Origin: Escherichia phage kvi
Length of the DNA: 64,000 nucleotides
Strand: one strand, 5' to 3'
Sequence record: MN850615.1
Part shown: positions 1-64,000 of the stretch, in pieces
How positions within the stretch are numbered: the first letter of the stretch is position 1
Layout: the number at the start of each line of letters is the position of its first letter
Program-made: the position numbers and the translations under genes
Notes under the pieces: generated by a model
The model's database searches: none
Told to the model about the DNA's origin: nothing
The model's input: only the letters and a program-made list of their open reading frames with translations

Positions 1-44
1 AAAGCAGTAGAAGAAAGAACGATAGCAGCGATAATGTTTTTCAT
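1..44 (-). CDS. 5' end of a gene running off the window (MKNIIAAIVLSSTA..., signal-peptide-like N-terminus)
   Basis: ATG at 44..42 with GAGGAA SD; promoter-like TTGACA-N17-TAAGAT at 79..107 upstream. Confidence 0.35.
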   Translation of the reverse strand, partial: MKNIIAAIVLSSTA

Positions 45-78
45 AATATATTCCTCAGTGTTTTGTCTTGATGGGAGT

Positions 79-107
79 ATCTTACTACTCACTTAATCCG
101 GTGTCAA
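79..107 (-). promoter_or_regulatory. sigma70-type early promoter (TTGACA-N17-TAAGAT)
   Basis: rc of 102..107 is TTGACA; rc of 79..84 is TAAGAT; AT-rich upstream. Confidence 0.5.
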
Positions 108-114
108 CTACTTT

Positions 115-270
115 TTAAATTTCTTCTACAGTAAAGTCTTCAATGTTGTTGTGCTCGGCGAACGTTGCCAGACCAGCATTCCATGCATCATCCTCAGAGA
201 AGAATACACCGTAACGTTCATATCCTTTAGCGCCTTCAAATTTAACCATTAATTTGTGAGTATGTTTCAT
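115..270 (-). CDS. hypothetical small protein (51 aa, MKHTHKLMVKFEG...)
   Basis: track ORF 115..333 trimmed to ATG at 270 with AAGGAGA SD; the longer start would lie inside the promoter at 302..330. Confidence 0.5.
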   Translation of the reverse strand: MKHTHKLMVKFEGAKGYERYGVFFSEDDAWNAGLATFAEHNNIEDFTVEEI

Positions 271-301
271 TTTGATTCTCCTTCGTTGTCTTGATGAGTT
301 T

Positions 302-330
302 AGTATAGGGGATCGCCGATCCCCTGTCAA
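302..330 (-). promoter_or_regulatory. sigma70-type promoter with palindromic 17-bp spacer (TTGACA-ggggatcggcgatcccc-TATACT)
   Basis: read directly on minus strand; spacer is a near-perfect GC-rich palindrome. Confidence 0.6.
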
Positions 331-339
331 CAACTATTT

Positions 340-552
340 TTAATTTTTACCCGCTCGTGCATTAATACGCATTTTCTGAATAGCCATGATCTGGCTTACT
401 GCTTCTTCTTTACGTTCTTGCGTGATAACGTGACCAGATTCCGCAAACTCTCCCGCAACTTCTTCTACGATCTCGCGAACTTGAGAACGTCCAAATATGC
501 GGTTTCCTTCGTAGCTCATAAATTCTGTTACTACTTGCTCGATAGATTTCAT
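340..552 (-). CDS. hypothetical protein (70 aa)
   Basis: track ORF 340..597 trimmed to ATG at 552 with AGGAGAATCAC leader. Confidence 0.5.
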   Translation of the reverse strand: MKSIEQVVTEFMSYEGNRIFGRSQVREIVEEVAGEFAESGHVITQERKEEAVSQIMAIQKMRINARAGKN

Positions 553-581
553 GTGATTCTCCTTTCGTTTGGTATGGTAGT

Positions 582-610
582 ATAATACTACTCCCATTTC
601 TTTACGTCAA
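582..610 (-). promoter_or_regulatory. sigma70-type promoter (TTGACG-N17-TATTAT)
   Basis: rc of 605..610 TTGACG; rc of 582..587 TATTAT. Confidence 0.5.
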
Positions 611-613
611 CAA

Positions 614-775
614 CTATTTTAAATTATTTTCGACCTTCACCCATTCCGCGTATTCTTGCGCGGCTACTTTCGGATTTAGTCCGTCTTCGTACATTGCTTC
701 AAGTAATGCTTCGTCGGTGGGCTTATACCCTAGATAAGCCTCCACCTGATTTTTCCAAATTTTATACCAGTTCAT
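614..775 (-). CDS. hypothetical small protein (53 aa, MNWYKIWKNQ...)
   Basis: track ORF 614..844; internal ATG at 775 chosen because upstream gene ends at 780. Confidence 0.4.
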   Translation of the reverse strand: MNWYKIWKNQVEAYLGYKPTDEALLEAMYEDGLNPKVAAQEYAEWVKVENNLK

Positions 776-779
776 ATTA

Positions 780-1052
780 TCACCAGTCAAGAGCGCGTGT
801 CTCTGCGTCTTCCCATGCTTGATCCATAACAGCCTTGAAAACATATTCTAAAGTATCATCTTTAGAGAATCCGAAGACCTTAGACGGAATATCTTCAATT
901 GCTACTCCCGCGACTTCTGCATTACGCGCTTGGCAATAATGCAACTCTAAGTTATCGAGATAGCGACCGCCTAATTTCTCCATATCATCCCAGCATTTCC
1001 AGTAACCTACTTTATTTGCAATCGCTAACACCTTGCTGTTTTCGTTGTTCAT
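780..1052 (-). CDS. hypothetical protein (90 aa)
   Basis: track ORF 780..1115 trimmed to ATG at 1052 with AGGAGAATCAAAG leader. Confidence 0.5.
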   Translation of the reverse strand: MNNENSKVLAIANKVGYWKCWDDMEKLGGRYLDNLELHYCQARNAEVAGVAIEDIPSKVFGFSKDDTLEYVFKAVMDQAWEDAETRALDW

Positions 1053-1082
1053 CTTTGATTCTCCTTTTGTTTGGTATGTGTG

Positions 1083-1111
1083 TATTATGCAATGATGGAT
1101 TTGTGAAGTCA
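1083..1111 (-). promoter_or_regulatory. sigma70-type promoter (TTGACT-N17-CATAAT)
   Basis: rc of 1106..1111 TTGACT; rc of 1083..1088 CATAAT. Confidence 0.5.
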
Positions 1112-1120
1112 ACAACTTTT

Positions 1121-1152
1121 TAAAATAAAAAAGCCGACCACACGGATCGGCT
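1121..1152 (-). terminator. rho-independent terminator (hairpin agccga...tcggct followed by U-run on minus strand)
   Basis: GC stem at 1131..1152 preceded on plus by aaaataaaaa, i.e. a T-run downstream on minus. Confidence 0.55.
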
Positions 1153-1162
1153 TAATAATCAG

Positions 1163-1558
1163 TTACTTACTAAATTTCTTTTTGGCTTCGTCTACCGCAT
1201 GAGATGCCAGTACCGCAGCCGCATGTGCACTTTTATCTGTGTTGCAGAGAACGCCCAGATAAACATCACGCCAAAGTTTAATCATCTCGTAGATCATATC
1301 AATATCATTTTCTTGTTTGTTGGCGATGCTATTCGTCGTTATCTGGTAAGGTAACGGCTTGATCTGTACTGGTTCCGCCATCGGGCTAATCGGTTTCGGA
1401 TCAGTCATAATAGGTGCTGTTGTGGGTGGTGTTTTCCATACGTCATTATTCCACGGTTTAATCGTTGTATCGTAAAGTTTATAAGGATTTTTGTCTGGAT
1501 TAACCATCCAGGCATGATGAGTACCCAAACCATTTGAAGTGATGCGTCGTTCAGTCAT
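1163..1558 (-). CDS. hypothetical protein (131 aa)
   Basis: track ORF. Confidence 0.5.
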   Translation of the reverse strand: MTERRITSNGLGTHHAWMVNPDKNPYKLYDTTIKPWNNDVWKTPPTTAPIMTDPKPISPMAEPVQIKPLPYQITTNSIANKQENDIDMIYEMIKLWRDVYLGVLCNTDKSAHAAAVLASHAVDEAKKKFSK

Positions 1559-1760
1559 ACTTTCCCTCCAAAAATTCTTTCATCAAATAGTCTATCGTTG
1601 CTCTGTGTTCTGGTGTGTTTGTTATCTCTGCTAACTTATTCAGAGATTCAATAGTGATCCGGTTGGATTCTTCCAGTGTTTCAACGACAATTGGAACAAT
1701 CTTTTTATTGTTGTACACAAATGCAATATAACCGCCTTCTGGATATTCTTTCATAATCAA
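1551..1760 (-). CDS. hypothetical protein (69 aa)
   Basis: track ORF, overlaps neighbours by a few nt. Confidence 0.45.
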   Translation of the reverse strand: MIMKEYPEGGYIAFVYNNKKIVPIVVETLEESNRITIESLNKLAEITNTPEHRATIDYLMKEFLEGKYD

Positions 1761-3103
1761 CCCTTCTTAAGTTCTTTAAGATCTTTCTTATATTCCTTCA
1801 TTGCGGTCGTCTTTGTCCAATACTCATATTCACTATGATGTTTATCGGCATCTTTGACCAGTCGATCATACTCTTCTTGAGTAACGCTATACAATGGCAT
1901 AGAAACTAGCTTATCGGCGTATGGACGCAGTTTTTCATGTCCATTGATGGATTGCATTACCTCGGCCTTTTTCTTGCCCTGTAGCTCGATTTCGCCCTTA
2001 ATTACGCGGTCGATAAATTCAGCTTTAGCCATTGCATAATTGTATGCTTCCAGTGTTTCCGCTTGCATCAATTCAATGCGTTTATCGACATACCCTAATC
2101 GGATTTCGACGAATCGACGGATCAGATCGCTCGCTTTCTCGAATACTTCTACTAAACCACGTTCATTAACCACTACGATATTCTGGGCTACTAACTGTGT
2201 TAGTTTAAAATCCTTCATGATTTGCTCATGTCGAGCGGATTCATCTTCGCTTTTGAAATAATCGCGTTTCAGTGTTACTTCAAATCTGAATCCGTCCTTA
2301 GAGCAACGGTCATTATACGATACAATCAGATCTTTTTCTTCCAGTGCATCCAGTACCGCTACATATTCTTCACGGTCGAACTTATAAGGAACTTCTGATA
2401 TTGTCAGTTTAGTCTTGCCGTTTAGTTCATATGTACCCTCAAGAATCACACCATCGCGATCATCTCGCGGGATAACTTTACCCGTGAATTTCGGGAATTG
2501 AACATTAGGTTCTTTATCCAGTTTTCCGGCAAGTGCTAGCTCTGTGCATTCAATAAGGCTTTCCAGTGAATGCGGTAAAATGTCAGTTTTATACCCTGAA
2601 GCAATACCACTAATACCATTAGCCAATACCATTGGCACAACTGGCAAGTAGAACGCTGGCGGGATGTGTTCCAGATCTTCGTGCTTAGGTGCGCAATTCA
2701 TATCTTTATAGATTTTAAAGAAGTTTTCATGCACACGAGCAAAGATATAACGTGCTGCACCTGCTTTCTGGACTAAACGAGATCCGAAGTTACCTTGACC
2801 GTCAAGCAGTGGAGTATTATTGCTCCATGTATTCGCCATGAGTGATCCGGCTTCTACGGCATTAGTTTCGCCGTGGTGATACCCCAATTCAGCAACACCA
2901 GATCCAATATCTGCCATCTTACGGAATTTCTTACGGTCGCCTTTACTCTTTTGAAGTGCGCACTCCATAACAAAGCGTTGCACTGGTTTAAGCCCATCTA
3001 CTAATTGAGGAATCCCGCGTTCCTCGGCAGAATAGATCGCATATTCCTTAGCTTCATTATGTACAATGCTTTCAAGGCTGCGGTAAGTAACTGATTTATT
3101 CAT
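1757..3103 (-). CDS. 52: DNA topoisomerase II medium subunit (GyrA-like)
   Basis: GyrA-type motifs GLKPVQRF, LDGQGNFGS, AARY; ATG at 3103 with GAGGTGAAG SD (track start 3118 is GTG); position downstream of rIIB as in T4. Confidence 0.85.
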   Translation of the reverse strand: MNKSVTYRSLESIVHNEAKEYAIYSAEERGIPQLVDGLKPVQRFVMECALQKSKGDRKKFRKMADIGSGVAELGYHHGETNAVEAGSLMANTWSNNTPLLDGQGNFGSRLVQKAGAARYIFARVHENFFKIYKDMNCAPKHEDLEHIPPAFYLPVVPMVLANGISGIASGYKTDILPHSLESLIECTELALAGKLDKEPNVQFPKFTGKVIPRDDRDGVILEGTYELNGKTKLTISEVPYKFDREEYVAVLDALEEKDLIVSYNDRCSKDGFRFEVTLKRDYFKSEDESARHEQIMKDFKLTQLVAQNIVVVNERGLVEVFEKASDLIRRFVEIRLGYVDKRIELMQAETLEAYNYAMAKAEFIDRVIKGEIELQGKKKAEVMQSINGHEKLRPYADKLVSMPLYSVTQEEYDRLVKDADKHHSEYEYWTKTTAMKEYKKDLKELKKG

Positions 3104-3110
3104 CTTCACC

Positions 3111-3473
3111 TCATACACGCTTACAAATCACATTCTTTACTTTATCAGATTTATCAGCCCAATCCAATAGCCATTTTAACGGAAGGATTGACACAATAAA
3201 CGGGGCAGCAATCAAAGCAAACATGATACACCGGATAATCAGGAAAGTGCAAGTAACAAAGCTAGCGATACTGATCCCGACAAAACAAAATACCATAGAA
3301 AACAGAGTAATGATATAGAAAGGCCAGAATACCCACTCCCGCATCTTAACGCCTTTGTATTCTCTGAATTGCTTAAAATCTACAAACAACTCTCGGATAG
3401 ACGCGTACAGGACCGAAAAATCATCTTTCATTGCTCTGAATGAGCAATCTTCTATTTTAGAATGACCTAGCAT
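3111..3473 (-). CDS. small membrane protein (120 aa, multiple hydrophobic segments)
   Basis: track ORF; hydrophobic stretches. Confidence 0.5.
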   Translation of the reverse strand: MLGHSKIEDCSFRAMKDDFSVLYASIRELFVDFKQFREYKGVKMREWVFWPFYIITLFSMVFCFVGISIASFVTCTFLIIRCIMFALIAAPFIVSILPLKWLLDWADKSDKVKNVICKRV

Positions 3474-3475
3474 TA

Positions 3476-3769
3476 TTAACCGCCTTTAACCATTGATACA
3501 GGAATTGTTTTCTGATTTGTGTATAAGTGGCCTACTTCAATTTTTTCTTGAATCACCACGACGTTACAATATCCACTGTCTTTAAGTTTTCTGATAATGA
3601 CTCGCTTTTGTTCGTCGGTGATAGGATTGACTGTTCTCACCAATTCACCGCAAATAATAGCACCATCTTTACAATTACCAGTAACTTTCATGCTACGACC
3701 GTGAACAACAACCACGTCACCGTAAATCACATTTTCGTCGTCGTATTTGGTAATAACCGTGACCGTCAT
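3476..3769 (-). CDS. hypothetical protein (97 aa)
   Basis: track ORF; preceded by hairpin aggccgctttgcgcggcct at about 3776..3800. Confidence 0.5.
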   Translation of the reverse strand: MTVTVITKYDDENVIYGDVVVVHGRSMKVTGNCKDGAIICGELVRTVNPITDEQKRVIIRKLKDSGYCNVVVIQEKIEVGHLYTNQKTIPVSMVKGG

Positions 3770-3814
3770 AATGTATTCCCTCTAAGAAAGGCCGCGCAAA
3801 GCGGCCTATGTTGA

Positions 3815-4147
3815 TTATTGTTCTACAGTATAACCGTTGTTTTCAAGCCATGCAATAACAATCTTTTCGCCAATTTCATCGAGCATTTCATCAGCGCCAT
3901 ATTCTTTAATGAAAGTCGATGGATCATTATTGCTTACTACGTGCTGGATCACAACATGTTCAGGAATTGCGTCTAGTAGTTCGCTATGATCATACTCATT
4001 AACGATATCTTCAACACTAACATTATTAACCAAATCAACATCATCCATAGTCACAGTAACGCGACCGGACGGACGCAATGAATATTGGCTACTTTCAACT
4101 TCAACATGTGCACTTTCGCAAGTAACTTTCATATCAACCATAATCAA
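3815..4147 (-). CDS. strongly acidic small protein (110 aa, about 23 D/E vs 5 K/R)
   Basis: track ORF; composition counted by eye. Confidence 0.5.
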   Translation of the reverse strand: MIMVDMKVTCESAHVEVESSQYSLRPSGRVTVTMDDVDLVNNVSVEDIVNEYDHSELLDAIPEHVVIQHVVSNNDPSTFIKEYGADEMLDEIGEKIVIAWLENNGYTVEQ

Positions 4148-4155
4148 TTCCTCTG

Positions 4156-5157
4156 TTAGTAATGGCTAAAACCTTCGGTCACATCTTCAACCACATAGTA
4201 ACGATGACAGCGCATTTTGGCATTTGCATAATCTTTCGGGATACTTACAACGTGACGCGGATCAACTTTGCATTTAATGATTCGGCCTCGTCCACCGCCA
4301 TAGTGCGGAATATAGTGTTTCGCTGCAACGTGGAGGCCATTAGAGCAAGTGCGATCATCATCTGGGTCCACGTCTTTACGCTTCATTTTAACCGTGCGAC
4401 CTGGGCTATTATCAAACGTATGCGTAAAGAAATCTTTATAATCAACATCAACACGTTTCCATGCATAGAAACAACCATCTTCCACGATCTCAATGTCGTT
4501 GTGCTCTAAGAAGTCAAATAGACGATCTACGGCCTTACGGCTAGGGTTTTTCTTGCACTTCTCAAAGAAGTTAAGATAGTGCGTATATGGCTTATTCTCT
4601 TTAATCGACTCCACAACTCGACGAGTCAGATTATTATCAAGAACAATATTATGATAATACACAATACCATTTTCGATACGGAAAGCGCCGTGATAATATA
4701 CTTCAACCGCTTTCTTAATGTCAATCAGCGTAATAGCTTTGATGAAATCATTATGTTTAATCGCTTCCAGTGCTTCCTTAAAGTTAACATGTGATGGATC
4801 AGCAGTATAAACAATGTCACCACATGTAATAGTAATAAACTTAGTTGAGGCTATGGCTACGATTTTTGAGGAAGTAGTTACGGGCTTTTTTGCGCGTTCA
4901 CCGCCTTTTCCTTTACTGGTTTTACGGCGTGCTTTACGTTTTTCTAGTGCCTTGCGACCTTCCGCTACTGCGTCTTTCTGAATCAGTAATACACGGGAGG
5001 CAGTGCGACGAGATACACCAAATGCTGCCGCAAGTGCTTCGCGGGTAGTAAACTTACCTTCGCCCCACTGTTTAGCCAGTTTGATTTGTTTCGCAGAATC
5101 CAGACATTGAACGTTACGGTCAGAGACGGTGATTTTTGCTTTAGTCATAGTATTCAT
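4156..5157 (-). CDS. rIIB: RIIB-like protein
   Basis: C-terminal half recalls T4 rIIB (..KCKVDPRHVVSIPKDYANAKMR..VVEDVTE..); adjacent to rIIA; alternative ATG at 5148 has the better SD. Confidence 0.8.
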   Translation of the reverse strand: MNTMTKAKITVSDRNVQCLDSAKQIKLAKQWGEGKFTTREALAAAFGVSRRTASRVLLIQKDAVAEGRKALEKRKARRKTSKGKGGERAKKPVTTSSKIVAIASTKFITITCGDIVYTADPSHVNFKEALEAIKHNDFIKAITLIDIKKAVEVYYHGAFRIENGIVYYHNIVLDNNLTRRVVESIKENKPYTHYLNFFEKCKKNPSRKAVDRLFDFLEHNDIEIVEDGCFYAWKRVDVDYKDFFTHTFDNSPGRTVKMKRKDVDPDDDRTCSNGLHVAAKHYIPHYGGGRGRIIKCKVDPRHVVSIPKDYANAKMRCHRYYVVEDVTEGFSHY

Positions 5158-5210
5158 TCCTCTATTAGTTGGGCGACTATTGCCGCCCGATTCACATCAT
5201 TATACCAGAA

Positions 5211-5342
5211 TTATTTTGCTTCGACAACCTTGCGGATTGTGCGGTCTGATACATTATAGATTCGTGCCAGTTCGCCTTTAGTCAAACCGCGAGCGTATTG
5301 TTTACGGATGGTTTCTTTCTGGATGGCGGTCAGTTTAGTCAT
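5211..5342 (-). CDS. small helix-turn-helix ORF (43 aa, MTKLTAIQKETIRKQYARGLTKGELARIYNVSDRTIRKVVEAK)
   Basis: ATG 5342..5340 to TAA 5213..5211, absent from track (<60 aa); HTH-like pattern. Confidence 0.35.
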   Translation of the reverse strand: MTKLTAIQKETIRKQYARGLTKGELARIYNVSDRTIRKVVEAK

Positions 5343-5353
5343 AATATCACCTC

Positions 5354-7462
5354 TTAAAATTTAACATTCTTAACCAGTTTCATAAAGTCTTGTGCGCGTT
5401 TGTCATTATGCAGAATACGATACCAGTTATCGACAATATCATACAGTAACGGGCTATTCTCTTTAAACTTCGCACAAACTGCTTTAATTCGTTCGTTTGC
5501 TACCGTGAATTTTTCATCACAAATCTTTTTAGTTTCTTCGTCCATAATCCAACGAGTACGAAGGAGTAACTTGGAAACCTCTTTATTATAATGACGACCG
5601 TACAGTCTGTCAATAAATTCTGGAACACAGCGTTCTAGTTCATCGTCATGAAACAACATAGTGATCACACCCAGATATTCGCCATACCCCAGATGATTGG
5701 TCTTAACCTTCTTAGCCAGACCAGCCAGCTTACCGCGAACAAATTCTAGCGCACATTCCAATTGTTCGTCAACGAGATATTTTTGTGTCTCGTTTCGAGT
5801 AATAATATACTTTGTTACCCCGAAGTAGTCAAGCGCCGTGTGTAATGTATTTTCACTATGGATCGATTTACGACTACGGCTTTCGAATGCATCACCTACG
5901 CGGAACATGTGCAAGCCTGATAACTCGCGAATCTCTGCCGCTTTCATGTGATGGCTGGTTTTATGCCAACTGTCACCAATCTTTTCCATGATATACACGT
6001 TAGGCAGCTTAGGAGTCGCTTCACGTTGTGTACGCTCGGTCTTCTCCGGTTTAACTGCTTTAGCACGCAGATCATCGGCCTCAGAAACTTTAATCACGGT
6101 CATTTCAGAATCATCATAATACTGTTTGATGTACTCGAAAGTTTCCATATGTTTTTCGTTGCGCTGACGGAACACCAGTACCTTTTTATTGATGCCGTAT
6201 TCCTGGACCATACCGTTAAGAGTCAGTGCGCGTAGTTTCGGTTTATCGGTATCATCAATAAGACACATAATATCTTCTTTATGCATCCATACAAAATGCG
6301 TAATGTTGTATTGACTGCTAACGAAAGCAGGGCGCAATTTACTGATTGTGTGACGAGTACGATACAGAGTATACACCTGACCTTCTACGTCATTAGGCGA
6401 ATCTTTACCCGCATTCACAAACTTATTATAGATTGCTACCGGATCATCCCACTGCCCGATCTTACCCATCTTGCTAATAATATTGCGTTGAGTCGATGAA
6501 TACTCGCTCATAAATTGCGCAAGTTTACGCTCTGTTTTAATGTTGGCGATCTTCTCTTTGACCTTTTCCAACATCATTTCATTGATTTCTGCAATGCGTT
6601 TTTCGATGTTCGCTTTAGTCTCAATTGACAAGTGAACTTCTTCACGCGATGGCATCAGGTCCAGATCACCCAACTCAAAATTAATGTAAATGGTCTGGTG
6701 CTGGCGGTTTACAGCTTCTAACCATGTTCCGCGAACATATTCATACGGGATCGGATACTGGATCTTACCCATGATTGCATATACTACATAGGAATCGTTA
6801 TCACGCCCATTACAAACATAATAATTATCAAAGCTAGGGAAATAATTAATTTCGATTGCATTGATATTAGGTTTGTGTTCCCCAAAATGACGCAGTACAA
6901 ATTGCGCTTCTCGATGCCATGTCTGAATATCTTTTTCTTTCACCGGAATAGTGATTTTCAGACCATTGTCTTCATAGGTCGGTTCGTCGAAAATCTGCAC
7001 CATTTTCGGCATAGAGTTTTGCACAAATGCCGTAAAGCCATAAGCGCGACCATTGTAATAGTTTACGATTGTAAAGGTGTCAGTGTAGCTATAAGCAGAT
7101 TTCGCACCTAAACCAAAAGACCCGATATAGTCATTAGTCTGGTCTTTTGTTGATTCAAAGTAAACCGTAAACAGTTGTTCTAATTCTTTCTTAGACGGAA
7201 TACCAGTACCATAATCACGCACAGAGAAATACGGTTCGATTGCAGTCGGTAAATGAATATCAAACGGACGATCTAAGGTTCCGGCTTCTTTGTGAGTGTC
7301 GGTAGCATTGCACGAATACTCACGGACGCAAGCACGCTCACAATATTGATAAGTGTTCTTAGAAAGCACCATAAAAGCCTTGCTACTTGCTTTCAGTGAA
7401 AAATCAACCGCACCGCTCAGGTCACTGCCAAATACTTCTTCATTATCAATATGCATTTTCAT
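5354..7462 (-). CDS. rIIA: RIIA-like protein (GHKL-type ATPase-like N-terminus)
   Basis: 702 aa; segment ..YIGSFGLGAKSAYSYTDTFTIVNYYNGRAYGF.. recalls T4 rIIA; synteny between topoisomerase gene and rIIB. Confidence 0.85.
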   Translation of the reverse strand: MKMHIDNEEVFGSDLSGAVDFSLKASSKAFMVLSKNTYQYCERACVREYSCNATDTHKEAGTLDRPFDIHLPTAIEPYFSVRDYGTGIPSKKELEQLFTVYFESTKDQTNDYIGSFGLGAKSAYSYTDTFTIVNYYNGRAYGFTAFVQNSMPKMVQIFDEPTYEDNGLKITIPVKEKDIQTWHREAQFVLRHFGEHKPNINAIEINYFPSFDNYYVCNGRDNDSYVVYAIMGKIQYPIPYEYVRGTWLEAVNRQHQTIYINFELGDLDLMPSREEVHLSIETKANIEKRIAEINEMMLEKVKEKIANIKTERKLAQFMSEYSSTQRNIISKMGKIGQWDDPVAIYNKFVNAGKDSPNDVEGQVYTLYRTRHTISKLRPAFVSSQYNITHFVWMHKEDIMCLIDDTDKPKLRALTLNGMVQEYGINKKVLVFRQRNEKHMETFEYIKQYYDDSEMTVIKVSEADDLRAKAVKPEKTERTQREATPKLPNVYIMEKIGDSWHKTSHHMKAAEIRELSGLHMFRVGDAFESRSRKSIHSENTLHTALDYFGVTKYIITRNETQKYLVDEQLECALEFVRGKLAGLAKKVKTNHLGYGEYLGVITMLFHDDELERCVPEFIDRLYGRHYNKEVSKLLLRTRWIMDEETKKICDEKFTVANERIKAVCAKFKENSPLLYDIVDNWYRILHNDKRAQDFMKLVKNVKF

Positions 7463-7476
7463 AATATAATCCTCAC

Positions 7477-7734
7477 TTAATTAAAATCTTCTTTGTCCAT
7501 CTCTGCGTAGATTACATCCCACGCCCATAAATCAATAAACGCATTATATGTCACGGTGCAATCGTTGTCAATCACTTCTTTCGCATATTTCTTGATGTTT
7601 TCGTAGGAAACTTGCGGGTCAATTTTGTGTTTACGAAGGTGCGCATATTCATATCTCAGACATTTCATAAACAGGTCCATCGATTTCTTTTCTCGATGAC
7701 ACTTGGCGATCATAAAATCAAAACTTCGACTCAT
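7477..7734 (-). CDS. hypothetical protein (85 aa)
   Basis: track ORF. Confidence 0.5.
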   Translation of the reverse strand: MSRSFDFMIAKCHREKKSMDLFMKCLRYEYAHLRKHKIDPQVSYENIKKYAKEVIDNDCTVTYNAFIDLWAWDVIYAEMDKEDFN

Positions 7735-7745
7735 TTTTCTACTCC

Positions 7746-7940
7746 TTATACATTTTCAATTACCCATTGCAGATGGGCTTCTGCGTCAACCAGTTCAGCG
7801 CGGCTTTTCTCTAAGCACTTGCTGTATTCTTTACGTTCCCACTCGGCAATTTCGTTTTTCAGGACTTCTTCATAGTAAGCAATTACGCCTTTCAGGTCTG
7901 AAACTTTACGGCTTGCCAATTCGATGTAATGGTTACGCAT
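7746..7940 (-). CDS. hypothetical protein (64 aa)
   Basis: track ORF. Confidence 0.45.
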   Translation of the reverse strand: MRNHYIELASRKVSDLKGVIAYYEEVLKNEIAEWERKEYSKCLEKSRAELVDAEAHLQWVIENV

Positions 7941-8127
7941 TTTGATTCTCCTTTGTTACTAGATAACGAATTTGGTCTTGCATTGCGATCAGTTCCCAGC
8001 GTGCTACTTTCATCATGGAAACTGACTCTTTGAACATAATATTAGCTTTTTCCTTCTCCCCTGTCAAGTAGATTTCTGCAATTTTTTCACAAAATTTTTG
8101 AGTTTCTTCATTCTTAAACGGTTTCAT
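7933..8127 (-). CDS. hypothetical protein (64 aa)
   Basis: track ORF 7933..8136 starts at TTG; ATG at 8127. Confidence 0.45.
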   Translation of the reverse strand: MKPFKNEETQKFCEKIAEIYLTGEKEKANIMFKESVSMMKVARWELIAMQDQIRYLVTKENQNA

Positions 8128-8157
8128 ATAAGTCAACCTTTTGTTTTCGATGGGGAC

Positions 8158-8186
8158 ATTATGATATATCCCCGATCCAGTGTCAA
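8158..8186 (-). promoter_or_regulatory. sigma70-type promoter (TTGACA-N17-CATAAT) flanked by inverted repeat
   Basis: rc of 8181..8186 TTGACA; rc of 8158..8163 CATAAT; inverted repeat ggggac..atcccc brackets the -10. Confidence 0.5.
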
Positions 8187-8193
8187 CAGATTT

Positions 8194-8493
8194 TTAATCT
8201 TTTTTCAATGCATCCATTACTCGCTCTGCGATCAGTTCTCGTAAGCACTGATAACCATGATATTTGATGGCAATGTCACGCAGATCATTAACCAGTTCCC
8301 GTACTTCATGGTCTTTCAGATCGTCTCTGTATTTCGATTTAACCGTGTCTTTAGGTGGATTGTGGATAACCTGAAAACCTTGTTCTGCAATCACTGCGGC
8401 TTCTCGCTGGCGTTCATGTTGTACTGTATTTTTGATCAGGTCTACTTCCATGAACTTTGTCATACTCATCATCATGTTATTCTTTTTGCTCAT
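8194..8493 (-). CDS. hypothetical protein (99 aa)
   Basis: track ORF 8194..8529 trimmed to ATG at 8493 with GAGGA SD; longer start overlaps promoter. Confidence 0.5.
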   Translation of the reverse strand: MSKKNNMMMSMTKFMEVDLIKNTVQHERQREAAVIAEQGFQVIHNPPKDTVKSKYRDDLKDHEVRELVNDLRDIAIKYHGYQCLRELIAERVMDALKKD

Positions 8494-8527
8494 TATTAAA
8501 TCCTCATAAACGAAAAGGGAGACTCCC

Positions 8528-8555
8528 ATTATAGAGAATCTCCCTTGTATGTCAA
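8528..8555 (-). promoter_or_regulatory. sigma70-type promoter (TTGACA-N16-TATAAT) followed by short hairpin and U-run
   Basis: rc of 8550..8555 TTGACA; rc of 8528..8533 TATAAT; gggagactccc at 8517..8527 then T-run. Confidence 0.5.
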
Positions 8556-9115
8556 CTAAAATTTAAAGATGCAAACTCCCCGTGATGAATTTTTGCATAT
8601 TCATCATATGCTCTAGCGGCTTCCTCCTGAGTAGCAAACGATCCTATGTATTTTCTGTATCCGTTTATCCTTATTTGTGCTTGCCACGGTCTTTTGCTAG
8701 ATCCTTTGCGATGAGTAACACCATTATATATGCTCGTGCACCCGTCAATTTTCTTTTTATTGTACATGTTTTGTTGTTGTGTTGCCTCCCGTAAATTTGG
8801 TGGATTGTTGTTTTCTGGATTCCCGTCTATGTGGTCTATTACCTTAACCTGTGTTCCATATTCAAGAAACCAGACAATTCTATGTACAAGATATGTAGAT
8901 GTTCTCTTTTTAACCTTATTGTAAACATCTATTGCCAAATGACCGTAATTTAACTTTTTTGTTTTTACTTTATCACCGACTCGGTAGAAATATCCCTCTG
9001 GTAGACCATTAAAAGACGGACTATTTGTTTTGTGATATAGAACACCTTCCGTGTGTTCAAATCTGCGTTTTAATTCCTCTTGAATTTCAGTATTCCAAAA
9101 TTTCGCACTTTTCAT
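8552..9115 (-). CDS. free-standing HNH endonuclease with C-terminal AP2-like DNA-binding domain (homing-endonuclease-like)
   Basis: HNH-type motif ..HRIVWFLEYG..IDHIDGNPENNNPPNLR..; AP2-like ..RPWQAQIRINGYRKYIGSFATQEEAARAYD..; start overlaps topoisomerase stop (TAATATG). Confidence 0.75.
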   Translation of the reverse strand: MKSAKFWNTEIQEELKRRFEHTEGVLYHKTNSPSFNGLPEGYFYRVGDKVKTKKLNYGHLAIDVYNKVKKRTSTYLVHRIVWFLEYGTQVKVIDHIDGNPENNNPPNLREATQQQNMYNKKKIDGCTSIYNGVTHRKGSSKRPWQAQIRINGYRKYIGSFATQEEAARAYDEYAKIHHGEFASLNFS

Positions 9116-9116
9116 A

Positions 9117-10940
9117 TTATGACGCCATCCATGCCTTCCTCATGTCTGAATCTTCACTATAGAGCAAATCGAATAGCTCTTTATAGTTTTCCGGTAACGT
9201 GATGATCTCCATGACAGGATCGTTGATCACGCGATGATAGTCTGATTCTGTGAGCGATGCTAAACCTTTGATATATCGAATGTTGTAACCTTTGATATTA
9301 TCTCGGTCGGTCTCAAAATCTTCTAGGTCATAATACCATCGAACATCATCACCTTTCTTTGGTTCCGCAATGATAATAGGTGTTTTGATAAACCGGATTC
9401 GTCCATCTTCGAACAATTCAGGCCAACGAGCAAAGAAAGAGATCAGACTAGGTTTAATAGACCCGATCCCGTCAGTATCAGCGTCTGTCATAATCGCAAT
9501 ATTTTTGTATTGCATAACTTCCAATGCATCAACACCAAATTGCAAGCCAGTGATCGCCATGATGTTAAAAATTTCGGCGTTCTTAACGATCTTTGCCTCC
9601 GGTTGTTCCCACGTTGTAAGAGTTTTGCCTCGCAACGGGAAACCTCCATGTAAATCTGGATCACGTACAGAGACCAGATAGTTGATCGCGGAATCACCTT
9701 CCGTCAAAAACAGGGTAGTTTCTGCGTCAGTTCCAATAAGGTTAGCTTTAACGTGTTTTGCTACCTTAGCCCGTTTCGCTGCTTTTGCTACCTTAGTCGC
9801 TGCCGCTTTATCTGCTGCCTCTTTGCGTGCCAGGACTACAGCAATAATAGGCATGATAATGTTTTCTTTCTTCGCAATGACTTTAGCCAGCTTTTTAAAA
9901 TCAAGATCAATATGACGCTTGATATCACCAGTTGGATTAGTCAATCGTTCTTTTGTCTGTGAATCAAAACGAAGGTTAGGCAATTCACGAACAATAAGAA
10001 TACAGGTCAATCCAGACTTAACCGCAGCTTTAGTAACATCAACCTTATGTTCTTTCTTGATTCGTTTTACAATCTCTTCACAAAGATCATCTGTCACGTA
10101 GTCTACGTGTGTTCCCCCGTTTTTGGTAAACAGACCATTAGCAAAGGATACTGATTTAAAACCTTCTCCCTCGACCGCAGGAACTAGGGCAAGTGAAAAG
10201 TTTTTATCTTCAATGACAAACGGATCATCATTGTATAGTTTAGCATAATCCTTGAACTTACTAACAATACGTTTACCATTAAACTTAAACGTGATCTTAG
10301 GAAAGATTACGCTCAATGATTGCAGACGATCATGAACAATATCTAAAACAGAGTTGTCCATCATATAACCTTCGAAGTGGTCGAAGTCTGGGCAAAATGT
10401 AACCTTTGTTCCCTTCAATTTTGATGGTTTCGATGACCATGTGATATTTTCAGCACCGTTTGTACATTGAACGGTCATTTCTGTTTCTCCGTCACAGGTC
10501 ACACCAGTAAACCAATCGCTAAAGAAATTTGACAACGACGACCCCACACCGTTCATCCCTTGCGTTAATCGATTGGTATCATCAAAGTTAGACCCTGCTT
10601 TTGTTCGTGTCCATGCGGCTACAGGTTGCGGAATCTGCGTGCCCTCTGGAGTAGTAACCATATGTTGAGGAATACCGCGACCATTGTCTGTTACCGTAAC
10701 AATATTGTTTTGGATATCGACGCTAATCACATTGGCAAATTCAAAATTAGTGCGAATCGCCTCGTCTACAGAGTTGTCGATGATCTCATCAATGATTTTA
10801 ACCAGTCCTGGAACATATGAAATTTTTGTCCATTTACCGAACAGGAAACGTTGGTGTTCTTCGTAAGTTGTTGATCCTATATACATTCCTGCACGCTTAA
10901 GGACATGTTCACGATCAGATAAAATGCGAAACTCACTCAT
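9117..10940 (-). CDS. 39: DNA topoisomerase II large subunit (GyrB-like ATPase and TOPRIM; T4 gp39 and gp60 equivalents fused)
   Basis: 607 aa; N-terminus ..ILSDREHVLKRAGMYIGS.. is the GyrB signature; single uninterrupted ORF. Confidence 0.9.
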   Translation of the reverse strand: MSEFRILSDREHVLKRAGMYIGSTTYEEHQRFLFGKWTKISYVPGLVKIIDEIIDNSVDEAIRTNFEFANVISVDIQNNIVTVTDNGRGIPQHMVTTPEGTQIPQPVAAWTRTKAGSNFDDTNRLTQGMNGVGSSLSNFFSDWFTGVTCDGETEMTVQCTNGAENITWSSKPSKLKGTKVTFCPDFDHFEGYMMDNSVLDIVHDRLQSLSVIFPKITFKFNGKRIVSKFKDYAKLYNDDPFVIEDKNFSLALVPAVEGEGFKSVSFANGLFTKNGGTHVDYVTDDLCEEIVKRIKKEHKVDVTKAAVKSGLTCILIVRELPNLRFDSQTKERLTNPTGDIKRHIDLDFKKLAKVIAKKENIIMPIIAVVLARKEAADKAAATKVAKAAKRAKVAKHVKANLIGTDAETTLFLTEGDSAINYLVSVRDPDLHGGFPLRGKTLTTWEQPEAKIVKNAEIFNIMAITGLQFGVDALEVMQYKNIAIMTDADTDGIGSIKPSLISFFARWPELFEDGRIRFIKTPIIIAEPKKGDDVRWYYDLEDFETDRDNIKGYNIRYIKGLASLTESDYHRVINDPVMEIITLPENYKELFDLLYSEDSDMRKAWMAS

Positions 10941-11039
10941 TATTAAACCTCTTCATAACATAACCATAACTTACTGCAACCGCCACAAAGACGGCTGCAA
11001 CAATCATATTAAAAATTGAGTGATTGTCAAGTATATGAC

Positions 11040-11213
11040 TCATGACACGCGCACATTTTTATCGTAATACCCGCCATTAATCCCGCGCGGGGCAGTTAAT
11101 CCCTGTTTACATTCTTTACCGCATTCAGGGCATTCTGCCTTTTCACGCTCGGAAATTTTGCGGATTTTCTGAAATTGACCGTGTTCTTCACAAGAATAAT
11201 CGTATAATGGCAT
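11040..11213 (-). CDS. small zinc-ribbon protein (CxxH..CPECGKEC)
   Basis: track ORF 11040..11294 trimmed to ATG 11213, just after dexA stop (TAATATG). Confidence 0.5.
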   Translation of the reverse strand: MPLYDYSCEEHGQFQKIRKISEREKAECPECGKECKQGLTAPRGINGGYYDKNVRVS

Positions 11214-11214
11214 A

Positions 11215-11883
11215 TTATCCCCTTTGTTTCTTAACTGAATTTGGATCTGGATTTTCTGGTAGGTCTTCCAGACCCATAGCATAACGTTGTGCATAGATTA
11301 GCATAAGAATATCGCGAGCGCAATCATGAATTGCATCATGTGCGATAAAACCATCTAGCGTACCCATTGGTAACGGACACTCACACATCCCGCGATGCAT
11401 CAATGTACGCTCAATGGCGGTGCGAACATCTCGGATGTTCCAGAATCGCACAGGTTCAAGATTGAACGTCTCTCGTGTATTGTGTGCATCGCGGATCATA
11501 TCAACTAGTAACGGAATATCAAACGCATTACCGCGTGACCACAATACGGATTTAACCGGATCTACCCCTACGGCTTCACAGAATGCGTTAAAACGCGCTA
11601 AACCTTCTTTAGTTGATACTTCCGTACCATTTGTGATTAATTGCTTTCTCATGCCTTCTGAGGCGGTATTCTTCCACCATTCAACCACACCATGATCAAA
11701 CACCCTTACACCTTTCTGGGAAGGAATATCAAATTTTACCAGAAAGGAATTGTCAACCAGTTCTTTAAATGTAGGTGGGTTGTGCGGATCTTCTTTAAAT
11801 CCGATTGCCGCCATATTGATAACCGCCCCATCAGGCGGATAACCTAAACTTTCAAAGTCAATCATTAAATCCACTGGAAGCAT
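11215..11883 (-). CDS. dexA: exonuclease A (DnaQ-like 3'-5' exonuclease)
   Basis: track ORF trimmed to MLPVDLMIDFES.. (222 aa); exo motifs D-x-E and ..HDAIHDC..; recalls T4 DexA; position between dda and topoisomerase gene. Confidence 0.8.
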   Translation of the reverse strand: MLPVDLMIDFESLGYPPDGAVINMAAIGFKEDPHNPPTFKELVDNSFLVKFDIPSQKGVRVFDHGVVEWWKNTASEGMRKQLITNGTEVSTKEGLARFNAFCEAVGVDPVKSVLWSRGNAFDIPLLVDMIRDAHNTRETFNLEPVRFWNIRDVRTAIERTLMHRGMCECPLPMGTLDGFIAHDAIHDCARDILMLIYAQRYAMGLEDLPENPDPNSVKKQRG

Positions 11884-11884
11884 T

Positions 11885-12127
11885 TTAAATATCCTCCGCG
11901 ATATGCCGGAACAACTCCAGATCGTTTTTATCCAGAATGAAACCGCTACAATCAATAATCCCGTTACCGTAATTATCGGTTAACAGTCGTTCCGTTGCCA
12001 TGTATGCGCGTACTTTGTTGTTAAAATTCATTACATGTTGTGCATAGTCACAATGAATCTTTTGACGGTTCCACGCGACAATTGATTGTAGATGTATTAC
12101 ATTAGCCACATTATTAATAACAACCAT
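11885..12127 (-). CDS. hypothetical protein (80 aa, MVVINNVANV...)
   Basis: track ORF 11885..12190 trimmed to ATG at 12127, which overlaps the upstream small ORF stop (TGATATG). Confidence 0.45.
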   Translation of the reverse strand: MVVINNVANVIHLQSIVAWNRQKIHCDYAQHVMNFNNKVRAYMATERLLTDNYGNGIIDCSGFILDKNDLELFRHIAEDI

Positions 12128-12360
12128 ATCAAAACCCTCGCTTAGTGGAATGTTCTGACATTTTATTGATACATACAGCTTGGTAGTCACGAGATTTTTT
12201 TGACGAATTAAGAGCTACGGCCAAAAAATCCTGTAACTGTTCGTTTGTCATTGTTGGCTTACACCGCGTATCTAAACTCTTCTTTCTTCTAGCTTCATTA
12301 GCCATATCAAAACCCTCGCTTAGTGAAATATTCGATCATTTTATTGATACATTCAGCTTC
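12124..12360. repeat. two copies of a ~57-bp direct repeat (12124..12183 and 12302..12360, roughly 85-90% identical)
   Basis: read directly: ccatatcaaaaccctcgcttagtg..attttattgatacat.cagctt in both copies. Confidence 0.8.
12129..12305 (-). CDS. small ORF (58 aa) ending ..CINKMSEHSTKRGF
   Basis: hand-translated; not in track; C-terminal 20 codons are a diverged copy of the next ORF's 3' end. Confidence 0.35.
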   Translation of the reverse strand: MANEARRKKSLDTRCKPTMTNEQLQDFLAVALNSSKKSRDYQAVCINKMSEHSTKRGF

Positions 12361-12468
12361 ACTGTCGCCGGATACGTTCCATCCATAATGACCCCAACTA
12401 AAACACATGGTAACAGTTCCATTGTGACGGCGTACCGTCACTTCGTCAAATTCGGGGATACTTCGCAT
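12307..12468 (-). CDS. small ORF (53 aa) ending ..CINKMIEYFTKRGF
   Basis: hand-translated from ATG 12468; not in track. Confidence 0.35.
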   Translation of the reverse strand: MRSIPEFDEVTVRRHNGTVTMCFSWGHYGWNVSGDSEAECINKMIEYFTKRGF

Positions 12469-12484
12469 AATCATAATAATTTCC

Positions 12485-13876
12485 TCAAATATAGTCTACT
12501 CGATACCTCGCACGGGTAACACCAACATATAATAACTGCATTGCCAATTCAAAGTCAACATTATCTGTACACATGCAAGGGGTATACAGGAACACGCGGT
12601 CTACGCTGATTCCTTGTGACTTATGAATAGTGCAAGCTGGTAATGCTTTTACATTCAAGAACATACGCTTCATCGTCCAGAAAGAATCCCAATCCGGTTT
12701 AAAATTCGGATTCTCTTTCTTCATTTCGCGATATTGTCCGGCGACCGTATTCAGATAGATAGAGAAAATGTTCTTCTGACGTTGTTCTGTCAGAATGTTG
12801 ATTTCTACTAAATCTGGTTTATCTGTAGTTATTCCGACTGCATCTAAACCGACTTTCTGATTTAGGATTTCTTTGTCTTCGTCATCATCGACGCTTTCCA
12901 CTTTCAGAGTATATCCTAAAACTGGTTGCGGATCTACCCCCGTGCAACGTAATGTAAATTCGCGCGGTATAACCTCTTTAACTCGGATCATCTCACCATT
13001 GTTAAAAATAACATTGGGGATCTTCTTCCCGCGTTCATCTCGCAGATATTCGATCAATGGTTCCTGAGTAACCAGAATTTCATCTACAATCACTGGTTCA
13101 TCGGTGTTATAAACGCGCTTACGTACAATTTCATTGAGTTTTTCGACGCTCTTGTTAGTGTAAGCCAGAATACGGTTTTCTAGAAGGTCTTCCGGCGTTT
13201 TAACGGTTTCGAAATAATGCTTCATAAACTCCGGCAGAGTTGAGCTATGGAATACACCCTCGTTACCGCACTGCTTTTCGAATACCCATTTACCATTACG
13301 GACAGCGGTCGCCACATCAATTATTGGCGCATTAGATCGTTTAATCTCTGTAAGTTCTACATTCTGAAACCTTTCATCGGTGAAGAAAGGAGAGATCGAC
13401 GTTGCGCCGCTCGGATCAACTGGTCGTAACTGGTACAGATCACCCACGGCAATAATAACAATTCGACCGTTGATACTCTTCATGAGAATATCAAATAGTT
13501 TCTTATCGACCATACTCGCTTCATCAACAATGATGATCTGAACATCATCTAGCTTAGGAGTATCTTTTTGCTCAAATACTTGAGTATCTTCATAGTTGGT
13601 CGGGTTTAGTCGCAGTAGTGCATGTAAAGTAAATGCTTGACGACCTACCGCTTTACTCAAAACTTTTTTAGCCTGGTGGGTAGGCGTTGCCAAAACCACA
13701 CCAGTTACACCACGGCGGACCATTTCCTGAACAATGAATTTCATCATTGCGGTTTTACCAGTACCCGCCGCACCACGGACAGTTGTATGCTTCTTTTGTT
13801 CAATGCGTTTCATTAGAACATCAAAAGCATGTTTTTGCCCGTCTGTTAACATATCGAAAGTTAATACTCTGCTCAT
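12485..13876 (-). CDS. dda: Dda-type SF1 DNA helicase
   Basis: Walker A GAAGTGKT, helicase motifs, C-terminus ..LYVGVTRARYRV..; recalls T4 Dda. Confidence 0.9.
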   Translation of the reverse strand: MSRVLTFDMLTDGQKHAFDVLMKRIEQKKHTTVRGAAGTGKTAMMKFIVQEMVRRGVTGVVLATPTHQAKKVLSKAVGRQAFTLHALLRLNPTNYEDTQVFEQKDTPKLDDVQIIIVDEASMVDKKLFDILMKSINGRIVIIAVGDLYQLRPVDPSGATSISPFFTDERFQNVELTEIKRSNAPIIDVATAVRNGKWVFEKQCGNEGVFHSSTLPEFMKHYFETVKTPEDLLENRILAYTNKSVEKLNEIVRKRVYNTDEPVIVDEILVTQEPLIEYLRDERGKKIPNVIFNNGEMIRVKEVIPREFTLRCTGVDPQPVLGYTLKVESVDDDEDKEILNQKVGLDAVGITTDKPDLVEINILTEQRQKNIFSIYLNTVAGQYREMKKENPNFKPDWDSFWTMKRMFLNVKALPACTIHKSQGISVDRVFLYTPCMCTDNVDFELAMQLLYVGVTRARYRVDYI

Positions 13877-14190
13877 TATCCTAAAATCCTCACCTTGCGA
13901 ACACAGATAGTATTGAGTTCTCGCCGTACCCGTTCTTTTTCATATTCAGGAATTTTATATTCGATACCATCCCGAACAATTTCAGAAGACCGGATTATGC
14001 CAAATTTTCGTTTAGGTACAACCTTGTATTTCGGTTCACCCGCCAATAGACTCTCACAATAATCTATCTGATCACACATTGACGCTAACGCAGCATCATG
14101 TGTTTCGCAAGTTAGGACGCGACCTTTCGCGTCCACTGAGTATTGAAAGAATCCGTCTTTATCACGATAACATACAGCAAATACATGCAT
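13876..14190 (-). CDS. hypothetical protein (104 aa)
   Basis: track ORF. Confidence 0.5.
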   Translation of the reverse strand: MHVFAVCYRDKDGFFQYSVDAKGRVLTCETHDAALASMCDQIDYCESLLAGEPKYKVVPKRKFGIIRSSEIVRDGIEYKIPEYEKERVRRELNTICVRKVRILG

Positions 14191-14945
14191 TATAAACCTA
14201 CCTTCGCTTTCATCAATTCAATCCACGACGCATCAATCGGAAGCCCGTATTTCACGCGTTCTTTTTGTGCTGGCGTTAAGTTCTCATACTTAGAAAGAGA
14301 TTCAATCAAAACGCTGGTATATTTTAGCACGATTTCGGTATTGTTTGCAATAGCCTTAAGTTTTTCTTCTTTCTTGTTGATTTCGCTAAGGGCTTGCTTG
14401 AGATCTGCAATTTTCTGATAACGTTCTTCCATACGGAAGAGAGTATTTTTAATCGCTCGCTCGGCTGCCTCTGCTTTCTCCGGTTCGTTGTGCTTTTTGT
14501 GGCGCTCGATTGCTAATTTCTTTTCTTCGATTGCCATTTCCTGATTTTTGATGCGATTCTCGTTAAGTTCGATCCACTCGATGTACTTCGCACGTAGGGC
14601 AATTTCATCATCAGAAAGTTTACCGTTAGTTCCTAGTTCCTGGATCTCTTTAAGAGATTCGATAGTGTGATTGCCACGGAAAGAATTGTATTTCAGTTTA
14701 ACCGGAATTACATTGCCATCAACATATCCCAGATTGCAATCAATGCGCTCTAAGGAGAGTCCGTCATCACCTTCACCGAAAGCCTCACCTGAATAGGCAC
14801 AATGAGTCTGGCGGTAAATGTTACGAACAGTGACTAAGCTCATAGAGAAGTCTTTGTTGCGACGTGAAGCACCAGCCATGATAGAGTTCAGCCGGAAAAC
14901 AACCAACGCCAATTCTTCGTTAGATTTAAAAGCAAACAGTTTCAT
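14190..14945 (-). CDS. hypothetical protein with long C-terminal coiled-coil-like region (251 aa)
   Basis: track ORF; K/E-rich heptad-like C-terminal half. Confidence 0.5.
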   Translation of the reverse strand: MKLFAFKSNEELALVVFRLNSIMAGASRRNKDFSMSLVTVRNIYRQTHCAYSGEAFGEGDDGLSLERIDCNLGYVDGNVIPVKLKYNSFRGNHTIESLKEIQELGTNGKLSDDEIALRAKYIEWIELNENRIKNQEMAIEEKKLAIERHKKHNEPEKAEAAERAIKNTLFRMEERYQKIADLKQALSEINKKEEKLKAIANNTEIVLKYTSVLIESLSKYENLTPAQKERVKYGLPIDASWIELMKAKVGL

Positions 14946-15006
14946 AATTGATTCTCCTTAGTTGGCATGTGTGTATTATTGTCTATCTGGTTTGTGCTGT
15001 CAACAC

Positions 15007-15510
15007 TTAAATTAAAGAAAATTTGTAAATCTCTATCAGATCGCCGTTACACGCGTAAACTTCCTCGATCTCATCAAGGATCATGGTCGTCCCTGTCTTG
15101 TATATGCACTCGCGCTCATCTGCCAACATAGCATACAAAGACAGTCGAGTAGTCGGATTGTCATACTCTTTAGACACCACTCGGTCAATAGCATGTTCGT
15201 AATAATTCATGCAAGGCTTGGTAGGTTTTATTGCAATAATCTTTCCTGTTGCATAAACATCGGTCGCAAAGTCCTCTGCTGTTGATTGCAGTGGCGTAAA
15301 GCTCATAGGACGCTCTACAACGAAAGAATCGCCTACAATTAAGGTATCCAGCTTACGACCTTCTCTTTTGCTCACACCGCGATACAAGGCTTCATGATGC
15401 ACTAACCGCTCAGTCTTTTCGATCAATCCATTAAGGATCGACATATCGATATTTTCTTTAGAGTTCATCACTTCATCAATGATGTTAAGTTCTTCTGGTG
15501 TAAATTGCAT
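15007..15510 (-). CDS. putative mono-ADP-ribosyltransferase (ModA/ModB-like)
   Basis: ART-like triad Y-R-G.., ..S-T-A.., ..E-R-E.. with typical spacing; sits between dda and gene 56 where T4 has modA/modB. Confidence 0.5.
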   Translation of the reverse strand: MQFTPEELNIIDEVMNSKENIDMSILNGLIEKTERLVHHEALYRGVSKREGRKLDTLIVGDSFVVERPMSFTPLQSTAEDFATDVYATGKIIAIKPTKPCMNYYEHAIDRVVSKEYDNPTTRLSLYAMLADERECIYKTGTTMILDEIEEVYACNGDLIEIYKFSLI

Positions 15511-15543
15511 AATAAAAAAGCCTCCAATCTTTCGACGGGAGGC
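15511..15543 (-). terminator. rho-independent terminator between the -10 of promoter 15544..15572 and the start codon at 15510
   Basis: stem gcctcc/ggaggc (15520..15543) followed on minus by T6. Confidence 0.5.
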
Positions 15544-15572
15544 ATAATAAAACCATTATAGAGTAGTGTCAA
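15544..15572 (-). promoter_or_regulatory. sigma70-type promoter (TTGACA-N17-TATTAT)
   Basis: rc of 15567..15572 TTGACA; rc of 15544..15549 TATTAT. Confidence 0.5.
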
Positions 15573-15579
15573 CTAATTT

Positions 15580-16104
15580 TTAGTAGCCTCGTTCTTGACG
15601 GGCGAAGTTTTCAGCATTTTTCAGATAGTACAGAATAAAGAGTTCTTGAGCGTCAATACCCAGCGGGATCATCTTTGACAGAATGAAGTGGATAGCGTCC
15701 ACAAATTCAAATTTCACTTCAAGCTGATCTTCCGGTGACAGTTCAGAGAATTTACGCGCTCGCGCTTCCCCGTGGTTCTTTTTCCACATTTTCCAGATTG
15801 CACTTGCATCTTTACCATTGGACATTCCACCCAGCGATGTGTAAAGCTCTCGTGTTTCGTCTGCGATAGCGTCATCCATCCGCTGCATCCAATCCAGCAT
15901 TTCACCGCAAGTCTCTAGCTTAGTTGGATTTGGGACCCAATCAAATTTTTCGGATAGTGCAACCTGCAAACCAGTTTGCATTTCGAGCATCACCTGAAAC
16001 GGATCTTTACCTTCTGCAATCGCGTGATGATATGCGGCGATAGCCGCGTTAATATCTTTTTCGTTAACCAGACCAGCACAAGAATTAAATTCTGACATAT
16101 TCAC
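15580..16104 (-). CDS. 56: dCTP pyrophosphatase-like protein (MazG-type, T4 gp56-like)
   Basis: 174 aa; C-terminal ..LYYLKNAENFARQ.. and overall pattern recall T4 gp56; adjacent to primase. Confidence 0.6.
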   Translation of the reverse strand: MNMSEFNSCAGLVNEKDINAAIAAYHHAIAEGKDPFQVMLEMQTGLQVALSEKFDWVPNPTKLETCGEMLDWMQRMDDAIADETRELYTSLGGMSNGKDASAIWKMWKKNHGEARARKFSELSPEDQLEVKFEFVDAIHFILSKMIPLGIDAQELFILYYLKNAENFARQERGY

Positions 16105-16112
16105 CTCATTAA

Positions 16113-17141
16113 TTAAAATTTACAATATTTCATAAACCGCATTTTAGCCATCAGACCTTGTACGGTGTTCTCTTTGATATATTCCATGATCTGGTCGCGT
16201 GTAGCGCCCTCGTCCTGAATCATGGCGTTAACGTCTTTAGAATGCCACGGGCAACGGTCCCACAAAACAATCTTTTCCCCTGCATTGATAAACTTTTCCA
16301 GTCGGTGCATTGTATCGGCAGACCGTGGTTCCGCATCAAGTACAAACACTCGCTGATCAGGGAAAGGAATTTCATCTAATCCCAAAGTACCGCCAGTAAT
16401 TGCACACCCGTTATCAATAAACAATGAATCGATCGGACCTTCTAAGAAATACACTGGTTTACTCGGATCGGCGCGTTCAAGACCATAGACCTTACTCGCT
16501 AACTCATGAGTTTTAATCGTCATATATTTGGTCTTTCCGTAATCCTTTCTCAATGCTCGCCCCTGAATGGATTCTATCTTGTTCTCGCGGTTAAAGATAG
16601 GAATCACTAAACGCGGTTCAGGTTGTGGATTCTTGAAAGTATCAGCCTTAATGTGATTTGCTACCTTTTGCCATTCTCTCGTGAAATACAGAAGATCCCA
16701 TTTATCGTGAGGAATACAGCGATCACTGACATACTTTATTATAGGATGATTAGCCGGAAGAGTATCTAATCTCTCGCAGAAAGGCAATGTTTGCACTTTC
16801 TTAATCTCCGGCTTTTCTACCTTTTTCAGTGGCTTGAACGTGGTGTTCTTGTGGTCGCCTTGTTCCTTCCGTCGTTCTATAAGCCATTCCCTGAATAGGT
16901 CCGGCTTATACTGTTTGAGAAATTCACCTAACGGCTGATTGTAGTTACAGTTGAAACAGCCGCAACGCAAACTATCCTTATAGGTATAGATACGGAATCG
17001 CGCTTGAGTATGATTTTTCTTTGAGTCACCGCAGATCGGACAACTACAGACCAGCGTAAATGAGCTAGTATGCAACCGTTTAAAATTTCGTTCGCCGTAT
17101 ATGGCTTTTTCCGCTATTTCATAATCTGCGTAGTAAATCAT
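16113..17141 (-). CDS. 61: DNA primase
   Basis: 342 aa; N-terminal zinc-binding CPICGDSKKNHTQARF; TOPRIM-like core; position next to gene 41. Confidence 0.85.
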   Translation of the reverse strand: MIYYADYEIAEKAIYGERNFKRLHTSSFTLVCSCPICGDSKKNHTQARFRIYTYKDSLRCGCFNCNYNQPLGEFLKQYKPDLFREWLIERRKEQGDHKNTTFKPLKKVEKPEIKKVQTLPFCERLDTLPANHPIIKYVSDRCIPHDKWDLLYFTREWQKVANHIKADTFKNPQPEPRLVIPIFNRENKIESIQGRALRKDYGKTKYMTIKTHELASKVYGLERADPSKPVYFLEGPIDSLFIDNGCAITGGTLGLDEIPFPDQRVFVLDAEPRSADTMHRLEKFINAGEKIVLWDRCPWHSKDVNAMIQDEGATRDQIMEYIKENTVQGLMAKMRFMKYCKF

Positions 17142-17150
17142 ATTAACCTC

Positions 17151-17354
17151 TTATAGCTCAAATTTCATGAAAGTTCCCACACTTTCATTTTCATTCTCTC
17201 CGTTCTCATCTAAGCCAAATTTGTAGACACTACCATCTGGCGATGTGTAAGAGAATACACGAAAACGGCCTACCGAATCAAGTTCTGTAAATTCATATTC
17301 TTTTCCGGCTTCAAAAAGTGCATATGTGCTTTTAAGACATTTCATCGTAATCAT
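17151..17354 (-). CDS. hypothetical protein (67 aa)
   Basis: track ORF. Confidence 0.45.
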   Translation of the reverse strand: MITMKCLKSTYALFEAGKEYEFTELDSVGRFRVFSYTSPDGSVYKFGLDENGENENESVGTFMKFEL

Positions 17355-17674
17355 TTAAGCGCCACCGACAACAGAATGAGAACTACACCAACATACATTG
17401 TGATCTCGGATAACTTTTCTGTTTTTGTTTTGTGTCCAGATAATCCGAAAACAACAACACCGACAATAGCGGACAGCAAGCCAACGATAAACATGATGAT
17501 ACTAAGCACCGTCTTTCTCCTTTTTGCGTTTTTCTTTACCCGCTACACTAGGTCCACGATTGGTAATAGATCCGCTCGTTTCCCCTGCTGCGATCTTCTC
17601 AGGATTGCCGCCAGCATCGCCAGCGGTCATATCTTCTTTGAGTTTATTTTCTTCAACAAACTGTTTAAATCCAA

Positions 17675-18052
17675 TCATAGAATAATCTCTTTCAGTAAGT
17701 CAACAATCTGGTCTTTCGTCAGTTTATCCTGATTCTCTACAATCTTGATAACACAAGCATTAACATCTTTTCGAGTCACGCGGGAGATCGTTTTAATACG
17801 ATGAAACGGTTCGTAGAAATATACTGCTTCATTATAGAGCGCAGCAATTTTTCGACGCATTTGATCTTTATCTGACAAGAAAACAAGTGCTGTTTTATGA
17901 CCTTCTACACCCGCCACGTTATATAGTTCAGCAACACCCCAGCGACCTTCCGGTTCAATCATTCCGGCGTGTTTACCGTCGATAAAAATAAGAATATCTC
18001 CGTTGAATGCGGTTTTGAATGCTACATCTTCCGGCGTAATCATATTTTTCAT
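17675..18052 (-). CDS. hypothetical protein (125 aa)
   Basis: track ORF. Confidence 0.5.
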   Translation of the reverse strand: MKNMITPEDVAFKTAFNGDILIFIDGKHAGMIEPEGRWGVAELYNVAGVEGHKTALVFLSDKDQMRRKIAALYNEAVYFYEPFHRIKTISRVTRKDVNACVIKIVENQDKLTKDQIVDLLKEIIL

Positions 18053-18082
18053 AATATCGTCTCCTTAGAGTTTCATTATAGA

Positions 18083-18718
18083 TCAAGCGAATGTAGAAAG
18101 CAAACGTTTTGTTTCTTTCAGTTGTCGTTCAAGATCTTTGCGTTTCTCTTTAAGTTGCATTTTAGCATTATTTCGCTCTCTTGTAACCTCTTTATCAATG
18201 CTCTTATTCCAGTTATCAATATCAGAATAAGTTGGCATACCCAATTCTAGACCTAATGCGGTTGGATACAGGGTAACAGTCCATAAACCGCTAATCTTCT
18301 TAAATAGGTCGGGGTGTAGTGTACTATCTACATCTTCCGGTGTCAACTCTTTTTCTTCTTTCAGTGGTGGGATCTCGTCATATGGTTCCAGTGCATTTAC
18401 TTTAATATCAGATACCTCATCAAAGAATCCGCGTACATCCGCAGGAAATACACAAGCAATTTCCCAACCGTGATCACGCAGAGAAGTAATATTTTTCACT
18501 CCCCCACCATGTGTGATGATTGATGTGACATTGCCATCAAGGTCCACCGAATTTACGAGAAATGGCTTATCGTCTGTCAGATCATTATAAAACTGTGCTT
18601 CGGCTGTAGTCATCTCCAGAAACAGATCTCGGATCGGACGACCATCAGGTGCGTTACCTTCCTTGAGAGTATAAAAGCGACTTACGATCCATTTTGGCGG
18701 TAAAGCATTAGCGATCAT
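18083..18718 (-). CDS. hypothetical protein (211 aa)
   Basis: track ORF. Confidence 0.5.
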   Translation of the reverse strand: MIANALPPKWIVSRFYTLKEGNAPDGRPIRDLFLEMTTAEAQFYNDLTDDKPFLVNSVDLDGNVTSIITHGGGVKNITSLRDHGWEIACVFPADVRGFFDEVSDIKVNALEPYDEIPPLKEEKELTPEDVDSTLHPDLFKKISGLWTVTLYPTALGLELGMPTYSDIDNWNKSIDKEVTRERNNAKMQLKEKRKDLERQLKETKRLLSTFA

Positions 18719-18768
18719 GTTATATCTCCTATCAAATCATTCACCAGCGCCCCGTAGGGCGCATTTTA

Positions 18769-20181
18769 TTAGAAAGTCATGTTATTTGCTAGCTCGTCGA
18801 GTTTTTCTCGTTTCTCGGCTTGCTGTGCGCTTTGTGGTTTAACTTGTGCATTCTCCTGATCTGCGATCTGGTTTGGGACTTCATACCAACGCTGATTGCC
18901 TTTTTTCACACCAACGTTAAACCGTGAATAATAGTTCTTATCACCGTAACGAGACTTGATCTGCTTCATGAGTTGGACGCCCATTTTAGCCAGGTCTTCG
19001 GTTTCGATAACACCCAACATAAAGTCGGCAGTAGCCGGAAGACCTGCTGATTCAGCGGTATCACTCATGTTAAGGTCGGAAGCATCCCAACCAGCACGGG
19101 TAGTTTGTGCCGCAGTCCAACCAACAACATCCCACTTAACAAAAAATCCGCGAAGTTCTTCCGCAATCGCTTTAACGAGAGTGTAGCTATTCTCAGAGTA
19201 TACACGCAAGCGAGACGATGCGCAAATCCCCAGATAGTCAACAATCACAACATCAGGTTTAAACTGTTTCTTGAGTCGCAATTCATTCATTAACGCCTCA
19301 AAGTGATTGGAGTTCGCGCCACCAGTCGGATACTGCTTGATCATCAATTTTCCAACCGGACGATCTCCGATCTTCTTATTCTTAACACGCTTCATACGTG
19401 CGGAATATTCCGCAAAAGAAACATTACCATTATCCAATTCATCTAATGTAATGTCAAGCAAGTTTGCGTCGATACGTTTGGCTACGACATGCTCTGCCAT
19501 CTCCATTGAGATATACAATACATCATAACCACATTCCATATAATCCGCAGCAAGAGAACATAATCCAAGCGATTTACCAACATTTACACCAGCAAGCAAC
19601 ACATTTAGCGTTTTTCTTTCCGCACCTCCTTTCGTGATTTTATTCAACATCGGCAGCTTAAACGGGATCTTATTCGCCTTAGTCTGATATAGCAAGAATC
19701 GTTTTTCAAAGTCATTAAACCAGTCATGACCTACATCAGAATCAAACGTAATGGATAGTGCTTCCTGCATGATCTCAGGAATAGCACCCTCACTCGGCAA
19801 TTTCTTATTCTGTTTCTCTTTTGGTAGTTGTGCGTTCGCCTGAATCTCTAGCGCCCGTGACATTGCATTATACATGGCACGGTCACGAATAAATTTTTCG
19901 GTTTCCTTCATTAACCAATCAAGGTCTTCCGGTGTATTCTCAAGCGAATCAAGAAGAGTTTTAGCCCCTTCATATGTTGTCTGATTGCCTCTCTCCTTGT
20001 CTAAAGCAATCTGTAATGCAGTTGGCGTAGGAATGTTGGAATATTCGTCTACGTGCTTTTTAATCAGCTTATAAATCAGTTTTTCTTCGTCTTCGGTGAA
20101 GTAGTCCGCTTTAAGGTGAGGCCATACATTCGTAAAGAATGCGCCATTGTAAATCAACTGTGAAAAGATAGTTTTAATCAT
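18769..20181 (-). CDS. 41: replicative DNA helicase (DnaB-like)
   Basis: 470 aa; Walker A ..GVNVGKS.., DnaB-family architecture. Confidence 0.9.
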   Translation of the reverse strand: MIKTIFSQLIYNGAFFTNVWPHLKADYFTEDEEKLIYKLIKKHVDEYSNIPTPTALQIALDKERGNQTTYEGAKTLLDSLENTPEDLDWLMKETEKFIRDRAMYNAMSRALEIQANAQLPKEKQNKKLPSEGAIPEIMQEALSITFDSDVGHDWFNDFEKRFLLYQTKANKIPFKLPMLNKITKGGAERKTLNVLLAGVNVGKSLGLCSLAADYMECGYDVLYISMEMAEHVVAKRIDANLLDITLDELDNGNVSFAEYSARMKRVKNKKIGDRPVGKLMIKQYPTGGANSNHFEALMNELRLKKQFKPDVVIVDYLGICASSRLRVYSENSYTLVKAIAEELRGFFVKWDVVGWTAAQTTRAGWDASDLNMSDTAESAGLPATADFMLGVIETEDLAKMGVQLMKQIKSRYGDKNYYSRFNVGVKKGNQRWYEVPNQIADQENAQVKPQSAQQAEKREKLDELANNMTF

Positions 20182-20495
20182 ACATAGCCCCCAACTACAC
20201 GCATAACAAAGGTCTTGAGTTTATACCAGAAAGTTTCTTTTTTCAACTTTTCTTCTGCTTCTTTGATCTGCGCGGTTAACGCCTTAATGACGTGTGGATA
20301 TACCACATCACGATCTGACGGCGTGGAGTAGTCGACCACAATACCTTTAGTGTCTGGATCGTATTCAACATTATGAATATAGACAATATGATGTTCTCCC
20401 TCTTCATCAACAATTATCAGTTCCTGAATAACTGTCTTCATTGCTTCTTGAATCAAGCCGTGTGCTTCTTCTAAACTTGTTGGTTTCTTATCCAT
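20178..20495 (-). CDS. hypothetical protein (105 aa); occupies the gene-40 position between uvsX and 41
   Basis: track ORF; positional only. Confidence 0.5.
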   Translation of the reverse strand: MDKKPTSLEEAHGLIQEAMKTVIQELIIVDEEGEHHIVYIHNVEYDPDTKGIVVDYSTPSDRDVVYPHVIKALTAQIKEAEEKLKKETFWYKLKTFVMRVVGGYV

Positions 20496-20520
20496 AATAT
20501 AATCCTCTCTAGATATGAAA

Positions 20521-20545
20521 AAGGGGCACGTAGCCCCTTTACTAC
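20521..20545 (-). terminator. rho-independent terminator after uvsX
   Basis: hairpin aggggctacgtgcccct followed by T-run on minus strand. Confidence 0.55.
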
Positions 20546-20550
20546 CATTG

Positions 20551-21621
20551 TTATGCTAACATATCTTCGATTTCTTTGTCAACTGCTTCGTCGCTGATCA
20601 CTTGCCCCAGCTTATAATGATCGTTGATTGCTTCGTTAAACTTATCGTTTGTCAGAAGTGGTTTCCAGAACTCAATGCTATTGGTTTCTTTAGCACGGAA
20701 CTTGCGTTCTTCGGTTTCCATCTCTCCGGTCTCGGTATTTAGGATTGAACGAGAATACCAGCCGTTTGACGGTTTCACTACCCAGCCTAACTCTACAGCC
20801 AATTCCAGCAACCCGGAATAAGGATCGATACCACCGCTAAATGTTACGCTAATCGGGAACTTAGATTTTTCTTTAACGGTTCGTGATTTTTCCGCATTCA
20901 GGATAAAATCATAACCAGTAATTTCGGTTCCTTCTTTCTGCTGACGACGACCAATAATGAAAACTTCATTGGCTGAATACATCGCGCCCGTACCGCCGGA
21001 CATAACGGTCTTACTAAACATTTCTTGCGTTTCGTAAGTGTGGTTAATAGCGATGCACGGGATATCATTCATAGTCAGATACGGCGTAACCATACGGAAC
21101 AAGCCTTTAAGTGCTTTAGCTCGCGTCATATCCTGCGCTGATTTCTCATTAATCGCGTCTTCAACTTCTTTTTTGCTTGCTAAGTTACCGATTGAGTCAA
21201 TAAAGATGATCACTTTATCTTCACGGGTAATTTGCTCAAGCTGGTTCATGATTTCAAATTTCAGTTCTTCGATGTTCTTGATTGGAACATGCACCACGCG
21301 ATCAGGATCTACACCCATAGATTCAAGATAAGCGGACGTAATACCAAACTCAGAATCAAAGAACAAGCACGCCGCATCAGGATTCTGTTTCATGTATGCA
21401 CTAACGCAAGTTAATCCCATGTTTGATTTAAAGTGCTTAGACGGACCAGCAAAGAAAATCAGACCAGATTGAAAGCCTTTTTTAAGATCACCTGAAAACG
21501 CAATATTCAGCATCGGGATCTTAGTGCGAGTATTTGTTTTTTCGTTAAAGAAGCTGGATTTAGACAGTACCGCAGTAGTTTTCAGGGTAGAGTTCTTTTT
21601 CAGTTTTTCCAGTACAGACAT
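20551..21621 (-). CDS. uvsX: RecA-like recombinase
   Basis: 356 aa; ..FAGPSKHFKSN.. Walker A and extended match to T4 UvsX as recalled. Confidence 0.9.
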   Translation of the reverse strand: MSVLEKLKKNSTLKTTAVLSKSSFFNEKTNTRTKIPMLNIAFSGDLKKGFQSGLIFFAGPSKHFKSNMGLTCVSAYMKQNPDAACLFFDSEFGITSAYLESMGVDPDRVVHVPIKNIEELKFEIMNQLEQITREDKVIIFIDSIGNLASKKEVEDAINEKSAQDMTRAKALKGLFRMVTPYLTMNDIPCIAINHTYETQEMFSKTVMSGGTGAMYSANEVFIIGRRQQKEGTEITGYDFILNAEKSRTVKEKSKFPISVTFSGGIDPYSGLLELAVELGWVVKPSNGWYSRSILNTETGEMETEERKFRAKETNSIEFWKPLLTNDKFNEAINDHYKLGQVISDEAVDKEIEDMLA

Positions 21622-21632
21622 TATTAATACCT

Positions 21633-21860
21633 CTATTCAGTTAATCCGTAATACTTTAATTGCTTCATTGTTATTCGATCTTTGTAGTGCTCTTGAATTA
21701 ACTTTTTCATCGCATCAACATCGATCGTCACAAATACTTCGTTGCTGTGATTTCCGTGAACTTTCTTGAAATGCTCTATGCCTTCCTCACGTTCACGTTT
21801 AATCTTTTCAATGTCTCTCATCGTATATTTCTCACGTTGGCGGGTATCGTCACCCAACAC
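21633..21860 (-). CDS. hypothetical protein (75 aa)
   Basis: track ORF. Confidence 0.45.
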   Translation of the reverse strand: MLGDDTRQREKYTMRDIEKIKREREEGIEHFKKVHGNHSNEVFVTIDVDAMKKLIQEHYKDRITMKQLKYYGLTE

Positions 21861-21882
21861 CCGCCATTATACACACTTTATC

Positions 21883-23359
21883 TTAAATGTCAAACAGGTC
21901 AGTCAGAGAAGCAACTTTCTCATATTGCAGCTTTGCAGCCGTGGTAATGTTCTCCAGTGGTTTGACGAAAGTCTTATTAAACAACAAAGGCCAGTCTAAC
22001 CACTTTAACACCTCTGATTCAATTTCTGGAGGAATACGAGTACCGGACAACCAACCAAAACAGATTTCTCCAAACGGATTTCGATCTTTCAGCGGTACAA
22101 TCATAACCTTCTCGCCCTCACGAATTGGATCTAGTCCGAATTTTCGAGCATTACGATTATAACACAATACACTCTTAACCGCATACGGACAACCCTTAAT
22201 CGGATACCCGTTTGAATCGCTGTATTTCTGTAGGTTGTTTGCAGATGATACCGCAGCAACCTCAAGATAATCAAGTTTTCTAAATTCTTGCTCAAAAATA
22301 CCGTAGTATTCCTGCAATGACTCTTCACCTTCCTGCAACATACGGCGAATACATTCTTTCAGTGATTTCTGACATGCTTTAGGGGTGGAGCTACGTTGCG
22401 TTTCCAAGCCCATGATTTTTAGCTTAGGTTCAGCAAAGCGCGTTCCTTCCATATCCCAAACATTAAGAGCATAACGCTTTTTGCCAGTCCAGAATCCACC
22501 GATACCCGCAGATTTCAACGGAGGACCAGCAATTGCCTCACGGTCCATAAACATCAAGTGCTCATAGTTGTTCATGTACTCGCATAACTCGCGATATCCC
22601 TTGTCGATAATAGGTTCCATTCGATGTTTACCGAAATTATCAAGGAAGTCAACAAGTTTTTCGGTATCGTCGAAACGGTCTTCCCCGCCAACCTTATCAA
22701 CAACATTGTTAACCAGCACATAAACGGAGTCAGTATCACAATAACGAACATATGCAAAATCGGTTGTTCCGCAAAGCTCGTTTAAGTATTCGTTAATCTT
22801 ACGCTCAATCCACTGAATTGCAAGCTGACCAAACAAGGTGATCGCACTAGCGTTACGGAGATCATAAAAACGGAATTTAGGATTCCCCAACGCACCATAA
22901 AGGGAGTTGATCAAAACTTTTCGAGAAAGCTGGTTTGTATTGCACAAGATCGACTCGTCTTTACATTCTTCCAGCAATTTCTCTAAGGCATCTTTACTTA
23001 ATTCAGAAAGCATCGATTTAAACGCTTCATCAAAGTCGTGACGTACTTCAACGCTATAGCTAATGGTTCCCCCATAAACATGATTTTCATCGTGTAGAAT
23101 CGCTTTACAGAGTTCAGCATTGCGATCACATGCCAACATCATGTTTTTGTACTGCTTACGCTGATCGAATACCTTTTTAATCTCAATCGGTACGATACCG
23201 TGAATATCTTTTCTATACATCCATCCGTTAGGAGAGCAAGAATACTCATCACTCGGACGTGGTGCAGTTTTATTGATATACTCGTGCATCGGTGCAGCAT
23301 CAAAAGATCCGGCGATTGTTTCCGGCGAAATGTTAACCTGACGGATGATTGATGGATAC
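21883..23359 (-). CDS. 43: DNA polymerase (family B), exon 2
   Basis: track ORF 21883..23289 extends upstream in frame to 23359 (..YPSIIRQVNISPETI..), continuing exon 1; exons together give about 892 aa. Confidence 0.85.
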
Positions 23360-23499
23360 CATTATGTTCAGCGCGGTTCGCTACTCCCGCGCCCGTTCTC
23401 TTACGAACTGCTACATGTCACCATGTAGATCAGACTATATCACATTCTCATAGAGAATCCTGCCATTTCGAATCGCTTGATTCTACTCTACTCGGTTCG

Positions 23500-24324
23500 T
23501 TACCCTTTCGATAGTCGTTGAACAACTGCATCTTTAAGCTCATTTTGATCAAACGGTGTTCTCTTACAGTACCCGCTATAATTCTTAGCAAAAGGTTTCT
23601 TCTTACCAAAGATCTCTTTTCCTGAATTATGTGATTCAACAAGAAAATTCACCATTTCATCAAATGTGAAACTTGCAAATTTAGCATAAGTTTCATTACG
23701 TTTTGACATTATTTTACTCATAACTTCCGGTCGTTTAGACGCTGAATTTTCGCGTTTCTCGCCAGTATTAAATGATACCAACTCACCGGAAACATATCTA
23801 GGATCATCACAACTAACTCTAAACCGATTTCCTTCCTTATCCTTAACGATAACAGTATTCTTTAGCTTTTCTGCCATAGAATCAAGACCTTTTCGTATAG
23901 TGTCCTCATCAGCCCCGAAATATTTCTTTCCGCTCATATCGGTTCTGGCTTTTCCGGTCTTGTTTTCGGATATTTTCAGTCTAACTTCCTCTCGCTTGGC
24001 TGGGTTATTGTCTCCAGCGAATGCATCTTTGGTTAACGCCTTCACTTTATCGTCATAAGATCCTCTAGAGATGAAAGCATATGCTCTCTTGCATTCACCG
24101 TTATTGAATATTAAGCACAATAACCGATGCGCCTCGACGTGGTCTTCAAACTTAAGCCTAACAAGATTCCATTTATCTAACCGATATTCAGGGAACATTG
24201 ACTTCGGGCATATATGATGCACCTCGGAATATTCTTCACCCTGATACGGATTAGACACCAGTTTAATGTAGTCGTTTAATGCTTCCTCGTTATGTATTTC
24301 GTACTTTCTTAAAATGTCTTTCAT
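23500..24324 (-). CDS. intron-encoded HNH homing endonuclease (274 aa from MKDIL...)
   Basis: HNH motif ..EVHHICPKS..WNLV..H..H; GGAGG SD before ATG at 24324; TATAAATA upstream. Confidence 0.8.
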   Translation of the reverse strand: MKDILRKYEIHNEEALNDYIKLVSNPYQGEEYSEVHHICPKSMFPEYRLDKWNLVRLKFEDHVEAHRLLCLIFNNGECKRAYAFISRGSYDDKVKALTKDAFAGDNNPAKREEVRLKISENKTGKARTDMSGKKYFGADEDTIRKGLDSMAEKLKNTVIVKDKEGNRFRVSCDDPRYVSGELVSFNTGEKRENSASKRPEVMSKIMSKRNETYAKFASFTFDEMVNFLVESHNSGKEIFGKKKPFAKNYSGYCKRTPFDQNELKDAVVQRLSKG

Positions 24325-24347
24325 CTCGCGCCTCCAATGTATATCAA

Positions 24348-24355
24348 TATTTATA
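24348..24355 (-). promoter_or_regulatory. T4-type late promoter motif TATAAATA upstream of the intron ORF
   Basis: rc of 24348..24355 is TATAAATA, about 24 nt upstream of the HNH start codon. Confidence 0.55.
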
Positions 24356-24473
24356 TACATTATAAGACACGTTAGCTCAAAATGCAACTGCTGCTGATTG
24401 TCTCCTTAGAGATTTCCCAGCAATTAAGCAGGTTATTCGATCACTGTCACCAGTGAAAGCCCCATATCAGTTT

Positions 24474-25675
24474 AGGGAAGTAAGGTCAAAGCTCATCATC
24501 CAACGGTAAGCATTCGGCACAGGTTCTTTTACGAATGCGCCTGGATACGTCTGCTTAGGCTGTATCTTATTTTCCGGTACTACTTTACCCTCAGCTTTCA
24601 GAGATCCGAAGATAATAGCATCCCATACTTTCATCGGGTTATAAACATGGTTAAATTTAATCTTTGCATAGAAACATAGACTATACACCAGATCGATAAA
24701 TCCACGCTTTTTATCAATCGCCAGCACACGATCAACGTCGCCGATGTTATAATCGATGTAAAGTTGATGGTTGTCATCACGCAATTTCTTTAACGGACCA
24801 TCATAATCAACCTTACCGATTCCTGTCTCATATTCAGCAACATAATCTAACGCATATGTTGGTTGAGTCGTAAAGCTAAATTTCTTGTATAGGTCAATAT
24901 AATCAAGGCTTTCGATCCCCATGATCGTAAATGCTTCACGCTCGTTGCCAAAATCATCCTGTGAGATTCGGGATTTAATCTTACCGCACGGGCTTAGACG
25001 GTTAGCGGTTCTACTTCCGAACTTATTACTGATACGTTTAATGATATATGGAATATCGAATGTTTCTGTGTTCCAGCCAGTGAAACCAACGGGTCGGTTT
25101 TCCTCAAAGAATCGGATGTATTCTAACAGCAATTCATCTTCTGTGTCATAGACGTTATAAACAACGCGCTCTACAATATCAGGTCGAAGAATAGACTTGC
25201 TAGATTCCCAGATTTCACCGTTTTTTCCTTTCAAATCAAATACAAAGAAACGATCATGTACGGAATCATAATGCGTAATTGCATCGATAGGATATTTCGC
25301 TTCTTCTGGTTTAGGAAATTCTGGGGCAGTGACCTCGATATCAACCCATGCTACACGGATTTTATTTCGGTCATATCGAATCTCTCCTTTATACGTATCA
25401 GACAGATAGGAGATGATAAAATCATCCATCCCTAGCGCCTCTTGCCCCATTTCTCCCATCTTTTTACGCCATTTGTTGGCCTCGTTCATAGAGGGGAATT
25501 TTTTAGCAATGCAAGGCTTGCCATAGATATCTTTATAATTCGTAACCATACCAGGCGCGGCATGATGAAATAAAGTTGGCGTATATTCAACGTAACGCTC
25601 TTGTTCTTGTCCAGCATCATCAATATAACGCTCGTAGATCTTATCACCTACTCGCTCACATGACAGAAAATACAT
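24474..25675 (-). CDS. 43: DNA polymerase (family B), exon 1
   Basis: 3'-5' exo motifs (..VAWVDIEV.., ..YNIGDVD..); ATG at 25675 with AAGGAG SD; in-frame TGA lies 7 nt inside the intron. Confidence 0.85.
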
Positions 25676-25707
25676 AATATAAACTCCTTCACTTACGAAA
25701 GACACTC

Positions 25708-25736
25708 ATTATAGGGGAATCGACTTAGTTTGTCAA
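25708..25736 (-). promoter_or_regulatory. sigma70-type promoter upstream of gene 43 (TTGACA-N17-TATAAT)
   Basis: rc of 25731..25736 TTGACA; rc of 25708..25713 TATAAT; gggg/cccc flank the spacer. Confidence 0.55.
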
Positions 25737-25757
25737 TACCCCTATCCCATCAGTATC

Positions 25758-26120
25758 TTATCGCCCGATCTGATATTTCTCGATCAGCGTCCACTCTTCT
25801 TTCTGTTTGAAAGACAATACACGGAAATTATTAACTTCGGTAGTTTCAAAATCACTATCAATCAGGGTACACAGATTCCACTGCGCCAGAAGTTTTGCAA
25901 TGTTATTACGGCGTAATTCATCTTCCCACGTCATTTTAACACTACGACCATCTAATTTCAACAACTCCTTGAAATGAACGATGTAATAGCGCCCTTTCTT
26001 CTGGAGAATATGACAAGACTGATACAGTGTCTTGTCTCGATTGTTGGCAATGCCGCAGCGGGTTAAAGTTTCCTTAATTTTAAGGAAGTTTTCAGGACTA
26101 ATCAAATTAATTTCAATCAT
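25758..26120 (-). CDS. regA: translational repressor RegA
   Basis: 120 aa; ..LYQSCHILQKKGRYYIVHFKE.. and C-terminus ..NNFRVLSFKQKEEW.. recall T4 RegA. Confidence 0.85.
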   Translation of the reverse strand: MIEINLISPENFLKIKETLTRCGIANNRDKTLYQSCHILQKKGRYYIVHFKELLKLDGRSVKMTWEDELRRNNIAKLLAQWNLCTLIDSDFETTEVNNFRVLSFKQKEEWTLIEKYQIGR

Positions 26121-26121
26121 T

Positions 26122-26700
26122 TTACCACCTTTCTATAATCTTTTTAAGTCGTTTCCTTTCTGTCTGATTCTTAGTAACACCCGCCAAAAGTTCATCGGTC
26201 GCATACGGTTTAATGTGCTTCAATAACTTGTCCATATATCCCTTTTCATTAGCCAAATCGAGATAAAACCGGGCGTCATCCATATTTACACAATATGCTT
26301 TCGCCACTGCCATTAAAACCAATTTTTGGTCCAATTCTTCTGTTAGTTTAGCCCATTTACCGTATCGTTTCCCCTTAGAAATACTCTGTAAGAGATAATC
26401 AAAATGCATTTGATCTGGGAGGCCATGACCGATTAAATTCATCACATACGCGCTATATAGGCAATCTGCGTGCTGGGAAAGAGCGGTGTTAATCCATCTC
26501 TGGTTATATGCAGAATTGTTTCCCACATTAACGCGCTGTTTATCTAAGGTGATATGATCCATCAGAGCAAATAATGCATTGTCGGTTTTCTCGGTGAATG
26601 TATCCGCTAATTCAGACACCTTTTCCCAATCACGAGAGCGCCATGCAATTTCATGCTCGTTTAATTGTGTATCATCTTCACCGAAAAATTGACCTAACAT
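26122..26700 (-). CDS. 62: clamp loader small subunit
   Basis: 192 aa; position between 44 and regA, 1-nt overlap with 44. Confidence 0.7.
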   Translation of the reverse strand: MLGQFFGEDDTQLNEHEIAWRSRDWEKVSELADTFTEKTDNALFALMDHITLDKQRVNVGNNSAYNQRWINTALSQHADCLYSAYVMNLIGHGLPDQMHFDYLLQSISKGKRYGKWAKLTEELDQKLVLMAVAKAYCVNMDDARFYLDLANEKGYMDKLLKHIKPYATDELLAGVTKNQTERKRLKKIIERW

Positions 26701-27674
26701 TATACGAACTCCAATTCAACCATTAATTGCATTAACAAAAAGACAATGTGAATCTCTTTATCAGCCGCGTGTGCAAACATCTGATTATTTTCACCGATAA
26801 TCTCGGTCAGACGTATAATCGACGCTGGCTTAACTTGAGTATACAACTCATTATAAAGTTTCTTGACAAATTGAGCGTATGTATTGGTATATCGCGGTGC
26901 AAGTTTACGCACATTAGCAAACTGTTTAGTTTTAAGTGCTTCCACCACATCGGTTACTTCGGTATTGCTACTTTCTATAACCATGCTCAATACGCCAGCA
27001 TCAATTTTACCATGTTTAGCGTAGCGGTCCAAAAGTTTCATTACGCGTCGGAAGTCTGGGAAGTTCTGCTTAACCAGTTCCGCTAATACGCGCATTTCTT
27101 CGACTGGCACACCTTCTTTATCAAGAATTGCTTTACACCGGACGATCATTTCTTTCATCATGCGAAGCTGATCATCTTTAGTCGGAGATCCAAACGTGAT
27201 TGGATCAAATCGAGATCGTAACGCTGGGATAATACCTTCTAGATCGTTTGCTGTGATAATGAATGTTACATTGTTTGAGTATGCCTCAGAGAAACTACGC
27301 AAGTGTCTTTGAGCATCAGCTAGCCCCGCTCGGTCATACTCATCGATAATAACAACTTTGCCTTTTTCTCGTTTTTCTTCATCGAGTGATACACTCTGCG
27401 CAAAGCGTGTAATCTCATCTCGGATAAAATCAATCTTACAATCTGCGCCGTTAACAAACAGATAATCAACACCCACATCTTCGCAAAGCGCCTTAGCAAC
27501 GGTTGTTTTACCAGTACCCGGCGATGGGCTATGCAGAATCATTGAAGGGATTCGGCCTTGCTTAACAATCTGCGCGAAGATCTTTTTATCTGCTTCCGGC
27601 AGAATACATTCAGAAATTGATTTCGGACGGTATTTCTGTTCCCACTGAAACTCATTTTCATTAACACTCAGCAT
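26700..27674 (-). CDS. 44: clamp loader large subunit (AAA+)
   Basis: Walker A SPSPGTGKTT, Walker B ..VIIDEYD..; track ORF trimmed to ATG 27674. Confidence 0.9.
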   Translation of the reverse strand: MLSVNENEFQWEQKYRPKSISECILPEADKKIFAQIVKQGRIPSMILHSPSPGTGKTTVAKALCEDVGVDYLFVNGADCKIDFIRDEITRFAQSVSLDEEKREKGKVVIIDEYDRAGLADAQRHLRSFSEAYSNNVTFIITANDLEGIIPALRSRFDPITFGSPTKDDQLRMMKEMIVRCKAILDKEGVPVEEMRVLAELVKQNFPDFRRVMKLLDRYAKHGKIDAGVLSMVIESSNTEVTDVVEALKTKQFANVRKLAPRYTNTYAQFVKKLYNELYTQVKPASIIRLTEIIGENNQMFAHAADKEIHIVFLLMQLMVELEFV

Positions 27675-27739
27675 ATAATCACCTCTCACAAATTACATCA
27701 TTAAAACGGGGAGTATTTATACTCCCCACAAACATTATA

Positions 27740-28429
27740 TTAGTCGGTGTAGCTGGAGTCAAGGTCACACGCGATCATATAAGATACGGTTTCACTTGCC
27801 AGCCATACAGCCTTACGGCGAGTGAAGCTCAGTTTGTAATCGCCGAAGTCAGTAGCAACCAGTTTCATGTTATCTTTACGAATAAAGAAATGGAAGTCTG
27901 CGGTTCCGGTATATTCGCCCATATCAAGACAAAACATCTCATTAGGATTATTTTTGTCAATCTCTTCCCAACCTTTGATCATCAGACGACCATCAATCGG
28001 AAGAAATTCAAGGCGATCCACTTTAAGCTGATTGCTCATTTTCATAAGCTGTTTCAGATCGTCGTTGCTCAGTTCGTAATCTACATCGCTTGCAGGTGGA
28101 GTAACTCGGCCTTTCGGTGATACGATAGCAGCAGCACTAGCACCAGGGTAATTAATTTTCAGACGATCATTAGACACACGAATGTTTCCGGTGCGGTCAT
28201 CAACCGTAATATCTGCTTCATCGCCTACCAGATTCAGAATACCCAGGAAAGAGTTAAGATCATAGATCCCGATTTCGTGTTCCAGTTCTTGATTCAGAGT
28301 CGCTTCACCATATACAACGTTTGTCATGTTTTTGGTGATTAGGACGTTTCCTTTTTTCAGGATGATACCTGGGTTAATAGCGGAAAAGTTTTTCATGGTA
28401 GCAATGGTTTCTTTAGTCAGTTTCATCAA
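27740..28429 (-). CDS. 45: sliding clamp
   Basis: 229 aa; N-terminus ..TIATMKNFSAINPGIILK.. recalls T4 gp45. Confidence 0.9.
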   Translation of the reverse strand: MMKLTKETIATMKNFSAINPGIILKKGNVLITKNMTNVVYGEATLNQELEHEIGIYDLNSFLGILNLVGDEADITVDDRTGNIRVSNDRLKINYPGASAAAIVSPKGRVTPPASDVDYELSNDDLKQLMKMSNQLKVDRLEFLPIDGRLMIKGWEEIDKNNPNEMFCLDMGEYTGTADFHFFIRKDNMKLVATDFGDYKLSFTRRKAVWLASETVSYMIACDLDSSYTD

Positions 28430-28456
28430 ATCACCTTTATCATGTTAATCAATTAA

Positions 28457-28855
28457 TTACGGGTTTACTTCGTGCTCATTTTGAATCTTTAGCATTCTTT
28501 CGATAAATTTTTTCTCGGCTTCCTTGTCGGATGAGTGAGTATACTTCAATCCAATGTAAGCTGTCAAGTATTGTTGCAGAGCATAGACAGTAACAGGATT
28601 CTTTGCGGTCTTTTTGCCGTCGAGATATACCAGATCACCACGAACATCAAACGCAAGTTTACGACGAATCACATCATCAACAAATTTATCTAGAACAAAA
28701 TACCACTCAATACACTCTATCCCGTGACGGTAGTTCATTACATCATTATCTTTGATATAGTCAAACGGAATATGACATAATTTACTATTTTGTAGGATGA
28801 ATAGCATTTGTTCTTTTAAGCTCATACGTTTCATTCTATCACTTCCCATCAGCAA
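28457..28855 (-). CDS. hypothetical protein (132 aa); occupies the rpbA-like position
   Basis: track ORF; positional only. Confidence 0.45.
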   Translation of the reverse strand: MLMGSDRMKRMSLKEQMLFILQNSKLCHIPFDYIKDNDVMNYRHGIECIEWYFVLDKFVDDVIRRKLAFDVRGDLVYLDGKKTAKNPVTVYALQQYLTAYIGLKYTHSSDKEAEKKFIERMLKIQNEHEVNP

Positions 28856-29231
28856 TTGCGATTAGACGAGTTACTACTACGCTAGCGGCTTCAATCAGCA
28901 GTTCATCAGTATCAATCTGATAACCCTTTTCGAGAATATCTTTACCTCGAATAGTTTTAGCGCCTTTAGCAATTGAATCATCGTAATACTTGCGCATTGC
29001 CGCGATCCATTCTTTTTGCACCATATCATCAATATGCGCGTACAGTTCAAAGCGTGCTTGCTGCGGGATAACCTTCATTTTAGCTTTCTCGCTTTCCGGC
29101 ATTTGTAGTACCCACGCTTTACGGATCTTGTTCATTGCTCGGTCAAATTCGAGACTGGTTTTCTTGTTCTGAATGTCTGCTACAGTAATTTTAGCCAGGT
29201 TTGCGGAAGTAGTCATAATATTAATCTCCAA
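28839..29231 (-). CDS. hypothetical protein (130 aa)
   Basis: track ORF. Confidence 0.45.
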   Translation of the reverse strand: MEINIMTTSANLAKITVADIQNKKTSLEFDRAMNKIRKAWVLQMPESEKAKMKVIPQQARFELYAHIDDMVQKEWIAAMRKYYDDSIAKGAKTIRGKDILEKGYQIDTDELLIEAASVVVTRLIAIADGK

Positions 29232-29246
29232 AATAAAATCAGTATA

Positions 29247-29477
29247 TCACGTTCTAAAGTTTGTTGCAACCCCAGCATCAGGGTAATCAAGTTTATCAAA
29301 GTTTGGGACCAGCATAAACTCATGATGACGACAAGACAACATTTTTGTTATGTCTTCATCGCTGTATATGCTGTTTTTCATATCCCCCATACTAACTACA
29401 TATTCTTCACCGGAATATAGATTGATTAAGGTATACAATTCTAACTCCGGCTGCGTTACTCTGTCAAATGTTAACAT
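29247..29477 (-). CDS. hypothetical protein (76 aa)
   Basis: track ORF. Confidence 0.4.
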   Translation of the reverse strand: MLTFDRVTQPELELYTLINLYSGEEYVVSMGDMKNSIYSDEDITKMLSCRHHEFMLVPNFDKLDYPDAGVATNFRT

Positions 29478-31146
29478 TCATTTCAGTGAATCGCCCACGT
29501 TTAACCATCTTGAGATGACGGCTAAAATCATCAGGGTTATGGTCACGATGGCTGATAATATACACGTTATCATCTAACTTGTCAATGATGGAATCAAGTG
29601 CTTTTACGCCTTGAACGTCCGTAGCCCCATCATAAATTTCGTCGAGTACCAACAAAGAAATGTTAGTACCAGATACTTTACCAGCAACATCACGCCATGT
29701 AAAGAGCATCGCAAGGTCAATACGTGCTTTTTCGCCTTGACTGAACGATGTATACGAAAACGATTCACGCCCCCGTGATTTGATTGTTTCGTTAAACTCT
29801 TCATCTAGCGTAAAGATATAATCCGCTTCCATGATATCAAGATAATACGCAATCCGATCATTGAAATATGGAATATATTTCTTGACGATAGACGCCTTAA
29901 CACCGGAATCCTTCAACATTTCTGTTACAAATCCACGGTGATATTTTTCAAGAACTAGCTTTGATTTTTCATTAGTAATCTCTACCAGTTCGTGTTCCAG
30001 TTTAGCAAGTTCTTCGGAATTGTCAACCCTTTCTTTTTGTAATTCCTGAATTGCTTTCTGGATCTGTTTAGCCCGACCTACAGATGCCGTTAAATTCGCT
30101 CTCTGTGACTCTATAGCGCGTTTAATTTCCAAGACCTTAGTTTGTGCTGTCTGGAAAGAATTGGCTTTCTCTGCGTATTCTACGCGTTTCTCGTCAATAA
30201 GAGACAGTTTATGTTCGGCTTGTGCTTTTTGTTCGCGTACAGCCTGATCATTACCCTGAATGATCGGTTGTGTGCACGTAGGACAGATCCCGCCTTTCTC
30301 GTGCATATGGATAACACGGTCAAAGTTCTGGATCTGCGCACCAATCTGTGCGATAGCAGTATTAATTTTAGCCAATGCTGCGCTAGGATCTTCCGGCATA
30401 ACAACAGACAATAGCTCATCGGTCAAGCGCGTTTCTTCGGCTTTAAACGCTTTAGCTGATTCTACTTCTTTCTCGTACATATTCTGCAAACGCTGTAGAT
30501 TCTCGGCACTCGCCTTGCTAGCGTCTTCTATGTACTTTTTATGAGTGTTGATTTGTTGCTGAACGTGATTAGCTTTCATTTCCTGCATTTGGATATTCTG
30601 GGTAATCTCGCGCACATACGCTTTATTCAGTTTATCCATTTCGCCTAGCGTAGCAATATCAAGCAAATCCTCGACCAGTTTACGGCGACCCGCTGCCGGA
30701 AGACTCATAAACGGAACATAACCAGCAGTTCCTAAAACAACGATCTGTTTAAAGCTGGCTAGGTTCATTCCTATGATACCTTCAAAATATTCCTGAAAGT
30801 CTTTGGTGCTTGCGCTCTCGTCGATCTTTTGACCGTCGCGATGCACTTCGAATACTTCCGGTTTTTGACCACGTTTGATATAAAACTCTTTCCCGTCCAG
30901 TTCAAACCAGACTTCGACTAACAGTTTCTTTTTGTTGACGCTGTTAATCAATTGGCCTTTCTTGATACTACGAAACGGTTTACCGAACAACACAAAGCAA
31001 AGCGCCTCGATCATTGTTGATTTACCAGCACCGTTAACACCAGTGATTAGTGTCTTTTTGAATCCGTCTAGCTGAATCTCTACAGGTTCAGCACCCACGC
31101 TCATTATATTTTGATAGCGCAAGGTTTTAAAATTTAACTTTGCCAT
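29464..31146 (-). CDS. 46: recombination nuclease ATPase subunit (Rad50/SbcC-like)
   Basis: Walker A ..GVNGAGKST..; coiled-coil middle; C-terminal ..LLVLDEI..; ATG 31146 gives 560 aa. Confidence 0.9.
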   Translation of the reverse strand: MAKLNFKTLRYQNIMSVGAEPVEIQLDGFKKTLITGVNGAGKSTMIEALCFVLFGKPFRSIKKGQLINSVNKKKLLVEVWFELDGKEFYIKRGQKPEVFEVHRDGQKIDESASTKDFQEYFEGIIGMNLASFKQIVVLGTAGYVPFMSLPAAGRRKLVEDLLDIATLGEMDKLNKAYVREITQNIQMQEMKANHVQQQINTHKKYIEDASKASAENLQRLQNMYEKEVESAKAFKAEETRLTDELLSVVMPEDPSAALAKINTAIAQIGAQIQNFDRVIHMHEKGGICPTCTQPIIQGNDQAVREQKAQAEHKLSLIDEKRVEYAEKANSFQTAQTKVLEIKRAIESQRANLTASVGRAKQIQKAIQELQKERVDNSEELAKLEHELVEITNEKSKLVLEKYHRGFVTEMLKDSGVKASIVKKYIPYFNDRIAYYLDIMEADYIFTLDEEFNETIKSRGRESFSYTSFSQGEKARIDLAMLFTWRDVAGKVSGTNISLLVLDEIYDGATDVQGVKALDSIIDKLDDNVYIISHRDHNPDDFSRHLKMVKRGRFTEMNVNI

Positions 31147-31390
31147 TAATCCACTCCGCAATCACACATTCCATAATATTAAATGCTAACACATCTTCAT
31201 CAATGTTGTAAACACTTGCCGCCTTCACTTTAACTAATGTGTCTCTGCGATCTGGCAACATGATCACATAATCCAGTGTCGCAGGATCATATGTCATAAA
31301 GGGATCAACATAAATCCCTTTATTCAATGCCAGATATTCGCGAAGACCTTCTATAACCCTGTGTCTAAGGTAGGTCATCGATAGAATCAT
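31127..31390 (-). CDS. hypothetical protein (87 aa)
   Basis: track ORF. Confidence 0.45.
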   Translation of the reverse strand: MILSMTYLRHRVIEGLREYLALNKGIYVDPFMTYDPATLDYVIMLPDRRDTLVKVKAASVYNIDEDVLAFNIMECVIAEWINGKVKF

Positions 31391-31983
31391 TTTAGTTTAT
31401 GTTCCTCTAAAAATTCTTCAATTTCACCTTGCAGGTCTTCCGCTTGCTGTTCCAGAATATCGCGAAATTCACCTACAGTCAAGCGGTAATCACATTTCAC
31501 CAGTCGATGCGGGAGAATATACCCTTTATACATTGTCTCTGACGCTTCCAGGAATACCCCACTATGCATGACAGAGATCCAACCTGTTAACGTCAATGGA
31601 GTATTCGGAAAATAATACTTGCTGGATTGTTTCCACTGTACGAAAGCACCATATACAATCGGATTATATTCACCAACCACACTCTTAATAATGGATTCTA
31701 CTTTGTCTTTTACAAAGTCGCCAATGTCCATAGTTACCATCAAATCCTGTGGATGAATCACTTTAAGGTAACGACGATAACCGTCATCATACCACATCTT
31801 AACCACTGGCTGACCCCACATTTTAGCAATACTCGCTTTCAGATAGCCATAGATCGGATTCTTGCAATGTGATTGTTTTAGTGTGTATGTGTGCACCAAT
31901 TTAATAAAATGTTCCATTACCAACAAATCAGAATCAGCCGCGACCATAGTCGTATTCATAATATGTTCCTCGTTCAATCTCAT
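31387..31983 (-). CDS. hypothetical protein (198 aa)
   Basis: track ORF. Confidence 0.5.
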   Translation of the reverse strand: MRLNEEHIMNTTMVAADSDLLVMEHFIKLVHTYTLKQSHCKNPIYGYLKASIAKMWGQPVVKMWYDDGYRRYLKVIHPQDLMVTMDIGDFVKDKVESIIKSVVGEYNPIVYGAFVQWKQSSKYYFPNTPLTLTGWISVMHSGVFLEASETMYKGYILPHRLVKCDYRLTVGEFRDILEQQAEDLQGEIEEFLEEHKLK

Positions 31984-32251
31984 ATTGTTTCAGGTCTTCT
32001 AAAAGTTCATCCACTGCTTGTTTCAGTACATGACGCAGCGTAAAGTAATAGCTTTCATCAAATTCTATTTCCGCGCGAGGAATAGAGCGAAACTTACACT
32101 TAACGGTAGTATCAGTGAGTCGCTTTTCGACCATCATCCGAACTTCTTCATGCTCTTTGGAATACCATACATCAACGGAGATCCCCTTACGTCGAGCAAA
32201 CATAGGCAATGCCTCATTAAATTCCATTACCTTTTGTGCAAGTGTTTTCAT
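31934..32251 (-). CDS. hypothetical protein (105 aa)
   Basis: track ORF. Confidence 0.45.
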   Translation of the reverse strand: MKTLAQKVMEFNEALPMFARRKGISVDVWYSKEHEEVRMMVEKRLTDTTVKCKFRSIPRAEIEFDESYYFTLRHVLKQAVDELLEDLKQYEIERGTYYEYDYGRG

Positions 32252-32499
32252 CGTACAGACCCCATAGATCCACGCGCAATAACATTCTGGGTAATATCAG
32301 CAACCTTACGGGATACGATGTTTGTTAGCCCCTCTTTGGTGATATTTTCACGATCAAATGGGATTTCGTCATGAGTCCACAAACCATAGTTAGATCGAAA
32401 TGATAGCATATACTGACCATCTCGCACAACCTCAAATACATGGATCTTAGTGAATTTCGATAAACCTTCGTTGATTTCTTTCAATGCATTAGTAATCAT
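32248..32499 (-). CDS. hypothetical protein (83 aa)
   Basis: track ORF 32248..32511 (TTG) trimmed to ATG 32499 with GGAGG SD. Confidence 0.45.
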   Translation of the reverse strand: MITNALKEINEGLSKFTKIHVFEVVRDGQYMLSFRSNYGLWTHDEIPFDRENITKEGLTNIVSRKVADITQNVIARGSMGSVR

Positions 32500-32524
32500 A
32501 ACAACCTCCAATCAATTTTTAGAG

Positions 32525-32553
32525 AGTATAACGGGGATTTCTCCCCGCGTCAA
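32525..32553 (-). promoter_or_regulatory. sigma70-type promoter with hairpin spacer (TTGACG-cggggagaaatccccgt-TATACT)
   Basis: rc of 32548..32553 TTGACG; rc of 32525..32530 TATACT; spacer holds ggggag/ctcccc inverted repeat. Confidence 0.55.
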
Positions 32554-33579
32554 CTAACTTTTTGCGCTATTTACCTCGGCTAAAAGTTCATCAGAAATAC
32601 GCTTGACCGCCGCAAGTTCTTCCGGTTCTAGGTTTTGTTCTTCCAGATATTCATATACCATCTGAATAGTGCTTTTAACTTCAATAACACCTGTTTCCTG
32701 TGATGCGCTACTCTCCAGTTTATGGACCACTTTTAGCTTGTGTACAACGGCCTCTAACGCGCTTTCTAACTTAGTTAACCCATTATCAGCAACCGTTGCA
32801 ATAAGACGCACACTAAGCCCCTTAAAGCGTTCTACATCGATTTTATCATCTGACGGGTAAGTGATACGCACATGATAAGTTTTGTCATTCTGGATAAACT
32901 CTTTTTTGTGTGTATCGGTATCGAATACCCAAAACCCACGCGGATCGTTTTCGTCACCCGCCGTTAGTGTGTATGGTGTACCGATATACGTTACATTACC
33001 GCCATCGCTGATAGTATGAAAATGACCGGAAAACACTTCACGGTATTTCTTGAGGAAGTCCGCGCTATAACCTTCGGATTTTAGCCCTTTATAGAAATAG
33101 TAACCGGACAATTCCCAATGGCCTACACAATATTCGCTGAATGAGTTTTGAATAAACTCTAAAATCTCTGATTTATTGTCATCACAAAACCACGGGAACA
33201 GATCAAATGATACACCATCAAAGGTAACTGTTTCCGGTTTATCGATAACCTTAATGCAATCATACTGGCTTAACACTTCACGCGGTGCGTTAGGCTGGAT
33301 CTTGTTTCGTTTAAACATATCATGGTTCCCGACCGTGATATAACAAGTAATTCCAGCCTCTTCCAGTAATGGGATGACCTTAGTACGGTTAAATTTCATG
33401 GTTTCATGGGTAATTGCTTTTCGGCAATCAAACCAATCCCCTGTTTGAATCCATGTCTTAATATTATGCTCTTTGGAGTATTCAACCGCCTTCTTGATGG
33501 TATCAAGAATATACTCATGCACCCACGGATCATCGCCACCGATACCAGTATGCAGATCACCTAAAAGCAAAATTTTCAT
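32554..33579 (-). CDS. 47: recombination nuclease subunit (Mre11/SbcD-like phosphoesterase)
   Basis: 341 aa; phosphoesterase motifs ..LLLGDLH.., ..GDWFD.., ..GNHD.., ..GHFH.. Confidence 0.9.
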   Translation of the reverse strand: MKILLLGDLHTGIGGDDPWVHEYILDTIKKAVEYSKEHNIKTWIQTGDWFDCRKAITHETMKFNRTKVIPLLEEAGITCYITVGNHDMFKRNKIQPNAPREVLSQYDCIKVIDKPETVTFDGVSFDLFPWFCDDNKSEILEFIQNSFSEYCVGHWELSGYYFYKGLKSEGYSADFLKKYREVFSGHFHTISDGGNVTYIGTPYTLTAGDENDPRGFWVFDTDTHKKEFIQNDKTYHVRITYPSDDKIDVERFKGLSVRLIATVADNGLTKLESALEAVVHKLKVVHKLESSASQETGVIEVKSTIQMVYEYLEEQNLEPEELAAVKRISDELLAEVNSAKS

Positions 33580-33669
33580 AGTCTCTTCCTCTCTTCGTTT
33601 TCGATGCTCTCACTATATCACAGAAAAATAAAAAGGGAAACCCCTTTCAGAGTCTCCCTTATAAAGCCA

Positions 33670-33957
33670 TTACAGCATACTTAATACCGTTTGCCGTGTA
33701 CTAATCCACATAGCAGAAAGCAGTTCTGGCGTGTGTGGCTGTTTGTAGATATCACGTAACTTTCCGATAGCGTAGATATACGCATCACGGTTATCATCGA
33801 TGATAGCTTGTTCAGCCCACCGCTTAAGGCGTGCAATCTCTCGCGAGTTCTTACGCAAGATCTTTTCCGCTTTCTTAGCGGCTTTAGCCTCTAGTTCTGC
33901 TTGTACTTTGTCTACTTCATTCACTGCAATCTGGTCATGCTGTTCATTGCAAGTCAT
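33670..33957 (-). CDS. hypothetical protein (95 aa)
   Basis: track ORF. Confidence 0.45.
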   Translation of the reverse strand: MTCNEQHDQIAVNEVDKVQAELEAKAAKKAEKILRKNSREIARLKRWAEQAIIDDNRDAYIYAIGKLRDIYKQPHTPELLSAMWISTRQTVLSML

Positions 33958-33958
33958 A

Positions 33959-34192
33959 TTATTTTACCTCTGGGATATAATCAATTATTAAAGAAAATTC
34001 ATCTTCTGATACATTATAGCTATGTGAGATTGTACCCGTAAAGACCTCAAGATCCGGTGATTTGATATTGCACGGATCGATAATCACCGGAACGCCGCAA
34101 TCTCTCAAAAATAATTTGGCGAAATACGGCACAAGGTCAGTTTCAAACTCTGCTTCTTCCAGCAAACGGGAAATGTTAATTTTCAATCTCAT
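33959..34192 (-). CDS. hypothetical protein (77 aa)
   Basis: track ORF. Confidence 0.4.
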
Positions 34193-34709
34193 AAAATTGG
34201 TCCAAGCTAGGCAATTCCTCGGTCAATACATCTTCAACCTTTGGCGCTTTCGGTTTATTGACCGATTCCTCGTAGTTGTTGATTTTATCGTAAATGTCCT
34301 GTATGAATGCCTCATCAGCAATCTGGCACATATCAGCGTCGCGTTCGTCATATACATGATGCACAAAATATTTGTATTTTGCGGCTGTCGCTGTTCTCTC
34401 TTTTTTAATGCGCTGTACAAAAGCATTAAAGCACGCTTGCGTGATGTAAGCATGAGGATTTTTATACTTTGTCTCGTCAAAATTAATCAAACCCTTGACC
34501 GCCGCTTCGATTCCGTCGTCGATCATTTCTTCGCGCCATGTTTGACTATAACCAGAAAAGTTAAAACGACGTGATAGATTTTTAGAGATTTGCATAATTG
34601 CTAGGCCGATTTGATCGCTCATTGGAACTTGCCGACCTTCTGCTGCAATTTGTTGTTTCCAACGGCAAATTTCTTCGTAAAGCTCTTTATTGTTTACATA
34701 ATCAGACAC
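34176..34709 (-). CDS. 55: late-transcription sigma factor
   Basis: 177 aa; ..[56 protein letters not shown].. recalls T4 gp55. Confidence 0.9.
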
Positions 34710-34749
34710 TTCGCACCCTCGCTATTATTTAGGAAATAACCCTTTCGGG

Positions 34750-36219
34750 CTATTCCCCATTGCCATTATACTTTCTTTGCTTAGTTATCCACACTCTAAC
34801 CATCTCTACAGATTCGCCGTCAGACGGATCAAGAGTTTTTCCTTTTTTCTTCATGCGGTACTTAAATCCGTTAAATCTTGCATTCTCTTGCTCGTTAAAG
34901 TCGAACATCTTTTTAAATGATTTTCGCCCTTTACGCTCACCACATTCTAGCGGAATCATTCGGTCTGTTATTACATTGGCATTAGGTAGAAACGTTTTTA
35001 GATAATCCACCAACGCCCAATCAGGAACATATAGATTAACATTCTCCTTGCTCTCGTTGTCTCTCAGGTTACAACGCAAACATAATTGAAATGCTGGTTC
35101 CAGATAATCAGACACATGACGCGCTTTCAAAAACTCGTTTGTCGGGAGATCACAACTATTAGCAAGACCTTTTAAAATATCAATCTCCCATCGTTGAGGG
35201 TTAAAGCTGAACATCACAGCAACATTTTTATGATGAATGTAAGAGTTAAGACCATAAGATCCGTAAGGTATCCGCTCACCAATACCATTTGTACACGCTT
35301 CTCGGTCCCGATTCACGGTATAAATGAAGTCATCGCCACATTCATTTTTAACCATATCAACAAGACGTTCAAAGGTATTGTTTGTTTCTGACTGGTGACG
35401 CGACCATCGTTCAGAGTCCGTCATAAGGATGATATTAACTCTATCTGTATTTTTATACTCTTTGAAATATAGTCTGGATTCTAGCGCACTCGGAACAAAA
35501 TCGCAATTTGCATAGTATCGTAGATACTTCCCACTATATGTATCAAAGAGATTTGCACATGCTATCGTAACCTTTTTAAAGTCTCCCCACGTACCGTGTT
35601 TGTTATCGTTCAAGAAAACAATTTTCGACCCATTCTTCCGGTGTCCTTCGTTATGTTTTACCATAACGTTGATTTTCTTCTCTAATAACGCCTCATAAAG
35701 CCCTCTAAGAGAAGAATCGATCATATCAGTACCATCCTTCGCACTTTCTATCTTTTCTTTGATAGCGGCCTTCTCAGAGTCTTTTAGAACTAAGTTCTGT
35801 AGGCATTCCGATTCGTCGGCGATTGGTTCGCAATGCTTCGTGATAAGTTCAAGATTAGACTTAAACGGATACTCATTAAATTCAACCAGTTGAGGAACTT
35901 CATCAATGTAAAGAGCATAATCACCAAACATTTTTGAACGTTCCATATTAGATAACGCTGTATGTGTAATGAATATCACATCAGCACCGTCTTTAACTGA
36001 TTGCATTATCGACGCTTGCACTGTCTTAAGGCTTCTTAGTCTTGTGCTATCAATCAAGACAGCACGACCGCCCATTCTTTTAAACTTATTGTAAGATTGT
36101 TCACTTAAAACACGAGATGGCGAAGCAATAACCGCTTTTTCTTTTGTCTCTAGGACGTGGGAAAGTATAGCATCAGTTTTCCCCGCCGCTGGCAATGCGA
36201 TTAATGTTTCAATCTTCAT
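34750..36219 (-). CDS. P-loop NTPase, possibly SF2-helicase-like (489 aa)
   Basis: Walker A ..ALPAAGKT.., motif-Ia-like ..ASPSRVLSEQ.., Walker B ..YIDEVPQ..; basic C-terminal tail. Confidence 0.5.
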   Translation of the reverse strand: MKIETLIALPAAGKTDAILSHVLETKEKAVIASPSRVLSEQSYNKFKRMGGRAVLIDSTRLRSLKTVQASIMQSVKDGADVIFITHTALSNMERSKMFGDYALYIDEVPQLVEFNEYPFKSNLELITKHCEPIADESECLQNLVLKDSEKAAIKEKIESAKDGTDMIDSSLRGLYEALLEKKINVMVKHNEGHRKNGSKIVFLNDNKHGTWGDFKKVTIACANLFDTYSGKYLRYYANCDFVPSALESRLYFKEYKNTDRVNIILMTDSERWSRHQSETNNTFERLVDMVKNECGDDFIYTVNRDREACTNGIGERIPYGSYGLNSYIHHKNVAVMFSFNPQRWEIDILKGLANSCDLPTNEFLKARHVSDYLEPAFQLCLRCNLRDNESKENVNLYVPDWALVDYLKTFLPNANVITDRMIPLECGERKGRKSFKKMFDFNEQENARFNGFKYRMKKKGKTLDPSDGESVEMVRVWITKQRKYNGNGE

Positions 36220-36524
36220 TAGAAACCCTTACGTCGTGCTTTCTGGCATTTCTTGATCATTTTATCAGAAATTTCGCGCTTAGGTGCAATCTCTTTCACA
36301 CCGAAAGCACTAATGCCAAATTCAGAGAGAATATATTCAACCAACAATTCACGCACACGCGCTTTACCGATATTCACGCCGTTATTTTTCAGATATGTCT
36401 GGCCTTCGACTTGCATCAGATCTAAATCCGCGTCGGTAATATTGATTTCTTCCATGCGCCCAAATCGAGAATAAACCATGTGTGCGATTGCATTGTGTAC
36501 TAACATAATATATTCCTCACTCAA
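36219..36524 (-). CDS. hypothetical protein (101 aa)
   Basis: track ORF. Confidence 0.45.
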   Translation of the reverse strand: MSEEYIMLVHNAIAHMVYSRFGRMEEINITDADLDLMQVEGQTYLKNNGVNIGKARVRELLVEYILSEFGISAFGVKEIAPKREISDKMIKKCQKARRKGF

Positions 36525-36526
36525 GA

Positions 36527-36686
36527 ATTACTTAATGATACTTACTTTACCAGATCCGTGACAATGAGCGCAACACCCATCACCACGCAATCCTGTTCCG
36601 TTACAGTGTTTACACTTCTTCAACGGTAAAGCCATTATAGCAAATAAAGCAATAATGAACACCGAAACTAAATTCTCAATAATCAT
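36527..36686 (-). pseudogene. small membrane-anchored ORF with two CxxCxGxG motifs, disrupted by an apparent 1-nt frameshift
   Basis: frame 1 from ATG 36686 gives MIIENLVSVFIIALFAIMALPLKKCKHC then stops; removing one A from the aaa run at about 36598..36600 gives ..CKHCNGTGLRGDGCCAHCHGSGKVSIIK. Confidence 0.35.
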
Positions 36687-36945
36687 AAATCGCCCTCAGT
36701 TCTTTATAGCCTCCAATGTGCTCGTTGTCAATGAATATCTGGGGGTATACAAACCGGAGGCTCTTTGAGTTTAGCCTCCCCGCCAGTTCTTCAATCATAT
36801 CACGGTCGGGAATAATGTCAACCCCGACCTGCTTGAATACTGGTTTAAGTGTATACGGAATACCCAGATCATCCAGTAGCTTCATTGCACTAATACAACC
36901 ATAACAATGATAAGCCTCTTTCGGTATACCGTATATCTCGATCAT
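36676..36945 (-). CDS. nrdH: glutaredoxin-like protein (NrdH-like)
   Basis: 89 aa; CxxC-type active site (..CYGC..), C-terminal ..HIGGYKEL.. glutaredoxin fold signature; next to the nrdG/nrdD region. Confidence 0.7.
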   Translation of the reverse strand: MIEIYGIPKEAYHCYGCISAMKLLDDLGIPYTLKPVFKQVGVDIIPDRDMIEELAGRLNSKSLRFVYPQIFIDNEHIGGYKELRAIYDY

Positions 36946-37442
36946 TTCTCAGCCTTTAATCTTTCTAGTTCTTCTTCCAGTTCCTTGATCCGTTGGTCAC
37001 GTTCAAAGTCACGCTGTAACTTAGTGGCGAATACTCGTTTAAACTGATTGTAATCATCGATTTTAAACACTTCTTCTTCGCCATAGCGACGCACAGAAAC
37101 TTCGTAGTTATTGAAGAATTGTTGCATCATTGCTTCGGATGATAGCTCTGCTGATACCACTTTAAAATATTGATCTTCTGTAGGCGAAAACCAATTACAA
37201 GCATAAAGATAAACCTTTTCATTGTCTGGACACTGGTAAGCCTTACCATCGATTTCAATCACAGAAACATACTCAGGTATACTAGATGAATCAATAGCTA
37301 AGACTTTAAACGCACGGTCCCCGATAAACTCGGAGATCACACGATTCGCATCACTGGTTGCAAATGCTTTACGCGCTTGTTCGTTTTTCCACTGATAGGT
37401 CATACCAACAACAAACATATTACCAACCTCGCTCTTTACCAA
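36942..37442 (-). CDS. member of a tandem paralogous family (N-terminal beta-rich module with ..IEIDG.. and C-terminal helical tail)
   Basis: 166 aa; shares ..TYQWKNE.., ..VIEIDGKAY.., coiled-coil tail with neighbours. Confidence 0.5.
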   Translation of the reverse strand: MVKSEVGNMFVVGMTYQWKNEQARKAFATSDANRVISEFIGDRAFKVLAIDSSSIPEYVSVIEIDGKAYQCPDNEKVYLYACNWFSPTEDQYFKVVSAELSSEAMMQQFFNNYEVSVRRYGEEEVFKIDDYNQFKRVFATKLQRDFERDQRIKELEEELERLKAEK

Positions 37443-38244
37443 TCAAAAATTCAACTTCACGACGTTTAATGTCTTCTTGAAGGTCTTTAATCTTCTGGCG
37501 ATCTTGCATGATTTCATCCATCTTGTCAAGTGCCGCAATGAAATCATCGAAACGTTCAAAGGTTTTACCTTCATTTGCTTCGCCAAATTTAACCATTGTC
37601 AGGCCGTAACGACTACTAAACAGACGTTTCAACTGTCCAACGATCTTAGAATCAGTGGTTATAACTTCCAATTCTTCTACTTCACGAAAGAATTTTCTAT
37701 CAGAATCAATAAACCAGCTAGTTCCTTTATGGTCTCTATCTTCGGTTGCGCTCATTAGAGTATGGTCTTTACCATCAATTTCAATTACATCAATTTGCCC
37801 ACATGGACGAACATTTTTAACAGTAAAAGGTCTATAATTTATTGCTCGTGCAATAACATAATTAAGGTTAGATACGTTTTCAGCATAATGGCAGAAGTCG
37901 GTCATAGCATTCACATCTTTCCAAGTATAAGTTTTACCAACTTCCCATTTCTGGGGAACTTCTTCAACTTCACGAAAGAATTTTCTATCAAATGGACTAA
38001 AGAAATATGTTGCAGTCCAAATGTCTTTTCCTGTAGCAGTTTTCGCCGTATGATAAACACCGTCTAGCTCTATTGCATTAATCCAACCGTTACCCTCGAT
38101 CTCGATGATGGTAAATGGCTTGTCACCAATAGCTGCACTAATATCGCTGTTAAGTGGAGAAAGAACACCTTCTCCGTTAGTAATAAACTCAGTTTTAGCG
38201 TTTTCATCTTTCCAGGTGTAAGTTTTACCAATTTCCCATTTCAT
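37420..38244 (-). CDS. paralogous family member with two tandem copies of the N-terminal module
   Basis: 274 aa; MKWEIGKTYTWKDENAKTEF..IEIEG..FDRKFFREVEE then KWEVGKTYTWKDVNAMTDF..IEIDG..SDRKFFREVEE. Confidence 0.55.
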   Translation of the reverse strand: MKWEIGKTYTWKDENAKTEFITNGEGVLSPLNSDISAAIGDKPFTIIEIEGNGWINAIELDGVYHTAKTATGKDIWTATYFFSPFDRKFFREVEEVPQKWEVGKTYTWKDVNAMTDFCHYAENVSNLNYVIARAINYRPFTVKNVRPCGQIDVIEIDGKDHTLMSATEDRDHKGTSWFIDSDRKFFREVEELEVITTDSKIVGQLKRLFSSRYGLTMVKFGEANEGKTFERFDDFIAALDKMDEIMQDRQKIKDLQEDIKRREVEFLIGKERGW

Positions 38245-38256
38245 AATATATTCCCC

Positions 38257-38757
38257 TTAACCGATTTTATCAAGTTCGTTTAATGCTTTCTCTGCTTCCT
38301 GTATAGCTTGCACTCTTTCCGGCATTTTGTCAAGAAAATCTTTCAACTCTTCAAAACTGGAGATATGACGCAAGGCATTAGCACCGATAGCCGCATGTGA
38401 TTTGCATTCAAAGCGAATTTTATAATTATCCATCGCCAATTTGAGAAGGTCTATTAGATCATATTCATGACCAGGCAATAAAACTTCTTTGAAGCACGCT
38501 CGGTCGCCATCGGAAAACCATATATTATCACCAACATCGATAGAACTAATATAATCCCCTTCGTGATTATAGATTGAACGTACATTACCCCAACGGTCTA
38601 CCGTAGCGACAGTAAATGGTTTATCTAGATATGTAAACACACCATCAATATTAGGTTTTTGTTCGTAACGCCAACAATCACGCAAAATGCGCTTTTCGTC
38701 CTCACCAACCAACTTATATGTCTTCCCTTCTTCCCATTTCATAATATCATCTCTCAT
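38257..38757 (-). CDS. paralogous family member
   Basis: 166 aa; MKWEEGKTYK.., ..DRACFKEV.., helical tail. Confidence 0.5.
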   Translation of the reverse strand: MRDDIMKWEEGKTYKLVGEDEKRILRDCWRYEQKPNIDGVFTYLDKPFTVATVDRWGNVRSIYNHEGDYISSIDVGDNIWFSDGDRACFKEVLLPGHEYDLIDLLKLAMDNYKIRFECKSHAAIGANALRHISSFEELKDFLDKMPERVQAIQEAEKALNELDKIG

Positions 38758-39283
38758 TTTTGATACGTGATTCTAATTGGATCATACGGTCGCGCGTTTG
38801 CTTGTATTCGCGGATAGCACCGATCCGGCTAGGCATACCATCCAGTACGCTCTTAATACCTTCTATGGTAGTAATTTTGGCAATGCTATTATGTAACCCC
38901 ATCTTATCGATCAACTGAATGTCGTAGGCTTCCATAAGCAGACCCAGACGTTCTAAAGTTAGGTCTTCTTCTTTTTCTTCCGATTCTGGAATCTTAGGTT
39001 CAATAGTAACTTCGGTAAAGAAACGACGCTCACCCGACCAAAACCACACACCGGAACAGCCAATAGGGGATTCTTTTAACGTCATAGAGTCGAAATTACT
39101 ATTATTGGTAGTAATTTCTCTAACATCACCATCATCGTCAAGGTCTTCTACCCTAAACGGGCGACCAGCCAACAAGTCAACAATACATCTGTTAATAGAC
39201 GACGAAAATTTAGTCAGTTCGGCTTTCGACGCTTCGCATTCAATCTTGTAAGTTTTACCAACTTCCCATTCCATAATAATCAC
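38747..39283 (-). CDS. paralogous family member
   Basis: 178 aa; MEWEVGKTYK.., ..ERRFFTEV.., helical tail. Confidence 0.5.
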   Translation of the reverse strand: MIIMEWEVGKTYKIECEASKAELTKFSSSINRCIVDLLAGRPFRVEDLDDDGDVREITTNNSNFDSMTLKESPIGCSGVWFWSGERRFFTEVTIEPKIPESEEKEEDLTLERLGLLMEAYDIQLIDKMGLHNSIAKITTIEGIKSVLDGMPSRIGAIREYKQTRDRMIQLESRIKNER

Positions 39284-39284
39284 C

Positions 39285-39794
39285 TCAAATAATTTTCACT
39301 GGAATACTATTAACAATCTTGTATTGTACTTGATTGTCAGACCCCCGCCACGGCTTCTTCGTTGGCATATCTTTAATATAACGCCCATCGATGAACATGT
39401 CAACTGATTCTACAATTTTTCTTTGCTCATCATTCAATTGGTCAAGGGTATAACCAGACCATAGCCAAATATCTTTATTTGGCATCCATGATTTTACTTC
39501 ATCGATGATCCGCTGTACACCCTTTAAATTGCGTTTATACAATGGATCGCCACCTAAGAATGTTAGCCCCTGAATAAAATCAGGTCTAAGCAGATCCAGA
39601 ATCAATCCCATTGTATCATCGGTGAATGGTTCCCCGTTCTTAGGATTGAGTAGGCTAGCATTAAAGCAACCATCACATGCGTGTGAACATCCGGTAACGT
39701 AAAGGGAGACTCTCACTCCCTCACCGTTCACCATATCACAATCTTTAATATCGGCATAGCGTAGCTTGCCGTATGTATCAGAACTCATATTCAA
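39285..39794 (-). CDS. nrdG: anaerobic ribonucleotide reductase activating protein (radical SAM)
   Basis: 169 aa; cysteine cluster ..GCSHACDGCFN.. Confidence 0.85.
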   Translation of the reverse strand: MNMSSDTYGKLRYADIKDCDMVNGEGVRVSLYVTGCSHACDGCFNASLLNPKNGEPFTDDTMGLILDLLRPDFIQGLTFLGGDPLYKRNLKGVQRIIDEVKSWMPNKDIWLWSGYTLDQLNDEQRKIVESVDMFIDGRYIKDMPTKKPWRGSDNQVQYKIVNSIPVKII

Positions 39795-39930
39795 TTACCC
39801 CGAACTCGTTTACAATCTGCGCTTTATAGTAACCACCGCGAGATGCTAATAGATAAGCTGGGCTTAGGTATTCGTATTCACGGATTTCTACTTGTGCGTT
39901 TTCAGTTTCCCAAATCAGTAAAGTCCACAT
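39778..39930 (-). CDS. hypothetical small protein (50 aa)
   Basis: track ORF 39778..40005 trimmed to ATG 39930 with AGGAGAATCAAAT leader. Confidence 0.4.
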   Translation of the reverse strand: MWTLLIWETENAQVEIREYEYLSPAYLLASRGGYYKAQIVNEFGVIEYEF

Positions 39931-39972
39931 ATTTGATTCTCCTGTAAAGTTGTATCTCGTCTTGATGAATAT

Positions 39973-40002
39973 AGTATAGGGGATCGCGAGATCCCCGTCA
40001 AG
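39973..40002 (-). promoter_or_regulatory. sigma70-type promoter with palindromic spacer (TTGACG-ggggatctcgcgatcccc-TATACT)
   Basis: rc of 39997..40002 TTGACG; rc of 39973..39978 TATACT; palindromic spacer. Confidence 0.55.
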
Positions 40003-40005
40003 CAT

Positions 40006-40554
40006 TTATTTTAAATTTTTTCGAATGTATTCAGACCATTCCTTCCCTGTCATTTCGGACCCATTCTGGAAACTGAAATATTCATACGGCATCGAGTCAA
40101 GATAAAACAGGATCATACATCGCGCCATATAATACCAATCACGATTAAAGTAAACTACGTTATCGCCAGTACCATCAGCACCTTTATCATAACCATCGCG
40201 GGTACGGGCGACCCATTGAATAGTATCATTTTTCTCACGGATCGTAACAGGTTCCCAATATCCAGCACATCCAGCATGACCACACGAACAAGTCAGGAAA
40301 TATTGACCTTTTGCTTTGTTGTCATCCCATTCACGATGGATTGGTTCGATCTCGTGAAACAGTGCTAAGCAATCATGATTATGCAACACTGGCTTACCAT
40401 CAATCAATGCATGGAATGTATACAAACGACCAGTAGACAAATAGCTATCCTCACGCTCAACCAGTTCAATAGCAATCTTTTTAGCTCGTTCTTTGTGTCG
40501 TTGTGCTTTACGCTTACGGTTTAATGATTTCATATTCACCTCACACATTATCAA
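40006..40554 (-). CDS. hypothetical protein (182 aa)
   Basis: track ORF. Confidence 0.5.
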   Translation of the reverse strand: MIMCEVNMKSLNRKRKAQRHKERAKKIAIELVEREDSYLSTGRLYTFHALIDGKPVLHNHDCLALFHEIEPIHREWDDNKAKGQYFLTCSCGHAGCAGYWEPVTIREKNDTIQWVARTRDGYDKGADGTGDNVVYFNRDWYYMARCMILFYLDSMPYEYFSFQNGSEMTGKEWSEYIRKNLK

Positions 40555-41096
40555 AGGTCGCGATATAGTACATTATGAAAATGAGAACTTGCATTACCAA
40601 TATTGTAGATAATAAATTCTTCATCCGGCGCTTGCGCTACAAATTGAGTATGAGCAACCGCCACAACCTTAAAAATACGATCCGTGATCTTGTGTTTAAT
40701 TTCGGCTCCTACTTCCATAGGAACATATTCATGTGTTTCTGTTTCAGTCGCAAAACAGCCATCTTCTTCATAAGCACGAACAAATCGATCGCAATCAGTA
40801 CGCTTAACAAATTCAAGAGTATACAATTCTCGTGAATTGTCGGTATAGACTAATACAGAATTATTCTGATAGCGAATCACATACAGGTTATTATCATCGT
40901 CAATTACGCAAAAGCTACGGATTTGTGTTCCTTCGCCTTTACTCCAGCAGATATTAACCACAGTTCCTCTAATAAAAAAACTTTCCTTTAAATTAAAACT
41001 AGCCAATGTGCTAGCGTGCATTTTAACAACAACACCATCGCCAATTTCCAGTTTACGAAGTTTAACTTCTTTGTTCAGTACACAAAACATCATCAT
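40551..41096 (-). CDS. hypothetical protein (181 aa)
   Basis: track ORF. Confidence 0.5.
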   Translation of the reverse strand: MMMFCVLNKEVKLRKLEIGDGVVVKMHASTLASFNLKESFFIRGTVVNICWSKGEGTQIRSFCVIDDDNNLYVIRYQNNSVLVYTDNSRELYTLEFVKRTDCDRFVRAYEEDGCFATETETHEYVPMEVGAEIKHKITDRIFKVVAVAHTQFVAQAPDEEFIIYNIGNASSHFHNVLYRDL

Positions 41097-41124
41097 GTTG
41101 TCCTCTCGTTGTTTTCGATGTGAG

Positions 41125-41152
41125 CATTATACATTAGCTAATCATGTTGTCA
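41125..41152 (-). promoter_or_regulatory. sigma70-type promoter (TTGACA-N16-TATAAT)
   Basis: rc of 41147..41152 TTGACA; rc of 41125..41130 TATAAT. Confidence 0.55.
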
Positions 41153-41161
41153 ACACCCCAA

Positions 41162-41190
41162 AACGAAAAAGCCGACCCTTTCGGATCGGC
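41162..41190 (-). terminator. rho-independent terminator after nrdD
   Basis: hairpin agccga..tcggct followed on minus by TTTTTCGTTTT. Confidence 0.6.
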
Positions 41191-41196
41191 TGAAAT

Positions 41197-43059
41197 TTAC
41201 ATGTGCTTAACGCGGTTTACCATCTCGGAGTGTTTCCCGTGGTTAAATGGACGCAGATCAACAGATCCAAGATATCCACTAACGCGACGGATAACATTCA
41301 TCTTTTCCAGATTGTCATTGCCGCAATCAGGACAAACAAAACCAGACTCGGTTGCTCTCATTTCCTTAGTAGATCCGCATACATGACATACATCAGAAGG
41401 AGTATTAACACCGAAGTAGTGCAATTTATCCATTGCATAGTCTACTACAGTTTCAAGACCTTTCAGGTTGTTTTTCATGTCTGGGAACTCAACATAAGAG
41501 ATCATGCCACCGGACGCCAGCCAGTGATAATCTTTCTCAAAGTCGATTTTCTCAAATGGAGTGACTTTCCGGTCTACGTCAAGGTGGAATGAGTTGGTGT
41601 ACCAGTCTTTATCGGTAGCACCCTTAACAATACCAAATTTCTCTCTGTCCAGTCGATTAAATCGATAGCAAAGACTCTCGGCTGGCGTACCGTAAAGACT
41701 AAACCCAAGTCCGGTTTCGTCCTTCCATTTTTCAGTATAATGACGCAAGATCTTAAGAATATGTTTACCGTATCGCTGCGCATCTTCCGAATCAAACGGA
41801 TGAACACCAAACAGGACGCTCAATACCTCATGTAAACCAATATATCCAAGAGAGATACTAGCGCGACCATCTTTCAGCACTTCCAAAATTTCATCGTTTT
41901 GATGAATACGGAAAAATGCACCTTCTGTATACAGCACCGGAGCAACATTGGCTTTAGCCCCTTTTAAAGCGTCTACGCGACTCATGAGCGCATCAAAGCA
42001 AATAGGCATACGATTAGCTAGCTCTTGTTCGAATAGCTCAATTCTGCGCATTACAGACGCTTTACCAGCACGACGAGCGGCAATAAGGGCAATACGCGGA
42101 AGATTCAGAGTCACAACACCTAAGTTATTACGTCCGTCTAATACTTCTTCGCCTTTCTCATTATGCCACACACCCAGGAAGCTACGACAACCCATCGGGC
42201 TAACCGGAACACTAGATCCAGTGATACTACGGTTATTCTTCGCAGAGATATAATCAGGGTAAAGACGCTTACTAGAACATTCCAATGCAAGTTGCTTAAT
42301 GTCGTAGTTCGGATCTTCCGGTTTAAGGTTTAATCCTTCTTCTAAGAACATCACCAGCTTAGGAAACACCGGAGTGATACCATCTTTACCTAAACCTTTA
42401 GTTCGAACGTTCAGGATCGCTTTCTGAATCAGTTTTTCTTCCCAGCTAGTACCCATACCAAAGGTTAAAGTCACAAAAGGAGTTTGACCGTTGGTGGAGA
42501 ACAAAGTGTTGATTTCATATTCCAACGCTTGATACCCGTCTAACGTTTCTTTTTCTGTCTTCTCTTGTGCATAGAGAGTATCAGCTTTGATTCCGTAGGT
42601 TTCGGCATCAGCAAGGTGTTTATGATATGTTTTCTTAACATACGGTGCTAACACCTGATCAATGTTTGCAATTGTGGTCCCGCCATATTGATGACTTGCC
42701 ACCTGTGCGATAATTTGAGCGGTTACAGCACAAGCAACGCCGATTGATTTCGGACTTTCGATTTGTGCGCTACCCAATTTAAAACCATTCTCTAGCATGT
42801 CTTTAAGATTAACAAGACAGCAGTTAGTAAACGGCATAGCGGGTGCATAATCCATATCATGATAATGAATATCACCGTCTACATGCGCTTTATAGATGTG
42901 CTCAGGTAACACGGTTTTAGCAATCTGTTTAGACACAGCACCAGCAATCAGATCTCGACGTGTCGGGAATGTTCGCGCGTCTTTGTTCGCGTTCTCTTTG
43001 CTTACTTCGTTTTCTTTACCCGTTGCGATCTCTGTAATGTCTTTGATTAGTTTTTCCAT
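41197..43059 (-). CDS. nrdD: anaerobic ribonucleoside-triphosphate reductase (glycyl radical enzyme), uninterrupted
   Basis: 620 aa; C-terminal glycyl-radical motif ..RVSGYLG.. and Zn-ribbon cysteines ..CHVCG..CPDCG.. Confidence 0.9.
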   Translation of the reverse strand: MEKLIKDITEIATGKENEVSKENANKDARTFPTRRDLIAGAVSKQIAKTVLPEHIYKAHVDGDIHYHDMDYAPAMPFTNCCLVNLKDMLENGFKLGSAQIESPKSIGVACAVTAQIIAQVASHQYGGTTIANIDQVLAPYVKKTYHKHLADAETYGIKADTLYAQEKTEKETLDGYQALEYEINTLFSTNGQTPFVTLTFGMGTSWEEKLIQKAILNVRTKGLGKDGITPVFPKLVMFLEEGLNLKPEDPNYDIKQLALECSSKRLYPDYISAKNNRSITGSSVPVSPMGCRSFLGVWHNEKGEEVLDGRNNLGVVTLNLPRIALIAARRAGKASVMRRIELFEQELANRMPICFDALMSRVDALKGAKANVAPVLYTEGAFFRIHQNDEILEVLKDGRASISLGYIGLHEVLSVLFGVHPFDSEDAQRYGKHILKILRHYTEKWKDETGLGFSLYGTPAESLCYRFNRLDREKFGIVKGATDKDWYTNSFHLDVDRKVTPFEKIDFEKDYHWLASGGMISYVEFPDMKNNLKGLETVVDYAMDKLHYFGVNTPSDVCHVCGSTKEMRATESGFVCPDCGNDNLEKMNVIRRVSGYLGSVDLRPFNHGKHSEMVNRVKHM

Positions 43060-43070
43060 TGTATCACCTA

Positions 43071-43094
43071 TTAAAAAGCGGGATTTCTCCCGCT
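43071..43094 (-). terminator. rho-independent terminator
   Basis: hairpin gcgggagaaatcccgc followed on minus by TTTTTAA. Confidence 0.55.
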
Positions 43095-43103
43095 CGTTGA
43101 TAG

Positions 43104-43598
43104 TTATTTTACCAGTTCTGCTAATTCTTTTTCTTTAGCTTCTAGTTCAGCTTTAAGCTGTTTAATCTCTTGTCGCTTCTTATTAGCGGCTTCTTGCTTA
43201 CTATTTCGGATAACCTGATCTAGATACAACTCCCAATCCTGAATATTTTTGATAATGTAACCGTCAACATTAATTGGTCGGAGATTCAGTACAGCTTCCA
43301 GTTTAGTTGCAAAAACTTTAATTGCTGGTGTGAAGTATTCATACTCGTTATCTTCAAACCAATAACCTAGACTTGCATTCTCAATACGAAGATGAAGTTT
43401 AAGATCAAGGTCTTTATCATCGGTATATAGGTCTTTTACACACCCCATAGAATTAACAACAACTTTAAAACGAATTTTATCTACACCACCAAACACATCT
43501 TCAAGAATATCAGCAATTGAGCTATTAGCGCAAGATTGGTCGCTGAATGCGTCAAGATTTTCTTTAGTTACAGTATACCAAACATCTTGTACCCACAT
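43104..43598 (-). CDS. hypothetical protein with C-terminal coiled coil (164 aa)
   Basis: track ORF; K/E-rich heptad tail. Confidence 0.5.
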   Translation of the reverse strand: MWVQDVWYTVTKENLDAFSDQSCANSSIADILEDVFGGVDKIRFKVVVNSMGCVKDLYTDDKDLDLKLHLRIENASLGYWFEDNEYEYFTPAIKVFATKLEAVLNLRPINVDGYIIKNIQDWELYLDQVIRNSKQEAANKKRQEIKQLKAELEAKEKELAELVK

Positions 43599-43652
43599 AA
43601 TATAATCCTCTCGTTGTTAAGTGGGAGTATTATAGCATACTCCCTTCGCATG

Positions 43653-44831
43653 TCAAACACTAACTTTTTTCTTTACTGCTTTCACCTTCTGGCGAATTGC
43701 TCGAATCTCTTCGATCTCTTTTTCAGTCTCTTTAACAATTTCTTTGCGATTCTGAATATCTGTATCGAGATTATCATCAAGTTTAGGCAGCATGTCAATC
43801 AAGAACTTTTTAAGGTCTTTCAGGTTTCGAATAACAGCACCTTCGCCCATTACCGCAACACCCACACCATCCGGCAGATCACCAAACAGCTTAACCAGTT
43901 CAGACAGATGATCATGATCTTCTAGTGCTTCTTCCGGTTCAGATGGCAGTTCAACAAAGTTATAACGTTCATCATTGCTGATCAAGTGATACCAGCAAAG
44001 CCCGAAAGATTTCGGTGTATATTCTACACCATCAATTTCAACCGCGTCAACACTTCCATAATCATCTACTTTAGTTACCTTAAATCCTTGTCCCAGCTTT
44101 TGAACAATTTCAACAACATGACTTGATACAGTTTCAGCGGTAAACCAATATGGCAAATTATGCTGATTTGGCTTGTAGCGTTCACCTACTTTAAATCTCT
44201 GACCATCCGCTTGCATAGCATGAAATTGTTGTTTCGTGATTTCCGCGAAGTATTCAAATTCGCTACCGTCAAACAAGCAATTCCATTGATCACAAAAACG
44301 ATCTGCCTTAACGGTTTCACCTTTCGCGGTGATCATGGTAGCTGATCCGTGCAATTCTTCTTCAACTAAAAAGCCATATTCGACAAAATCAACAAGTTTC
44401 ATGGCTTCTTTGTGCTCTGGGTCATGCTCTCCCCAGAATCGCTTAAATTCTTGCAAACCTTCTGGGGTAAACGAATAACATTTACCTTTTTCAAAGTAAG
44501 TCGGCATTGCATCCTCTTTCTTGTTCATCGCTTCGTATGCCTCTTTTGAGATACGTTTAAAGTATTTGCGCTCATTGTGCATAATCATAGTAGACCAATA
44601 ATAAACGATATCCTCAGCGGAATAAACTACATCTCCAGCTTCAATAGTAATAACATGACCGTGGTCATCTTTTTCTAATACTTTAAAGCCCTTTTCTACG
44701 ATTTCAGCAACCCGAATATGACCACGGCGCGAAGCATCGGTCAGAATAATTGAATAGCGAGAAAAGTCTAGAAACTCATCTTTACCGCCTTCACGGAATG
44801 CATAGTAATGACCTTCAAAGAATTTAGCCAT
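43653..44831 (-). CDS. large member (392 aa) of the paralogous ..EIDG.. family
   Basis: contains ..VDAVEIDGVEY.., ..ERYNFVEL.., ..NERKYFKRI.. and helical tail. Confidence 0.5.
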   Translation of the reverse strand: MAKFFEGHYYAFREGGKDEFLDFSRYSIILTDASRRGHIRVAEIVEKGFKVLEKDDHGHVITIEAGDVVYSAEDIVYYWSTMIMHNERKYFKRISKEAYEAMNKKEDAMPTYFEKGKCYSFTPEGLQEFKRFWGEHDPEHKEAMKLVDFVEYGFLVEEELHGSATMITAKGETVKADRFCDQWNCLFDGSEFEYFAEITKQQFHAMQADGQRFKVGERYKPNQHNLPYWFTAETVSSHVVEIVQKLGQGFKVTKVDDYGSVDAVEIDGVEYTPKSFGLCWYHLISNDERYNFVELPSEPEEALEDHDHLSELVKLFGDLPDGVGVAVMGEGAVIRNLKDLKKFLIDMLPKLDDNLDTDIQNRKEIVKETEKEIEEIRAIRQKVKAVKKKVSV

Positions 44832-44887
44832 AATATAATCCTCTCGTTGTTTAGACGGGAGTATCTTACTACTCCCGTTTCATCATG

Positions 44888-45472
44888 TCAAGCGTTAAAT
44901 GACTTTTGGATCTCTTTCAGTTCAGCTACTTTATCGGCGCTGAATTTAGCGTAGGCATCATGTCGAATAATTTCACTTTCAAGAAAGGTTTCCAGCCGAG
45001 ATCTATTTTCAATAAGGAACTCTTTCAGGTCTTCCGCGTTCTTGATAAAGATTTTATTGTCGGTAATGTCATCTTCAATCGCAAAGGAGATAGAGCGAAC
45101 TTTACCAAACAAGTTAATCAGATCTTCCAGCGATTCTTCATTCTTAACTGGTTTCATTTCTTCAAACTGCTTTTTAGTGATGCGTTTAAAGTATTTGCGC
45201 TCGTTTGCAGCAATCAGAACAGATGCACCTTCATACCCATGAGTTTCTACCAGATACACACGCCCCATCGCATCAACAGTGAGAACTTTAAAGCCGTTAC
45301 AAAGCACGTCATACAAGAACTTATTATGTTGCGGACATCGTTTGATAAATTCTGCGGCTGTTTCTGCATTACGGAAAGTGTAATAACGACCTCGTTCAAA
45401 AACAGCATCATTTGAAGACTTAGCCGGATACAATTTATACGTTTTCTGTACCATAATATAATCCTCTATCAT
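44888..45472 (-). CDS. paralogous family member (194 aa)
   Basis: shares ..NGFKVL.VDAMG.. and ..ANERKYFKRITKKQFEEM.. with 43653..44831. Confidence 0.5.
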   Translation of the reverse strand: MIEDYIMVQKTYKLYPAKSSNDAVFERGRYYTFRNAETAAEFIKRCPQHNKFLYDVLCNGFKVLTVDAMGRVYLVETHGYEGASVLIAANERKYFKRITKKQFEEMKPVKNEESLEDLINLFGKVRSISFAIEDDITDNKIFIKNAEDLKEFLIENRSRLETFLESEIIRHDAYAKFSADKVAELKEIQKSFNA

Positions 45473-45801
45473 TTCACTAATTGAACAGCACGGAACAGAA
45501 TGCGCTCACACGGAAGCAGCATAAATTCCCAACGCGGATCAAAGTCTTTAGCGGTGTATGTTTTCCCATCAACCGAGATTTCACTTACATAACCAACAGG
45601 TGACACTTTAAGAACAGTAAACCCATTCTTGATGACTTCGTAAGTATCTTTCACCCCTTCGTATTCATCATCTAAGAAGTCTTTATGTGCTTGCTCAGAT
45701 TTAAAAACATAGGCCACACCGGATTTAAACATCTTACGCATTGTTGATTCTCCTTCTTGATTAGATGGGAGTATTTTACTACTCCCATTTCTTATTGTCA
45801 A
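45469..45801 (-). CDS. paralogous family member (110 aa)
   Basis: ..NGFTVLKVSPVGYVSEISVDGKTY.. pattern. Confidence 0.45.
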   Translation of the reverse strand: MTIRNGSSKILPSNQEGESTMRKMFKSGVAYVFKSEQAHKDFLDDEYEGVKDTYEVIKNGFTVLKVSPVGYVSEISVDGKTYTAKDFDPRWEFMLLPCERILFRAVQLVK

Positions 45802-45804
45802 CTA

Positions 45805-46278
45805 CTATCTTAATCTTTGTATGAATTGTTTCTTATACTTCTTCGTGATCTCTTCTCTTGTATCCGCGTCACAGTAATCGAAACCTTCTGCGTCCATAAT
45901 AGCAACCATCTCCGCTCGTGTCAAGCGTGAAAATCGTTTTACTTTATCAACAGCATATTGAGGATGTAAATGATTGTTGGTGTAGTCTCCTTTGATGTAA
46001 TTAACATAGTTTGTAGCCCAAACAACGAAATCAGCACCTAAAGCACCAACACCAAACCGTTTAAAGTCTCCGGTCAACGATCCTTCTAGGCGGTTGCAAC
46101 ACGAATGAAGCAATCCCCTTACGCGGCCTTGCCCTTTCCCATCTAGATCATGATCATGGTCAAGATGGTTTTTGCTCATATCCTCAAAAAGTGGCAATTG
46201 ACAAAGGGGGCAAATGCCCCCCTGTTTTTCGAATAGTTCTTGTTTGTACTCTTTAGCACTCTTAGCAGTCAGTAACAT
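45805..46278 (-). CDS. 49: endonuclease VII (Holliday junction resolvase)
   Basis: ATG 46278 gives 157 aa; ..CPLCQ..NHLDHDHDL..GLLHSCCN.. His-Me/zinc motifs as in T4 endoVII. Confidence 0.85.
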   Translation of the reverse strand: MLLTAKSAKEYKQELFEKQGGICPLCQLPLFEDMSKNHLDHDHDLDGKGQGRVRGLLHSCCNRLEGSLTGDFKRFGVGALGADFVVWATNYVNYIKGDYTNNHLHPQYAVDKVKRFSRLTRAEMVAIMDAEGFDYCDADTREEITKKYKKQFIQRLR

Positions 46279-46302
46279 AAATTCACCCTCCAAAGAAGGT
46301 AT

Positions 46303-46596
46303 TTAACCATTAATCTTGTTTTTGACTACAAAGGATCTGAACTCATCAAAACCACCTATATAATCACCATTATAGAAAATCTGCGGCATGGTGGCAATAA
46401 CTTCTACCCCTGCGCGATCCTGAATGTCGGCAATGATAGAATCAATCTTTACCGGACGACCGTTTTCGTCTACACCATCATTAACCGGAATGTAGATGTA
46501 AGGGATCTTACGCGATTCACAAAGGCGCTTTGCATTCTGGCAATACTTACAGTTGTAACCTTCAAAACCAAAAATTTCTACCATATTATACCTCAA
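46303..46596 (-). CDS. nrdC: thioredoxin/glutaredoxin-like protein (NrdC-like)
   Basis: 97 aa; active site ..CKYCQNAKRL.. and ..YIGGFDEF..; adjacent to gene 49. Confidence 0.75.
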   Translation of the reverse strand: MRYNMVEIFGFEGYNCKYCQNAKRLCESRKIPYIYIPVNDGVDENGRPVKIDSIIADIQDRAGVEVIATMPQIFYNGDYIGGFDEFRSFVVKNKING

Positions 46597-47405
46597 TCTA
46601 CGTTAGTTACATAAACTTCTTGCGTATCAGAAGACTTGCCACCTGAACGATCTAGGCAATAGGTCTTATTCAACAGGACGCAGTTTAGATCATTCCGCTT
46701 GATAAAGTCAAGAAGATGATCATTTACCTTTCCCTTATGATGCGTGACATTACTGATACCAAACTGAAAACCACGCGCCATAATAGATTCTACCCACTGA
46801 TAGAATTTAATCTCTTCCTCGTCACTCCAGAACTTATTATATTCCGCAGAAGTGATAAGATACGGCGGGTCCAAATAAACGAAATCACCTGGCAAGATCT
46901 CGATCTCGTCATAGCGACCAGACGTAAAACTGATTCGACCGTCTTTGTTTTCTTCCTTAAAATTCAGGACACGCTCTACCGCGTTTTCGTTAAAAGTCCG
47001 GCGACCAAAATTAGCATTAAATTCGCCCTTCCGGTTATGGCGGTTAATGTTGCTAAAACTATGCTGAATCAACACAAACAGCGATAGCGGATCTGGATTC
47101 TCGTTATACTTCTTACGGAATGTCATGTAAGCGTCTTTATCTTCGCGAGACAAACCATTTTCGGCAATAATCCGCTTGATCGTAGAAACCGGATCAGGAC
47201 ACTCGTCAATGGCCTTGTAAGCGTCAATTAATTGGTGATCATAGTCATTAGCCAGCACATCCCCTTCGACGTACAGAGACACGCTCAAGCCGCCACAAAA
47301 GGCATCAACAAAGCGGTTATAGTGCTTAGGGAAATACTTACTAACACCTGGTAATAGCTTTTCCTTATTGCCAGTATAGGGAATTAAACCTAATGCTTTC
47401 TTCAT
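46593..47405 (-). CDS. dam: DNA adenine methyltransferase
   Basis: 270 aa; motif I ..FVDAFCGGLSV.., motif IV ..DPPY..; recalls T4 Dam. Confidence 0.9.
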   Translation of the reverse strand: MKKALGLIPYTGNKEKLLPGVSKYFPKHYNRFVDAFCGGLSVSLYVEGDVLANDYDHQLIDAYKAIDECPDPVSTIKRIIAENGLSREDKDAYMTFRKKYNENPDPLSLFVLIQHSFSNINRHNRKGEFNANFGRRTFNENAVERVLNFKEENKDGRISFTSGRYDEIEILPGDFVYLDPPYLITSAEYNKFWSDEEEIKFYQWVESIMARGFQFGISNVTHHKGKVNDHLLDFIKRNDLNCVLLNKTYCLDRSGGKSSDTQEVYVTNVD

Positions 47406-47836
47406 TATCCCTTCCTCAAATAAGTTCTCTCAATCTCTACCAGTTCGAAAAAATCTTGCCAGTCGCAAGGAAAATTGCAGTTTCCGAAATGATCCTCTTT
47501 GTAAAGTTCTTTACCGGATGGCAGCTTAATATCTGTTACGCTGTAGTATCCGCAACAATCGCAATCACCCTCTGTATATTCTGTTTTAGTAGGAATATCC
47601 ATCATTGCCAGATACAAAGGTACATCGTCTTGCTCAAAGTTCATGTAACCTTCATGGTCGAATGAAACAAAGTTATCATCGCCACCGAAAGGGATATAAT
47701 GGTCATAATCGGTTACAGGTTGACCGTGTAATTCCCATTCTACATTTTTAACATTACCACTAAACTTTATACCCATAATTTCAACAAGAAAATGAGTATC
47801 GTCAATGTAAATCTTACTAGGGGTTGGATAAACCAT
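47405..47836 (-). CDS. hypothetical protein (143 aa)
   Basis: track ORF. Confidence 0.5.
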   Translation of the reverse strand: MVYPTPSKIYIDDTHFLVEIMGIKFSGNVKNVEWELHGQPVTDYDHYIPFGGDDNFVSFDHEGYMNFEQDDVPLYLAMMDIPTKTEYTEGDCDCCGYYSVTDIKLPSGKELYKEDHFGNCNFPCDWQDFFELVEIERTYLRKG

Positions 47837-47846
47837 TATATAATCC

Positions 47847-48143
47847 TCATATCTCAGAGAATAGAATCTCTGTTAGCTTCACTGACTGCTCTCTGAATGT
47901 TAGCGTATACTCGAAAGGAAAGTCAACACCTAATTTCAGAAGAGAATAGCCTACCGCCTCTTTATGCTTATCGGTTAGGGCGATCCTAACCAATTCCCGT
48001 TGAATCTCTTTAGGAGGTGAATGGATAGTAACACGGGTATCATGCAATGTCCAGTCACCATTTCGAATTAAGATTAACGGTTTATCATCATTGAAGATCA
48101 CCGACCCCTTTCCGGTCGGTGAATGTTTTATATTAATCATCAA
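47847..48143 (-). CDS. hypothetical protein (98 aa)
   Basis: track ORF. Confidence 0.45.
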   Translation of the reverse strand: MMINIKHSPTGKGSVIFNDDKPLILIRNGDWTLHDTRVTIHSPPKEIQRELVRIALTDKHKEAVGYSLLKLGVDFPFEYTLTFREQSVKLTEILFSEI

Positions 48144-48354
48144 ATTCTAAGAAATATTCTGGAACGATATAACCGTTAAAGTCATTGCACTTATAAAAAT
48201 GTGGTGCATTTAATGCTGGATGAGCATTAGTAAAGAGTTTACCCTCTAGAAACAGAATGTAATTAATCGGTCTAATACCGACAGAATCAGGGTCTAAACC
48301 TTTTTCTTTCAGTTCAGCCAGCGTTAAAACTCGTCCAGATCTTAACTTAGCCAT
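48133..48354 (-). CDS. hypothetical protein (73 aa)
   Basis: track ORF. Confidence 0.4.
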   Translation of the reverse strand: MAKLRSGRVLTLAELKEKGLDPDSVGIRPINYILFLEGKLFTNAHPALNAPHFYKCNDFNGYIVPEYFLEFDD

Positions 48355-48640
48355 GATTTACCCCCAATTCATCAAGATTATGTCGCAGCATTTCAGAGTA
48401 TTTTTCTACTTCCTTAATCTTAGTGTGGATCTCCACGATCTCATCCACACTATCAGAAATTTTAATGGCATTCGCGAGCGTGCTTTTACCCGCTTTCACA
48501 GTCTCTTTCATTTCAACCAACATGTCCGCGTGTTTCAATAGTAATTCTTCACGTCGAACATAAGCGGCGGTCAAAGCCTCATCAGCGATTTCTAAAGCAT
48601 TTTCAGCGACACCAACAACCATTTTACGAGTAGACAGCAT
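48347..48640 (-). CDS. hypothetical protein (97 aa)
   Basis: track ORF. Confidence 0.45.
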   Translation of the reverse strand: MLSTRKMVVGVAENALEIADEALTAAYVRREELLLKHADMLVEMKETVKAGKSTLANAIKISDSVDEIVEIHTKIKEVEKYSEMLRHNLDELGVNHG

Positions 48641-48654
48641 AAATTCACCTCACA

Positions 48655-48999
48655 TTATTTCACGTTAACGCCGTCATCAATCCAGCCGACGCTATTTGGT
48701 TTAACAGTTTTACCATAGGATGCATACTTAATCAAGCATGGTTTAACATCATTATCAAATCTTCCTAAACGTACCCCAAGATCAGGAATATCCATGTATG
48801 CGGCTTTATATCCCCATGTACAATATTCAGCATCAATCTCGACCGGGCGGCCTTTAAAAGCATATACTACACCGTGACGGTCAACGATAACATAGCAATA
48901 GCCAGCCGGAAGATACACAGTTTCGCCGTAAACTTTAACTGGAGTAGCAGAAGAGATAAACATAATATAATCCTCACATCGTTCATTTGATGCGGTCAT
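48655..48999 (-). CDS. hypothetical protein (114 aa)
   Basis: track ORF. Confidence 0.45.
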   Translation of the reverse strand: MTASNERCEDYIMFISSATPVKVYGETVYLPAGYCYVIVDRHGVVYAFKGRPVEIDAEYCTWGYKAAYMDIPDLGVRLGRFDNDVKPCLIKYASYGKTVKPNSVGWIDDGVNVK

Positions 49000-49032
49000 T
49001 ATATGATAACCGCATTTTCATGTCAACAGTTT

Positions 49033-49455
49033 TTAAAAATCTTCTTCCGGTTTATATCGACCGTCATCGACTGGTTTTGGACTGAATCCTTTATGCGTGC
49101 ACGGCTTCGCTTCCGGTTTACCAGCAATCATCAAACCAAAACATTTCATTCCCTTATAACACATAACAATATCAACCACGGTCCACGTTATAGGCCATAC
49201 GATTGCAGCAATACAAAATGCTCCTGTATCGACCTCTTTGGTGTCCTTGTCGAATCTGGCGTACAAGCAGAATACTAGATACGAGATCATTGCACCAGTA
49301 GTCCAGATATAAAGCACATTAACAATATCTTGTGTTGTCACATTATCCTCCTTACATGTCTTGCAGTGCATAAAAGCATTTTTCTTCATAGTCATAGAAA
49401 ATGTCAAAGTATGCTTTTTCCACATACTCGCCATTAATCCAAGAGGCAGTAACAA
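49033..49455 (-). CDS. membrane protein (140 aa)
   Basis: track ORF; hydrophobic segments. Confidence 0.45.
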   Translation of the reverse strand: MLLPLGLMASMWKKHTLTFSMTMKKNAFMHCKTCKEDNVTTQDIVNVLYIWTTGAMISYLVFCLYARFDKDTKEVDTGAFCIAAIVWPITWTVVDIVMCYKGMKCFGLMIAGKPEAKPCTHKGFSPKPVDDGRYKPEEDF

Positions 49456-49630
49456 TCAGAGTGGTCCAGTTAGATCCGCTCTCAACGGTAAAGGTTTTAA
49501 TACCCAGCTTCGCTGCCAAGTCGAACGCAAACCGGACGCAACCACGGCAGGAAGTGATATTGGAAGTTTTGATTTTAAAGCCACCGCGAGTTTTAGAAAT
49601 TTCTACTTTAGCGAAAGACAGGTTGCTCAT
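49352..49630 (-). CDS. hypothetical protein (92 aa)
   Basis: track ORF 49352..49687 trimmed to ATG 49630 with AAGGAGAATCAAA leader; overlaps 49033..49455, so one of the two is doubtful. Confidence 0.45.
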   Translation of the reverse strand: MSNLSFAKVEISKTRGGFKIKTSNITSCRGCVRFAFDLAAKLGIKTFTVESGSNWTTLIVTASWINGEYVEKAYFDIFYDYEEKCFYALQDM

Positions 49631-49672
49631 TTTGATTCTCCTTAAGAAAGTGTGTTTCGTTTTGATGTGTGT

Positions 49673-49701
49673 AGTATAGGGGATCACCGATCCCCTGTCA
49701 A
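49673..49701 (-). promoter_or_regulatory. sigma70-type promoter with palindromic spacer (TTGACA-ggggatcggtgatcccc-TATACT)
   Basis: rc of 49696..49701 TTGACA; rc of 49673..49678 TATACT. Confidence 0.6.
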
Positions 49702-49709
49702 CAACTTTT

Positions 49710-50039
49710 TTATGATTTTAGTGAATTAACCACTACATCAAAATGATGTACAGAGTACACCTTATTAAACACATATTCATCGTGTTTAGGAATAGCCCCT
49801 AATCGCTCTATTTCGCTCGCTGACACGATAAACCGTTTATCAGGTGCATTTACCTTATATGCTTCAACAACGCACGGAAAACGCGTTTTAGAGAGTTCGG
49901 GATAGTTTTCTGACTCCATCAGGACAATGAATACCCTATTACATTGATTGTAGAATCCGGTTTTTGATTTCATCAAGTTTTCTTCTCTGTGAAATTCGTG
50001 CAATCTTCCTTTCATGATTTCGTTGGTTCTTGTCTTCAC
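49710..50039 (-). CDS. hypothetical protein (start uncertain; internal ATGs at 49973 and 49919)
   Basis: track ORF overlaps upstream gene by 100 nt. Confidence 0.4.
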   Translation of the reverse strand: MKTRTNEIMKGRLHEFHREENLMKSKTGFYNQCNRVFIVLMESENYPELSKTRFPCVVEAYKVNAPDKRFIVSASEIERLGAIPKHDEYVFNKVYSVHHFDVVVNSLKS

Positions 50040-50280
50040 AGTTTACCCACTCAACAAGGTCTTTACCTAACTCGAAAGCCCATTCTCGGTCCTGTTTTAC
50101 GTTTTGTAGGTATGGACTTTCCGACACTCGACGAAGTGATCTTGTCGCAACAAGAATGATCCCAGGAATGTTCGGATGTTCCTTTCCATATACAATAGGA
50201 CGCGAGTCACTATCAATACCCTGTAAGAAGGTGTATCCTGAATAACTTAGGATCATATACATTTTCATTTCATCCATCAC
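49939..50280 (-). CDS. hypothetical protein (113 aa)
   Basis: track ORF; GAGGAAA SD. Confidence 0.45.
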   Translation of the reverse strand: MMDEMKMYMILSYSGYTFLQGIDSDSRPIVYGKEHPNIPGIILVATRSLRRVSESPYLQNVKQDREWAFELGKDLVEWVNCEDKNQRNHERKIARISQRRKLDEIKNRILQSM

Positions 50281-50390
50281 AGTTTCCTCAACCAGTTATT
50301 AAAGCGAGTAAACAATGATGATTTTCGTGCTTCTTTTACTTTATGTGCACGAAAACCACCAAAACACCATTCATAATCATCACTGAAACA

Positions 50391-50534
50391 TTATTCAACA
50401 GGAACACCCGCATTTCGTAGTTCTCTGGTCGTTATCATGAATCCTTGACATAAGGGGCGACCTTCAACAATGATAGGAAGTTTAACTTTTTCCATGAAAG
50501 TATACCCAGCACGGTCAATAATTTCAATTTTCAT
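50391..50534 (-). CDS. possible small ORF (47 aa)
   Basis: hand-translated in the gap 50281..50523; not in track. Confidence 0.3.
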   Translation of the reverse strand: MKIEIIDRAGYTFMEKVKLPIIVEGRPLCQGFMITTRELRNAGVPVE

Positions 50535-50778
50535 TTACATTATCTCCATAGATCTTTCCAGCAATATCAATTTCACCAGCGCGAACATCTAGGATAAGAT
50601 GTGGTAGGTGTATGCAGTTTTCCCACCCTACGCGCTTCATTTCTTCTACGGTAACGTAAGCCCACCCGTTCGCTGTAATAAAGTCTACTTCAACCTTGAG
50701 AGGAAAGCAAGACTTTTCTATGTCTTCGAATCCGATAATGTGTTTTGTCGTTGAATATGGAATATATCCGGTGATCAT
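50524..50778 (-). CDS. hypothetical protein (84 aa)
   Basis: track ORF. Confidence 0.45.
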   Translation of the reverse strand: MITGYIPYSTTKHIIGFEDIEKSCFPLKVEVDFITANGWAYVTVEEMKRVGWENCIHLPHLILDVRAGEIDIAGKIYGDNVNEN

Positions 50779-51236
50779 TTTGTGATCTCCTTATACTCAA
50801 CACACCATAAGCGGGTAGCCCATGATAAACGCTCATAACGCTGGCAGAAATCGGACCATAGATATTGTGTACCGTCTTGCATGGTTGAAATATGCGTTTT
50901 CTCTCCAACTTTCACGAAAGAAGTATTCGATTTTGTTATCTCGACCGGAGTATATCCGAAAGCTGGTTCCAAGTCAACATCTGAACTAAATGCTAATTTA
51001 ACAGAATTTGTTTTTCTGACCGCTGTCCGGTTTCCTTCTGGGTATAGCACAGCAGGTTTAGCGCCTAAGCGGATAAACTCAGTGTTTTTAATAAACAGAA
51101 TATCATGATAACCGTCATATCCCGACACTTCCATAGTAACAGGAAAATCGATATGTGCTAAACCCGGTAGATCTCGCATATCATGAAATGTAGTCATAAT
51201 CTTTTTCATCCTGTATTCCTCACTCTTCTGTTTCAT
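50775..51236 (-). CDS. hypothetical protein (153 aa)
   Basis: track ORF. Confidence 0.5.
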   Translation of the reverse strand: MKQKSEEYRMKKIMTTFHDMRDLPGLAHIDFPVTMEVSGYDGYHDILFIKNTEFIRLGAKPAVLYPEGNRTAVRKTNSVKLAFSSDVDLEPAFGYTPVEITKSNTSFVKVGEKTHISTMQDGTQYLWSDFCQRYERLSWATRLWCVEYKEITK

Positions 51237-51417
51237 TTCTTTTATATGGTACTATAACAGGATTAATACAGCAAGCACCAATTACGTTATGAGCACCACA
51301 ATTTAAGCATTTATAATCATGGAACTTATTAAGGAATCGCCCGAACTCATAACCGACTAACGCCGCGTGTACTTGAGTCTCGATCTCATCCATATCAGCC
51401 AATGTTTTAACCTTCAT
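51220..51417 (-). CDS. small Cys-rich protein (..CLNCGAHNVIGACC..)
   Basis: track ORF 51220..51456 trimmed to ATG 51417 with GAGGA SD. Confidence 0.45.
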   Translation of the reverse strand: MKVKTLADMDEIETQVHAALVGYEFGRFLNKFHDYKCLNCGAHNVIGACCINPVIVPYKRNETEE

Positions 51418-51427
51418 AATATAATCC

Positions 51428-51718
51428 TCAAATACTGGTTTTGCGAAGATGGTCATTACATGCTTTTAATGCATCAGTCGAGGTGTCATAGCGAGTATTA
51501 TCATAGCACCAATAACCATCTGTCAACTGATAAATTAATCCATCCTTTTTAGCGTCGATGAAAGACAATTCTTTGAAAGTTTCTACTTTCTTTGCTGATA
51601 CTCCACGGTCACGGCGTTTATAGAGTTTAGCTAAAATGCGTTCAGCTTGTTCCTCTTTATCGCCAGACAGATCCCAGATGATGTTTCTGATATGCTTGAT
51701 TAATTGTTCAGTGGTCAT
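51428..51718 (-). CDS. hypothetical protein (96 aa)
   Basis: track ORF; AAGGAGAATCAAAT leader. Confidence 0.5.
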   Translation of the reverse strand: MTTEQLIKHIRNIIWDLSGDKEEQAERILAKLYKRRDRGVSAKKVETFKELSFIDAKKDGLIYQLTDGYWCYDNTRYDTSTDALKACNDHLRKTSI

Positions 51719-51748
51719 ATTTGATTCTCCTTAGTTGGTATGGTTATC

Positions 51749-51776
51749 ATTATACGGGGATTTCTCCCCGTGTCAA
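51749..51776 (-). promoter_or_regulatory. sigma70-type promoter with hairpin spacer (TTGACA-cggggagaaatccccgt-TATAAT)
   Basis: rc of 51771..51776 TTGACA; rc of 51749..51754 TATAAT. Confidence 0.6.
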
Positions 51777-51779
51777 CAA

Positions 51780-52001
51780 TTAAATGATCTCTGCTTCACC
51801 GTTAAGGAAGAAAGACCATGTTTTGTTAGGATAACGAAGCGCCCACGATTCAGCAGTTTTAACACCAGCTTCGAACAATTGACGGCTGGTTACTTTAGCC
51901 ATACCATCTTCGATGGCAACGTTTTCAATAATCATCGGGTACTTAGCGCCACGCATGAAACCGAAGCCAGCGGAAGATTTGATAATTTTAACAGTTGCCA
52001 T
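51780..52001 (-). CDS. hypothetical protein (73 aa, MATVKIIK...)
   Basis: track ORF 51780..52055 trimmed to ATG 52001 with AGGAGAATCAAAA leader. Confidence 0.5.
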   Translation of the reverse strand: MATVKIIKSSAGFGFMRGAKYPMIIENVAIEDGMAKVTSRQLFEAGVKTAESWALRYPNKTWSFFLNGEAEII

Positions 52002-52040
52002 TTTTGATTCTCCTAGAAAGTGTCGTGTTTCGATGGGTGT

Positions 52041-52069
52041 ATTATGCAATAACACCGGATCGCTGTCAA
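52041..52069 (-). promoter_or_regulatory. sigma70-type promoter (TTGACA-N17-CATAAT)
   Basis: rc of 52064..52069 TTGACA; rc of 52041..52046 CATAAT. Confidence 0.5.
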
Positions 52070-52086
52070 CACTTTCTAAGAAAAAT

Positions 52087-52371
52087 TTAAACTAATCGAA
52101 TATAACCAAGAATTTCAGCACCTTTAGCCAGTCCTAAAACTTCCCATTCAAGGTCGCCGTAGTCATAATTTGCAACCATCAACTGACCATTTTTCATGCA
52201 GCAATCATGAGAGAAAATTTGCCCCGCATAAACTACGATAGTAATAAACTTTCCTGATTCTGGCGGTGTGGAAGACAAAGCGACCATATGACCATTCAGC
52301 TTAGTAACCAGTGATGGAACAATAAAATTCGGGCTTACCTTAATACCGTTAAATTCGTTTGTGTCTTTCAT
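52087..52371 (-). CDS. hypothetical protein (94 aa)
   Basis: track ORF. Confidence 0.45.
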   Translation of the reverse strand: MKDTNEFNGIKVSPNFIVPSLVTKLNGHMVALSSTPPESGKFITIVVYAGQIFSHDCCMKNGQLMVANYDYGDLEWEVLGLAKGAEILGYIRLV

Positions 52372-52718
52372 GCCAGACCTCGCAAAACACTAATAGCATA
52401 ATCATGCTGGTTATTCATAATATCGATTGCATTGTGATAACGAGCTAAACCATCAAGGATAAATTCTTGTTTATCCTGTTTCAGTTTGGTATCACGCGCA
52501 GCCATAAGAGCATCAAGAACAGGTCCAAAGTGATTATCTAATTCATCTTCGGTTGCAATGTTTCCTATTGCCTCGTCGATCCGTGATTCTAATGCTTGCT
52601 TTTCGTTGATCACTTGCTGGGTATATTCCAACACATCAAGGATATCGCGGGTAACGTCGCCATGATAAGGTATTCCCGCATGAAGATGATCAATTAGTCG
52701 TTGAATGTCAATGTTCAT
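52368..52718 (-). CDS. hypothetical protein (116 aa)
   Basis: track ORF. Confidence 0.5.
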   Translation of the reverse strand: MNIDIQRLIDHLHAGIPYHGDVTRDILDVLEYTQQVINEKQALESRIDEAIGNIATEDELDNHFGPVLDALMAARDTKLKQDKQEFILDGLARYHNAIDIMNNQHDYAISVLRGLA

Positions 52719-53053
52719 TTGTAACCCTCCTCTGAAAGCACATCCCAGATCGTTGAGTCAAGGTGCATTAAATTCCACATAATAGAGTCATAACTACCGA
52801 AGCCAGAAGTAAAAATTACATCACACTGGCGATAGGTCTTATGAAAATCGGTGGCTGTCTCTGCATCAATAGGCATATCGTCACCGGAAAGCACCAGACA
52901 TTTAAGAATCATAACTCTGTTAGCCGTTGGCGCTTGCTTAGTCTTTTCAGCATATTTTTCGATGATCCGTTTTGCCTTTTCTTCTTTGATACGTCCAGAC
53001 CAAATCCGGTTTCGGTATTGATTCATAATAATTTCAATCACATCATTTTGCAT
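52715..53053 (-). CDS. hypothetical protein (112 aa)
   Basis: track ORF. Confidence 0.5.
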   Translation of the reverse strand: MQNDVIEIIMNQYRNRIWSGRIKEEKAKRIIEKYAEKTKQAPTANRVMILKCLVLSGDDMPIDAETATDFHKTYRQCDVIFTSGFGSYDSIMWNLMHLDSTIWDVLSEEGYK

Positions 53054-53252
53054 TCTTCACGGTCTCCATAATGGTTTTGTAAGCCAGTTTAAGATGATCA
53101 CCGAAAAACTTTGCGGTGTCACCCTTCGGATCGCGGAGCATGGTTTCTACGATCTCATCGGCAGCAACAATTTCTCCTTTCTTTGCTGCATGTTCTACCA
53201 TATACTTCAAAGTTTCTTCGGAAGCAAGTGCTGCGGCTACTGGATTAATCAT
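53043..53252 (-). CDS. hypothetical protein (69 aa)
   Basis: track ORF; AAGGAGAATCAAA leader. Confidence 0.45.
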   Translation of the reverse strand: MINPVAAALASEETLKYMVEHAAKKGEIVAADEIVETMLRDPKGDTAKFFGDHLKLAYKTIMETVKNAK

Positions 53253-53281
53253 TTTGATTCTCCTTTGTTGTCGATGTGTGC

Positions 53282-53310
53282 ATTATGCTATACCCTATTC
53301 CGGTTGTCAA
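53282..53310 (-). promoter_or_regulatory. sigma70-type promoter (TTGACA-N17-CATAAT)
   Basis: rc of 53305..53310 TTGACA; rc of 53282..53287 CATAAT. Confidence 0.5.
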
Positions 53311-53315
53311 CACCT

Positions 53316-53346
53316 AAAAACGAAAAAGCCACCCTTTCGGATGGCT
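53316..53346 (-). terminator. rho-independent terminator immediately upstream of the promoter
   Basis: hairpin agcca..tggct with U-run TTTTTCGTTTTT on minus strand. Confidence 0.55.
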
Positions 53347-53579
53347 TTTGATTATATTTTATTCACGTCCATTTGTATAGTAGTGTTTGAATCGACCTTT
53401 GCTAAACTAGTTAAACATAGTAACCAATTCACCATCCCTTTCCAATGATAACCCTTCCTCGTCTTAGACGGGTCTTCCGATTCGGTAGTAATTGAACACG
53501 CGAAAGTATGAGGAAGCCAAATAGTTGTGTTAATGCTAGTATTCTTTTACTTCTGGTATGCATCCCACGGTGACTAACA

Positions 53580-53978
53580 TTAAGCCAGTCGAGTGAGTTT
53601 ATAAATTGTTTTAAAGCATAGAGCTTTGATATCGTCTAAAACGCTCTGTAACGAGCTATCAACATCATTATAAATCTCACTAGCCATTTGCGTTAACTCT
53701 TGCAAATAGGCAATTTCGCTAATCTCCTTGCGAACGACCAACGTTGGCTGATAACGACCAGTGATCCCAATATTGGTTTCAGTGAAATCATCAACCAATT
53801 CTTGCATTTCAAGATAGAACTCTTCTAGAGCCTTATGTTTTGCATAAGATCCAGGACCAGTTACCCCAAAATGCGCAGAATGCATATAAGTAACACTCAT
53901 CAGACATTCACCGATAAAGCGGTCAACTTTATTATCTTTTCCCTCTTCGGACGTCTTTCGAAAATCACTGAATTTCAT
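53580..53978 (-). CDS. hypothetical protein (132 aa, MKFSDFRK...)
   Basis: track ORF 53580..54077 trimmed to ATG 53978 with GGAGAA SD; longer start overlaps rI-like gene. Confidence 0.45.
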   Translation of the reverse strand: MKFSDFRKTSEEGKDNKVDRFIGECLMSVTYMHSAHFGVTGPGSYAKHKALEEFYLEMQELVDDFTETNIGITGRYQPTLVVRKEISEIAYLQELTQMASEIYNDVDSSLQSVLDDIKALCFKTIYKLTRLA

Positions 53979-54267
53979 GTTCTCGATTCTCCATATTATG
54001 CAACATAACAAACTGTTGTGCGGCATATTCCCCCATAATAAAACACTGCTTAGAATCCATACATTTACTACGAGCATACATCTTCATAATATGGGCATGA
54101 AATTTCTGGCTGGTTTCAATAGAAGGAGATATTTTGTTTACATATACTATCATTGCACCGTCGAAATAATCAGTAAAGTCACCAGTTGGATCATATTGAT
54201 CAGCACTGACACTTCCGACCGCAGTCAAGCATATTGCCGCTGTTAGAGTTTTACGAATAAATGACAT
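53965..54267 (-). CDS. rI: lysis-inhibition regulator RI-like protein (N-terminal signal-anchor, about 100 aa)
   Basis: hydrophobic N-terminus ..LTAAICLTAVGSVSA..; immediately downstream of tk as rI is in T4; late-promoter motif upstream. Confidence 0.55.
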   Translation of the reverse strand: MSFIRKTLTAAICLTAVGSVSADQYDPTGDFTDYFDGAMIVYVNKISPSIETSQKFHAHIMKMYARSKCMDSKQCFIMGEYAAQQFVMLHNMENREHEIQ

Positions 54268-54300
54268 AAGTCATTCCCCCAGATTGAAAATATTCAGTTA

Positions 54301-54308
54301 TATTTATA
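54301..54308 (-). promoter_or_regulatory. T4-type late promoter motif TATAAATA upstream of rI-like gene
   Basis: rc of 54301..54308 is TATAAATA, about 33 nt upstream of ATG 54267. Confidence 0.55.
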
Positions 54309-54335
54309 ATCTGGGGCTTTATTTATGATTAACTC

Positions 54336-54932
54336 TTATTTGGTAGTACCGTCAATAAAATGTTTACGACACACAGAAACATATTTATCCTCTGCGCCGA
54401 CTTCTATTTGAGCACCATCGCGAATAACATTACCCTCTTTATCTACACGAAGGACCATTGTTGCTTTCTTGCCACAATGACAAATACCCTTCATTTCGAC
54501 CAGTTTATCAGCAAATGCCATTAATGCCGCAGATCCTTCAAATAGATTGCCCTGAAAGTCAGTGCGAAGGCCATAGCACAGTACAGGGATATTTGCATCA
54601 TCAACAAGCGCACACAAGCCTAAAACATGCTCTTTAGTCATAAATTGGGCTTCGTCTACAAAAACTGCATCTGGACGCCATCGATCCGGTCTACGCTTAC
54701 CTAACGATTCACGATAAACCAAGTCGAAAAGATCATCCGATTTAGTGAAGGTGATCGCTGGAGCACTTAGACCAATTCGGGAAACGACTTCACTTTCTGA
54801 ATCTCGATTATCAATCGCTGGCTTAAGAATTAATACTCGCATATCACGTTCTGTATAGTTATAAGCACTTTGTAACAGGGAAGTTGATTTGCCAGCGTTC
54901 ATAGATGCATAGTAGAAATATAATTGCGCCAT
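54336..54932 (-). CDS. tk: thymidine kinase
   Basis: 198 aa; P-loop ..MNAGKSTSLL.., zinc-binding cysteines ..CHCG..; recalls T4 Tk. Confidence 0.9.
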   Translation of the reverse strand: MAQLYFYYASMNAGKSTSLLQSAYNYTERDMRVLILKPAIDNRDSESEVVSRIGLSAPAITFTKSDDLFDLVYRESLGKRRPDRWRPDAVFVDEAQFMTKEHVLGLCALVDDANIPVLCYGLRTDFQGNLFEGSAALMAFADKLVEMKGICHCGKKATMVLRVDKEGNVIRDGAQIEVGAEDKYVSVCRKHFIDGTTK

Positions 54933-55225
54933 TAATTAATCTCCAAAAATCCAGCAAGACCTAAACCAATATAAGTCCAGATACAAAGGAAAAAGAAGCA
55001 AACACCCATAGCAAAGATAAATCCGCGTAGTGTCTTTGGATAACCTACCCAATATTCCCGACCATTTTCTAACCGGATCAGTTTATTTCCTTGAGAGTCC
55101 ATATCAATTACAACATGTTTATTTCTGGATTGTAACAGATATTGCTTGACAATCTCAATACCCGCCATAATAACAATAACGAAATTAAAAGTCCACATAA
55201 CAAGGTTAATGATAGTCTCAAGCAT
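54932..55225 (-). CDS. small membrane protein (two predicted TM helices)
   Basis: track ORF; hydrophobic N- and C-terminal segments. Confidence 0.45.
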   Translation of the reverse strand: MLETIINLVMWTFNFVIVIMAGIEIVKQYLLQSRNKHVVIDMDSQGNKLIRLENGREYWVGYPKTLRGFIFAMGVCFFFLCIWTYIGLGLAGFLEIN

Positions 55226-55460
55226 TTTCTATCACCTCCACCCAATCAGGCGTTTCCTGAAATACTCCTTCGCCTTCGTGGTGGATGCATCCTTTATTGC
55301 TACAATACATCCACCAATCCCACATTCCCCACGGTAAACGCTGCATATCGTCGTTACAGCAAGTGAAGACAATAGGCCAACCACATCTAACACATCGGCA
55401 GTTTTCCTTCATGTGAGCGGTATTAGGATTCTTCATAGATGACTCCAATATAATCGACAT
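55218..55460 (-). CDS. small Cys/His-rich protein (putative zinc-binding)
   Basis: ..CRCVRCGWPIVFTCCN..CSNKGCIHH.. Confidence 0.4.
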   Translation of the reverse strand: MSIILESSMKNPNTAHMKENCRCVRCGWPIVFTCCNDDMQRLPWGMWDWWMYCSNKGCIHHEGEGVFQETPDWVEVIENA

Positions 55461-55627
55461 TTACATTTAGGGCAATGCGGTTCTTTAATATAATACCCGT
55501 CTGTCTTTGGAACACTAACAGGAGCGGTTTTTATATTGTATTCCGTGAAACAACGAAAACAAGTTACGTTTTCCACAGACTGACGTTTCACCCAATCACC
55601 GGAATAGAGGTCATTTTTATTTGTCAT
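55433..55627 (-). CDS. small zinc-ribbon-like protein
   Basis: track ORF 55433..55663 trimmed to ATG 55627; ..CFRCF..CPKCKC.. Confidence 0.4.
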   Translation of the reverse strand: MTNKNDLYSGDWVKRQSVENVTCFRCFTEYNIKTAPVSVPKTDGYYIKEPHCPKCKCRLYWSHL

Positions 55628-56072
55628 ATTCCACCACCACAATGTTAATGTCTGGAGTAGCAATATTAATGATCTCTTCTACACATTCCCACTCAAGGCC
55701 ACCGATACCGCAACCGATTTTAGGAATATAGAAAGGCTGTATAGCACCTTCAAAAACATCATTGAGAGTCTCAAATCCTTTCAGGATAGCACCATATTCA
55801 GCATTTGGACCCGGTCGGAATTGGGTATAGAGATTCACCCCGCACCAGTTATAACCATTAACTCGATGAGTCCAGACACTAAACCCACCCAGCTTTTCGA
55901 CCTTACCGCGAGAAGTTTGCTTGTCAATCTCTAACGCTTGCGGGAACTCTTTCGCGATCTTCGCAGCAATACCAGCGCCCATAGTATGAAAACAATTACA
56001 ACCATGAATTAAATGACCGTTTCCTTGTTTAAACAGGGCGATGAGATCGCCCTTTACAGTATCAATAATCAT
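55617..56072 (-). CDS. macrodomain protein of the TARG1/DarG-like type (putative ADP-ribose hydrolase)
   Basis: 151 aa; ..HLIHGCNCFHTMGAGIAAKI.. and ..PKIGCGIGGLEWECV.. recall TARG1 (..CRMGAGIA.. / ..PRIGCGLDRLQWENV..). Confidence 0.6.
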   Translation of the reverse strand: MIIDTVKGDLIALFKQGNGHLIHGCNCFHTMGAGIAAKIAKEFPQALEIDKQTSRGKVEKLGGFSVWTHRVNGYNWCGVNLYTQFRPGPNAEYGAILKGFETLNDVFEGAIQPFYIPKIGCGIGGLEWECVEEIINIATPDINIVVVEYDK

Positions 56073-56087
56073 AATATAAACCTCTCA

Positions 56088-56447
56088 TTAGTCACGGGAA
56101 GACAACCCAGCCATAAAACGGCTTAACAGTGTGTCGCGATAAGCAAAGCATAATTGCTTATCAGGAGCAGTATCACACAAGTTGCGTTTTGTTTTAGCAA
56201 AGCTGGCAATACTCAGATCCCATGCTCGATTTTTTCGTTTTTCGTCTCGACCTTGTTTGTATGCTTCATCAAGTTCGAGCGCGATAAAATCACTACACAT
56301 GTTATCATCATCACAGAAGGTTTTAATGATCTTTTTGTTGATCTCAAATCCTTTGTATTCGAACTTTGGATAAGGGCGCTCATTACTAGCAAGCGCACCA
56401 GCCGAGAACATCATAGCAATCATAGCAACTATTGTCAACTTTTTCAT
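56088..56447 (-). CDS. secreted/periplasmic protein (cleavable signal peptide, 4 Cys)
   Basis: N-terminus MKKLTIVAMIAMMFSAGALA. Confidence 0.5.
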   Translation of the reverse strand: MKKLTIVAMIAMMFSAGALASNERPYPKFEYKGFEINKKIIKTFCDDDNMCSDFIALELDEAYKQGRDEKRKNRAWDLSIASFAKTKRNLCDTAPDKQLCFAYRDTLLSRFMAGLSSRD

Positions 56448-56454
56448 ATATTCC

Positions 56455-64000: not shown

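Follow-up and report, generated by a model that had tools for sequence, protein, structure and literature searches.

Why should the spacer between the two boxes of a sigma-70 promoter be filled by a GC-rich palindrome? The question is raised by positions 302..330 of a 64,000-nucleotide stretch of DNA from Escherichia phage kvi (MN850615.1), which is referred to here, at its full length, as the window. On the minus strand of this locus, a TTGACA -35 box (330-325) and a TATACT -10 box (307-302) are separated by a 17-nt spacer (324-308) that is a hairpin from end to end, GGGGATC-GGC-GATCCCC. The whole cassette extends from about 350, where an AT-rich tract (AAAAATTAAAAATAGTTG) lies, to the ATG at 270; its hairpin folds at about -12 kcal/mol and its 41-nt context at -14.6 kcal/mol (z = -2.6). 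The minus strand is the coding strand of the window. A preliminary description of this DNA had noted the same arrangement before many minus-strand genes, with a palindromic spacer in several copies, and had likened it to the 'promoter-early stem-loop' cassettes of T4-type phages.

Promoter-early stem-loops (PeSLs) were defined on phage RB49 and its sibling phi1 as a sigma-70 consensus promoter with an AT-rich upstream tract and a polyG/polyC stem-loop (Arbiol et al., 2010, Genome Biol Evol 2:140, PMC2839356). Five subclasses are distinguished by the position of the stem-loop, the commonest being those in which it lies between the -35 box and the -10 box or overlaps the -10 box, and the count was 52 PeSLs for phi1 and 51 for RB49, most of which precede ORFans in hyperplastic regions (PMC2839356). 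The RB49/phi1 consensus has been given as 'TTGACA...N17...TATAAT' with 'GN-loop-CN' (Comeau et al., 2014, PMC4122927). The interest of PeSLs lies in their insulating and driving the numerous small early "ORFan" genes of T4-type phages.

Hairpins in promoter spacers

The pattern TTGACR-N16-18-TANNNT has 39 matches in the window, 38 on the minus strand and one on the plus strand, against 5.5 +/- 2.4 expected and a maximum of 12 in 100 dinucleotide shuffles, which bears out the claim that such promoters stand before many minus-strand genes. All six spacer palindromes reported in the preliminary description were confirmed, each flanked on the minus strand by a TTGAC(A/G) -35 box and a -10 box resembling TATAAT; the positions first given for the two CGGGGAGAAATCCCCG copies were shifted by one base and the others were exact. 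The six cassettes are as follows.

330..302, minus strand: spacer-class PeSL, TTGACA GGGGATCGGCGATCCCC TATACT
49701..49673, minus strand: spacer-class PeSL, TTGACA GGGGATCGGTGATCCCC TATACT
51776..51749, minus strand: spacer-class PeSL, TTGACA CGGGGAGAAATCCCCG TATAAT, with hairpin CGGGGA-GAAA-TCCCCG and a 16-nt spacer
32553..32525, minus strand: spacer-class PeSL, TTGACG CGGGGAGAAATCCCCGT TATACT, also present in RB49
40001..39973, minus strand: spacer-class PeSL, TTGACG GGGATCTCGCGATCCCC TATACT, with hairpin GGGATC-TCGC-GATCCCC
64000..63972, minus strand: spacer-class PeSL, TTGACA GGGGAGGATAACTCCCC TACAAT, with hairpin GGGGAG-GATAA-CTCCCC

The upstream portion of the last of these (63972..64000) is truncated by the end of the window. 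The hairpin at 32553 is the same as that at 51776, and the two loci are non-orthologous. The -10 box lies 25-42 nt from the start of a gene in 6/6 copies, and the ORFs that follow encode 50-96 aa. The six copies match the sigma-70 consensus at 10-12 of 12 bases, and their spacer hairpins, at -11.6 to -12.8 kcal/mol, dominate the local folding (-13 to -15 kcal/mol per ~40 nt, z -2.0 to -4.4).

A chance origin of the spacer hairpins was ruled out by shuffling: of 74 promoter-like spacers, six have a folding energy of -9 kcal/mol or below, and 2000 spacer shuffles gave a mean of 0.019 and a maximum of 1. The palindrome GGGGATCNNNGATCCCC alone has two copies in the window, with 0.00 expected. A hairpin of -10 kcal/mol or below accompanies 18/29 promoters located within 70 nt of a gene start vs 3/45 intragenic look-alikes (Mann-Whitney p = 1e-5); the hairpins mark genuine intergenic promoters. 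An unsupervised repeat search of the window returned the same cassettes as its top dispersed repeat families (D1-D4). A scan of the whole window against Rfam at gathering thresholds matched no family; no curated RNA family covers the hairpins.

Positional classes and identity as PeSLs

The hairpin-capable spacer is real, but the palindrome, probably a stem-loop of terminator or attenuator type that overlaps the promoter, is not tied to the spacer as such, and elsewhere in the window it lies over the -10 box, over the -35 box, upstream or downstream. We catalogued 38 sites in the window at which a promoter precedes an ORF and its Shine-Dalgarno sequence; 25 of these sites carry a hairpin of -9 kcal/mol or below. 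All five PeSL positional classes were found, with six copies in the spacer class, 8-10 in the -10-overlap class, three upstream, about five downstream and 1-2 in the -35-overlap class. Cassettes outside the spacer class include the following.

57916..57950, minus strand: -10-overlap PeSL with the -10 box in the loop, TTGACA ..GGGGGTAG TAATAT ACCCCC
63269..63307, minus strand: -10-overlap PeSL with a CATAAT -10 box, GGGTGTATAG CATAAT ACACCC
48990..49026, minus strand: -10-overlap PeSL, ATGCGGTTATCA TATAAT GACCGCAT
45765..45801, minus strand: -10-overlap PeSL, ATGGGAGTAG TAAAAT ACTCCCAT; GGGAGTAG-TAAAAT-ACTCCC
44855..44891, minus strand: -10-overlap PeSL, ACGGGAGTAG TAAGAT ACTCCCGT
43623..43656, minus strand: -10-overlap PeSL, GGGAGTATGC TATAAT ACTCCC
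8515..8555, minus strand: -10-overlap PeSL of -20.7 kcal/mol, then a T-rich tail; an HNH-AP2 homing-endonuclease ORF adjoins the -35 box
8149..8186, minus strand: -10-overlap PeSL with a CATAAT -10 box
574..610, minus strand: -10-overlap PeSL with a weaker stem (-6.2 kcal/mol)
75..107, minus strand: -10-overlap PeSL with a degraded stem (-3.8 kcal/mol)
41126..41191, minus strand: upstream-class PeSL, canonical terminator AGCCGATCCGAAAGGGTCGGCT-TTTTCGTTTT, then TTGACA-16-TATAAT
53282..53349, minus strand: upstream-class PeSL, terminator AAAAGCCATCCGAAAGGGTGGCTTTT, then TTGACA-17-CATAAT
1084..1153, minus strand: upstream-class PeSL, terminator AAGCCGATCCGTGTGGTCGGCTT-TTTTATTT, then TTGACT-17-CATAAT
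15520..15572, minus strand: downstream-class PeSL, TTGACA-17-TATTAT, directly followed by GCCTCCCGTCGAAAGATTGGAGGC-TTTTTT
21838..21893, minus strand: downstream-class PeSL that follows gene 43, TTGACA-16-TATAAT and, next, a hairpin of -21.4 kcal/mol, GGCGGGTGTTGGGTGACGATACCCGCC
25708..25743, minus strand: -35-overlap PeSL before gene 43, with arms GGGG..CCCC that span the -35 box and spacer

The hairpin crosses the -35 box at 25736 and 36564; it stands upstream, in the AT-rich tract and in the form of a textbook terminator with T-runs, at 41153, 53310 and 1112, and just 3' of the -10 box at 15572, 21893, 11030 and 27762. The likeness between cassettes exceeds the promoter and takes in an A/T-rich tract ending ..AGTTG before the -35 box, the start-site sequence CATCRAnAC and the ribosome-binding site AGGAGAATCAAAATG. 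The UP-like tract that belongs to the PeSL definition is found as AT-rich sequence directly 5' of the -35 box, for example AAAAATTAAAAATAGTTG, CATAAAAAAGTTG and AAAAAATTTAAAATAAATGC. The intergenic gaps that house cassettes measure 54-75 nt, and strong cassettes number 13 in the 39-64 kb region of small hypothetical genes vs seven in the replication-gene block at 9-39 kb.

The window shows 97-99% identity to 58 Krischvirus records, and over its first 6 kb and the part from 39 to 53 kb the range is 95-99%. The records are all from RB49-like coliphages, among them RB49, phi1, JSE, GEC-3S and ECD7 (RB49 is classified in Straboviridae; Krischvirus). The window is collinear with RB49 through rIIA, 39, dexA, dda, 61, 41, uvsX, 43, 45, 46, 47, 55, nrdG/D, 49 and dam, and the collinearity continues beyond dam in a run of small hypothetical genes. 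Inspection of the phi1 sequence placed AAAAAGTTG-TTGACA-GGGGATCGGTGATCCCC-T-TATAAT at the PeSL211/210 locus, whose stem-loop is identical to the palindrome at 49695-49679, and TTGACA-GGGGATCACCGATCCCC-TATACT at the PeSL206/205 locus, which is the cassette type of the window with its loop reverse-complemented. The suggested link to the PeSLs of T4-type phages is upheld by both lines, an RB49-like genome and the palindromes of two experimentally tested phi1 PeSLs. The window further has the sigma-70 promoter oriented to the downstream gene and the G(n)-loop-C(n) stem-loop, and its cassettes are intergenic, end in the Shine-Dalgarno sequence and start codon of a small gene and are denser in hyperplastic regions. 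The elements of the window are very probably PeSLs, the regulatory cassettes of composite build that RB49-like T4-type phages carry. Such elements have been described and experimentally characterized before, on identical sequence, and their recognition here is a correct rediscovery rather than a new finding. Raw sequence, read without tools, can suffice to find a genuine and previously published element of regulation and recombination, and one more Krischvirus genome is added to the PeSL catalogue.

Promoter function, probable termination and hairpin variation

An intergenic cassette of ~60-100 bp comprises the upstream gene's stop codon, a UP-like tract rich in A/T, the promoter, G(n)-loop-C(n), CATCRAnAC and the Shine-Dalgarno sequence AGGAGAATCAAAATG, followed by the next small gene. 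The TTGACA-N16-18-TATAAT promoter would be read early in infection by the unmodified host RNA polymerase, and in six copies the stem-loop is packed within the 16-17-bp promoter spacer. In read-through RNA from the preceding gene, the stem-loop would serve as a terminator or attenuator and would insulate each small early gene as a separate unit; transcripts from the cassette's own promoter would, from the geometry, be without the hairpin. Where the hairpin lies upstream of the start, as it does in four classes (spacer, -10-overlap, -35-overlap and upstream), it would be transcribed only in read-through RNA. In the downstream-class copies at 15572, 21893 and 11030, the hairpin begins 0-3 nt after the -10 box, so that a start ~7 nt past this box falls in the 5' arm and the cassette's own transcript would lack a complete hairpin. 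Two copies depart from this: at 27762 a transcript from the start would include nearly all of the hairpin, and at 20582 the hairpin is well downstream. A hairpin confined to read-through RNA would allow a single intergenic gap of 55-75 nt to combine the terminator of one gene with the promoter of the gene after it.

Published experiments bear on both halves of this arrangement. PeSL206/205 gave ~13,000 Miller units of lacZ, and other clones survived only with point mutations in the -35 or -10 box (PMC2839356). A passage of PMC1524935, citing Desplats 2002, states that early 5' ends of RB49 were mapped in accord with the PeSL promoter consensus. The preliminary description had made its reading depend on transcription starting downstream of these elements, and the literature, as far as that passage of PMC1524935 and the activity of PeSL206/205 (PMC2839356) go, answers in its favour. 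By analogy with the phi1 promoter, the cassettes of the window appear to be strong host-polymerase promoters. Placed between a strong promoter and lacZ, the stem-loop of PeSL211/210 cut expression as strongly as rrnB T1; this is the sole terminator assay in the literature and concerned one stem-loop in a plasmid reporter (PMC2839356). By the same kind of analogy, the stem-loop probably lowers downstream expression in the phage as well. We infer the read-through-only logic and the termination efficiency of the spacer class.

The sequences that follow the hairpins give this termination role its most serious rival, in which the spacer hairpins would be 3'-end protectors, or processing or pause sites, that stabilize the upstream mRNA, the drop in the reporter having some other cause. 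None of the six spacer-class copies has a U-run (at least 5 T in 8) after the hairpin, the tails being TATACTAA, TATAATGA and TACAATAC, and a consensus terminator scan of the minus strand called none of the six, which therefore lack the form of a canonical intrinsic terminator. The hairpin tails of the spacer class and of most -10-overlap copies (UAUACUAA, UAUAAUGA and AUCGAAAC) likewise have no canonical U-tract. The upstream- and downstream-class copies carry T-runs and were called by the scan as textbook terminators, suggesting two functional grades. We nevertheless regard this alternative as rather unlikely: the GGGGATCGGTGATCCCC stem-loop, identical to 49695-49679, is the one that reduced lacZ to the rrnB T1 level (PMC2839356), and the A/U-rich -10 sequence (UAUAAU/UAUACU), which would form a weak RNA:DNA hybrid, may replace the U-tract.

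The letters of the PeSL hairpins vary. The stems occur as GGGGATC/GATCCCC, GGGGAT/ATCCCC, GGGGAG/CTCCCC and CGGGGA/TCCCCG, with pairing kept among paralogues and orthologues alike, and the loops as GGC, GGT, ACC, CACGT, CGCGT, GAAA, GATAA, TCGC, GCGA and GGGA, and the G4/C4 ends are constant across copies. Hairpins are kept at orthologous sites in seven relatives while their loops differ. In this comparison structure is conserved and sequence is not. A MAFFT alignment of 12 spacer-class promoters has shifts of stem register and loops of 3-5 nt, so that its columns are not a structural alignment.

An operator, with the G4...C4 inverted repeat as the binding site of a dimeric protein from phage or host that tunes or shuts early promoters or targets recombination, would sit where these palindromes sit, in the position of a classic repressor site, and would explain the conserved GGGG...CCCC ends. 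We think it improbable, however, with no candidate binding protein identified. The inner stem and the loop differ among copies, the loops being even inverted between orthologues, and stem length and register are variable; stems that vary with pairing retained, around loops that are free, favour a hairpin over a sequence-specific operator. The hairpins over the -10 and -35 boxes, upstream and downstream also better fit a structure read in RNA or single-stranded DNA. Least credible of all is the view that genome compaction makes terminators and promoters interleave by chance in gaps of only 54-75 nt, the position of the hairpin, which varies among five classes, having no selected function: six perfect 6-7-bp stems exactly fill the spacer vs 0.02 expected, stems are kept at orthologous sites in seven relatives with changing loops, the same architecture recurs in unrelated viral contigs, and such compaction is compatible with the PeSL explanation and no substitute for it.

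The loop inversions are exact. The loop at 40001 is TCGC in the window and GCGA in six relatives, and GGT and ACC, again reverse complements, coexist among the GGGGATC...GATCCCC copies. Template switching at a palindrome in DNA, or the processing of a cruciform there, would produce such loop inversion. Quasi-palindrome template switching resembles the differences between PeSL hairpins in this exact reverse-complementing of the loop; it is a mutational side effect and no functional family. Exact inversions between orthologous hairpins suggest that the palindromes may extrude in DNA. A role in Dam methylation for the paired GATC of three palindromes was considered and rejected: the GATC count of the window is ordinary (371 observed vs 352 expected), and the other three palindromes are without GATC.

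Gene exchange, distribution and comparison with known systems

PeSLs have been proposed as linkers that shuffle genes between phages, which makes them relevant to the turnover of host-range and anti-defence genes. Cassettes alike over tens of bases are also patches of homology, and recombination between them would delete, insert or swap the flanking small genes among related phages. Indels were sought by comparing 50 kb of the window with RB49 and 15 kb with phi1, GEC-3S, phiS, JSE, PHB13 and pEJ01. About ten indels of at least 100 bp were found, and this comparison with related phages, which had been suggested as a check at the outset, placed PeSLs at the junctions of three of them; with PeSLs covering ~5% of the window, this is a modest enrichment in a small sample (binomial p ~0.01). 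About five of the ten go back to homing endonucleases, or to paralogous ORFs or Shine-Dalgarno regions that recombined, and not to PeSLs. Homing-endonuclease insertions are located at nrdC/dam and nrdD, after gene 47 and inside gene 43, and the HNH-AP2 ORF (Pfam HNH_3, 5.9e-14; AP2, 1.3e-5, below the Pfam gathering score) is inserted adjoining the -35 box of PeSL 8555.

Two of the loci are clear new instances: the cassette of the gp38 adhesin and an ORF next to it, each gained or lost exactly at PeSLs. RB49 has the order stop-terminator-gp38-terminator-TTGACA..TATAAT-ORF078. The corresponding site of the window has a stop codon, then the spacer-class PeSL 51776 and then the ORF078 homologue, with the gp38 adhesin cassette absent, and the similarity between the window and RB49 restarts inside PeSL 51776. 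Phage phiS is without exactly the ORF and cassette between PeSL 52069 and PeSL 51776; its junction joins the promoter of 52069 to the ORF after 51776 in the shared Shine-Dalgarno/start segment AGGAGAATCAA-ATG. This arrangement matches in full the product of excision that the published mini-circle model predicts, and the indel pattern as a whole is consistent with the published model of PeSL shuffling.

The exact pattern TTGACR-GGGGATC-N3-GATCCCC-TATAMT was found in IMG/VR only in two Krischvirus-sized contigs, one of which has five copies. A looser pattern, with G4 and C4 imposed at the spacer ends only, was found in ~35 IMG/VR contigs, mostly unrelated to Krischvirus and including 357-366-kb jumbo contigs, one family of ~50% GC and one of ~60% GC, none of these with an isolate match, and in 17/19 distinct spacers the stem is longer than the four imposed pairs. 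In megablast searches of non-Krischvirus contigs with spacer-hairpin promoters against phage isolates, contigs L016 and L047 had no match, L041 matched only at a tRNA and L038 corresponded to a Synechococcus T4-like phage (83% over 13%). We suggest, tentatively, that the spacer hairpin may be a convergent and widespread design of virulent phages, not limited to T4-like ones, and that palindrome extrusion could aid recombination directly.

Among known systems, the PeSLs of RB49 and phi1 are the closest: the window matches them in genus, promoter, AT-rich tract, GN-loop-CN stem-loop, spacer subclass, position before small ORFans and association with indels. Nothing essential differs, and the window phage has its own cassette complement, as where RB49 has a terminator, gp38 and an upstream-class PeSL and the window has the spacer-class PeSL 51776 instead. 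The PeSL and PmSL elements of PST/T4 and nt-1/KVP40 are likewise composites of a promoter and a stem-loop in hyperplastic regions and associated with gene exchange (PMC4122927). However, their promoters are diverged (TTTACW..TAYWAT; TTGYVH..TAWWAT) or are MotA-box middle promoters, whereas those of the window are of the RB49 type, and their stems are AT-richer (A3-4G3-loop-C3T3-4; AGNA-loop-TCNT; PMC4122927). Lambdoid-phage morons (Hendrix et al., 2000) and the gene cassettes of integrons resemble PeSLs in that a small accessory gene brings along a promoter and a terminator of its own, a comparison drawn by Arbiol et al. (PMC2839356). Integrons, however, depend on a dedicated integrase and attC sites, whereas PeSLs have no known recombinase and the promoter and hairpin themselves are the proposed substrate for recombination.

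Gene gain and loss at promoter-early stem-loops

Promoter-early stem-loops (PeSLs), in which a sigma-70 early promoter is combined with a stem-loop, mark several places where the window and its relatives differ in gene content. In RB49, phi1, JSE, GEC-3S, PHB13 and pEJ01, a gp38 tail-fibre adhesin cassette of ~0.9 kb lies between the homologues of ORF080 and ORF078. The cassette is absent from window 51742-51780, where a spacer-class PeSL, with its hairpin between the -35 box and the -10 box, occupies the junction; at this site several further Krischvirus records have the same arrangement as the window, each matching in a single piece. Close by, ~283 bp between two cassettes, comprising one small ORF and the minus-strand PeSL 51776, are missing in phage phiS (window 51731-51978 compared with phiS locus 10577-10613), and the deletion junction falls in a common AGGAGAATCAA-ATG segment. 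The phiS deletion represents a naturally occurring case of excision from one PeSL to another.

The exact spacer cassette GGGGATC-N3-GATCCCC is found in five copies (loci L002, L003, L005, L006 and L007) in one uncultivated Krischvirus-like contig of 150 kb, IMGVR_UViG_3300045988_033703, compared with two in the 64-kb window, and the copy number of this sub-family therefore differs between close relatives. Two 58-nt direct repeats, 178 nt apart and 90% identical, are present at window 12124-12359, and the segment that they enclose has a single copy in RB49; the dexA-dda region of small ORFs thus appears to contain a short tandem duplication.

Homing-endonuclease genes and the interruption of gene 43

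Relative to RB49, the window carries a 590-bp insertion at 8556-9145 that codes for a homing endonuclease. This insertion separates gene 39 from the cassette that follows, and its 3' end adjoins the -35 box of the minus-strand PeSL 8555. A second insertion, of 1.1 kb, replaces 12 nt of RB49 at 23359-24485 and breaks gene 43, which encodes the DNA polymerase gp43 and is a single ORF in RB49. The ORFs concerned are as follows.

8573-9115, minus strand: HNH_3 + AP2 homing endonuclease (Pfam; the AP2 match scores under the gathering threshold)
24467-25705 and 21883-23289, minus strand: gene 43 ORFs flanking the insertion
23500-24387: 295-aa ORF inside the gene 43 insertion

The gp43 of this phage thus appears to be split into parts of 412 and 468 amino acids. 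The motif 'EVHHICPKS...HVEAHRLL' in the 295-aa ORF suggests an HNH-type homing endonuclease; a Pfam search of this ORF gave no match, and Rfam detected no group I intron. At window 33576-33580 and 46598-46600, free-standing HNH homing-endonuclease genes of relatives have no counterpart in this phage, namely RB49 p040, which follows gene 47, and a 0.73-kb gene that GEC-3S, phiS, PHB13 and pEJ01 carry between nrdC and dam.

Properties of the hairpins

Hairpin loops are exactly reverse-complemented between orthologues or paralogues with the arms unaltered (TCGC versus GCGA; GGT versus ACC), both at window 39979-39996 and on comparison of 308-324 and 49679-49695 with the phi1 locus (32-101). This pattern suggests that the loops were inverted when the DNA palindrome underwent template switching or cruciform processing. 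Half of the six spacer palindromes (302-330, 39973-40001 and 49673-49701) contain two GATC sites, one per arm. The phage encodes a Dam methylase, with the dam homologue at about 46600-47400; GATC is not over-represented across the window (371 observed, 352 expected).

The hairpins at 57913-57938 and 45763-45790, which hold the -10 hexamer in the loop, are followed by T-rich tracts on the plus strand, where they are called terminator-like, and may have a further role in ending antisense transcription, although neither has a plus-strand gene nearby.

Spacer-hairpin promoters in other viral contigs

Consensus sigma-70 promoters with G4...C4 spacer hairpins also occur in ~35 non-Krischvirus viral contigs of IMG/VR (loci L016-L054), which include contigs of 357-366 kb and GC-rich families. 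Examples are listed below.

L041, 1986-2014
L028, 3983-4011
L016, 12006-12035
L047, 5803-5832

Repeated 'CCCCACAG-TTGACA-GGG' promoters are found in L016, L023 and L042, and L028 and L041 additionally have the class with the -10 box in the loop and the CATCRAC start-site context.

Follow-up and report, generated by a model that had tools for sequence, protein, structure and literature searches.

A free-standing HNH-AP2 gene, probably a homing endonuclease gene, immediately after the gene for the topoisomerase II large subunit in Escherichia phage kvi

The open reading frame (ORF) at 8552..9115 on the minus strand of Escherichia phage kvi is, with a probability that we put at roughly 0.8, a free-standing HNH-AP2 homing endonuclease gene that was inserted right behind the Krischvirus gene for the large subunit of topoisomerase II. 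The case for homing is built from the domains and active site of the protein, the polymorphism at a single site, the clean boundaries of the insertion, the low divergence of the inserted cassette, the discordance between cassette and backbone, a foreign base composition and the habit of the family. The analysed DNA, i.e. the whole stretch of 64,000 nucleotides from record MN850615.1 (the window), comes from a Krischvirus, an RB49-like T4-type coliphage. In the phage collection 58 Krischvirus records match the 3.6-kb stretch around the ORF at 90-99.6% identity, and the best full-length matches are LF73P4 and W115 (~98.5%).

The gene order on the minus strand is dexA, a small zinc-ribbon ORF, the topoisomerase II large subunit, the HNH-AP2 ORF, four small ORFs and rIIA (5354..7462). 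The HNH-AP2 ORF, which an earlier reading made from the letters alone (hereafter the sequence-only reading) had given with no strand, is a real minus-strand ORF of 564 nt that starts with ATG, encodes 187 amino acids and ends with a TGA stop at 8552..8554. The gene to which it is attached, at 9117..10940 (minus strand, 607 aa), matches the Pfam families DNA_gyraseB, HATPase_c, Toprim and TOPRIM_C as well as PHROG 543 'DNA topoisomerase II large subunit' (7e-252). In tblastn its residues 2-474 align with T4 gp39 and residues 480-607 with T4 gp60. The protein spans both T4 products and is therefore the unsplit form, which bears out the description of the large subunit as a single 607-aa ORF that T4 divides into genes 39 and 60. 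The gene is colinear with that of the endonuclease-free relatives and is 1824 nt long in all of them.

On the coding strand the junction of the two genes reads ...GCG TCA TAA T ATG AAA..., with the TAA stop at 9119..9117, a single T at 9116 and the ATG at 9115..9113. The nuclease gene thus lies immediately downstream of the topoisomerase gene, as had been claimed, its start being 1 nt past the host stop codon. The same reading had spoken of a TAATATG overlap; the string TAATATG is present, but stop and start share no base and the junction is an abutment with a 1-nt spacer. An intron or intein reading of the ORF was discarded: the ORF begins past the host stop, and the Rfam search of the window returned no family at the gathering threshold. 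A separate ORF, the presence of both domains and a polymorphic site all support the interpretation as a free-standing endonuclease.

The assignment of the HNH domain is solid. A profile search, the check proposed in the sequence-only reading, places Pfam HNH_3 over residues 75-118 well above threshold (51.8 bits, cut-off 24.8, E 6.3e-14), PHROG 99 'HNH endonuclease' matches at 1.3e-48, and phmmer against the PDB retrieves I-HmuI (1u3e) over residues 42-121 (E 5.6e-5). The beta-beta-alpha-metal nuclease core corresponds to 8762..8893 on the minus strand and contains D94, H95, N103, N107 and N116, so that the catalytic D-H...N residues are kept. The sequence match pairs D94-H95 and N116 with D74-H75 and N96 of I-HmuI, in which the catalytic histidine reportedly acts as the general base together with the adjacent aspartate and the asparagine is said to bind the metal (as told of the 1u3e paper). 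In an alignment of 42 homologues D94 and N107 are invariant, and H95 (at least 90%) and N103 nearly so. An AlphaFold model built on the 42 homologues is very confident (pLDDT 94.7, pTM 0.86) and has strands 93-95 and 108-110 followed by a helix at 113-118, i.e. the beta-beta-alpha-metal fold; Foldseek aligns its N-terminal two thirds with I-HmuI 1u3e at a probability of 1.0 over 103 columns (rmsd 3.5 A). Judged from the conserved residues, the nuclease active site looks intact.

The AP2 domain is confirmed by its matches to sequences of known structure and by the predicted fold, despite a Pfam score below the cut-off. In the profile search itself Pfam AP2 reaches 25.7 bits over residues 130-175 (cut-off 33.3, E 1.5e-5), and the precomputed Pfam list for a 99% identical protein (P0001) includes PF00847 with the flag 'weak'. 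Over residues 127-186 (8558..8737, minus strand) phmmer against the PDB returns the plant AP2/ERF domains of WRI1 (1e-5), ERF096 (3.5e-5) and AtERF1 (2.8e-4). In the model this part forms a three-stranded sheet (strands 133-135, 144-150 and 153-160) followed by a helix at 163-181, and Foldseek superimposes the C-terminal third on AtERF1 1gcc (TM 0.77, rmsd 1.6 A, 41% identity) and on the AP2 domain of TEM1 (7et5, rmsd 1.2 A).

The ORF has no recognisable ribosome-binding site, a property that would also be seen in a chance ORF or an annotation artefact. Such an origin is excluded by the present data, i.e. by the strong profile matches, the very confident predicted structure, the specific fold matches and the occurrence of homologues of the protein in more than 1100 phage records.

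The 564-nt gene itself is much rarer. It was found at 98.9% identity or more in only 8 phage records, which represent 7 phages (W115, pEJ01, FL15, G37-3, G5211, JSE and LF73P4). In other words, 8 of the 58 Krischvirus records are carriers, and the gene is always right behind the topoisomerase gene. A 201-nt probe spanning the empty junction of RB49 was compared with the 58 records; it matched as a single unbroken piece in 50 and was split by the insertion in the 8 carriers. The junction is thus polymorphic for presence and absence among related phages, and since 50 of the 58 close relatives lack the gene, growth does not depend on it. The absence of the gene from these relatives and the presence of nuclease motifs both agree with the HNH-AP2 homing endonuclease that had been proposed for the locus. 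Two metagenomic (Logan) contigs encode a 99% identical protein in the same context; IMG/VR yielded no extra carriers, only relatives at 48% identity or less. Within the window tblastn of the protein recovers only its own gene, i.e. no second copy.

The limits of the insertion could be fixed to the base. Conserved anchors on the two sides are 710 nt apart in filled sites and 152-155 nt apart in empty ones, and the cassette (8556..9143, minus strand) comprises 588 nt that replace 30 nt of the empty site, a net gain of 558 nt. According to the junction alignments its left boundary lies 24 nt before the stop codon of the topoisomerase gene and on the right it ends exactly at TTGACA, the -35 hexamer of the promoter that follows. 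This is a perfect sigma-70-type promoter of the next gene, TTGACA-16-TATAAT (8528..8555, minus strand; 12/12 in the promoter scan), which is also found at empty sites, and the terminator scan finds a terminator-like hairpin of 13 pairs followed by a T-run (8515..8546, minus strand). The TGA stop of the endonuclease gene falls inside the host TTGACA, and the insertion therefore keeps both the perfect promoter at 8555..8528 and the overlapping hairpin at 8546..8515. The base composition of the inserted gene also differs from that of its neighbour: G+C is 36.0% in the endonuclease gene vs 40.9% in the topoisomerase gene, and GC3 is 29% vs 37%.

The left end of the cassette consists of a recoded topoisomerase tail, i.e. 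the last 8 codons and the stop of the gene (ATGAGGAAGGCATGGATGGCGTCATAA; 9117..9143, minus strand, 27 nt). This tail is identical in all eight carriers (peptide SDMRKAWMAS*) and differs from the FL37-type empty allele by 12 nucleotide substitutions. Empty sites encode four other tail peptides, SDRRKIWMQS*, ADQRKIWMQS*, SDRRKAWMQS* and SDRRKEWMCS*. The recoded tail is the only upstream difference that splits all carriers from all non-carriers and, as no other upstream SNP does so, it is the strongest candidate for an altered target, a role that we infer from the comparison of the alleles.

The seven endonuclease-free genomes that were compared have five nucleotide alleles and four peptides of the tail, and the 30-nt stretch is the most variable of the gene in this sample, which is biased. 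Diversity at the tail ranked first among 58 windows (π 0.244 vs a mean of 0.056); six of the seven genomes had been chosen for low identity across the junction, which biases the ranking, and we have set it aside as main evidence. The 27-nt tail might combine self-immunity, a functional C-terminus and a signal for translational coupling, and the tails of the empty sites might be resistance alleles selected by the endonuclease; we regard this wider reading as conceivable but rather doubtful. If it were true, the final codons of an essential gene would display an arms race (compare the bypass of T4 mobA/gene 60). AP2 domains favour GC-rich DNA, and at precisely the position of the recoding in the carrier allele the FL37-type empty allele has GACCGCCGC. 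A 'GCC-box' as AP2 target is kept as a lead only, since the window contains 13 copies of CCGCCG and the RB49- and JEP8-type alleles are without it.

The divergence of the cassette was compared with that of its flank. Relative to the window, the cassettes of the other carriers are 99.0-99.8% identical and the adjacent 1548 nt of the topoisomerase gene 91.8-99.2%. The discrepancy is greatest in G37-3 and G5211, which have 2 differences in 592 nt of cassette vs 125-127 in 1548 nt of flank; at the flank rate ~48 cassette differences would be expected (binomial P ~1e-19). For W115, pEJ01 and FL15 the corresponding P values are 1e-4 to 1e-6. The topoisomerase is essential and conserved, which makes stronger constraint on the endonuclease gene an implausible cause of the low cassette divergence. 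Low divergence across backbones that differ by up to 8% rather indicates recent spread than old residence.

The backbone of the window around the site is, among the genomes compared, closest to that of the endonuclease-free phage FL37 (99.4% identity upstream and 99.8% downstream). The 10 upstream differences from FL37 are all located between -647 and -13, with none from -648 to -2000, and the downstream side has 3 differences in 1500 nt. The comparison with the carrier LF73P4 has the reverse form: there is 1 difference in the 500 nt upstream that adjoin the cassette and there are 20 farther out, and downstream there are 32 differences, the first of them 6 nt past the boundary. The SNPs thus delimit a minimal donor-like tract in the 3' part of the topoisomerase gene (9144..9546, minus strand) that is LF73P4-like and unlike the FL37 backbone; the carrier-like patch reaches 403 nt or more into the topoisomerase gene and under 44 nt in the opposite direction. 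The window looks like an FL37-type genome that has gained from a carrier the cassette, ~400-650 nt of adjoining topoisomerase sequence and under 44 nt of flank at the opposite end. Homing with co-conversion would be expected to leave such a tract, and general recombination could yield it as well; the clear tract is that of one recombinant backbone, i.e. the window vs FL37, and of a single event.

T4-type phages recombine very often, so that a mosaic patch and a discordant distribution could arise without any action of an endonuclease. Mosaicism is present around the locus irrespective of the cassette: JSE and FL15 are without a neighbouring small ORF, and G5211 and JEP8 have another nuclease gene at the opposite end of the topoisomerase gene. 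Together with the low frequency of the gene (8/58 records) this regional mosaicism would suit a passive passenger or a decaying former homing gene, inserted once, shuffled since then by general homologous recombination, lost here and there by deletion and cleaving nothing now. We consider such a history unlikely. None of the eight copies is truncated or contains a frameshift or stop, and all keep the catalytic residues; the near identity of the cassette on divergent backbones speaks for recent spread, and the recoded tail is strictly linked to the gene.

The intact active site also bears on the view that the protein has been domesticated, either as an AP2-type DNA-binding regulator or as a nuclease that excludes competing phages or degrades other DNA. 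AP2 domains are transcription factors in plants, DNA-binding domains derived from homing endonuclease genes have been co-opted in phage-satellite conflicts (PMC10448857), and cutting the topoisomerase gene of a co-infecting relative would exclude the markers of the competitor. A complete nuclease active site and the lack of the gene in 50 of the 58 Krischvirus records stand against domestication, and marker exclusion is no real alternative, being an expected by-product of homing; we thus think domestication quite improbable.

The expression signals of the locus point to dependence on the host gene. On the minus strand only one strong promoter-like site precedes the endonuclease gene, TTGACA-16-TATGAT (11003..11030; 11/12 in the promoter scan), which is 5' of the topoisomerase gene. 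Between the start of the topoisomerase gene and that of the endonuclease gene the coding strand has no sigma-70-like site of 10/12 or better that could serve as a promoter of its own, and the T4-type late-promoter motif TATAAATA does not occur in 8500..11100. Neighbouring genes have GAGG/GGAG boxes 6-9 nt ahead of the ATG, whereas the endonuclease ATG has no Shine-Dalgarno box at the usual position; the nearest one, GAGGAAGG, is 18 nt off and within the recoded tail. The lack of a promoter and a Shine-Dalgarno box of its own, and the location between the host stop and a pre-existing terminator, make it probable that the gene is co-transcribed with the topoisomerase gene. The hairpin at 8515..8546, annotated as a terminator in G5211 and Makalu_002, probably ends the common transcript. 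The simplest reading of the missing Shine-Dalgarno box and the 1-nt spacing is co-transcription with weak translation coupled to termination at the TAA. Weak coupled translation would suit the generally low expression of such genes. A regulatory RNA structure at the junction was considered and rejected: the minimum free energy of 9080..9175 (minus strand) is -15.4 kcal/mol vs a mean of -15.8 for shuffled sequences (z = 0.16).

The homing cycle that we propose would run as follows. The transcript would start from the early promoter at 11030, and the endonuclease would be translated at a low level by termination and reinitiation at TAA-T-ATG. The product would be a monomeric I-HmuI-like enzyme with an N-terminal beta region, an HNH site formed by D94/H95/N116 and a C-terminal AP2 domain that would supply sequence-specific binding; its activity is predicted from the model. 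In a co-infection of a carrier and an endonuclease-free Krischvirus, the empty allele would, as the population pattern suggests, be nicked or cut by the enzyme close to where the topoisomerase gene ends; in T4-type recombination-dependent repair the carrier would then be the template from which the 588-nt cassette and some flank are copied. The carrier itself differs from the empty allele by the 12 substitutions in the last 8 codons, and the recoded tail may protect it from cleavage. Free-standing endonucleases can cleave hundreds of bases from the insertion point, and the target site is placed near the 3' end of the gene by inference from the alleles. Since the closest solved relative, I-HmuI, nicks DNA, the HNH-AP2 protein need not make a double-strand break. 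In the literature searched we found no cleavage, nicking or homing experiments on this protein or its close relatives, or on the HNH-AP2 class in Krischvirus.

The HNH-AP2 class is said to have been defined by Magnani et al. in 2004. In RB49 and RB43 AP2-HNH genes were recognised in 2006 as a putative class of mobile endonucleases (Nolan et al., PMC1524935), and HNH-AP2 genes of T4-related phages were tabulated as putative homing endonuclease genes in 2010, with two in JSE and one in RB49 (Petrov et al., PMC2993671, Table 5). Our tblastn searches place the same numbers in these two genomes. In JSE the gene is EpJSE_00005, which occupies the identical site (98.4% protein identity), and in W115, G5211 and FL15 the gene is annotated in GenBank as 'HNH endonuclease' or 'homing endonuclease'. 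The HNH-AP2 genes of T4-related phages (RB49ORF040c, the RB16 'homing endonuclease 2' by gene 46, and those of RB43) have the same order of an I-HmuI-like HNH followed by AP2. They are also of like size (~180-190 aa), stand free behind conserved replication or recombination genes and are patchy in close relatives. Paralogues with 42-49% identity directly follow other such genes, i.e. the primase gene in KFS-EC and gene 46 in RB16 and Klebsiella phages; they presumably have other targets, and nothing essential differs from the gene of the window. The window is without the RB49ORF040c paralogue.

I-HmuI of Bacillus phage SPO1 aligns over ~80-100 residues that comprise the N-terminal beta region and the HNH core, and it is likewise monomeric and modular, the nuclease being followed by a separate DNA-binding module. 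It differs in that it is encoded in a group I intron and has a C-terminal helix-turn-helix module where the window protein has AP2. I-HmuI nicks one strand.

A cassette in the same host gene, T4 mobA/gene 60, is reportedly of the HNH type and is said to shield its carrier by altered host-gene sequence (as told of Bonocora et al. 2011, PNAS). It thus resembles the present cassette, which also carries an altered piece of the host gene. In T4 the cassette interrupts the gene close to residue 475-480 (numbering of the unsplit form), with 39 and 60 as the two parts, whereas the insertion in the window lies past the last codon and leaves the gene whole; unlike T4 mobA/gene 60, the junction is without a translational bypass element. 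Kinship with T4 mobA was rejected: tblastn of the protein against T4 1-6500, the 39-60 interval, gave a best E of 2.7, i.e. no similarity.

Intronless homing has been described for the T4 enzymes SegF, SegG and MobE (Belle 2002, Liu 2003, and Wilson and Edgell 2009, as cited in PMC2993671). In function these enzymes and the T4 mobA/gene 60 cassette are the nearest analogues of the window gene. The mechanism predicted here is alike, i.e. the endonuclease-free allele of a relative would be cleaved, repaired from the carrier and co-converted in its flank, and the asymmetric donor-like tract in the window is the type of footprint described for these enzymes. The Seg enzymes have a GIY-YIG catalytic domain rather than HNH, and their homing was shown in crosses, whereas homing of the window gene is deduced from comparative genomics.

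A second element is located in gene 43 (DNA polymerase), which is interrupted between 23289 and 24467 by ~1.1 kb with an ORF at 23500..24387. The sequence-only reading had counted two putative homing endonucleases in the window; this is borne out for the HNH-AP2 gene, and support for an intron around the gene 43 ORF is weak, with a match to Rfam Intron_gpI at 23411..23671 that stays below the gathering score (30.6 vs 50 bits, E 1.9e-5). Pfam finds no significant domain in the ORF. The gene 43 insertion is full in 11 records, truncated in JSE and missing from most Krischviruses, including FL37, W115 and LF73P4, and it assorts independently of the HNH-AP2 cassette among the phages. For gene 43 of JSE the presence of a group I intron has been proposed earlier (PMC2993671).

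The element described here is a typical, already catalogued free-standing HNH-AP2 gene, a putative homing endonuclease gene that has been in GenBank since the JSE genome. Such genes are common in T4-related phages, and its importance beyond correct annotation is slight. What the comparison adds are the base-exact limits of the cassette, the recoded tail of an essential gene that is linked to it and a natural example of a probable co-conversion tract. Carriers and non-carriers that are ~99% identical around the site are available in collections, which makes the locus convenient for testing intronless homing by enzymes of the as yet uncharacterised HNH-AP2 class. Moreover, for Krischvirus phage-therapy cocktails, biased inheritance around the topoisomerase gene would be predicted in mixed infections.

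Nuclease genes also occur on the upstream side of the topoisomerase II large-subunit gene in related phages. In the relative G5211 (L004) a different nuclease gene, with a Pfam Endonuclease_7 match (5.6e-16), lies directly upstream of it at 4047..4775, and in JEP8 (L013) the ORF in the same place (3930..4201) is annotated as 'endonuclease VII'. The equivalent position in the window is approximately 10941..11040, where, unlike in these two relatives, no nuclease gene is present at the upstream end. Together with the HNH-AP2 gene behind the topoisomerase gene, the genes of G5211 and JEP8 therefore mean that either end of the topoisomerase gene is an insertion point for polymorphic nuclease genes.

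The variability of the topoisomerase tail was compared using window positions 9117..9149 and the homologous position in seven related phage records (L001 and L010-L015). Among these endonuclease-free Krischviruses no other 30-nt stretch of the gene varies as much as its last 30 coding nucleotides (π of 0.244 vs. a gene mean of 0.056), a ranking that is biased because the compared genomes were chosen for divergence at the junction. The five nucleotide alleles of the tail encode four distinct tail peptides.

Other members of the HNH-AP2 family are found in other phages. RB49 has its own HNH-AP2 gene, RB49ORF040c (RB49 26383..26928), which is 42.5% identical to the protein studied here. No counterpart of RB49ORF040c was found in the whole 64-kb window, the tblastn search giving the self-hit only, i.e. 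this is another presence/absence difference within the HNH-AP2 gene family. A paralogue with 48.7% identity to the protein studied is found in KFS-EC (L038, 1501..2049), in a gap with the DNA primase gene directly before it and the dUTPase gene after it; it is left without annotation in the RefSeq record.

An insertion of about 1.1 kb (23289..24467, minus strand) interrupts the DNA polymerase gene 43 and contains an ORF of 274-295 aa (23500..24387). The Rfam family Intron_gpI gave only a sub-threshold match to the insertion at 23411..23671, with 30.6 bits (threshold 50) and an E of 1.9e-5; the ORF has no significant Pfam domain. Eleven phage records have the whole insertion, JSE has a truncated form, and most Krischviruses lack it. 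Approximately 130 nt of the insertion (~23392..23519) match endonuclease-gene regions of Proteus phage phiP4-3 with 82% identity.

Downstream of the endonuclease lies a 111-aa ORF (8194..8529, minus strand), the true start of which is probably the ATG at 8493, giving 99 aa. No Shine-Dalgarno sequence precedes the ATG at 8529, which lies immediately past the perfect promoter's -10 hexamer; the ATG at 8493 has GAGGA 7 nt upstream. The PHROG 15065 alignment begins at residue 13 of the 111-aa ORF, and the homologue is annotated in RB49 in a 300-nt form.

A small ORF homologous to RB49p004 (7933..8136, minus strand) is absent from JSE (L002) and FL15 (L005). This indel, which lies some 400 nt beyond the downstream end of the cassette, shows further mosaicism of the early-gene region.

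Follow-up and report, generated by a model that had tools for sequence, protein, structure and literature searches.

A predicted short Mod-family ADP-ribosyltransferase encoded between srd and gene 56 in Escherichia phage kvi

The mod locus

The sequence considered here is a window of 64,000 nucleotides from Escherichia phage kvi (MN850615.1). The gene of interest, mod, lies on the minus strand with the following neighbours.

12485-13876: Dda helicase (PHROG 325 at 2e-154; Pfam SH3_14, 'Dda helicase SH3')
13876-14190: dda.1/Y01A homologue
14190-14945, minus strand: Srd anti-sigma factor (PHROG 1400 at 6e-74)
15007..15510, minus strand: mod, an ATG-initiated ORF of 167 aa, predicted Mod-family (R-S-ExE) mono-ADP-ribosyltransferase
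15580-16104, minus strand: gp56-type dCTPase/NTP pyrophosphohydrolase
16113-17141: gp61 primase

The gene order in the window is thus 61-56-mod-srd-Y01A(dda.1)-dda. The order in T4 is 56-segF-soc-mrh-...-modB-modA-srd-dda.1-dda. A preliminary description of this DNA had claimed synteny with T4, with mod between dda and gene 56, and both the neighbours and the T4 order bear this out. In T4 the genes for ModA and ModB stand in tandem; kvi has a single Mod at this locus. A tblastn search of the 64-kb window with T4 ModA, T4 ModB and kvi Mod found no second Mod paralogue. Two metagenomic T4-like contigs that carry a short-form mod (L018 and L020, 50% and 40% identical) have the order 61-56-(...)-mod-Y01A-dda.

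Several smaller points about the neighbours are worth recording. In both contigs the Y01A/dda.1 homologue comes directly after mod, without srd between them (L018:5001-5907, L020:5001-5803). In L020, gene 56 and mod are separated by inserted genes of Mom-like, Tad2-like (weak) and N6/N4-methyltransferase type. In the kvi Srd homologue, the N-terminal third has additional matches to PHROGs for HNH endonuclease, endonuclease VII and 'decoy of host sigma70' (E 1e-10 to 1e-12). For gene 56, the mechanical ORF opens with a GTG that precedes the ATG annotated in RB49 (519 nt, 172 aa) by two codons, and the true start is probably that ATG (MSEFNS...).

There is no further upstream in-frame start for mod, so the protein is truly short. 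Small ORFs on the plus strand overlap the gene; they were considered as genes and rejected as unsupported.

The gene is not new. A megablast of 12400-17200 against GenBank phages matches 76 records. The closest genome is Escherichia phage FL37, which is 99.8% identical over 4.8 kb, and RB49 is 98.2% identical. By sequence the window is that of an RB49-like Krischvirus (Straboviridae). RB49 ModB (AAQ15305.1, AY343333) is 100% identical to the kvi protein, and the RB49 record labels the counterpart CDS 'modB, ModB ADP-ribosylase'. Among phage records searched by tblastn, 56 have a mod copy at >=99% identity and 2 more have one at 95-99%. Most of the matches listed bear one of the names ADP-ribosylase, ModB, 'ModA or ModB ADP-ribosyltransferase' or 'RNA polymerase ADP-ribosylase'. 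Like its Krischvirus orthologues, RB49 ModB is encoded between srd and gene 56, and nothing sets it apart from kvi Mod. Judged on sequence, kvi mod is the RB49 modB gene in a sibling isolate. Since RB49 and dozens of relatives carry the annotation, the gene must be regarded as already known and routinely annotated, under the name modB since RB49 was deposited. The locus therefore has little weight as a discovery, as automated pipelines routinely call an ADP-ribosylase here. In the literature searched, no published assay of an RB49-type Mod protein was found.

Membership in the Mod family

The preliminary description proposed that mod is a ModA/ModB-like ADP-ribosyltransferase (ART) candidate. 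This is supported by profile, by pairwise homology to the T4 proteins, by the R-S-ExE residues, by predicted fold and by synteny. It rested the call on short motifs plus position, and here the evidence was understated; the similarity spans the full length. The profile comparison with ART families that it suggested gave a clear answer. PHROG 832 ('RNA polymerase ADP-ribosylase') matches residues 2-153 at E=1e-20. Precomputed assignments put PF26816 (Mod_ADP_RT) on a 99%-identical cluster representative and on every other homologue recovered. BLASTP aligns kvi Mod with T4 ModB at 33% identity over the N-terminal 113 aa (E=8e-11) and with T4 ModA at 23% identity over 159 aa (E=2e-6). The copies of Pfam-A and NCBIfam that we used gave no ART match for kvi Mod. 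This negative is uninformative because T4 ModA and ModB are also unmatched in the same copies. The sole Pfam match of kvi Mod is a sub-threshold one to DUF5507. Membership in the Mod family of phage ADP-ribosyltransferases (PF26816 / PHROG 832) is supported by these comparisons.

The family is small. A phmmer search against 1.84 billion representatives recovered only 10 relatives at E<=1e-3. One of these ten, P0019, was rejected as a Mod relative. It is a metagenomic protein of 2067 aa that matches in five short stretches (E=2e-7), looks repetitive and has repeat-like Pfam matches (Rep_Org_C, IgG_binding_B). Composition or repeats probably account for this match, and the protein is probably not an ART.

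Catalytic signature and predicted fold

The translation of 15007..15510 contains, in order, ALYRGVSK (R44), MSFTPLQSTAEDF (S70-F-T72) and LADERECIYK (E132-R-E134). The codons of the key residues are as follows.

15379..15381, minus strand: R44, the R of LYRG; aligns with T4 ModB R73 and ModA R72; strand beta-1
15301..15303, minus strand: S70 of the S-F-T motif, the 'S' of R-S-E; invariant alignment column
15109..15117, minus strand: E132-R133-E134, the ExE motif; E134 aligns with T4 ModB E173 and ModA E165

E132 aligns with E171 of T4 ModB and E163 of T4 ModA. The three ART regions had been reported in this order (R44 of LYRG, then SFT, then E132-R-E134), and all are found. The region named for the motif serine was also right, but the serine is S70 of 'SFT', which is what the family S-x-T/S aligns with, and not the one in the nearby 'QST'. 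R44, G45, S70, E132 and E134 are invariant in Mod alignments of 4, 13 and 20 sequences, the last with a mean column identity of 36%. Two of the ModB counterparts have known roles. Mutation of ModB R73 abolishes both ADP-ribosylation and RNAylation (PMC10468400). R73 is described as NAD-binding and E173 as essential (bioRxiv 10.1101/2025.07.11.664405).

One can imagine that kvi Mod is a catalytically dead protein with an ART fold (a pseudoenzyme or binding protein), or that the motifs are there by chance. The weakness of the PDB evidence lends this some colour. A sequence search of the PDB with the single kvi Mod protein gave no match, and a search with family profiles gave only a weak match to XopAI, at the ExE segment (E=0.019-0.07). 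A comparison of folds was used instead. In the predicted structure R44 sits on a strand at 42-45, and S70 sits on a strand at 69-72 that is followed by a helix at 75-85. The arginine of the model lies on beta-1, the S-x-T motif on beta-2 ahead of the helix, and ExE at the start of beta-5. The model is a confident prediction of an ART fold of the R-S-E clade type. Chance is excluded because the homology is full-length and the fold agrees with it. None of the R, the S and the two E residues varies from clade to clade, even where identity falls to 23%, and an active enzyme would be expected to show this pattern. We consider a dead enzyme or chance motifs highly improbable.

The C3-like/VIP2/iota-toxin R-S-E mono-ADP-ribosyltransferases (CPILE-a 5gtt, VIP2 1qs1, Vis 4xzj, C3stau2 1ojz) have 8-20% sequence identity and no sequence-level match to kvi Mod. 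They are secreted bacterial toxins or effectors that act against eukaryotic or rival cells, whereas kvi Mod would be a phage early protein inside an infected bacterium.

ModA, ModB or neither

Since the gene carries the name modB, it is worth asking what that name means. T4 ModB (P39423) is an Arg-specific ADP-ribosyltransferase and RNAylating enzyme in the same family, PF26816. Its R73, E171 and E173 align with R44, E132 and E134 of kvi Mod, and the two share a neighbourhood and an early-gene context. If kvi Mod were a true ModB orthologue, it would ADP-ribosylate and RNAylate S1, L2, EF-Tu and trigger factor. ModB is the best pairwise match in T4 by E value, its clade HMM scores higher than that of ModA, and the RB49 record uses the label modB. 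However, the tree does not place it there. A neighbour-joining (NJ) tree was built from 26 Mod proteins of T4-like phages and metagenomes (BLOSUM62 distances, 171 trimmed columns, 200 bootstraps). kvi Mod clusters with proteins of 161-176 aa (L005, P0002, P0003, P0016, P0017 and P0018) with 100% support. Neither the T4 ModA clade nor the T4 ModB clade, each with 100% support, includes these short forms, and support at the deeper nodes is only 6-53%. The clade HMMs score kvi Mod as follows.

ModA: 20.7 bits
ModB: 37.8 bits
JS98-like: 52.4 bits
S16-like: 58.4 bits
VR5b-like: 64.9 bits

Three clades other than those of T4 therefore outscore ModB. The lengths differ too. T4 ModB has 207 aa against 167 aa in kvi Mod. 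The alignment shows that the short forms are without the N-terminal extension of about 30 residues found in T4 ModA and ModB, and without the insertion of 8-12 residues just upstream of ExE (12 aa in ModB). Finally, a single Mod gene at the kvi locus does not fit a simple ModB counterpart. We argue that true orthology to ModB is unlikely, and the RB49 name 'ModB' is a best-match label.

The other option is that kvi Mod is functionally ModA, the ADP-ribosyltransferase of RNA polymerase alpha Arg265. It would then modify Arg265 on both alpha subunits and damp UP-element-dependent promoters, both host and early. ModA belongs to the same family, its R72, E163 and E165 align with the kvi residues, and the alignment with it is full-length (159 aa). 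PHROG 832 and many records bear the name 'RNA polymerase ADP-ribosylase'. The early promoters of RB49 contain A-rich tracts that resemble UP elements (PMC1524935), so a modifier of the alpha-CTD would make sense. However, kvi Mod lies outside the 100% ModA clade and the ModA profile scores lowest of all the Mod clades tested, while the database names are inherited labels and not tests. A ModA function seems to us rather improbable.

The conservative statement, as far as sequence goes, is that kvi Mod is a Mod-family ART of a lineage distinct from both T4 ModA and T4 ModB. For this short lineage with its single gene copy, orthology to either enzyme cannot be demonstrated. The region before ExE governs substrate recognition in R-S-E ARTs. 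Since both the N-terminal extension and the pre-ExE insertion are absent, the substrate range of the T4 enzymes is not transferable to kvi Mod. One can go further and suppose a third functional lineage, made up of the short Mods of 161-176 aa that occur in Krischvirus and in a small number of T4-like phages from metagenomes. One enzyme would then combine or replace the roles of ModA and ModB, and the truncated N-terminus and shortened pre-ExE loop would give it a target set or a capacity for NAD-RNA (RNAylation) unlike that of either T4 enzyme. We offer this only as a tentative idea.

Proposed function and targets

With the lineage treated as distinct, a function can still be proposed. We hold it very probable that the product of kvi mod is a mono-ADP-ribosyltransferase of the T4 Mod family and the R-S-ExE clade, small, cytoplasmic and expressed early. 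Direct support comes from homology, from the conserved motifs, from predicted fold and synteny and from a promoter-like site; the activity, arginine specificity, early timing and targets are what we infer from them. In R-S-E enzymes the R and the S-x-T hold NAD+ and the glutamate catalyses. By this scheme R44 on strand beta-1 and the S70-F-T72 motif on strand beta-2 would bind NAD+, and E134 would be the catalytic glutamate. The first position of ExE is E132 and not Q, which predicts arginine as the likely acceptor, as in ModA and ModB. The known acceptors are RpoA R265 for ModA, and S1 R139/R142 and trigger factor R45 for ModB. The enzyme may thus move ADP-ribose, and possibly NAD-capped RNA as with T4 ModB, onto arginines of host proteins. 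This modification would take place in the first minutes of infection and could help redirect host transcription, translation or both to the phage.

By analogy with ModB, the targets may be proteins of the translation apparatus (S1, EF-Tu, trigger factor), and we put this at close to an even chance. The analogy with ModA, where the target would be R265 of RNA polymerase alpha, we rate at about half that. Other or mixed targets would account for the remainder.

The sole non-trivial point left by this already annotated gene is its short lineage, for which orthology to a T4 enzyme is not demonstrable. The value of the gene is modest: at 167 aa its product would be a minimal Mod enzyme found in nature, and its lineage is not that of T4 ModA or ModB. 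RNAylation by ModB now attracts biological and biotechnological interest, and so a sensible comparison for target choice and NAD-RNA acceptance would be a compact, single-copy relative whose substrate-recognition region differs.

A promoter-like site and a predicted hairpin upstream of mod

The space between gene 56 and mod holds two features that adjoin each other.

15544..15572, minus strand: promoter-like site of sigma-70/early type, GTTGACA-N17-TATTAT; 11/12 consensus positions, preceded by an A-rich tract
15514..15543, minus strand: GC-rich hairpin GCCTCC...GGAGGC (15520-15543) and a run of six T (15514-15519), in both MFE and centroid folds

Along the minus strand from the gene 56 stop to the mod ATG, the sequence reads AAAAATTAGTTGACA-N17-TATTAT, then directly GCCTCCCGTCGAAAGATTGGAGGC, TTTTTT and ATTATG. 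It must be noted that a promoter scan of the region gives 6 sites against 5.6 in shuffles. RB49 early promoters have a G at -33 and are A-rich from -40 to -44 (PMC1524935), and the site before mod fits this description.

The 3' arm of the hairpin holds the Shine-Dalgarno sequence GGAGG (15521-15525), 10 nt before the mod ATG. If transcription began about 7 nt past the -10 hexamer, the start would lie within the 5' arm, and therefore transcripts from this promoter could not form the hairpin. RNA that reads through from gene 56 could form it, and this would either terminate the RNA or mask its ribosome-binding site. A promoter-like site that abuts a hairpin is also present at L005:738-800, L018:4939-5000 and L020:4921-4980, upstream of short-form mod genes whose proteins are 75%, 50% and 40% identical to kvi Mod. 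The position of the hairpin is kept in these four lineages, with one compensatory pair (U-A to C-G) among the n=4 sequences. In L020, the most distant relative, the Shine-Dalgarno sequence is outside the hairpin. This implies that the conserved feature would be the overlap of terminator and promoter, for which four sequences are too few as proof.

A second promoter-like site, GTTGACA-N17-AATAAT, lies at 14975-15003 on the minus strand. It also has 11/12 consensus positions, begins 4 nt after the mod stop and precedes srd. With this site, every one of these small early genes would seem to be served by a putative promoter of its own.

Follow-up and report, generated by a model that had tools for sequence, protein, structure and literature searches.

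A probable PeSL-type promoter and stem-loop cassette upstream of modB in an RB49-like coliphage, with the Shine-Dalgarno sequence in the 3' arm of a predicted terminator hairpin

The phages RB49 and phi1 carry about 50 promoter-early stem-loops (PeSLs) per genome, i.e. composite elements in which a consensus sigma70 promoter is preceded by an AT-rich region and accompanied by a stable stem-loop, for which five positions have been described (Arbiol et al. 2010, PMC2839356). In one subclass the stem-loop is found downstream of the -10 element and before the start, and the stem-loop has been read as a terminator or attenuator of transcription arriving from upstream (PMC2839356). This reading draws on lacZ assays of a single PeSL stem-loop and a single promoter, the published assays being confined to PeSL193/192, PeSL206/205 and PeSL211/210, all of which are sites other than the one described here (PMC2839356). 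The stems are "frequently" of the polyG...polyC kind, which is thus a typical and not an obligatory feature, and PeSLs favour hyperplastic regions, positions upstream of ORFans and loci of unusual plasticity, with a few being located in core modules (PMC2839356). A later study extended the concept to other T4-like phages (Comeau et al. 2014, PMC4122927).

A second group of systems is known from phage T4 itself, where hairpins in the long transcripts of genes e, soc, 49 and I-TevI sequester the Shine-Dalgarno (SD) sequence and/or the AUG, and where late promoters are positioned such that transcription begins within the hairpin, the resulting RNAs being translated since they are devoid of the 5' arm (Uzan & Miller 2010, PMC3014915).

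Here we describe how the junction of gene 56 and modB in Escherichia phage kvi compares with these systems. The window, i.e. the whole stretch of 64,000 nucleotides of sequence record MN850615.1 that was analysed, is, as judged from its sequence, that of an RB49-like "pseudo-T-even" T4-type coliphage of the genus Krischvirus. Over 1.2 kb around the site, the window shows 100% identity to Escherichia phage FL37 and about 99% identity to RB49, GEC-3S, ECD7 and other Krischvirus members. The neighbouring genes are all encoded on the minus strand, in the order DNA primase (gene 61), gene 56, modB, srd and dda, and the PHROGs matches back the names modB and srd. The gap between gene 56 and modB comprises 69 nt and holds the entire cassette of promoter and hairpin (Table 1). 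Downstream of modB, srd has its own promoter at 15003, and no hairpin comparable to the focal one was found between modB and srd. The Srd open reading frame (14190..14945, minus strand) matches the PHROG "Srd anti-sigma factor" with E = 6e-74, and its residues ~20-170 also match HNH/endonuclease PHROGs with E ~1e-12.

We propose, with a probability of roughly 70%, that the junction forms a PeSL-type composite regulatory cassette of early promoter and stem-loop, which would terminate upstream RNA, allow the RNA of its own promoter to escape termination and gate access to the SD sequence. A preliminary description of the site had placed the -35 and -10 elements, a hairpin with a U-run and the ATG at 15510 in this order on the minus strand, and all of these coordinates are correct. 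The mechanism that it derived from this order probably works as proposed, as far as this can be read from the DNA.

Table 1. Features of the gene 56-modB junction and related sites in the window. Positions are those of the window.
Feature	Position	Strand	Basis or remark
Gene 56 (dCTPase/dUTPase family)	15580..16104	minus	ORF; dCTPase in relatives' annotation; Pfam dUTPase_2
Gene 56 stop codon TAA	15582..15580	minus	sequence
AT-rich AAATTAG adjoining the -35 upstream, after TAA	15573..15579	minus	as in published PeSLs
-35 element TTGACA	15567..15572	minus	sequence; GEC-3S minus_35_signal; invariant in 11 relatives
TATAAT within the spacer	15555..15560	minus	sequence
-10 element TATTAT, 17-nt spacer from the -35	15544..15549	minus	sequence; GEC-3S annotation; invariant in 11 relatives
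Hairpin 5' arm GCCTCC, promoter positions -6 to -1 (discriminator)	15538..15543	minus	sequence, folding
Predicted transcription start C15537/G15536	15536..15537	minus	promoter geometry, 7-8 nt after the -10
Hairpin interior: C.U mismatch, 3-bp inner stem GUC/GAU, GAAA loop	15526..15537	minus	folding
Hairpin 3' arm GGAGGC	15520..15525	minus	sequence, folding
Shine-Dalgarno GGAGG, inside the 3' arm, 10 nt before ATG	15525..15521	minus	sequence
U-run T6 (15519..15514) + ATT: terminator tail, also SD-ATG spacer	15511..15519	minus	sequence
modB (ADP-ribosyltransferase, 167 aa)	15007..15510	minus	ORF; relatives' annotation; PHROG 832, E = 1e-20
Comparator, terminator hairpin + T-run, then promoter	1083..1152	minus	conventional order
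Comparator PeSL, TTGACA-16-TATAAT, -10 in hairpin loop (-18 to -21 kcal/mol), then TTTTCGTT	8517..8555	minus	
Comparator, terminator hairpin + T-run, then 12/12 promoter	41125..41190	minus	conventional order
Comparator, terminator hairpin + T-run, then promoter	53282..53346	minus	conventional order
Other cassettes (among others)	-35 at 64000, 63307, 57950, 51776, 49701, 49026, 45801, 44891		
Further cassettes (among others)	-35 at 43656, 40001, 32553, 25736, 8555, 8186, 330		

The 5' arm of the hairpin is flush against the -10 element, i.e. the hairpin begins at the first base after TATTAT. GCCUCC..GGAGGC folds at -13.8 kcal/mol into an outer stem of 6 bp, a mismatch, an inner stem of 3 bp and the GAAA loop (the interior reads C-GTC-GAAA-GAT-T as DNA), and with its GC-rich stem and six U residues flush to the stem the structure has the features of an intrinsic terminator. 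The claim that transcripts arriving from upstream would carry a full terminator hairpin thus agrees with the folding energy, with the U6 tail and with a TransTerm score of 100 for the same element in RB49. Likewise, the 3' arm indeed supplies the SD sequence, GGAGG being part of the GGAGGC arm, upstream of the modB ATG at 15510 on the minus strand. A standard terminator scan with a loop limit of 8 missed the hairpin for that reason only, and a relaxed scan picks it up among a total of 13 terminator-like hairpins on the minus strand. A single match to the pattern GCCTCC-N3-16-GGAGGC is present in the window, as compared to 0.01 expected from shuffles. In IMG/VR the hairpin sequence was found at this locus only, and a strict pattern of the architecture was found nowhere but at this locus in 2.9 million viral contigs (IMG/VR); a mobile repeat was rejected on the grounds of this restriction. 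A terminator acting on the plus strand was rejected as well, as on that strand the stem is not followed by a T-run, credible genes are absent nearby and no promoter reaches 11 of 12 matches. Rfam returned matches below the gathering score only (L10_leader, 25.8 bits vs 44; PyrR, 22.9 bits vs 54), which are chance hits to terminator-like leaders.

The promoter TTGACA-17-TATTAT matches the consensus at 11 of 12 positions, and TAA-AAATTAG, i.e. the stop codon of gene 56 followed by the kind of AT-rich stretch that belongs to the PeSL definition, lies directly before TTGACA. The late-promoter motif TATAAATA is absent from the focal site, the promoter being of the sigma70 early type. From the geometry of the promoter we infer that transcription starts at the first or second base past the 5' arm. 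This position fits the RB49 promoter feature Pe:9496 (9446..9496, minus strand), the 3' end of which corresponds to position 15536 of the window (window = RB49 + 6090). In RB49 the early promoter consensus agrees with mapped 5' ends, and early promoters favour C at -3 to -1 (Nolan et al. 2006). According to the preliminary description, transcripts initiated at this promoter start inside the hairpin. This view stands in so far as the predicted start lies past the 5' arm, so that the stem cannot form, but the start would be located at the boundary of arm and loop and not deep inside the structure.

The cassette may thus be pictured as follows. Gene 56 is the upstream gene and its transcripts would run into the hairpin. 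Between ~17700 and the site no promoter scoring at least 10/12 was found within the window, so the hairpin would end the unit of primase (gene 61) and gene 56. RNA coming from this unit would contain the whole hairpin and terminate in the U-run. Host sigma70 RNA polymerase, in turn, would initiate modB RNA at TTGACA-17-TATTAT, and as the predicted start is located 3' of the 5' arm these transcripts would be unable to form the stem, i.e. local RNA from ~15537/15536 would escape termination and expose its ribosome site. Any upstream RNA that reads through would be poorly translatable because the 3' arm is the SD sequence, and modB synthesis would thus be tied to its own early promoter.

The focal promoter is one of many in the window, and the sigma70-like promoters show an extreme strand asymmetry: at a threshold of 11 of 12 matches, the minus strand has 34 sites and the plus strand none, whereas dinucleotide shuffles yield 1.0 +/- 0.8. 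Nine sites in the whole window are perfect (12/12). A hairpin of -12 kcal/mol or lower is found near 23 of the 34 gene-proximal minus-strand promoters, as compared to 21% of 250 random windows (binomial P = 8e-9). Where a promoter has a hairpin of -10 kcal/mol or lower, this hairpin is located upstream of the predicted start or spans it in 22 of 25 cases, so that the own RNA of each of these promoters would escape the hairpin. Only at three weaker promoter-like sites (-35 at 27762, 20582 and 5227) is the entire hairpin located past the predicted start. The focal site is the only one of the 25 gene-proximal promoters with a hairpin to have the SD sequence in the stem, since only there the stem ends within 9 nt of the ATG. 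Most promoter-associated hairpins in the window have no U-run, and the terminator role published for the class would therefore not be canonical intrinsic termination in these cases. With respect to its overall make-up, the cassette is ordinary for this genome (Table 1).

Four other places in the window had been put forward as similar juxtapositions of promoter and terminator. All four were found where the preliminary description had located them, but three of them have the conventional arrangement, in which the terminator precedes the promoter, and at 8517..8555 the -10 element lies in the hairpin loop. A canonical terminator between the -10 element and the ATG is thus present at the focal site only, if this site and the four comparators are considered.

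Several other arrangements were seen in the window. At 27708..27762 (minus strand) an early promoter, TTGACT-17-TATAAT, is followed 6 nt on by the hairpin GGGGAGTATAAATACTCCCC, the loop of which consists of the T4 late-promoter motif TATAAATA. The arrangement resembles a tandem of an early and a late promoter with the latter in the hairpin loop, and the early RNA would carry the hairpin at its 5' end. At 21831..21893 (minus strand) a second 5' arm fills the discriminator of a promoter, in this case of a 12/12 promoter with TATAAT-G-GCGGGTG...CACCCGCC (-21 kcal/mol); this hairpin has no U-run and the SD sequence lies outside the stem. At 20523..20582 (minus strand) a canonical terminator (GGGGCTACGTGCCCC + T5) precedes an ATG by 16 nt. 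The only promoter-like site upstream of it is weak and for the most part embedded in the preceding ORF, and the gene downstream of this terminator may rely on read-through or on promoters of another class.

Relatives of the site were taken from GenBank phages, IMG/VR and metagenomes. At the site, the 58 matching GenBank records all share an identity of at least 95%. Alignment of 11 relatives shows no variation in the -35 and -10 elements, in the arms, inner stem and loop of the hairpin, in the SD sequence or in the ATG. Changes are limited to the spacer of the promoter, the base at the mismatch (U to C) and the length of the U-run (5-7). The greatest divergence is that of L004, a viral contig from a metagenome, whose ModB protein is 75% identical and which retains every paired base. 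In this contig the intergenic region is 93% identical to the window, as compared to 71% for modB and 75% for gene 56 at the DNA level. A patch of about 200 nt (~680..860 of L004, 15450..15625 of the window) is 92-98% identical with flanks at 53-85%; it reaches from the end of gene 56 across the cassette and ~60 nt into modB, including synonymous sites. The next intergenic region, i.e. that with the promoter between modB and srd, is similarly conserved in this contig. The patch suggests recombination or gene conversion that may have been centred on the cassette, and the conservation fits recent recombination as well as selection. No compensatory changes were found among the relatives aligned, the stem giving no covariation support since it never varies in the available relatives.

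Although both genes are conserved, their junction is plastic, as JSE and G37-3 carry an insertion of an HNH homing-endonuclease gene between gene 56 and modB (JSE, 524..1500 of L005; G37-3, 215..1200 of L013). The inserted gene is located on the opposite strand and overlaps the 3' end of gene 56, the cassette of promoter and hairpin is intact, and the homology to the window restarts 0-4 nt upstream of the -35 element. More distant ModB homologues are only ~30% identical. Upstream of modB in RB69 we found a weak CCUCC/GGAGG complementarity across a 31-nt loop: a CCCTCC in the spacer of the early promoter is complementary to the SD sequence GGAGG 31 nt downstream (700..770 of L015, minus strand), and this pairing may represent a weak analogue of SD masking on upstream transcripts.

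Folding of the two kinds of transcript indicates how far the hairpin would affect the ribosome site. In long transcripts (folds of starts from 15560 to 15800) the unpaired probability of the SD sequence is 0.00, and opening the footprint of the ribosome-binding site (RBS; 15527..15498) is calculated to cost 14.3 kcal/mol in the long transcript vs 5.2 kcal/mol in the own-promoter transcript, i.e. the difference amounts to ~9 kcal/mol. In equilibrium folds of the own-promoter transcript the unpaired probability of the SD sequence is 0.11-0.6, depending on the length folded, and the residual ~5 kcal/mol corresponds to weak pairing with modB codons ~19-21. Due to this residual pairing the translational contrast would be one of degree, though large. 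Transcripts starting anywhere from 15540 to 15535 cannot form the stem, and the accessibility of the SD sequence is similar across these starts. We consider it possible, though at slightly less than even odds, that the hairpin serves a dual purpose as terminator and SD mask, which would make the potentially toxic ModB strictly dependent on its own immediate-early sigma70 promoter. Such a dual purpose would be the early-promoter counterpart of the late-promoter/hairpin switch of T4 and would be a point that the PeSL literature does not discuss.

Much of this is on record. For the same locus in RB49 the supplements of Nolan et al. 2006 list the early promoter Pe:9496 (9446..9496) and a TransTerm terminator at 9430..9453 with a score of 100 and the label "modB<--56", and the latter corresponds exactly to 15520..15543 of the window. 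In GenBank, a promoter is annotated at the site in the GEC-3S record, and the Makalu_002 and Makalu_003 records have an annotated terminator with the RBS inside the terminator feature; "terminator" is also listed under the match for Makalu_001 and TB34. The feature is thus already known both as a class, i.e. as a PeSL, and at this locus as a predicted promoter plus terminator. The word "translation" does not occur in the text of Arbiol et al. 2010 (PMC2839356), and a term search of Comeau et al. 2014 (PMC4122927) found no discussion of the SD sequence or of translation. Within the two PeSL papers as searched, the masking of the RBS by the 3' arm is the sole point that is absent. A literature search for a transcriptome of RB49 or Krischvirus (RNA-seq, Term-seq) found none.

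The arrangement might also be a by-product of genome compaction, an ordinary terminator of the 61-56 unit and the modB promoter having been squeezed into 69 nt, with no selected translational gating and with the SD sequence in the stem merely because GGAGG is a handy GC-rich arm; termination and initiation would be unchanged. T4-type genomes are tightly packed, other canonical terminators beside consensus-like promoters in the window simply precede the promoter, the SD sequence in the stem is unique among the 25 hairpin promoters, and the strict architecture pattern recurs nowhere else in the 2.9 million viral contigs; such uniqueness speaks against a general selected device. However, an order of promoter and then terminator needs the 5' arm exactly at -6 to -1, where it is found, the ~9 kcal/mol gap in the opening cost of the RBS is large, and the same logic is established in T4 genes e, soc, 49 and I-TevI. 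We therefore regard mere compaction as unlikely, and the placement of the arm together with the energy gap argues for functional consequences either way. A start upstream of the hairpin, e.g. from the perfect TATAAT in the promoter spacer, would turn the element into a leader attenuator that limits modB's own transcription, and the three weaker sites of the window (27762, 20582 and 5227) indeed have their hairpins wholly past the predicted start. This TATAAT was nevertheless rejected as the real -10 element, as it is only 6 nt from TTGACA and is lost in JSE, whereas TATTAT is invariant and is the element used in published promoter calls; the hexamer 17 nt upstream of it, CTAAAA, matches at 3 of 6 positions and is no usable -35. 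A leader attenuator is accordingly the least credible of the explanations considered and appears very improbable.

The cassette could, finally, act mainly at the DNA level, i.e. as a recombination linker for modular shuffling or mini-circle formation, with effects on RNA being secondary. Such a role has been proposed for PeSLs (Arbiol et al. 2010, PMC2839356; Comeau et al. 2014, PMC4122927), and both the insertion junction in JSE and G37-3, just upstream of the -35 element, and the patch of identity across the cassette in the metagenomic contig would be in line with it. The hairpin, however, is unique in the window and in IMG/VR, so that only the promoter hexamers could pair with other cassettes, the stem is not of the Gn/Cn type, and the flush U6 and the GAAA loop are features of RNA terminators that a DNA signal would not need. 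A main role as linker thus seems quite improbable, if less so than the attenuator, and we favour the composite cassette that acts on upstream RNA, on its own RNA and on the SD sequence.

For the annotation of RB49-like genomes this means that a promoter directly before a terminator should be read as the boundary of a transcription unit that insulates the downstream gene and not as a contradiction. With the 3' arm of the terminator serving as RBS, modB would be insulated at the transcriptional as well as at the translational level. Such a compact design would have some value for synthetic biology and may help to explain how phages keep their early toxins in check. The arrangement extends known principles and opens no new question.

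Taken together, the site resembles the PeSLs most closely. It comes from the same genus, has a sigma70 promoter close to the consensus that follows an AT-rich stretch, and carries a stable stem-loop between stop codon and SD/ATG, the stem-loop being positioned after the -10 element and SD and ATG forming the 3' end of the cassette. It differs in that the stem is GCCUCC/GGAGGC instead of Gn/Cn, i.e. the polyG...polyC feature is lacking, in that it has a canonical U6 tail whereas most PeSL hairpins in the window do not, and in that it is located in the conserved replication module whereas PeSLs typically reside in hyperplastic regions. Moreover, the 3' arm is the SD sequence, a point discussed by neither PeSL paper.

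With the e-type switch of T4 the site shares the predicted pairing of the SD sequence in long transcripts; from the promoter geometry its own RNA would begin past the 5' arm, with some residual pairing to the coding sequence. In T4, however, the internal promoter is a late one (gp55) that serves temporal delay, whereas the focal promoter is an early sigma70 promoter, and the T4 hairpins are not described as terminators, whereas the focal hairpin is also a predicted intrinsic terminator. The site would act in the manner of the T4 switches without belonging to their group.

A dependence of SD sequestration on the 5' end of the RNA is also found in E. coli pyrC and pyrD, where one promoter shifts its start with the CTP/GTP ratio and the SD-sequestering hairpin forms only in transcripts that begin early enough to contain its 5' arm, a sequence directly adjoining the -10 element in a C-rich start region. 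Start-site switching of the pyrC kind was rejected for the present site, as starts from 15540 to 15535 are all similar in SD accessibility. In pyrC/pyrD the start shifts at one promoter, whereas the contrast at the focal site would be between RNAs initiated upstream and RNAs initiated locally. Like a terminator-promoter tandem, finally, the cassette has a GC-rich hairpin with a U-run to end one unit and a sigma70 promoter to start the next, but the order is inverted, i.e. the terminator follows the promoter hexamers and extends over positions -6 to about +27.

Follow-up and report, generated by a model that had tools for sequence, protein, structure and literature searches.

A probable homing group I intron in DNA polymerase gene 43 of an RB49-like coliphage

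Gene 43 and its insert

BLAST comparison of the region with phage genomes placed the 64-kb stretch of DNA analysed here (the window) in Krischvirus, RB49-like T4-type coliphages of the Straboviridae; the closest phage record was 99.0% identical over 97% of the window's first 25 kb. On the minus strand, gene 43 lies in the usual replication module, flanked by regA/62/44 and uvsX, and is interrupted by a 1,114-nt insert (Table 1). We took ATG 25675, which matches RB49, as the start of the gene rather than GTG 25705 of the longest open reading frame (ORF).

Table 1. Features of the gene 43 locus and helices assigned in the predicted intron core
Feature	Position	Strand	Details
Gene 43 exon 1 (PolB DNA polymerase)	24474..25675	minus	1,202 nt; 3' end UUU GAC CUU ACU UCC CU; Pfam DNA_pol_B_exo1, 1.8e-16
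Gene 43 exon 2	21883..23359	minus	1,477 nt with stop; 5' end G UAU CCA UCA, (..L)YPSIIRQ
Predicted group I intron (IA2-like)	23360..24473	minus	1,114 nt, A24473 to terminal G23360
P1/P10 region	24459..24479	minus	Sequence inspection; UCCCU kept in same-site homologs, missing from intron-less alleles
5' half of core	24382..24456	minus	P2, P3 5' strand, P4, P5, P6 5' strand
3' half of core	23360..23531	minus	P6', R/P7, P7.1, P7.2, P3', P8, S/P7', P9, P9.1, P9.2, tail UGAACAUAAUG
R element GUUCAACGACUA	23523..23512	minus	Holds P7 GACUA; within 3' end of endonuclease ORF
S element GAUAUAGUCUG	23441..23431	minus	Holds P7' UAGUC
P2			UCACUG-GUGA-CAGUGA
P3			CCUGCU/GGCAGG
P4			UGCUGG/UCAGCA
P5			UCUC/GAGA
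P6			GC..UGCAU/AUGCA..GU, around 850-nt loop
P7			GACUA/UAGUC
P7.1			Reduced to about 4 bp in window allele (sequence inspection)
P7.2			GAAUC-AAGC-GAUUC
P8			AUUCUC-UAU-GAGAAU
P9			CUACAUG-GUGA-CAUGUAG
P9.1			GUUC/GAAC
P9.2			GCGCGG/CCGCGC
HNH homing endonuclease gene	23500..24324	minus	274 aa; in P6 loop
Shine-Dalgarno GGAGG	24331..24335	minus	6 nt ahead of ATG 24324
18-bp hairpin burying endonuclease Shine-Dalgarno	24327..24371	minus	dG -18.7 kcal/mol, z -3.7
TATAAATA, T4-type late promoter consensus	24348..24355	minus	Hairpin 5' arm/loop
TTTGAGCTAACGTGTCT, mimic of exon-1 flank at insertion site	24365..24381	minus	17 nt; candidate operator or target fossil

Joining 25675..24474 to 23359..21883 gives an ORF of 2,679 nt and 892 aa; RB49 gene 43 is also 2,679 nt. 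An initial annotation of this DNA had proposed the same joining, of 24474 to 23359, with a polymerase of about 892 aa as the outcome, and had suggested alignment of the spliced product with gp43 homologs as a check. Run here, that alignment returned RB49 gp43 as identical over 892 residues: the joined gene differs from that of RB49 at 45 nucleotides, all synonymous, and at 0/892 amino acids. RB49, like most Krischvirus genomes, is without exactly the 1,114 nt of the insert and matches only 587 flanking bases. This comparison of the joined exons with RB49 fixes the junction at ..UCC CU|G UAU CC.., where it divides the Leu codon of the PolB motif A catalytic sequence (DLTSL|YPS) between the second and third bases. 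The reading frames on either side are as described earlier: the N-terminal ORF ends ..MMSFDLTSLN-stop, the stop being TGA, and the C-terminal frame opens directly after a TAA (TAA-W-YPSIIRQVNISPETI).

Six of the 45 synonymous differences are clustered at the 5' splice site, at positions -3, -4, -5, -6, -9 and -11. Together they convert UUA ACA AGU CU of RB49 to CUU ACU UCC CU, creating the UCCCU used in P1 (below). A search of intron-less phage records for the allele with the spliced junction did not find it, the best match being RB49 at 91.7%. An intein, ribosomal bypass, a frameshift and a sequencing error were also considered as sources of the interruption, and were rejected on the stops in all relevant frames, the 1,114-nt length and the 98-99.6% identity in independent genomes.

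The ribozyme core and its relatives

The insert can be folded as a group I ribozyme. Exon CCCU and A24473 pair with the internal guide UGGGG (24464..24460) to form P1, which is only 5 bp long and has a U24474.G24463 wobble at the splice site, and a candidate P10 can be drawn between GAUAU (24468..24464) and GUAUC of exon 2 (23359..23355). The U before the 5' junction (U24474) and the G before the 3' junction (G23360), both pointed out in the initial annotation, supply the U.G pair in P1 and the terminal intron G found at group I splice sites. Also present are the conserved core P3-P9, the P, Q, R and S elements and the P3/P7 pseudoknot. The P-like AAUUGCUGGGAAA (P3/P4), Q-like AAUCAGCAGC and S-like GAUAUAGUCUG sequences had been recognized correctly beforehand, whereas R had not been placed; GUUCAACGACUA at 23523..23512 fills that position and a full core, P1-P10, can be drawn.

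An alignment of six core sequences gave comparative support for this fold. RNAalifold independently predicted P2, P3, P4, P5, P7.2, P8, P9, P9.1 and P9.2, with 29/58 pairs compensatory. In the structure derived here, which includes the P7 pseudoknot, standard pairs occupied 95.1% of cells, compared with 32-45% when the pairing partners were slid by 1-3 columns; double changes were seen in 28/58 pairs, and 0/500 shuffles reached the observed values. P4 and P7 show no variation and so carry no information for or against the fold. Inspected by hand, the inner P6 helix shows covariation (UGCAU/AUGCA in the window, AGAAU/AUUCU in the intron of Pectobacterium phage POP12). Among the extra helices of subgroup IA2, to which we presume this intron belongs, P7.2, P9.1 and P9.2 are backed by covariation and P7.1 is clear in POP12 and in a phiKZ-like intron.

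A covariance-model search, another check suggested at the outset, gave a match below the formal cut-off. With the gathering score of Rfam RF00028 at 50 bits, a scan of the window at the gathering threshold returned no match. In E-value mode, the model scored 30.6 bits (E 1.4e-5) over 23411..23671, with R, P3', P8, S and P9 aligned at high posterior probability, and a second match of 13.2 bits covered the P3-P5 segment (24392..24422). The insert was the only Rfam match with E<0.05 in the whole 64-kb window; a tRNA scan found none. The window falls below the threshold because the model is interrupted by the 850-nt ORF loop in P6. In E. coli phage PC3, the homolog at the same site has a short loop and a decayed endonuclease gene; it scored 58.6 bits and thus passes the threshold, and ORF-less relatives scored 79-97 bits.

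The region matched 69 phage records, with the full insert in 11 at 98.1-99.6% identity and a shortened insert in two JSE records. Distribution within Krischvirus is patchy, with the intron in 13 of about 60 records. Intact copies are found in the window, ECD7, MIZ4/5, JEP8, ELT4, G2494, G5211, Cognac, PTE-Eco09 and JK32, a decaying copy in JSE, and empty sites in RB49 and most Krischvirus genomes, so that one genus contains every state a homing element should pass through (empty, intact and decaying). A sensitive BLAST search with the intron only extended this range to POP12 (Straboviridae; 65% identity over 92% of the intron) and to many Ackermannviridae, including Dickeya phage LIMEstone1 (I-LimII), Salmonella phage KE30 and PC3, and also returned ORF-less core homologs in other genes, an Acinetobacter phage terminase and a phiKZ-like RNA polymerase. 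The site is identical in POP12, LIMEstone1, KE30 and PC3 (..UCCCU|intron|(G/A)UAYCC..; DxxSL|YP).

Protein searches with the endonuclease gave 42 homologs. Seven were looked up on their contigs: six led to eight metagenomic contigs (L132-L134, L137-L140 and L143) with the intron at the same polB site, and the seventh (P0038, on L141) is free-standing and splits polB elsewhere. An eighth look-up (P0041, on L142) had no polB context. Homologs from Krischvirus, POP12, the LIMEstone type and L132-L140 all retain the UCCCU/GGGG pairing, and L143, with a more diverged polB, has an equivalent GCCCU with GGGGGC. Same-site homologs span three phage lineages. A scan of viral contigs for the P/Q motifs returned >120 loci in many genes, none of them recognisable at the polB site; with that many loci, the core family must be very broad.

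The endonuclease gene and its leader

The HNH ORF reported in the initial annotation (EVHHICP..WNLV..H..H, preceded by a GGAGG Shine-Dalgarno sequence) was confirmed, with GGAGG at 24335..24331 and the ATG at 24324. Its 274-aa product matched PHROG 12434 'HNH endonuclease' (1.9e-130), carries the HNH catalytic motif on a beta-beta-alpha unit, and is 57% identical to the ORF of the POP12 intron and 35% identical to I-LimII. Pfam and NCBIfam contained no HNH family for it (NUMOD3 appeared only at E 0.27, below the cut-off), sequence searches of the PDB, whether with the 274-aa protein or with a profile of 42 sequences, returned only noise, and Foldseek found nothing for the product in the PDB. 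The last ten codons (..DAVVQRLSKG-stop) double as P6', J6/7, P7 and the start of P7.1. The VVQRLSK peptide is also the consensus of the HNH homolog family, and its conservation fits a double constraint, on protein and ribozyme.

Upstream of the ORF, the ribosome-binding site is buried in the 45-nt hairpin listed in Table 1, and 0/200 shuffles were as stable. A late-promoter motif ahead of the HNH ORF had been noted earlier, and TATAAATA is indeed present at 24355..24348. With 3 copies versus 5.7 expected, the bare motif shows no enrichment in the window, and it carries weight because it is conserved at the homologous place in relatives: the exact TATAAATA occurs at the equivalent spot in POP12, L132, L134, L137, L138 and L139. 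POP12, L132, L134 and LIMEstone1 also have hairpins over their own Shine-Dalgarno sequences, of different primary sequence; in LIMEstone1 and KE30 a hairpin is present but the exact TATAAATA is absent. In the window, TATAAATA occupies the hairpin's 5' arm/loop, so RNA initiated a few bases beyond it would not include the 5' arm. This is the I-TevI-type layout, a ribosome-binding-site-sequestering hairpin with a late promoter within it, and POP12, L132 and L134 share it with the window. Experiments have demonstrated the arrangement for I-TevI, and it has also been described for I-TevII, I-TevIII, segB and mobE; when the I-TevI hairpin is disrupted, ribosomes enter the core and thereby reduce td splicing (PMC2988022).

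Splicing, homing and a target-like element

Taken together, the exact excision, the U.G pair and terminal G, the full core, the covariation and the same-site homologs support the initial reading of 23360..24473 as a group I intron; the HNH homing endonuclease gene that it carries is intact. We put the probability of this interpretation, under which the element is predicted to splice and to home, at about 0.93.

The same locus could be read as genes in pieces, with a free-standing HNH gene having split gene 43 into 43A and 43B, these being translated separately and assembling, and the group I-like sequence being inert. Aeromonas phages 44RR and 25 and Aeh1 nrdA are cited as precedents, the homologous HNH gene on L141 splits polB with no ribozyme motifs, L136 has a second, intron-less polB split further downstream, and GenBank records annotate two polymerase CDSs together with an HNH or hypothetical protein. 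However, the break in gene 43 sits within a catalytic motif, and exon 2 has neither an in-frame start nor a Shine-Dalgarno sequence before Met 23289, 23 codons into the exon; the in-frame codons upstream are TAA-TGG-TAT and a nearby ATG is out of frame. The 23 codons ahead of Met 23289, which include the motif A Tyr and Ser, show only synonymous changes relative to RB49. Given an exon 2 with no start of its own, these constrained codons and viable isolates, we infer that the polymerase must come from ligated exons, and the inference is a strong one. Compensatory changes across families also keep the ribozyme core, where inert sequence would show none. The lack of an exon 2 start and the conservation of the upstream codons make a non-splicing 43A/43B split, the fallback of the initial annotation, very unlikely.

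We also give little credence to the idea that the intron is real but non-autocatalytic in vivo, relying on a protein cofactor or on the endonuclease as a maturase, or that the HNH gene is inactive and the intron immobile. The short P1 and the reduced P7.1 of the window allele would suit an assisted ribozyme, and endonuclease gene decay is seen in both JSE and PC3; against this, the intact ORF keeps 99% identity over 11 phage records, no HNH catalytic residue varies among homologs with as little as 27% identity, and it is established that the related T4 IA2 introns self-splice (PMC2988022).

Under the homing intron reading, early and middle gene 43 transcripts would fold the ribozyme and self-splice with guanosine, with the endonuclease ribosome-binding site meanwhile locked in the 18-bp hairpin so that ribosomes would be kept out of the core. 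Late in infection, transcription from TATAAATA within the hairpin would produce RNA without the 5' arm, allowing the HNH enzyme to be made. During mixed infection, the enzyme would cut intron-less gene 43 alleles of the RB49 type near the insertion site, and repair from the intron-bearing genome would copy in the intron and adjacent exon codons. The patchy distribution, the JSE decay and the clustered exon changes at the junction give homing indirect support, and a decaying copy is what such a cycle would predict. With intact, decaying (JSE) and empty sites all in one genus, homing, co-conversion and loss could be measured in a ready natural setting. The element would be another clean case of a homing intron that targets an essential enzyme at its most conserved codons, and gene 43 should be annotated as one spliced 892-aa CDS rather than as two 'DNA polymerase' fragments and an HNH gene.

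Parts of this system are already known. Introns that carry their own homing endonuclease gene are familiar selfish elements, and JSE gene 43 has been reported to contain a putative group I intron whose former endonuclease gene is truncated (Petrov et al. 2010, Virol J 7:292; PMC2993671), so the element in the window is a rediscovery. The JSE copy lies at the same site and is 99% identical over the shared 464 nt, but has lost 650 nt of the endonuclease gene between AAGAAT repeats and has its promoter mutated to TATAGATA, whereas the window has the intact 274-aa HNH gene and unmutated TATAAATA. The JSE literature gave no structure, splice sites or regulation, and we found no open-access paper that deals with the intact Krischvirus allele or with how it folds or splices. 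The additions made here to the known element are the exact splice sites, the covariation-supported fold, the regulatory layout and the cross-family distribution at the same site. For the polymerase gene of LIMEstone1, I-LimII had been listed as a putative intron (Adriaenssens et al. 2012; PMC3296691). It shares a homologous core, an HNH enzyme (35% identical) and the same site (DLNSL|YPH), and differs in its phage family and polymerase lineage, in its longer P7.1, P8 and P9.1, and in its promoter box, CTAAATAC.

A close parallel is T4 td with I-TevI, which shares an IA2-type core, an ORF in the P6 loop whose 3' end runs into the core, a late promoter lying within a hairpin that sequesters the ribosome-binding site, and, at that promoter, a sequence resembling the target (PMC2988022). 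The host gene of td is thymidylate synthase and its enzyme is of the GIY-YIG type, in contrast to a DNA polymerase and an HNH enzyme in the window; regulation and autorepression have been demonstrated for I-TevI and are predicted for the window. I-TevIII (RB3 nrdB intron) and I-HmuI and I-BasI (Bacillus phage DNA polymerase introns) are likewise HNH enzymes of phage group I introns in replication or nucleotide-metabolism genes. The window ORF had no detectable sequence match to any of the three, and I-HmuI and I-BasI lie in family A polymerases, unlike the PolB host gene here. In review descriptions (PMC2993671, PMC2988022), the group I intron in gene 43B of the T4-related Aeromonas phage 25 (Petrov, Ratnayaka, Karam 2010) has no endonuclease gene of its own, interrupts a gene that was itself already divided into 43A/43B and has free-standing GIY-YIG seg43 as its proposed mobiliser; these descriptions set it apart from the window intron.

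The only part of the locus that goes beyond textbook expectation is a conserved mimic of the target beside the late promoter. The 17-nt TTTGAGCTAACGTGTCT matches the RB49 sequence ending at the insertion site, TTTGACTTAACAAGTCT, at 13/17 positions, with 5/5000 shuffles as good. In 6/8 of the other same-site homologs tested, including POP12, L132, L137, L139 and L140 (1-20 of 5000 shuffles as good for these five), the element matches its own exon at 12-13/17, so that matches of this quality occur in 7/9 of the introns compared, counting the window. L134 and LIMEstone1 have 11/17 matches to their own exons, and the element is absent from L138 and L143. A gapped local alignment of the target with the promoter region was not significant alone (359/2000 shuffles); the signal is seen only in the ungapped 17-mer test across homologs and in the codon-position analysis. 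In the latter, mismatches fell at 25/40 codon third positions versus 12/96 first and second positions, with a Fisher P of about 1e-8 that overstates independence because the sequences are related. The element also follows lineage-specific exon codons: exon GAG GAC TTG AAC TCC (EDLNS) faces element GAA GAC CTA AAT ACT (EDLNT) in LIMEstone1, exon FDVTS (GAC GTG) faces element LDVTR (GAC GTA) in L134, and exon GAT TTA faces element GAT TTG in L139.

The I-TevI operator is a mimic of its homing site over its late promoter (PMC2988022), and by analogy the 17-nt element may serve as an I-TevI-style autorepression operator; alternatively, it may be the fossil of a former insertion next to a target. 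Mismatches concentrated at wobble positions would suit an enzyme whose target recognition depends on non-wobble bases. If the element is an operator, it extends I-TevI-type autorepression to an HNH enzyme and gives a sequence-only read-out of the target bases that the enzyme recognises. A wider reading, which we put forward tentatively and hold to be somewhat short of an even chance, is that the intron and HNH gene form one long-lived cassette that moved between Straboviridae and Ackermannviridae, always to the same Leu codon of PolB motif A, with the exon-tracking 17-nt copy marking the bases read by the HNH enzyme and acting as an I-TevI-like operator. The free-standing homolog on L141, which has the same leader, might then hint at how the endonuclease joined the intron.

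Polymerase genes interrupted more than once

Besides carrying the intron at motif A of gene 43 (polB), several relatives have further breaks in the same gene. In a metagenomic T4-like phage (contig L136, also L132 and L133), the motif-A intron with its HNH gene is present, and exon 2 after it reaches a stop ~95 codons on. A DNA_pol_B C-terminal ORF of 390 aa lies 2.8 kb beyond that stop; between the two are five small ORFs and a NUMOD3 ORF (368 aa, reverse strand). Given the early stop and the distant C-terminal ORF, the polymerase is coded in three pieces. In the Ackermannviridae phages LIMEstone1 and KE30, the polymerase exon 3' of the same-site intron is just 480 nt long. Next comes another endonuclease gene, I-LimIII, encoded on the other strand, so that polB has two interruptions.

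Loci and features discussed in this part
Sequence	Coordinates	Strand	Feature
Window	27714-27721	-	TATAAATA motif, exact; one of only three in window
Window	25675-25705	-	gene 43 start
L136 (ENA ERZ27260095 k141_49174)	5596-12297		motif-A intron with HNH
L004 (LIMEstone1)	2188-2307		same-site intron, short 3' exon
L007 (KE30)	2188-2307		same-site intron, short 3' exon
L141 (Logan SRR33696486_8791)	820-1640		free-standing HNH homolog
L143 (ENA ERZ3455838 NODE_715)	780-2000		same-site intron, diverged polB
L001 (JSE)	1835-2298		aligned to window 24245..23596
L033 (IMGVR_UViG_3300045988_163920)	235-5139		P/Q core motif matches

Variant forms of the intron and its endonuclease

A free-standing HNH homolog (32% identity) splits polB in the fingers region on contig L141. 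No P/Q/R/S motifs were found near this gene; its leader, TTTGACCTAAATACTCT, is identical at 15/17 positions to the LIMEstone1 intron element, and motif A (..TCTCT/GTATCC) is unbroken 300 nt upstream. This arrangement may represent a stage preceding the endonuclease's joining of the intron. Another contig, L143, has an intron at the same site in a more diverged polB (SDANAL/YPHM), with only ~20 nt from P6 to the endonuclease ATG. Its leader is without the hairpin, the late promoter and the target mimic; not every member of the family, then, carries the regulatory leader.

The JSE intron is a decaying copy of the window's intron: 650 nt of the endonuclease gene are deleted between two AAGAAT direct repeats, and the late promoter position reads TATAGATA. 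Separately, one viral contig (L033) has five P/Q core motif matches within 5 kb, which suggests an unusually intron-dense region.

Possible late promoter by gene 44 and the gene 43 start

The tabulated TATAAATA motif lies 25 nt upstream of the ORF start of clamp-loader gene 44 (27689) and may be a late promoter of the 44/62 genes. For gene 43, the longest ORF begins at GTG 25705, but the start in common with RB49 lies at ATG 25675. Automatic ORF calling would append 10 spurious residues.
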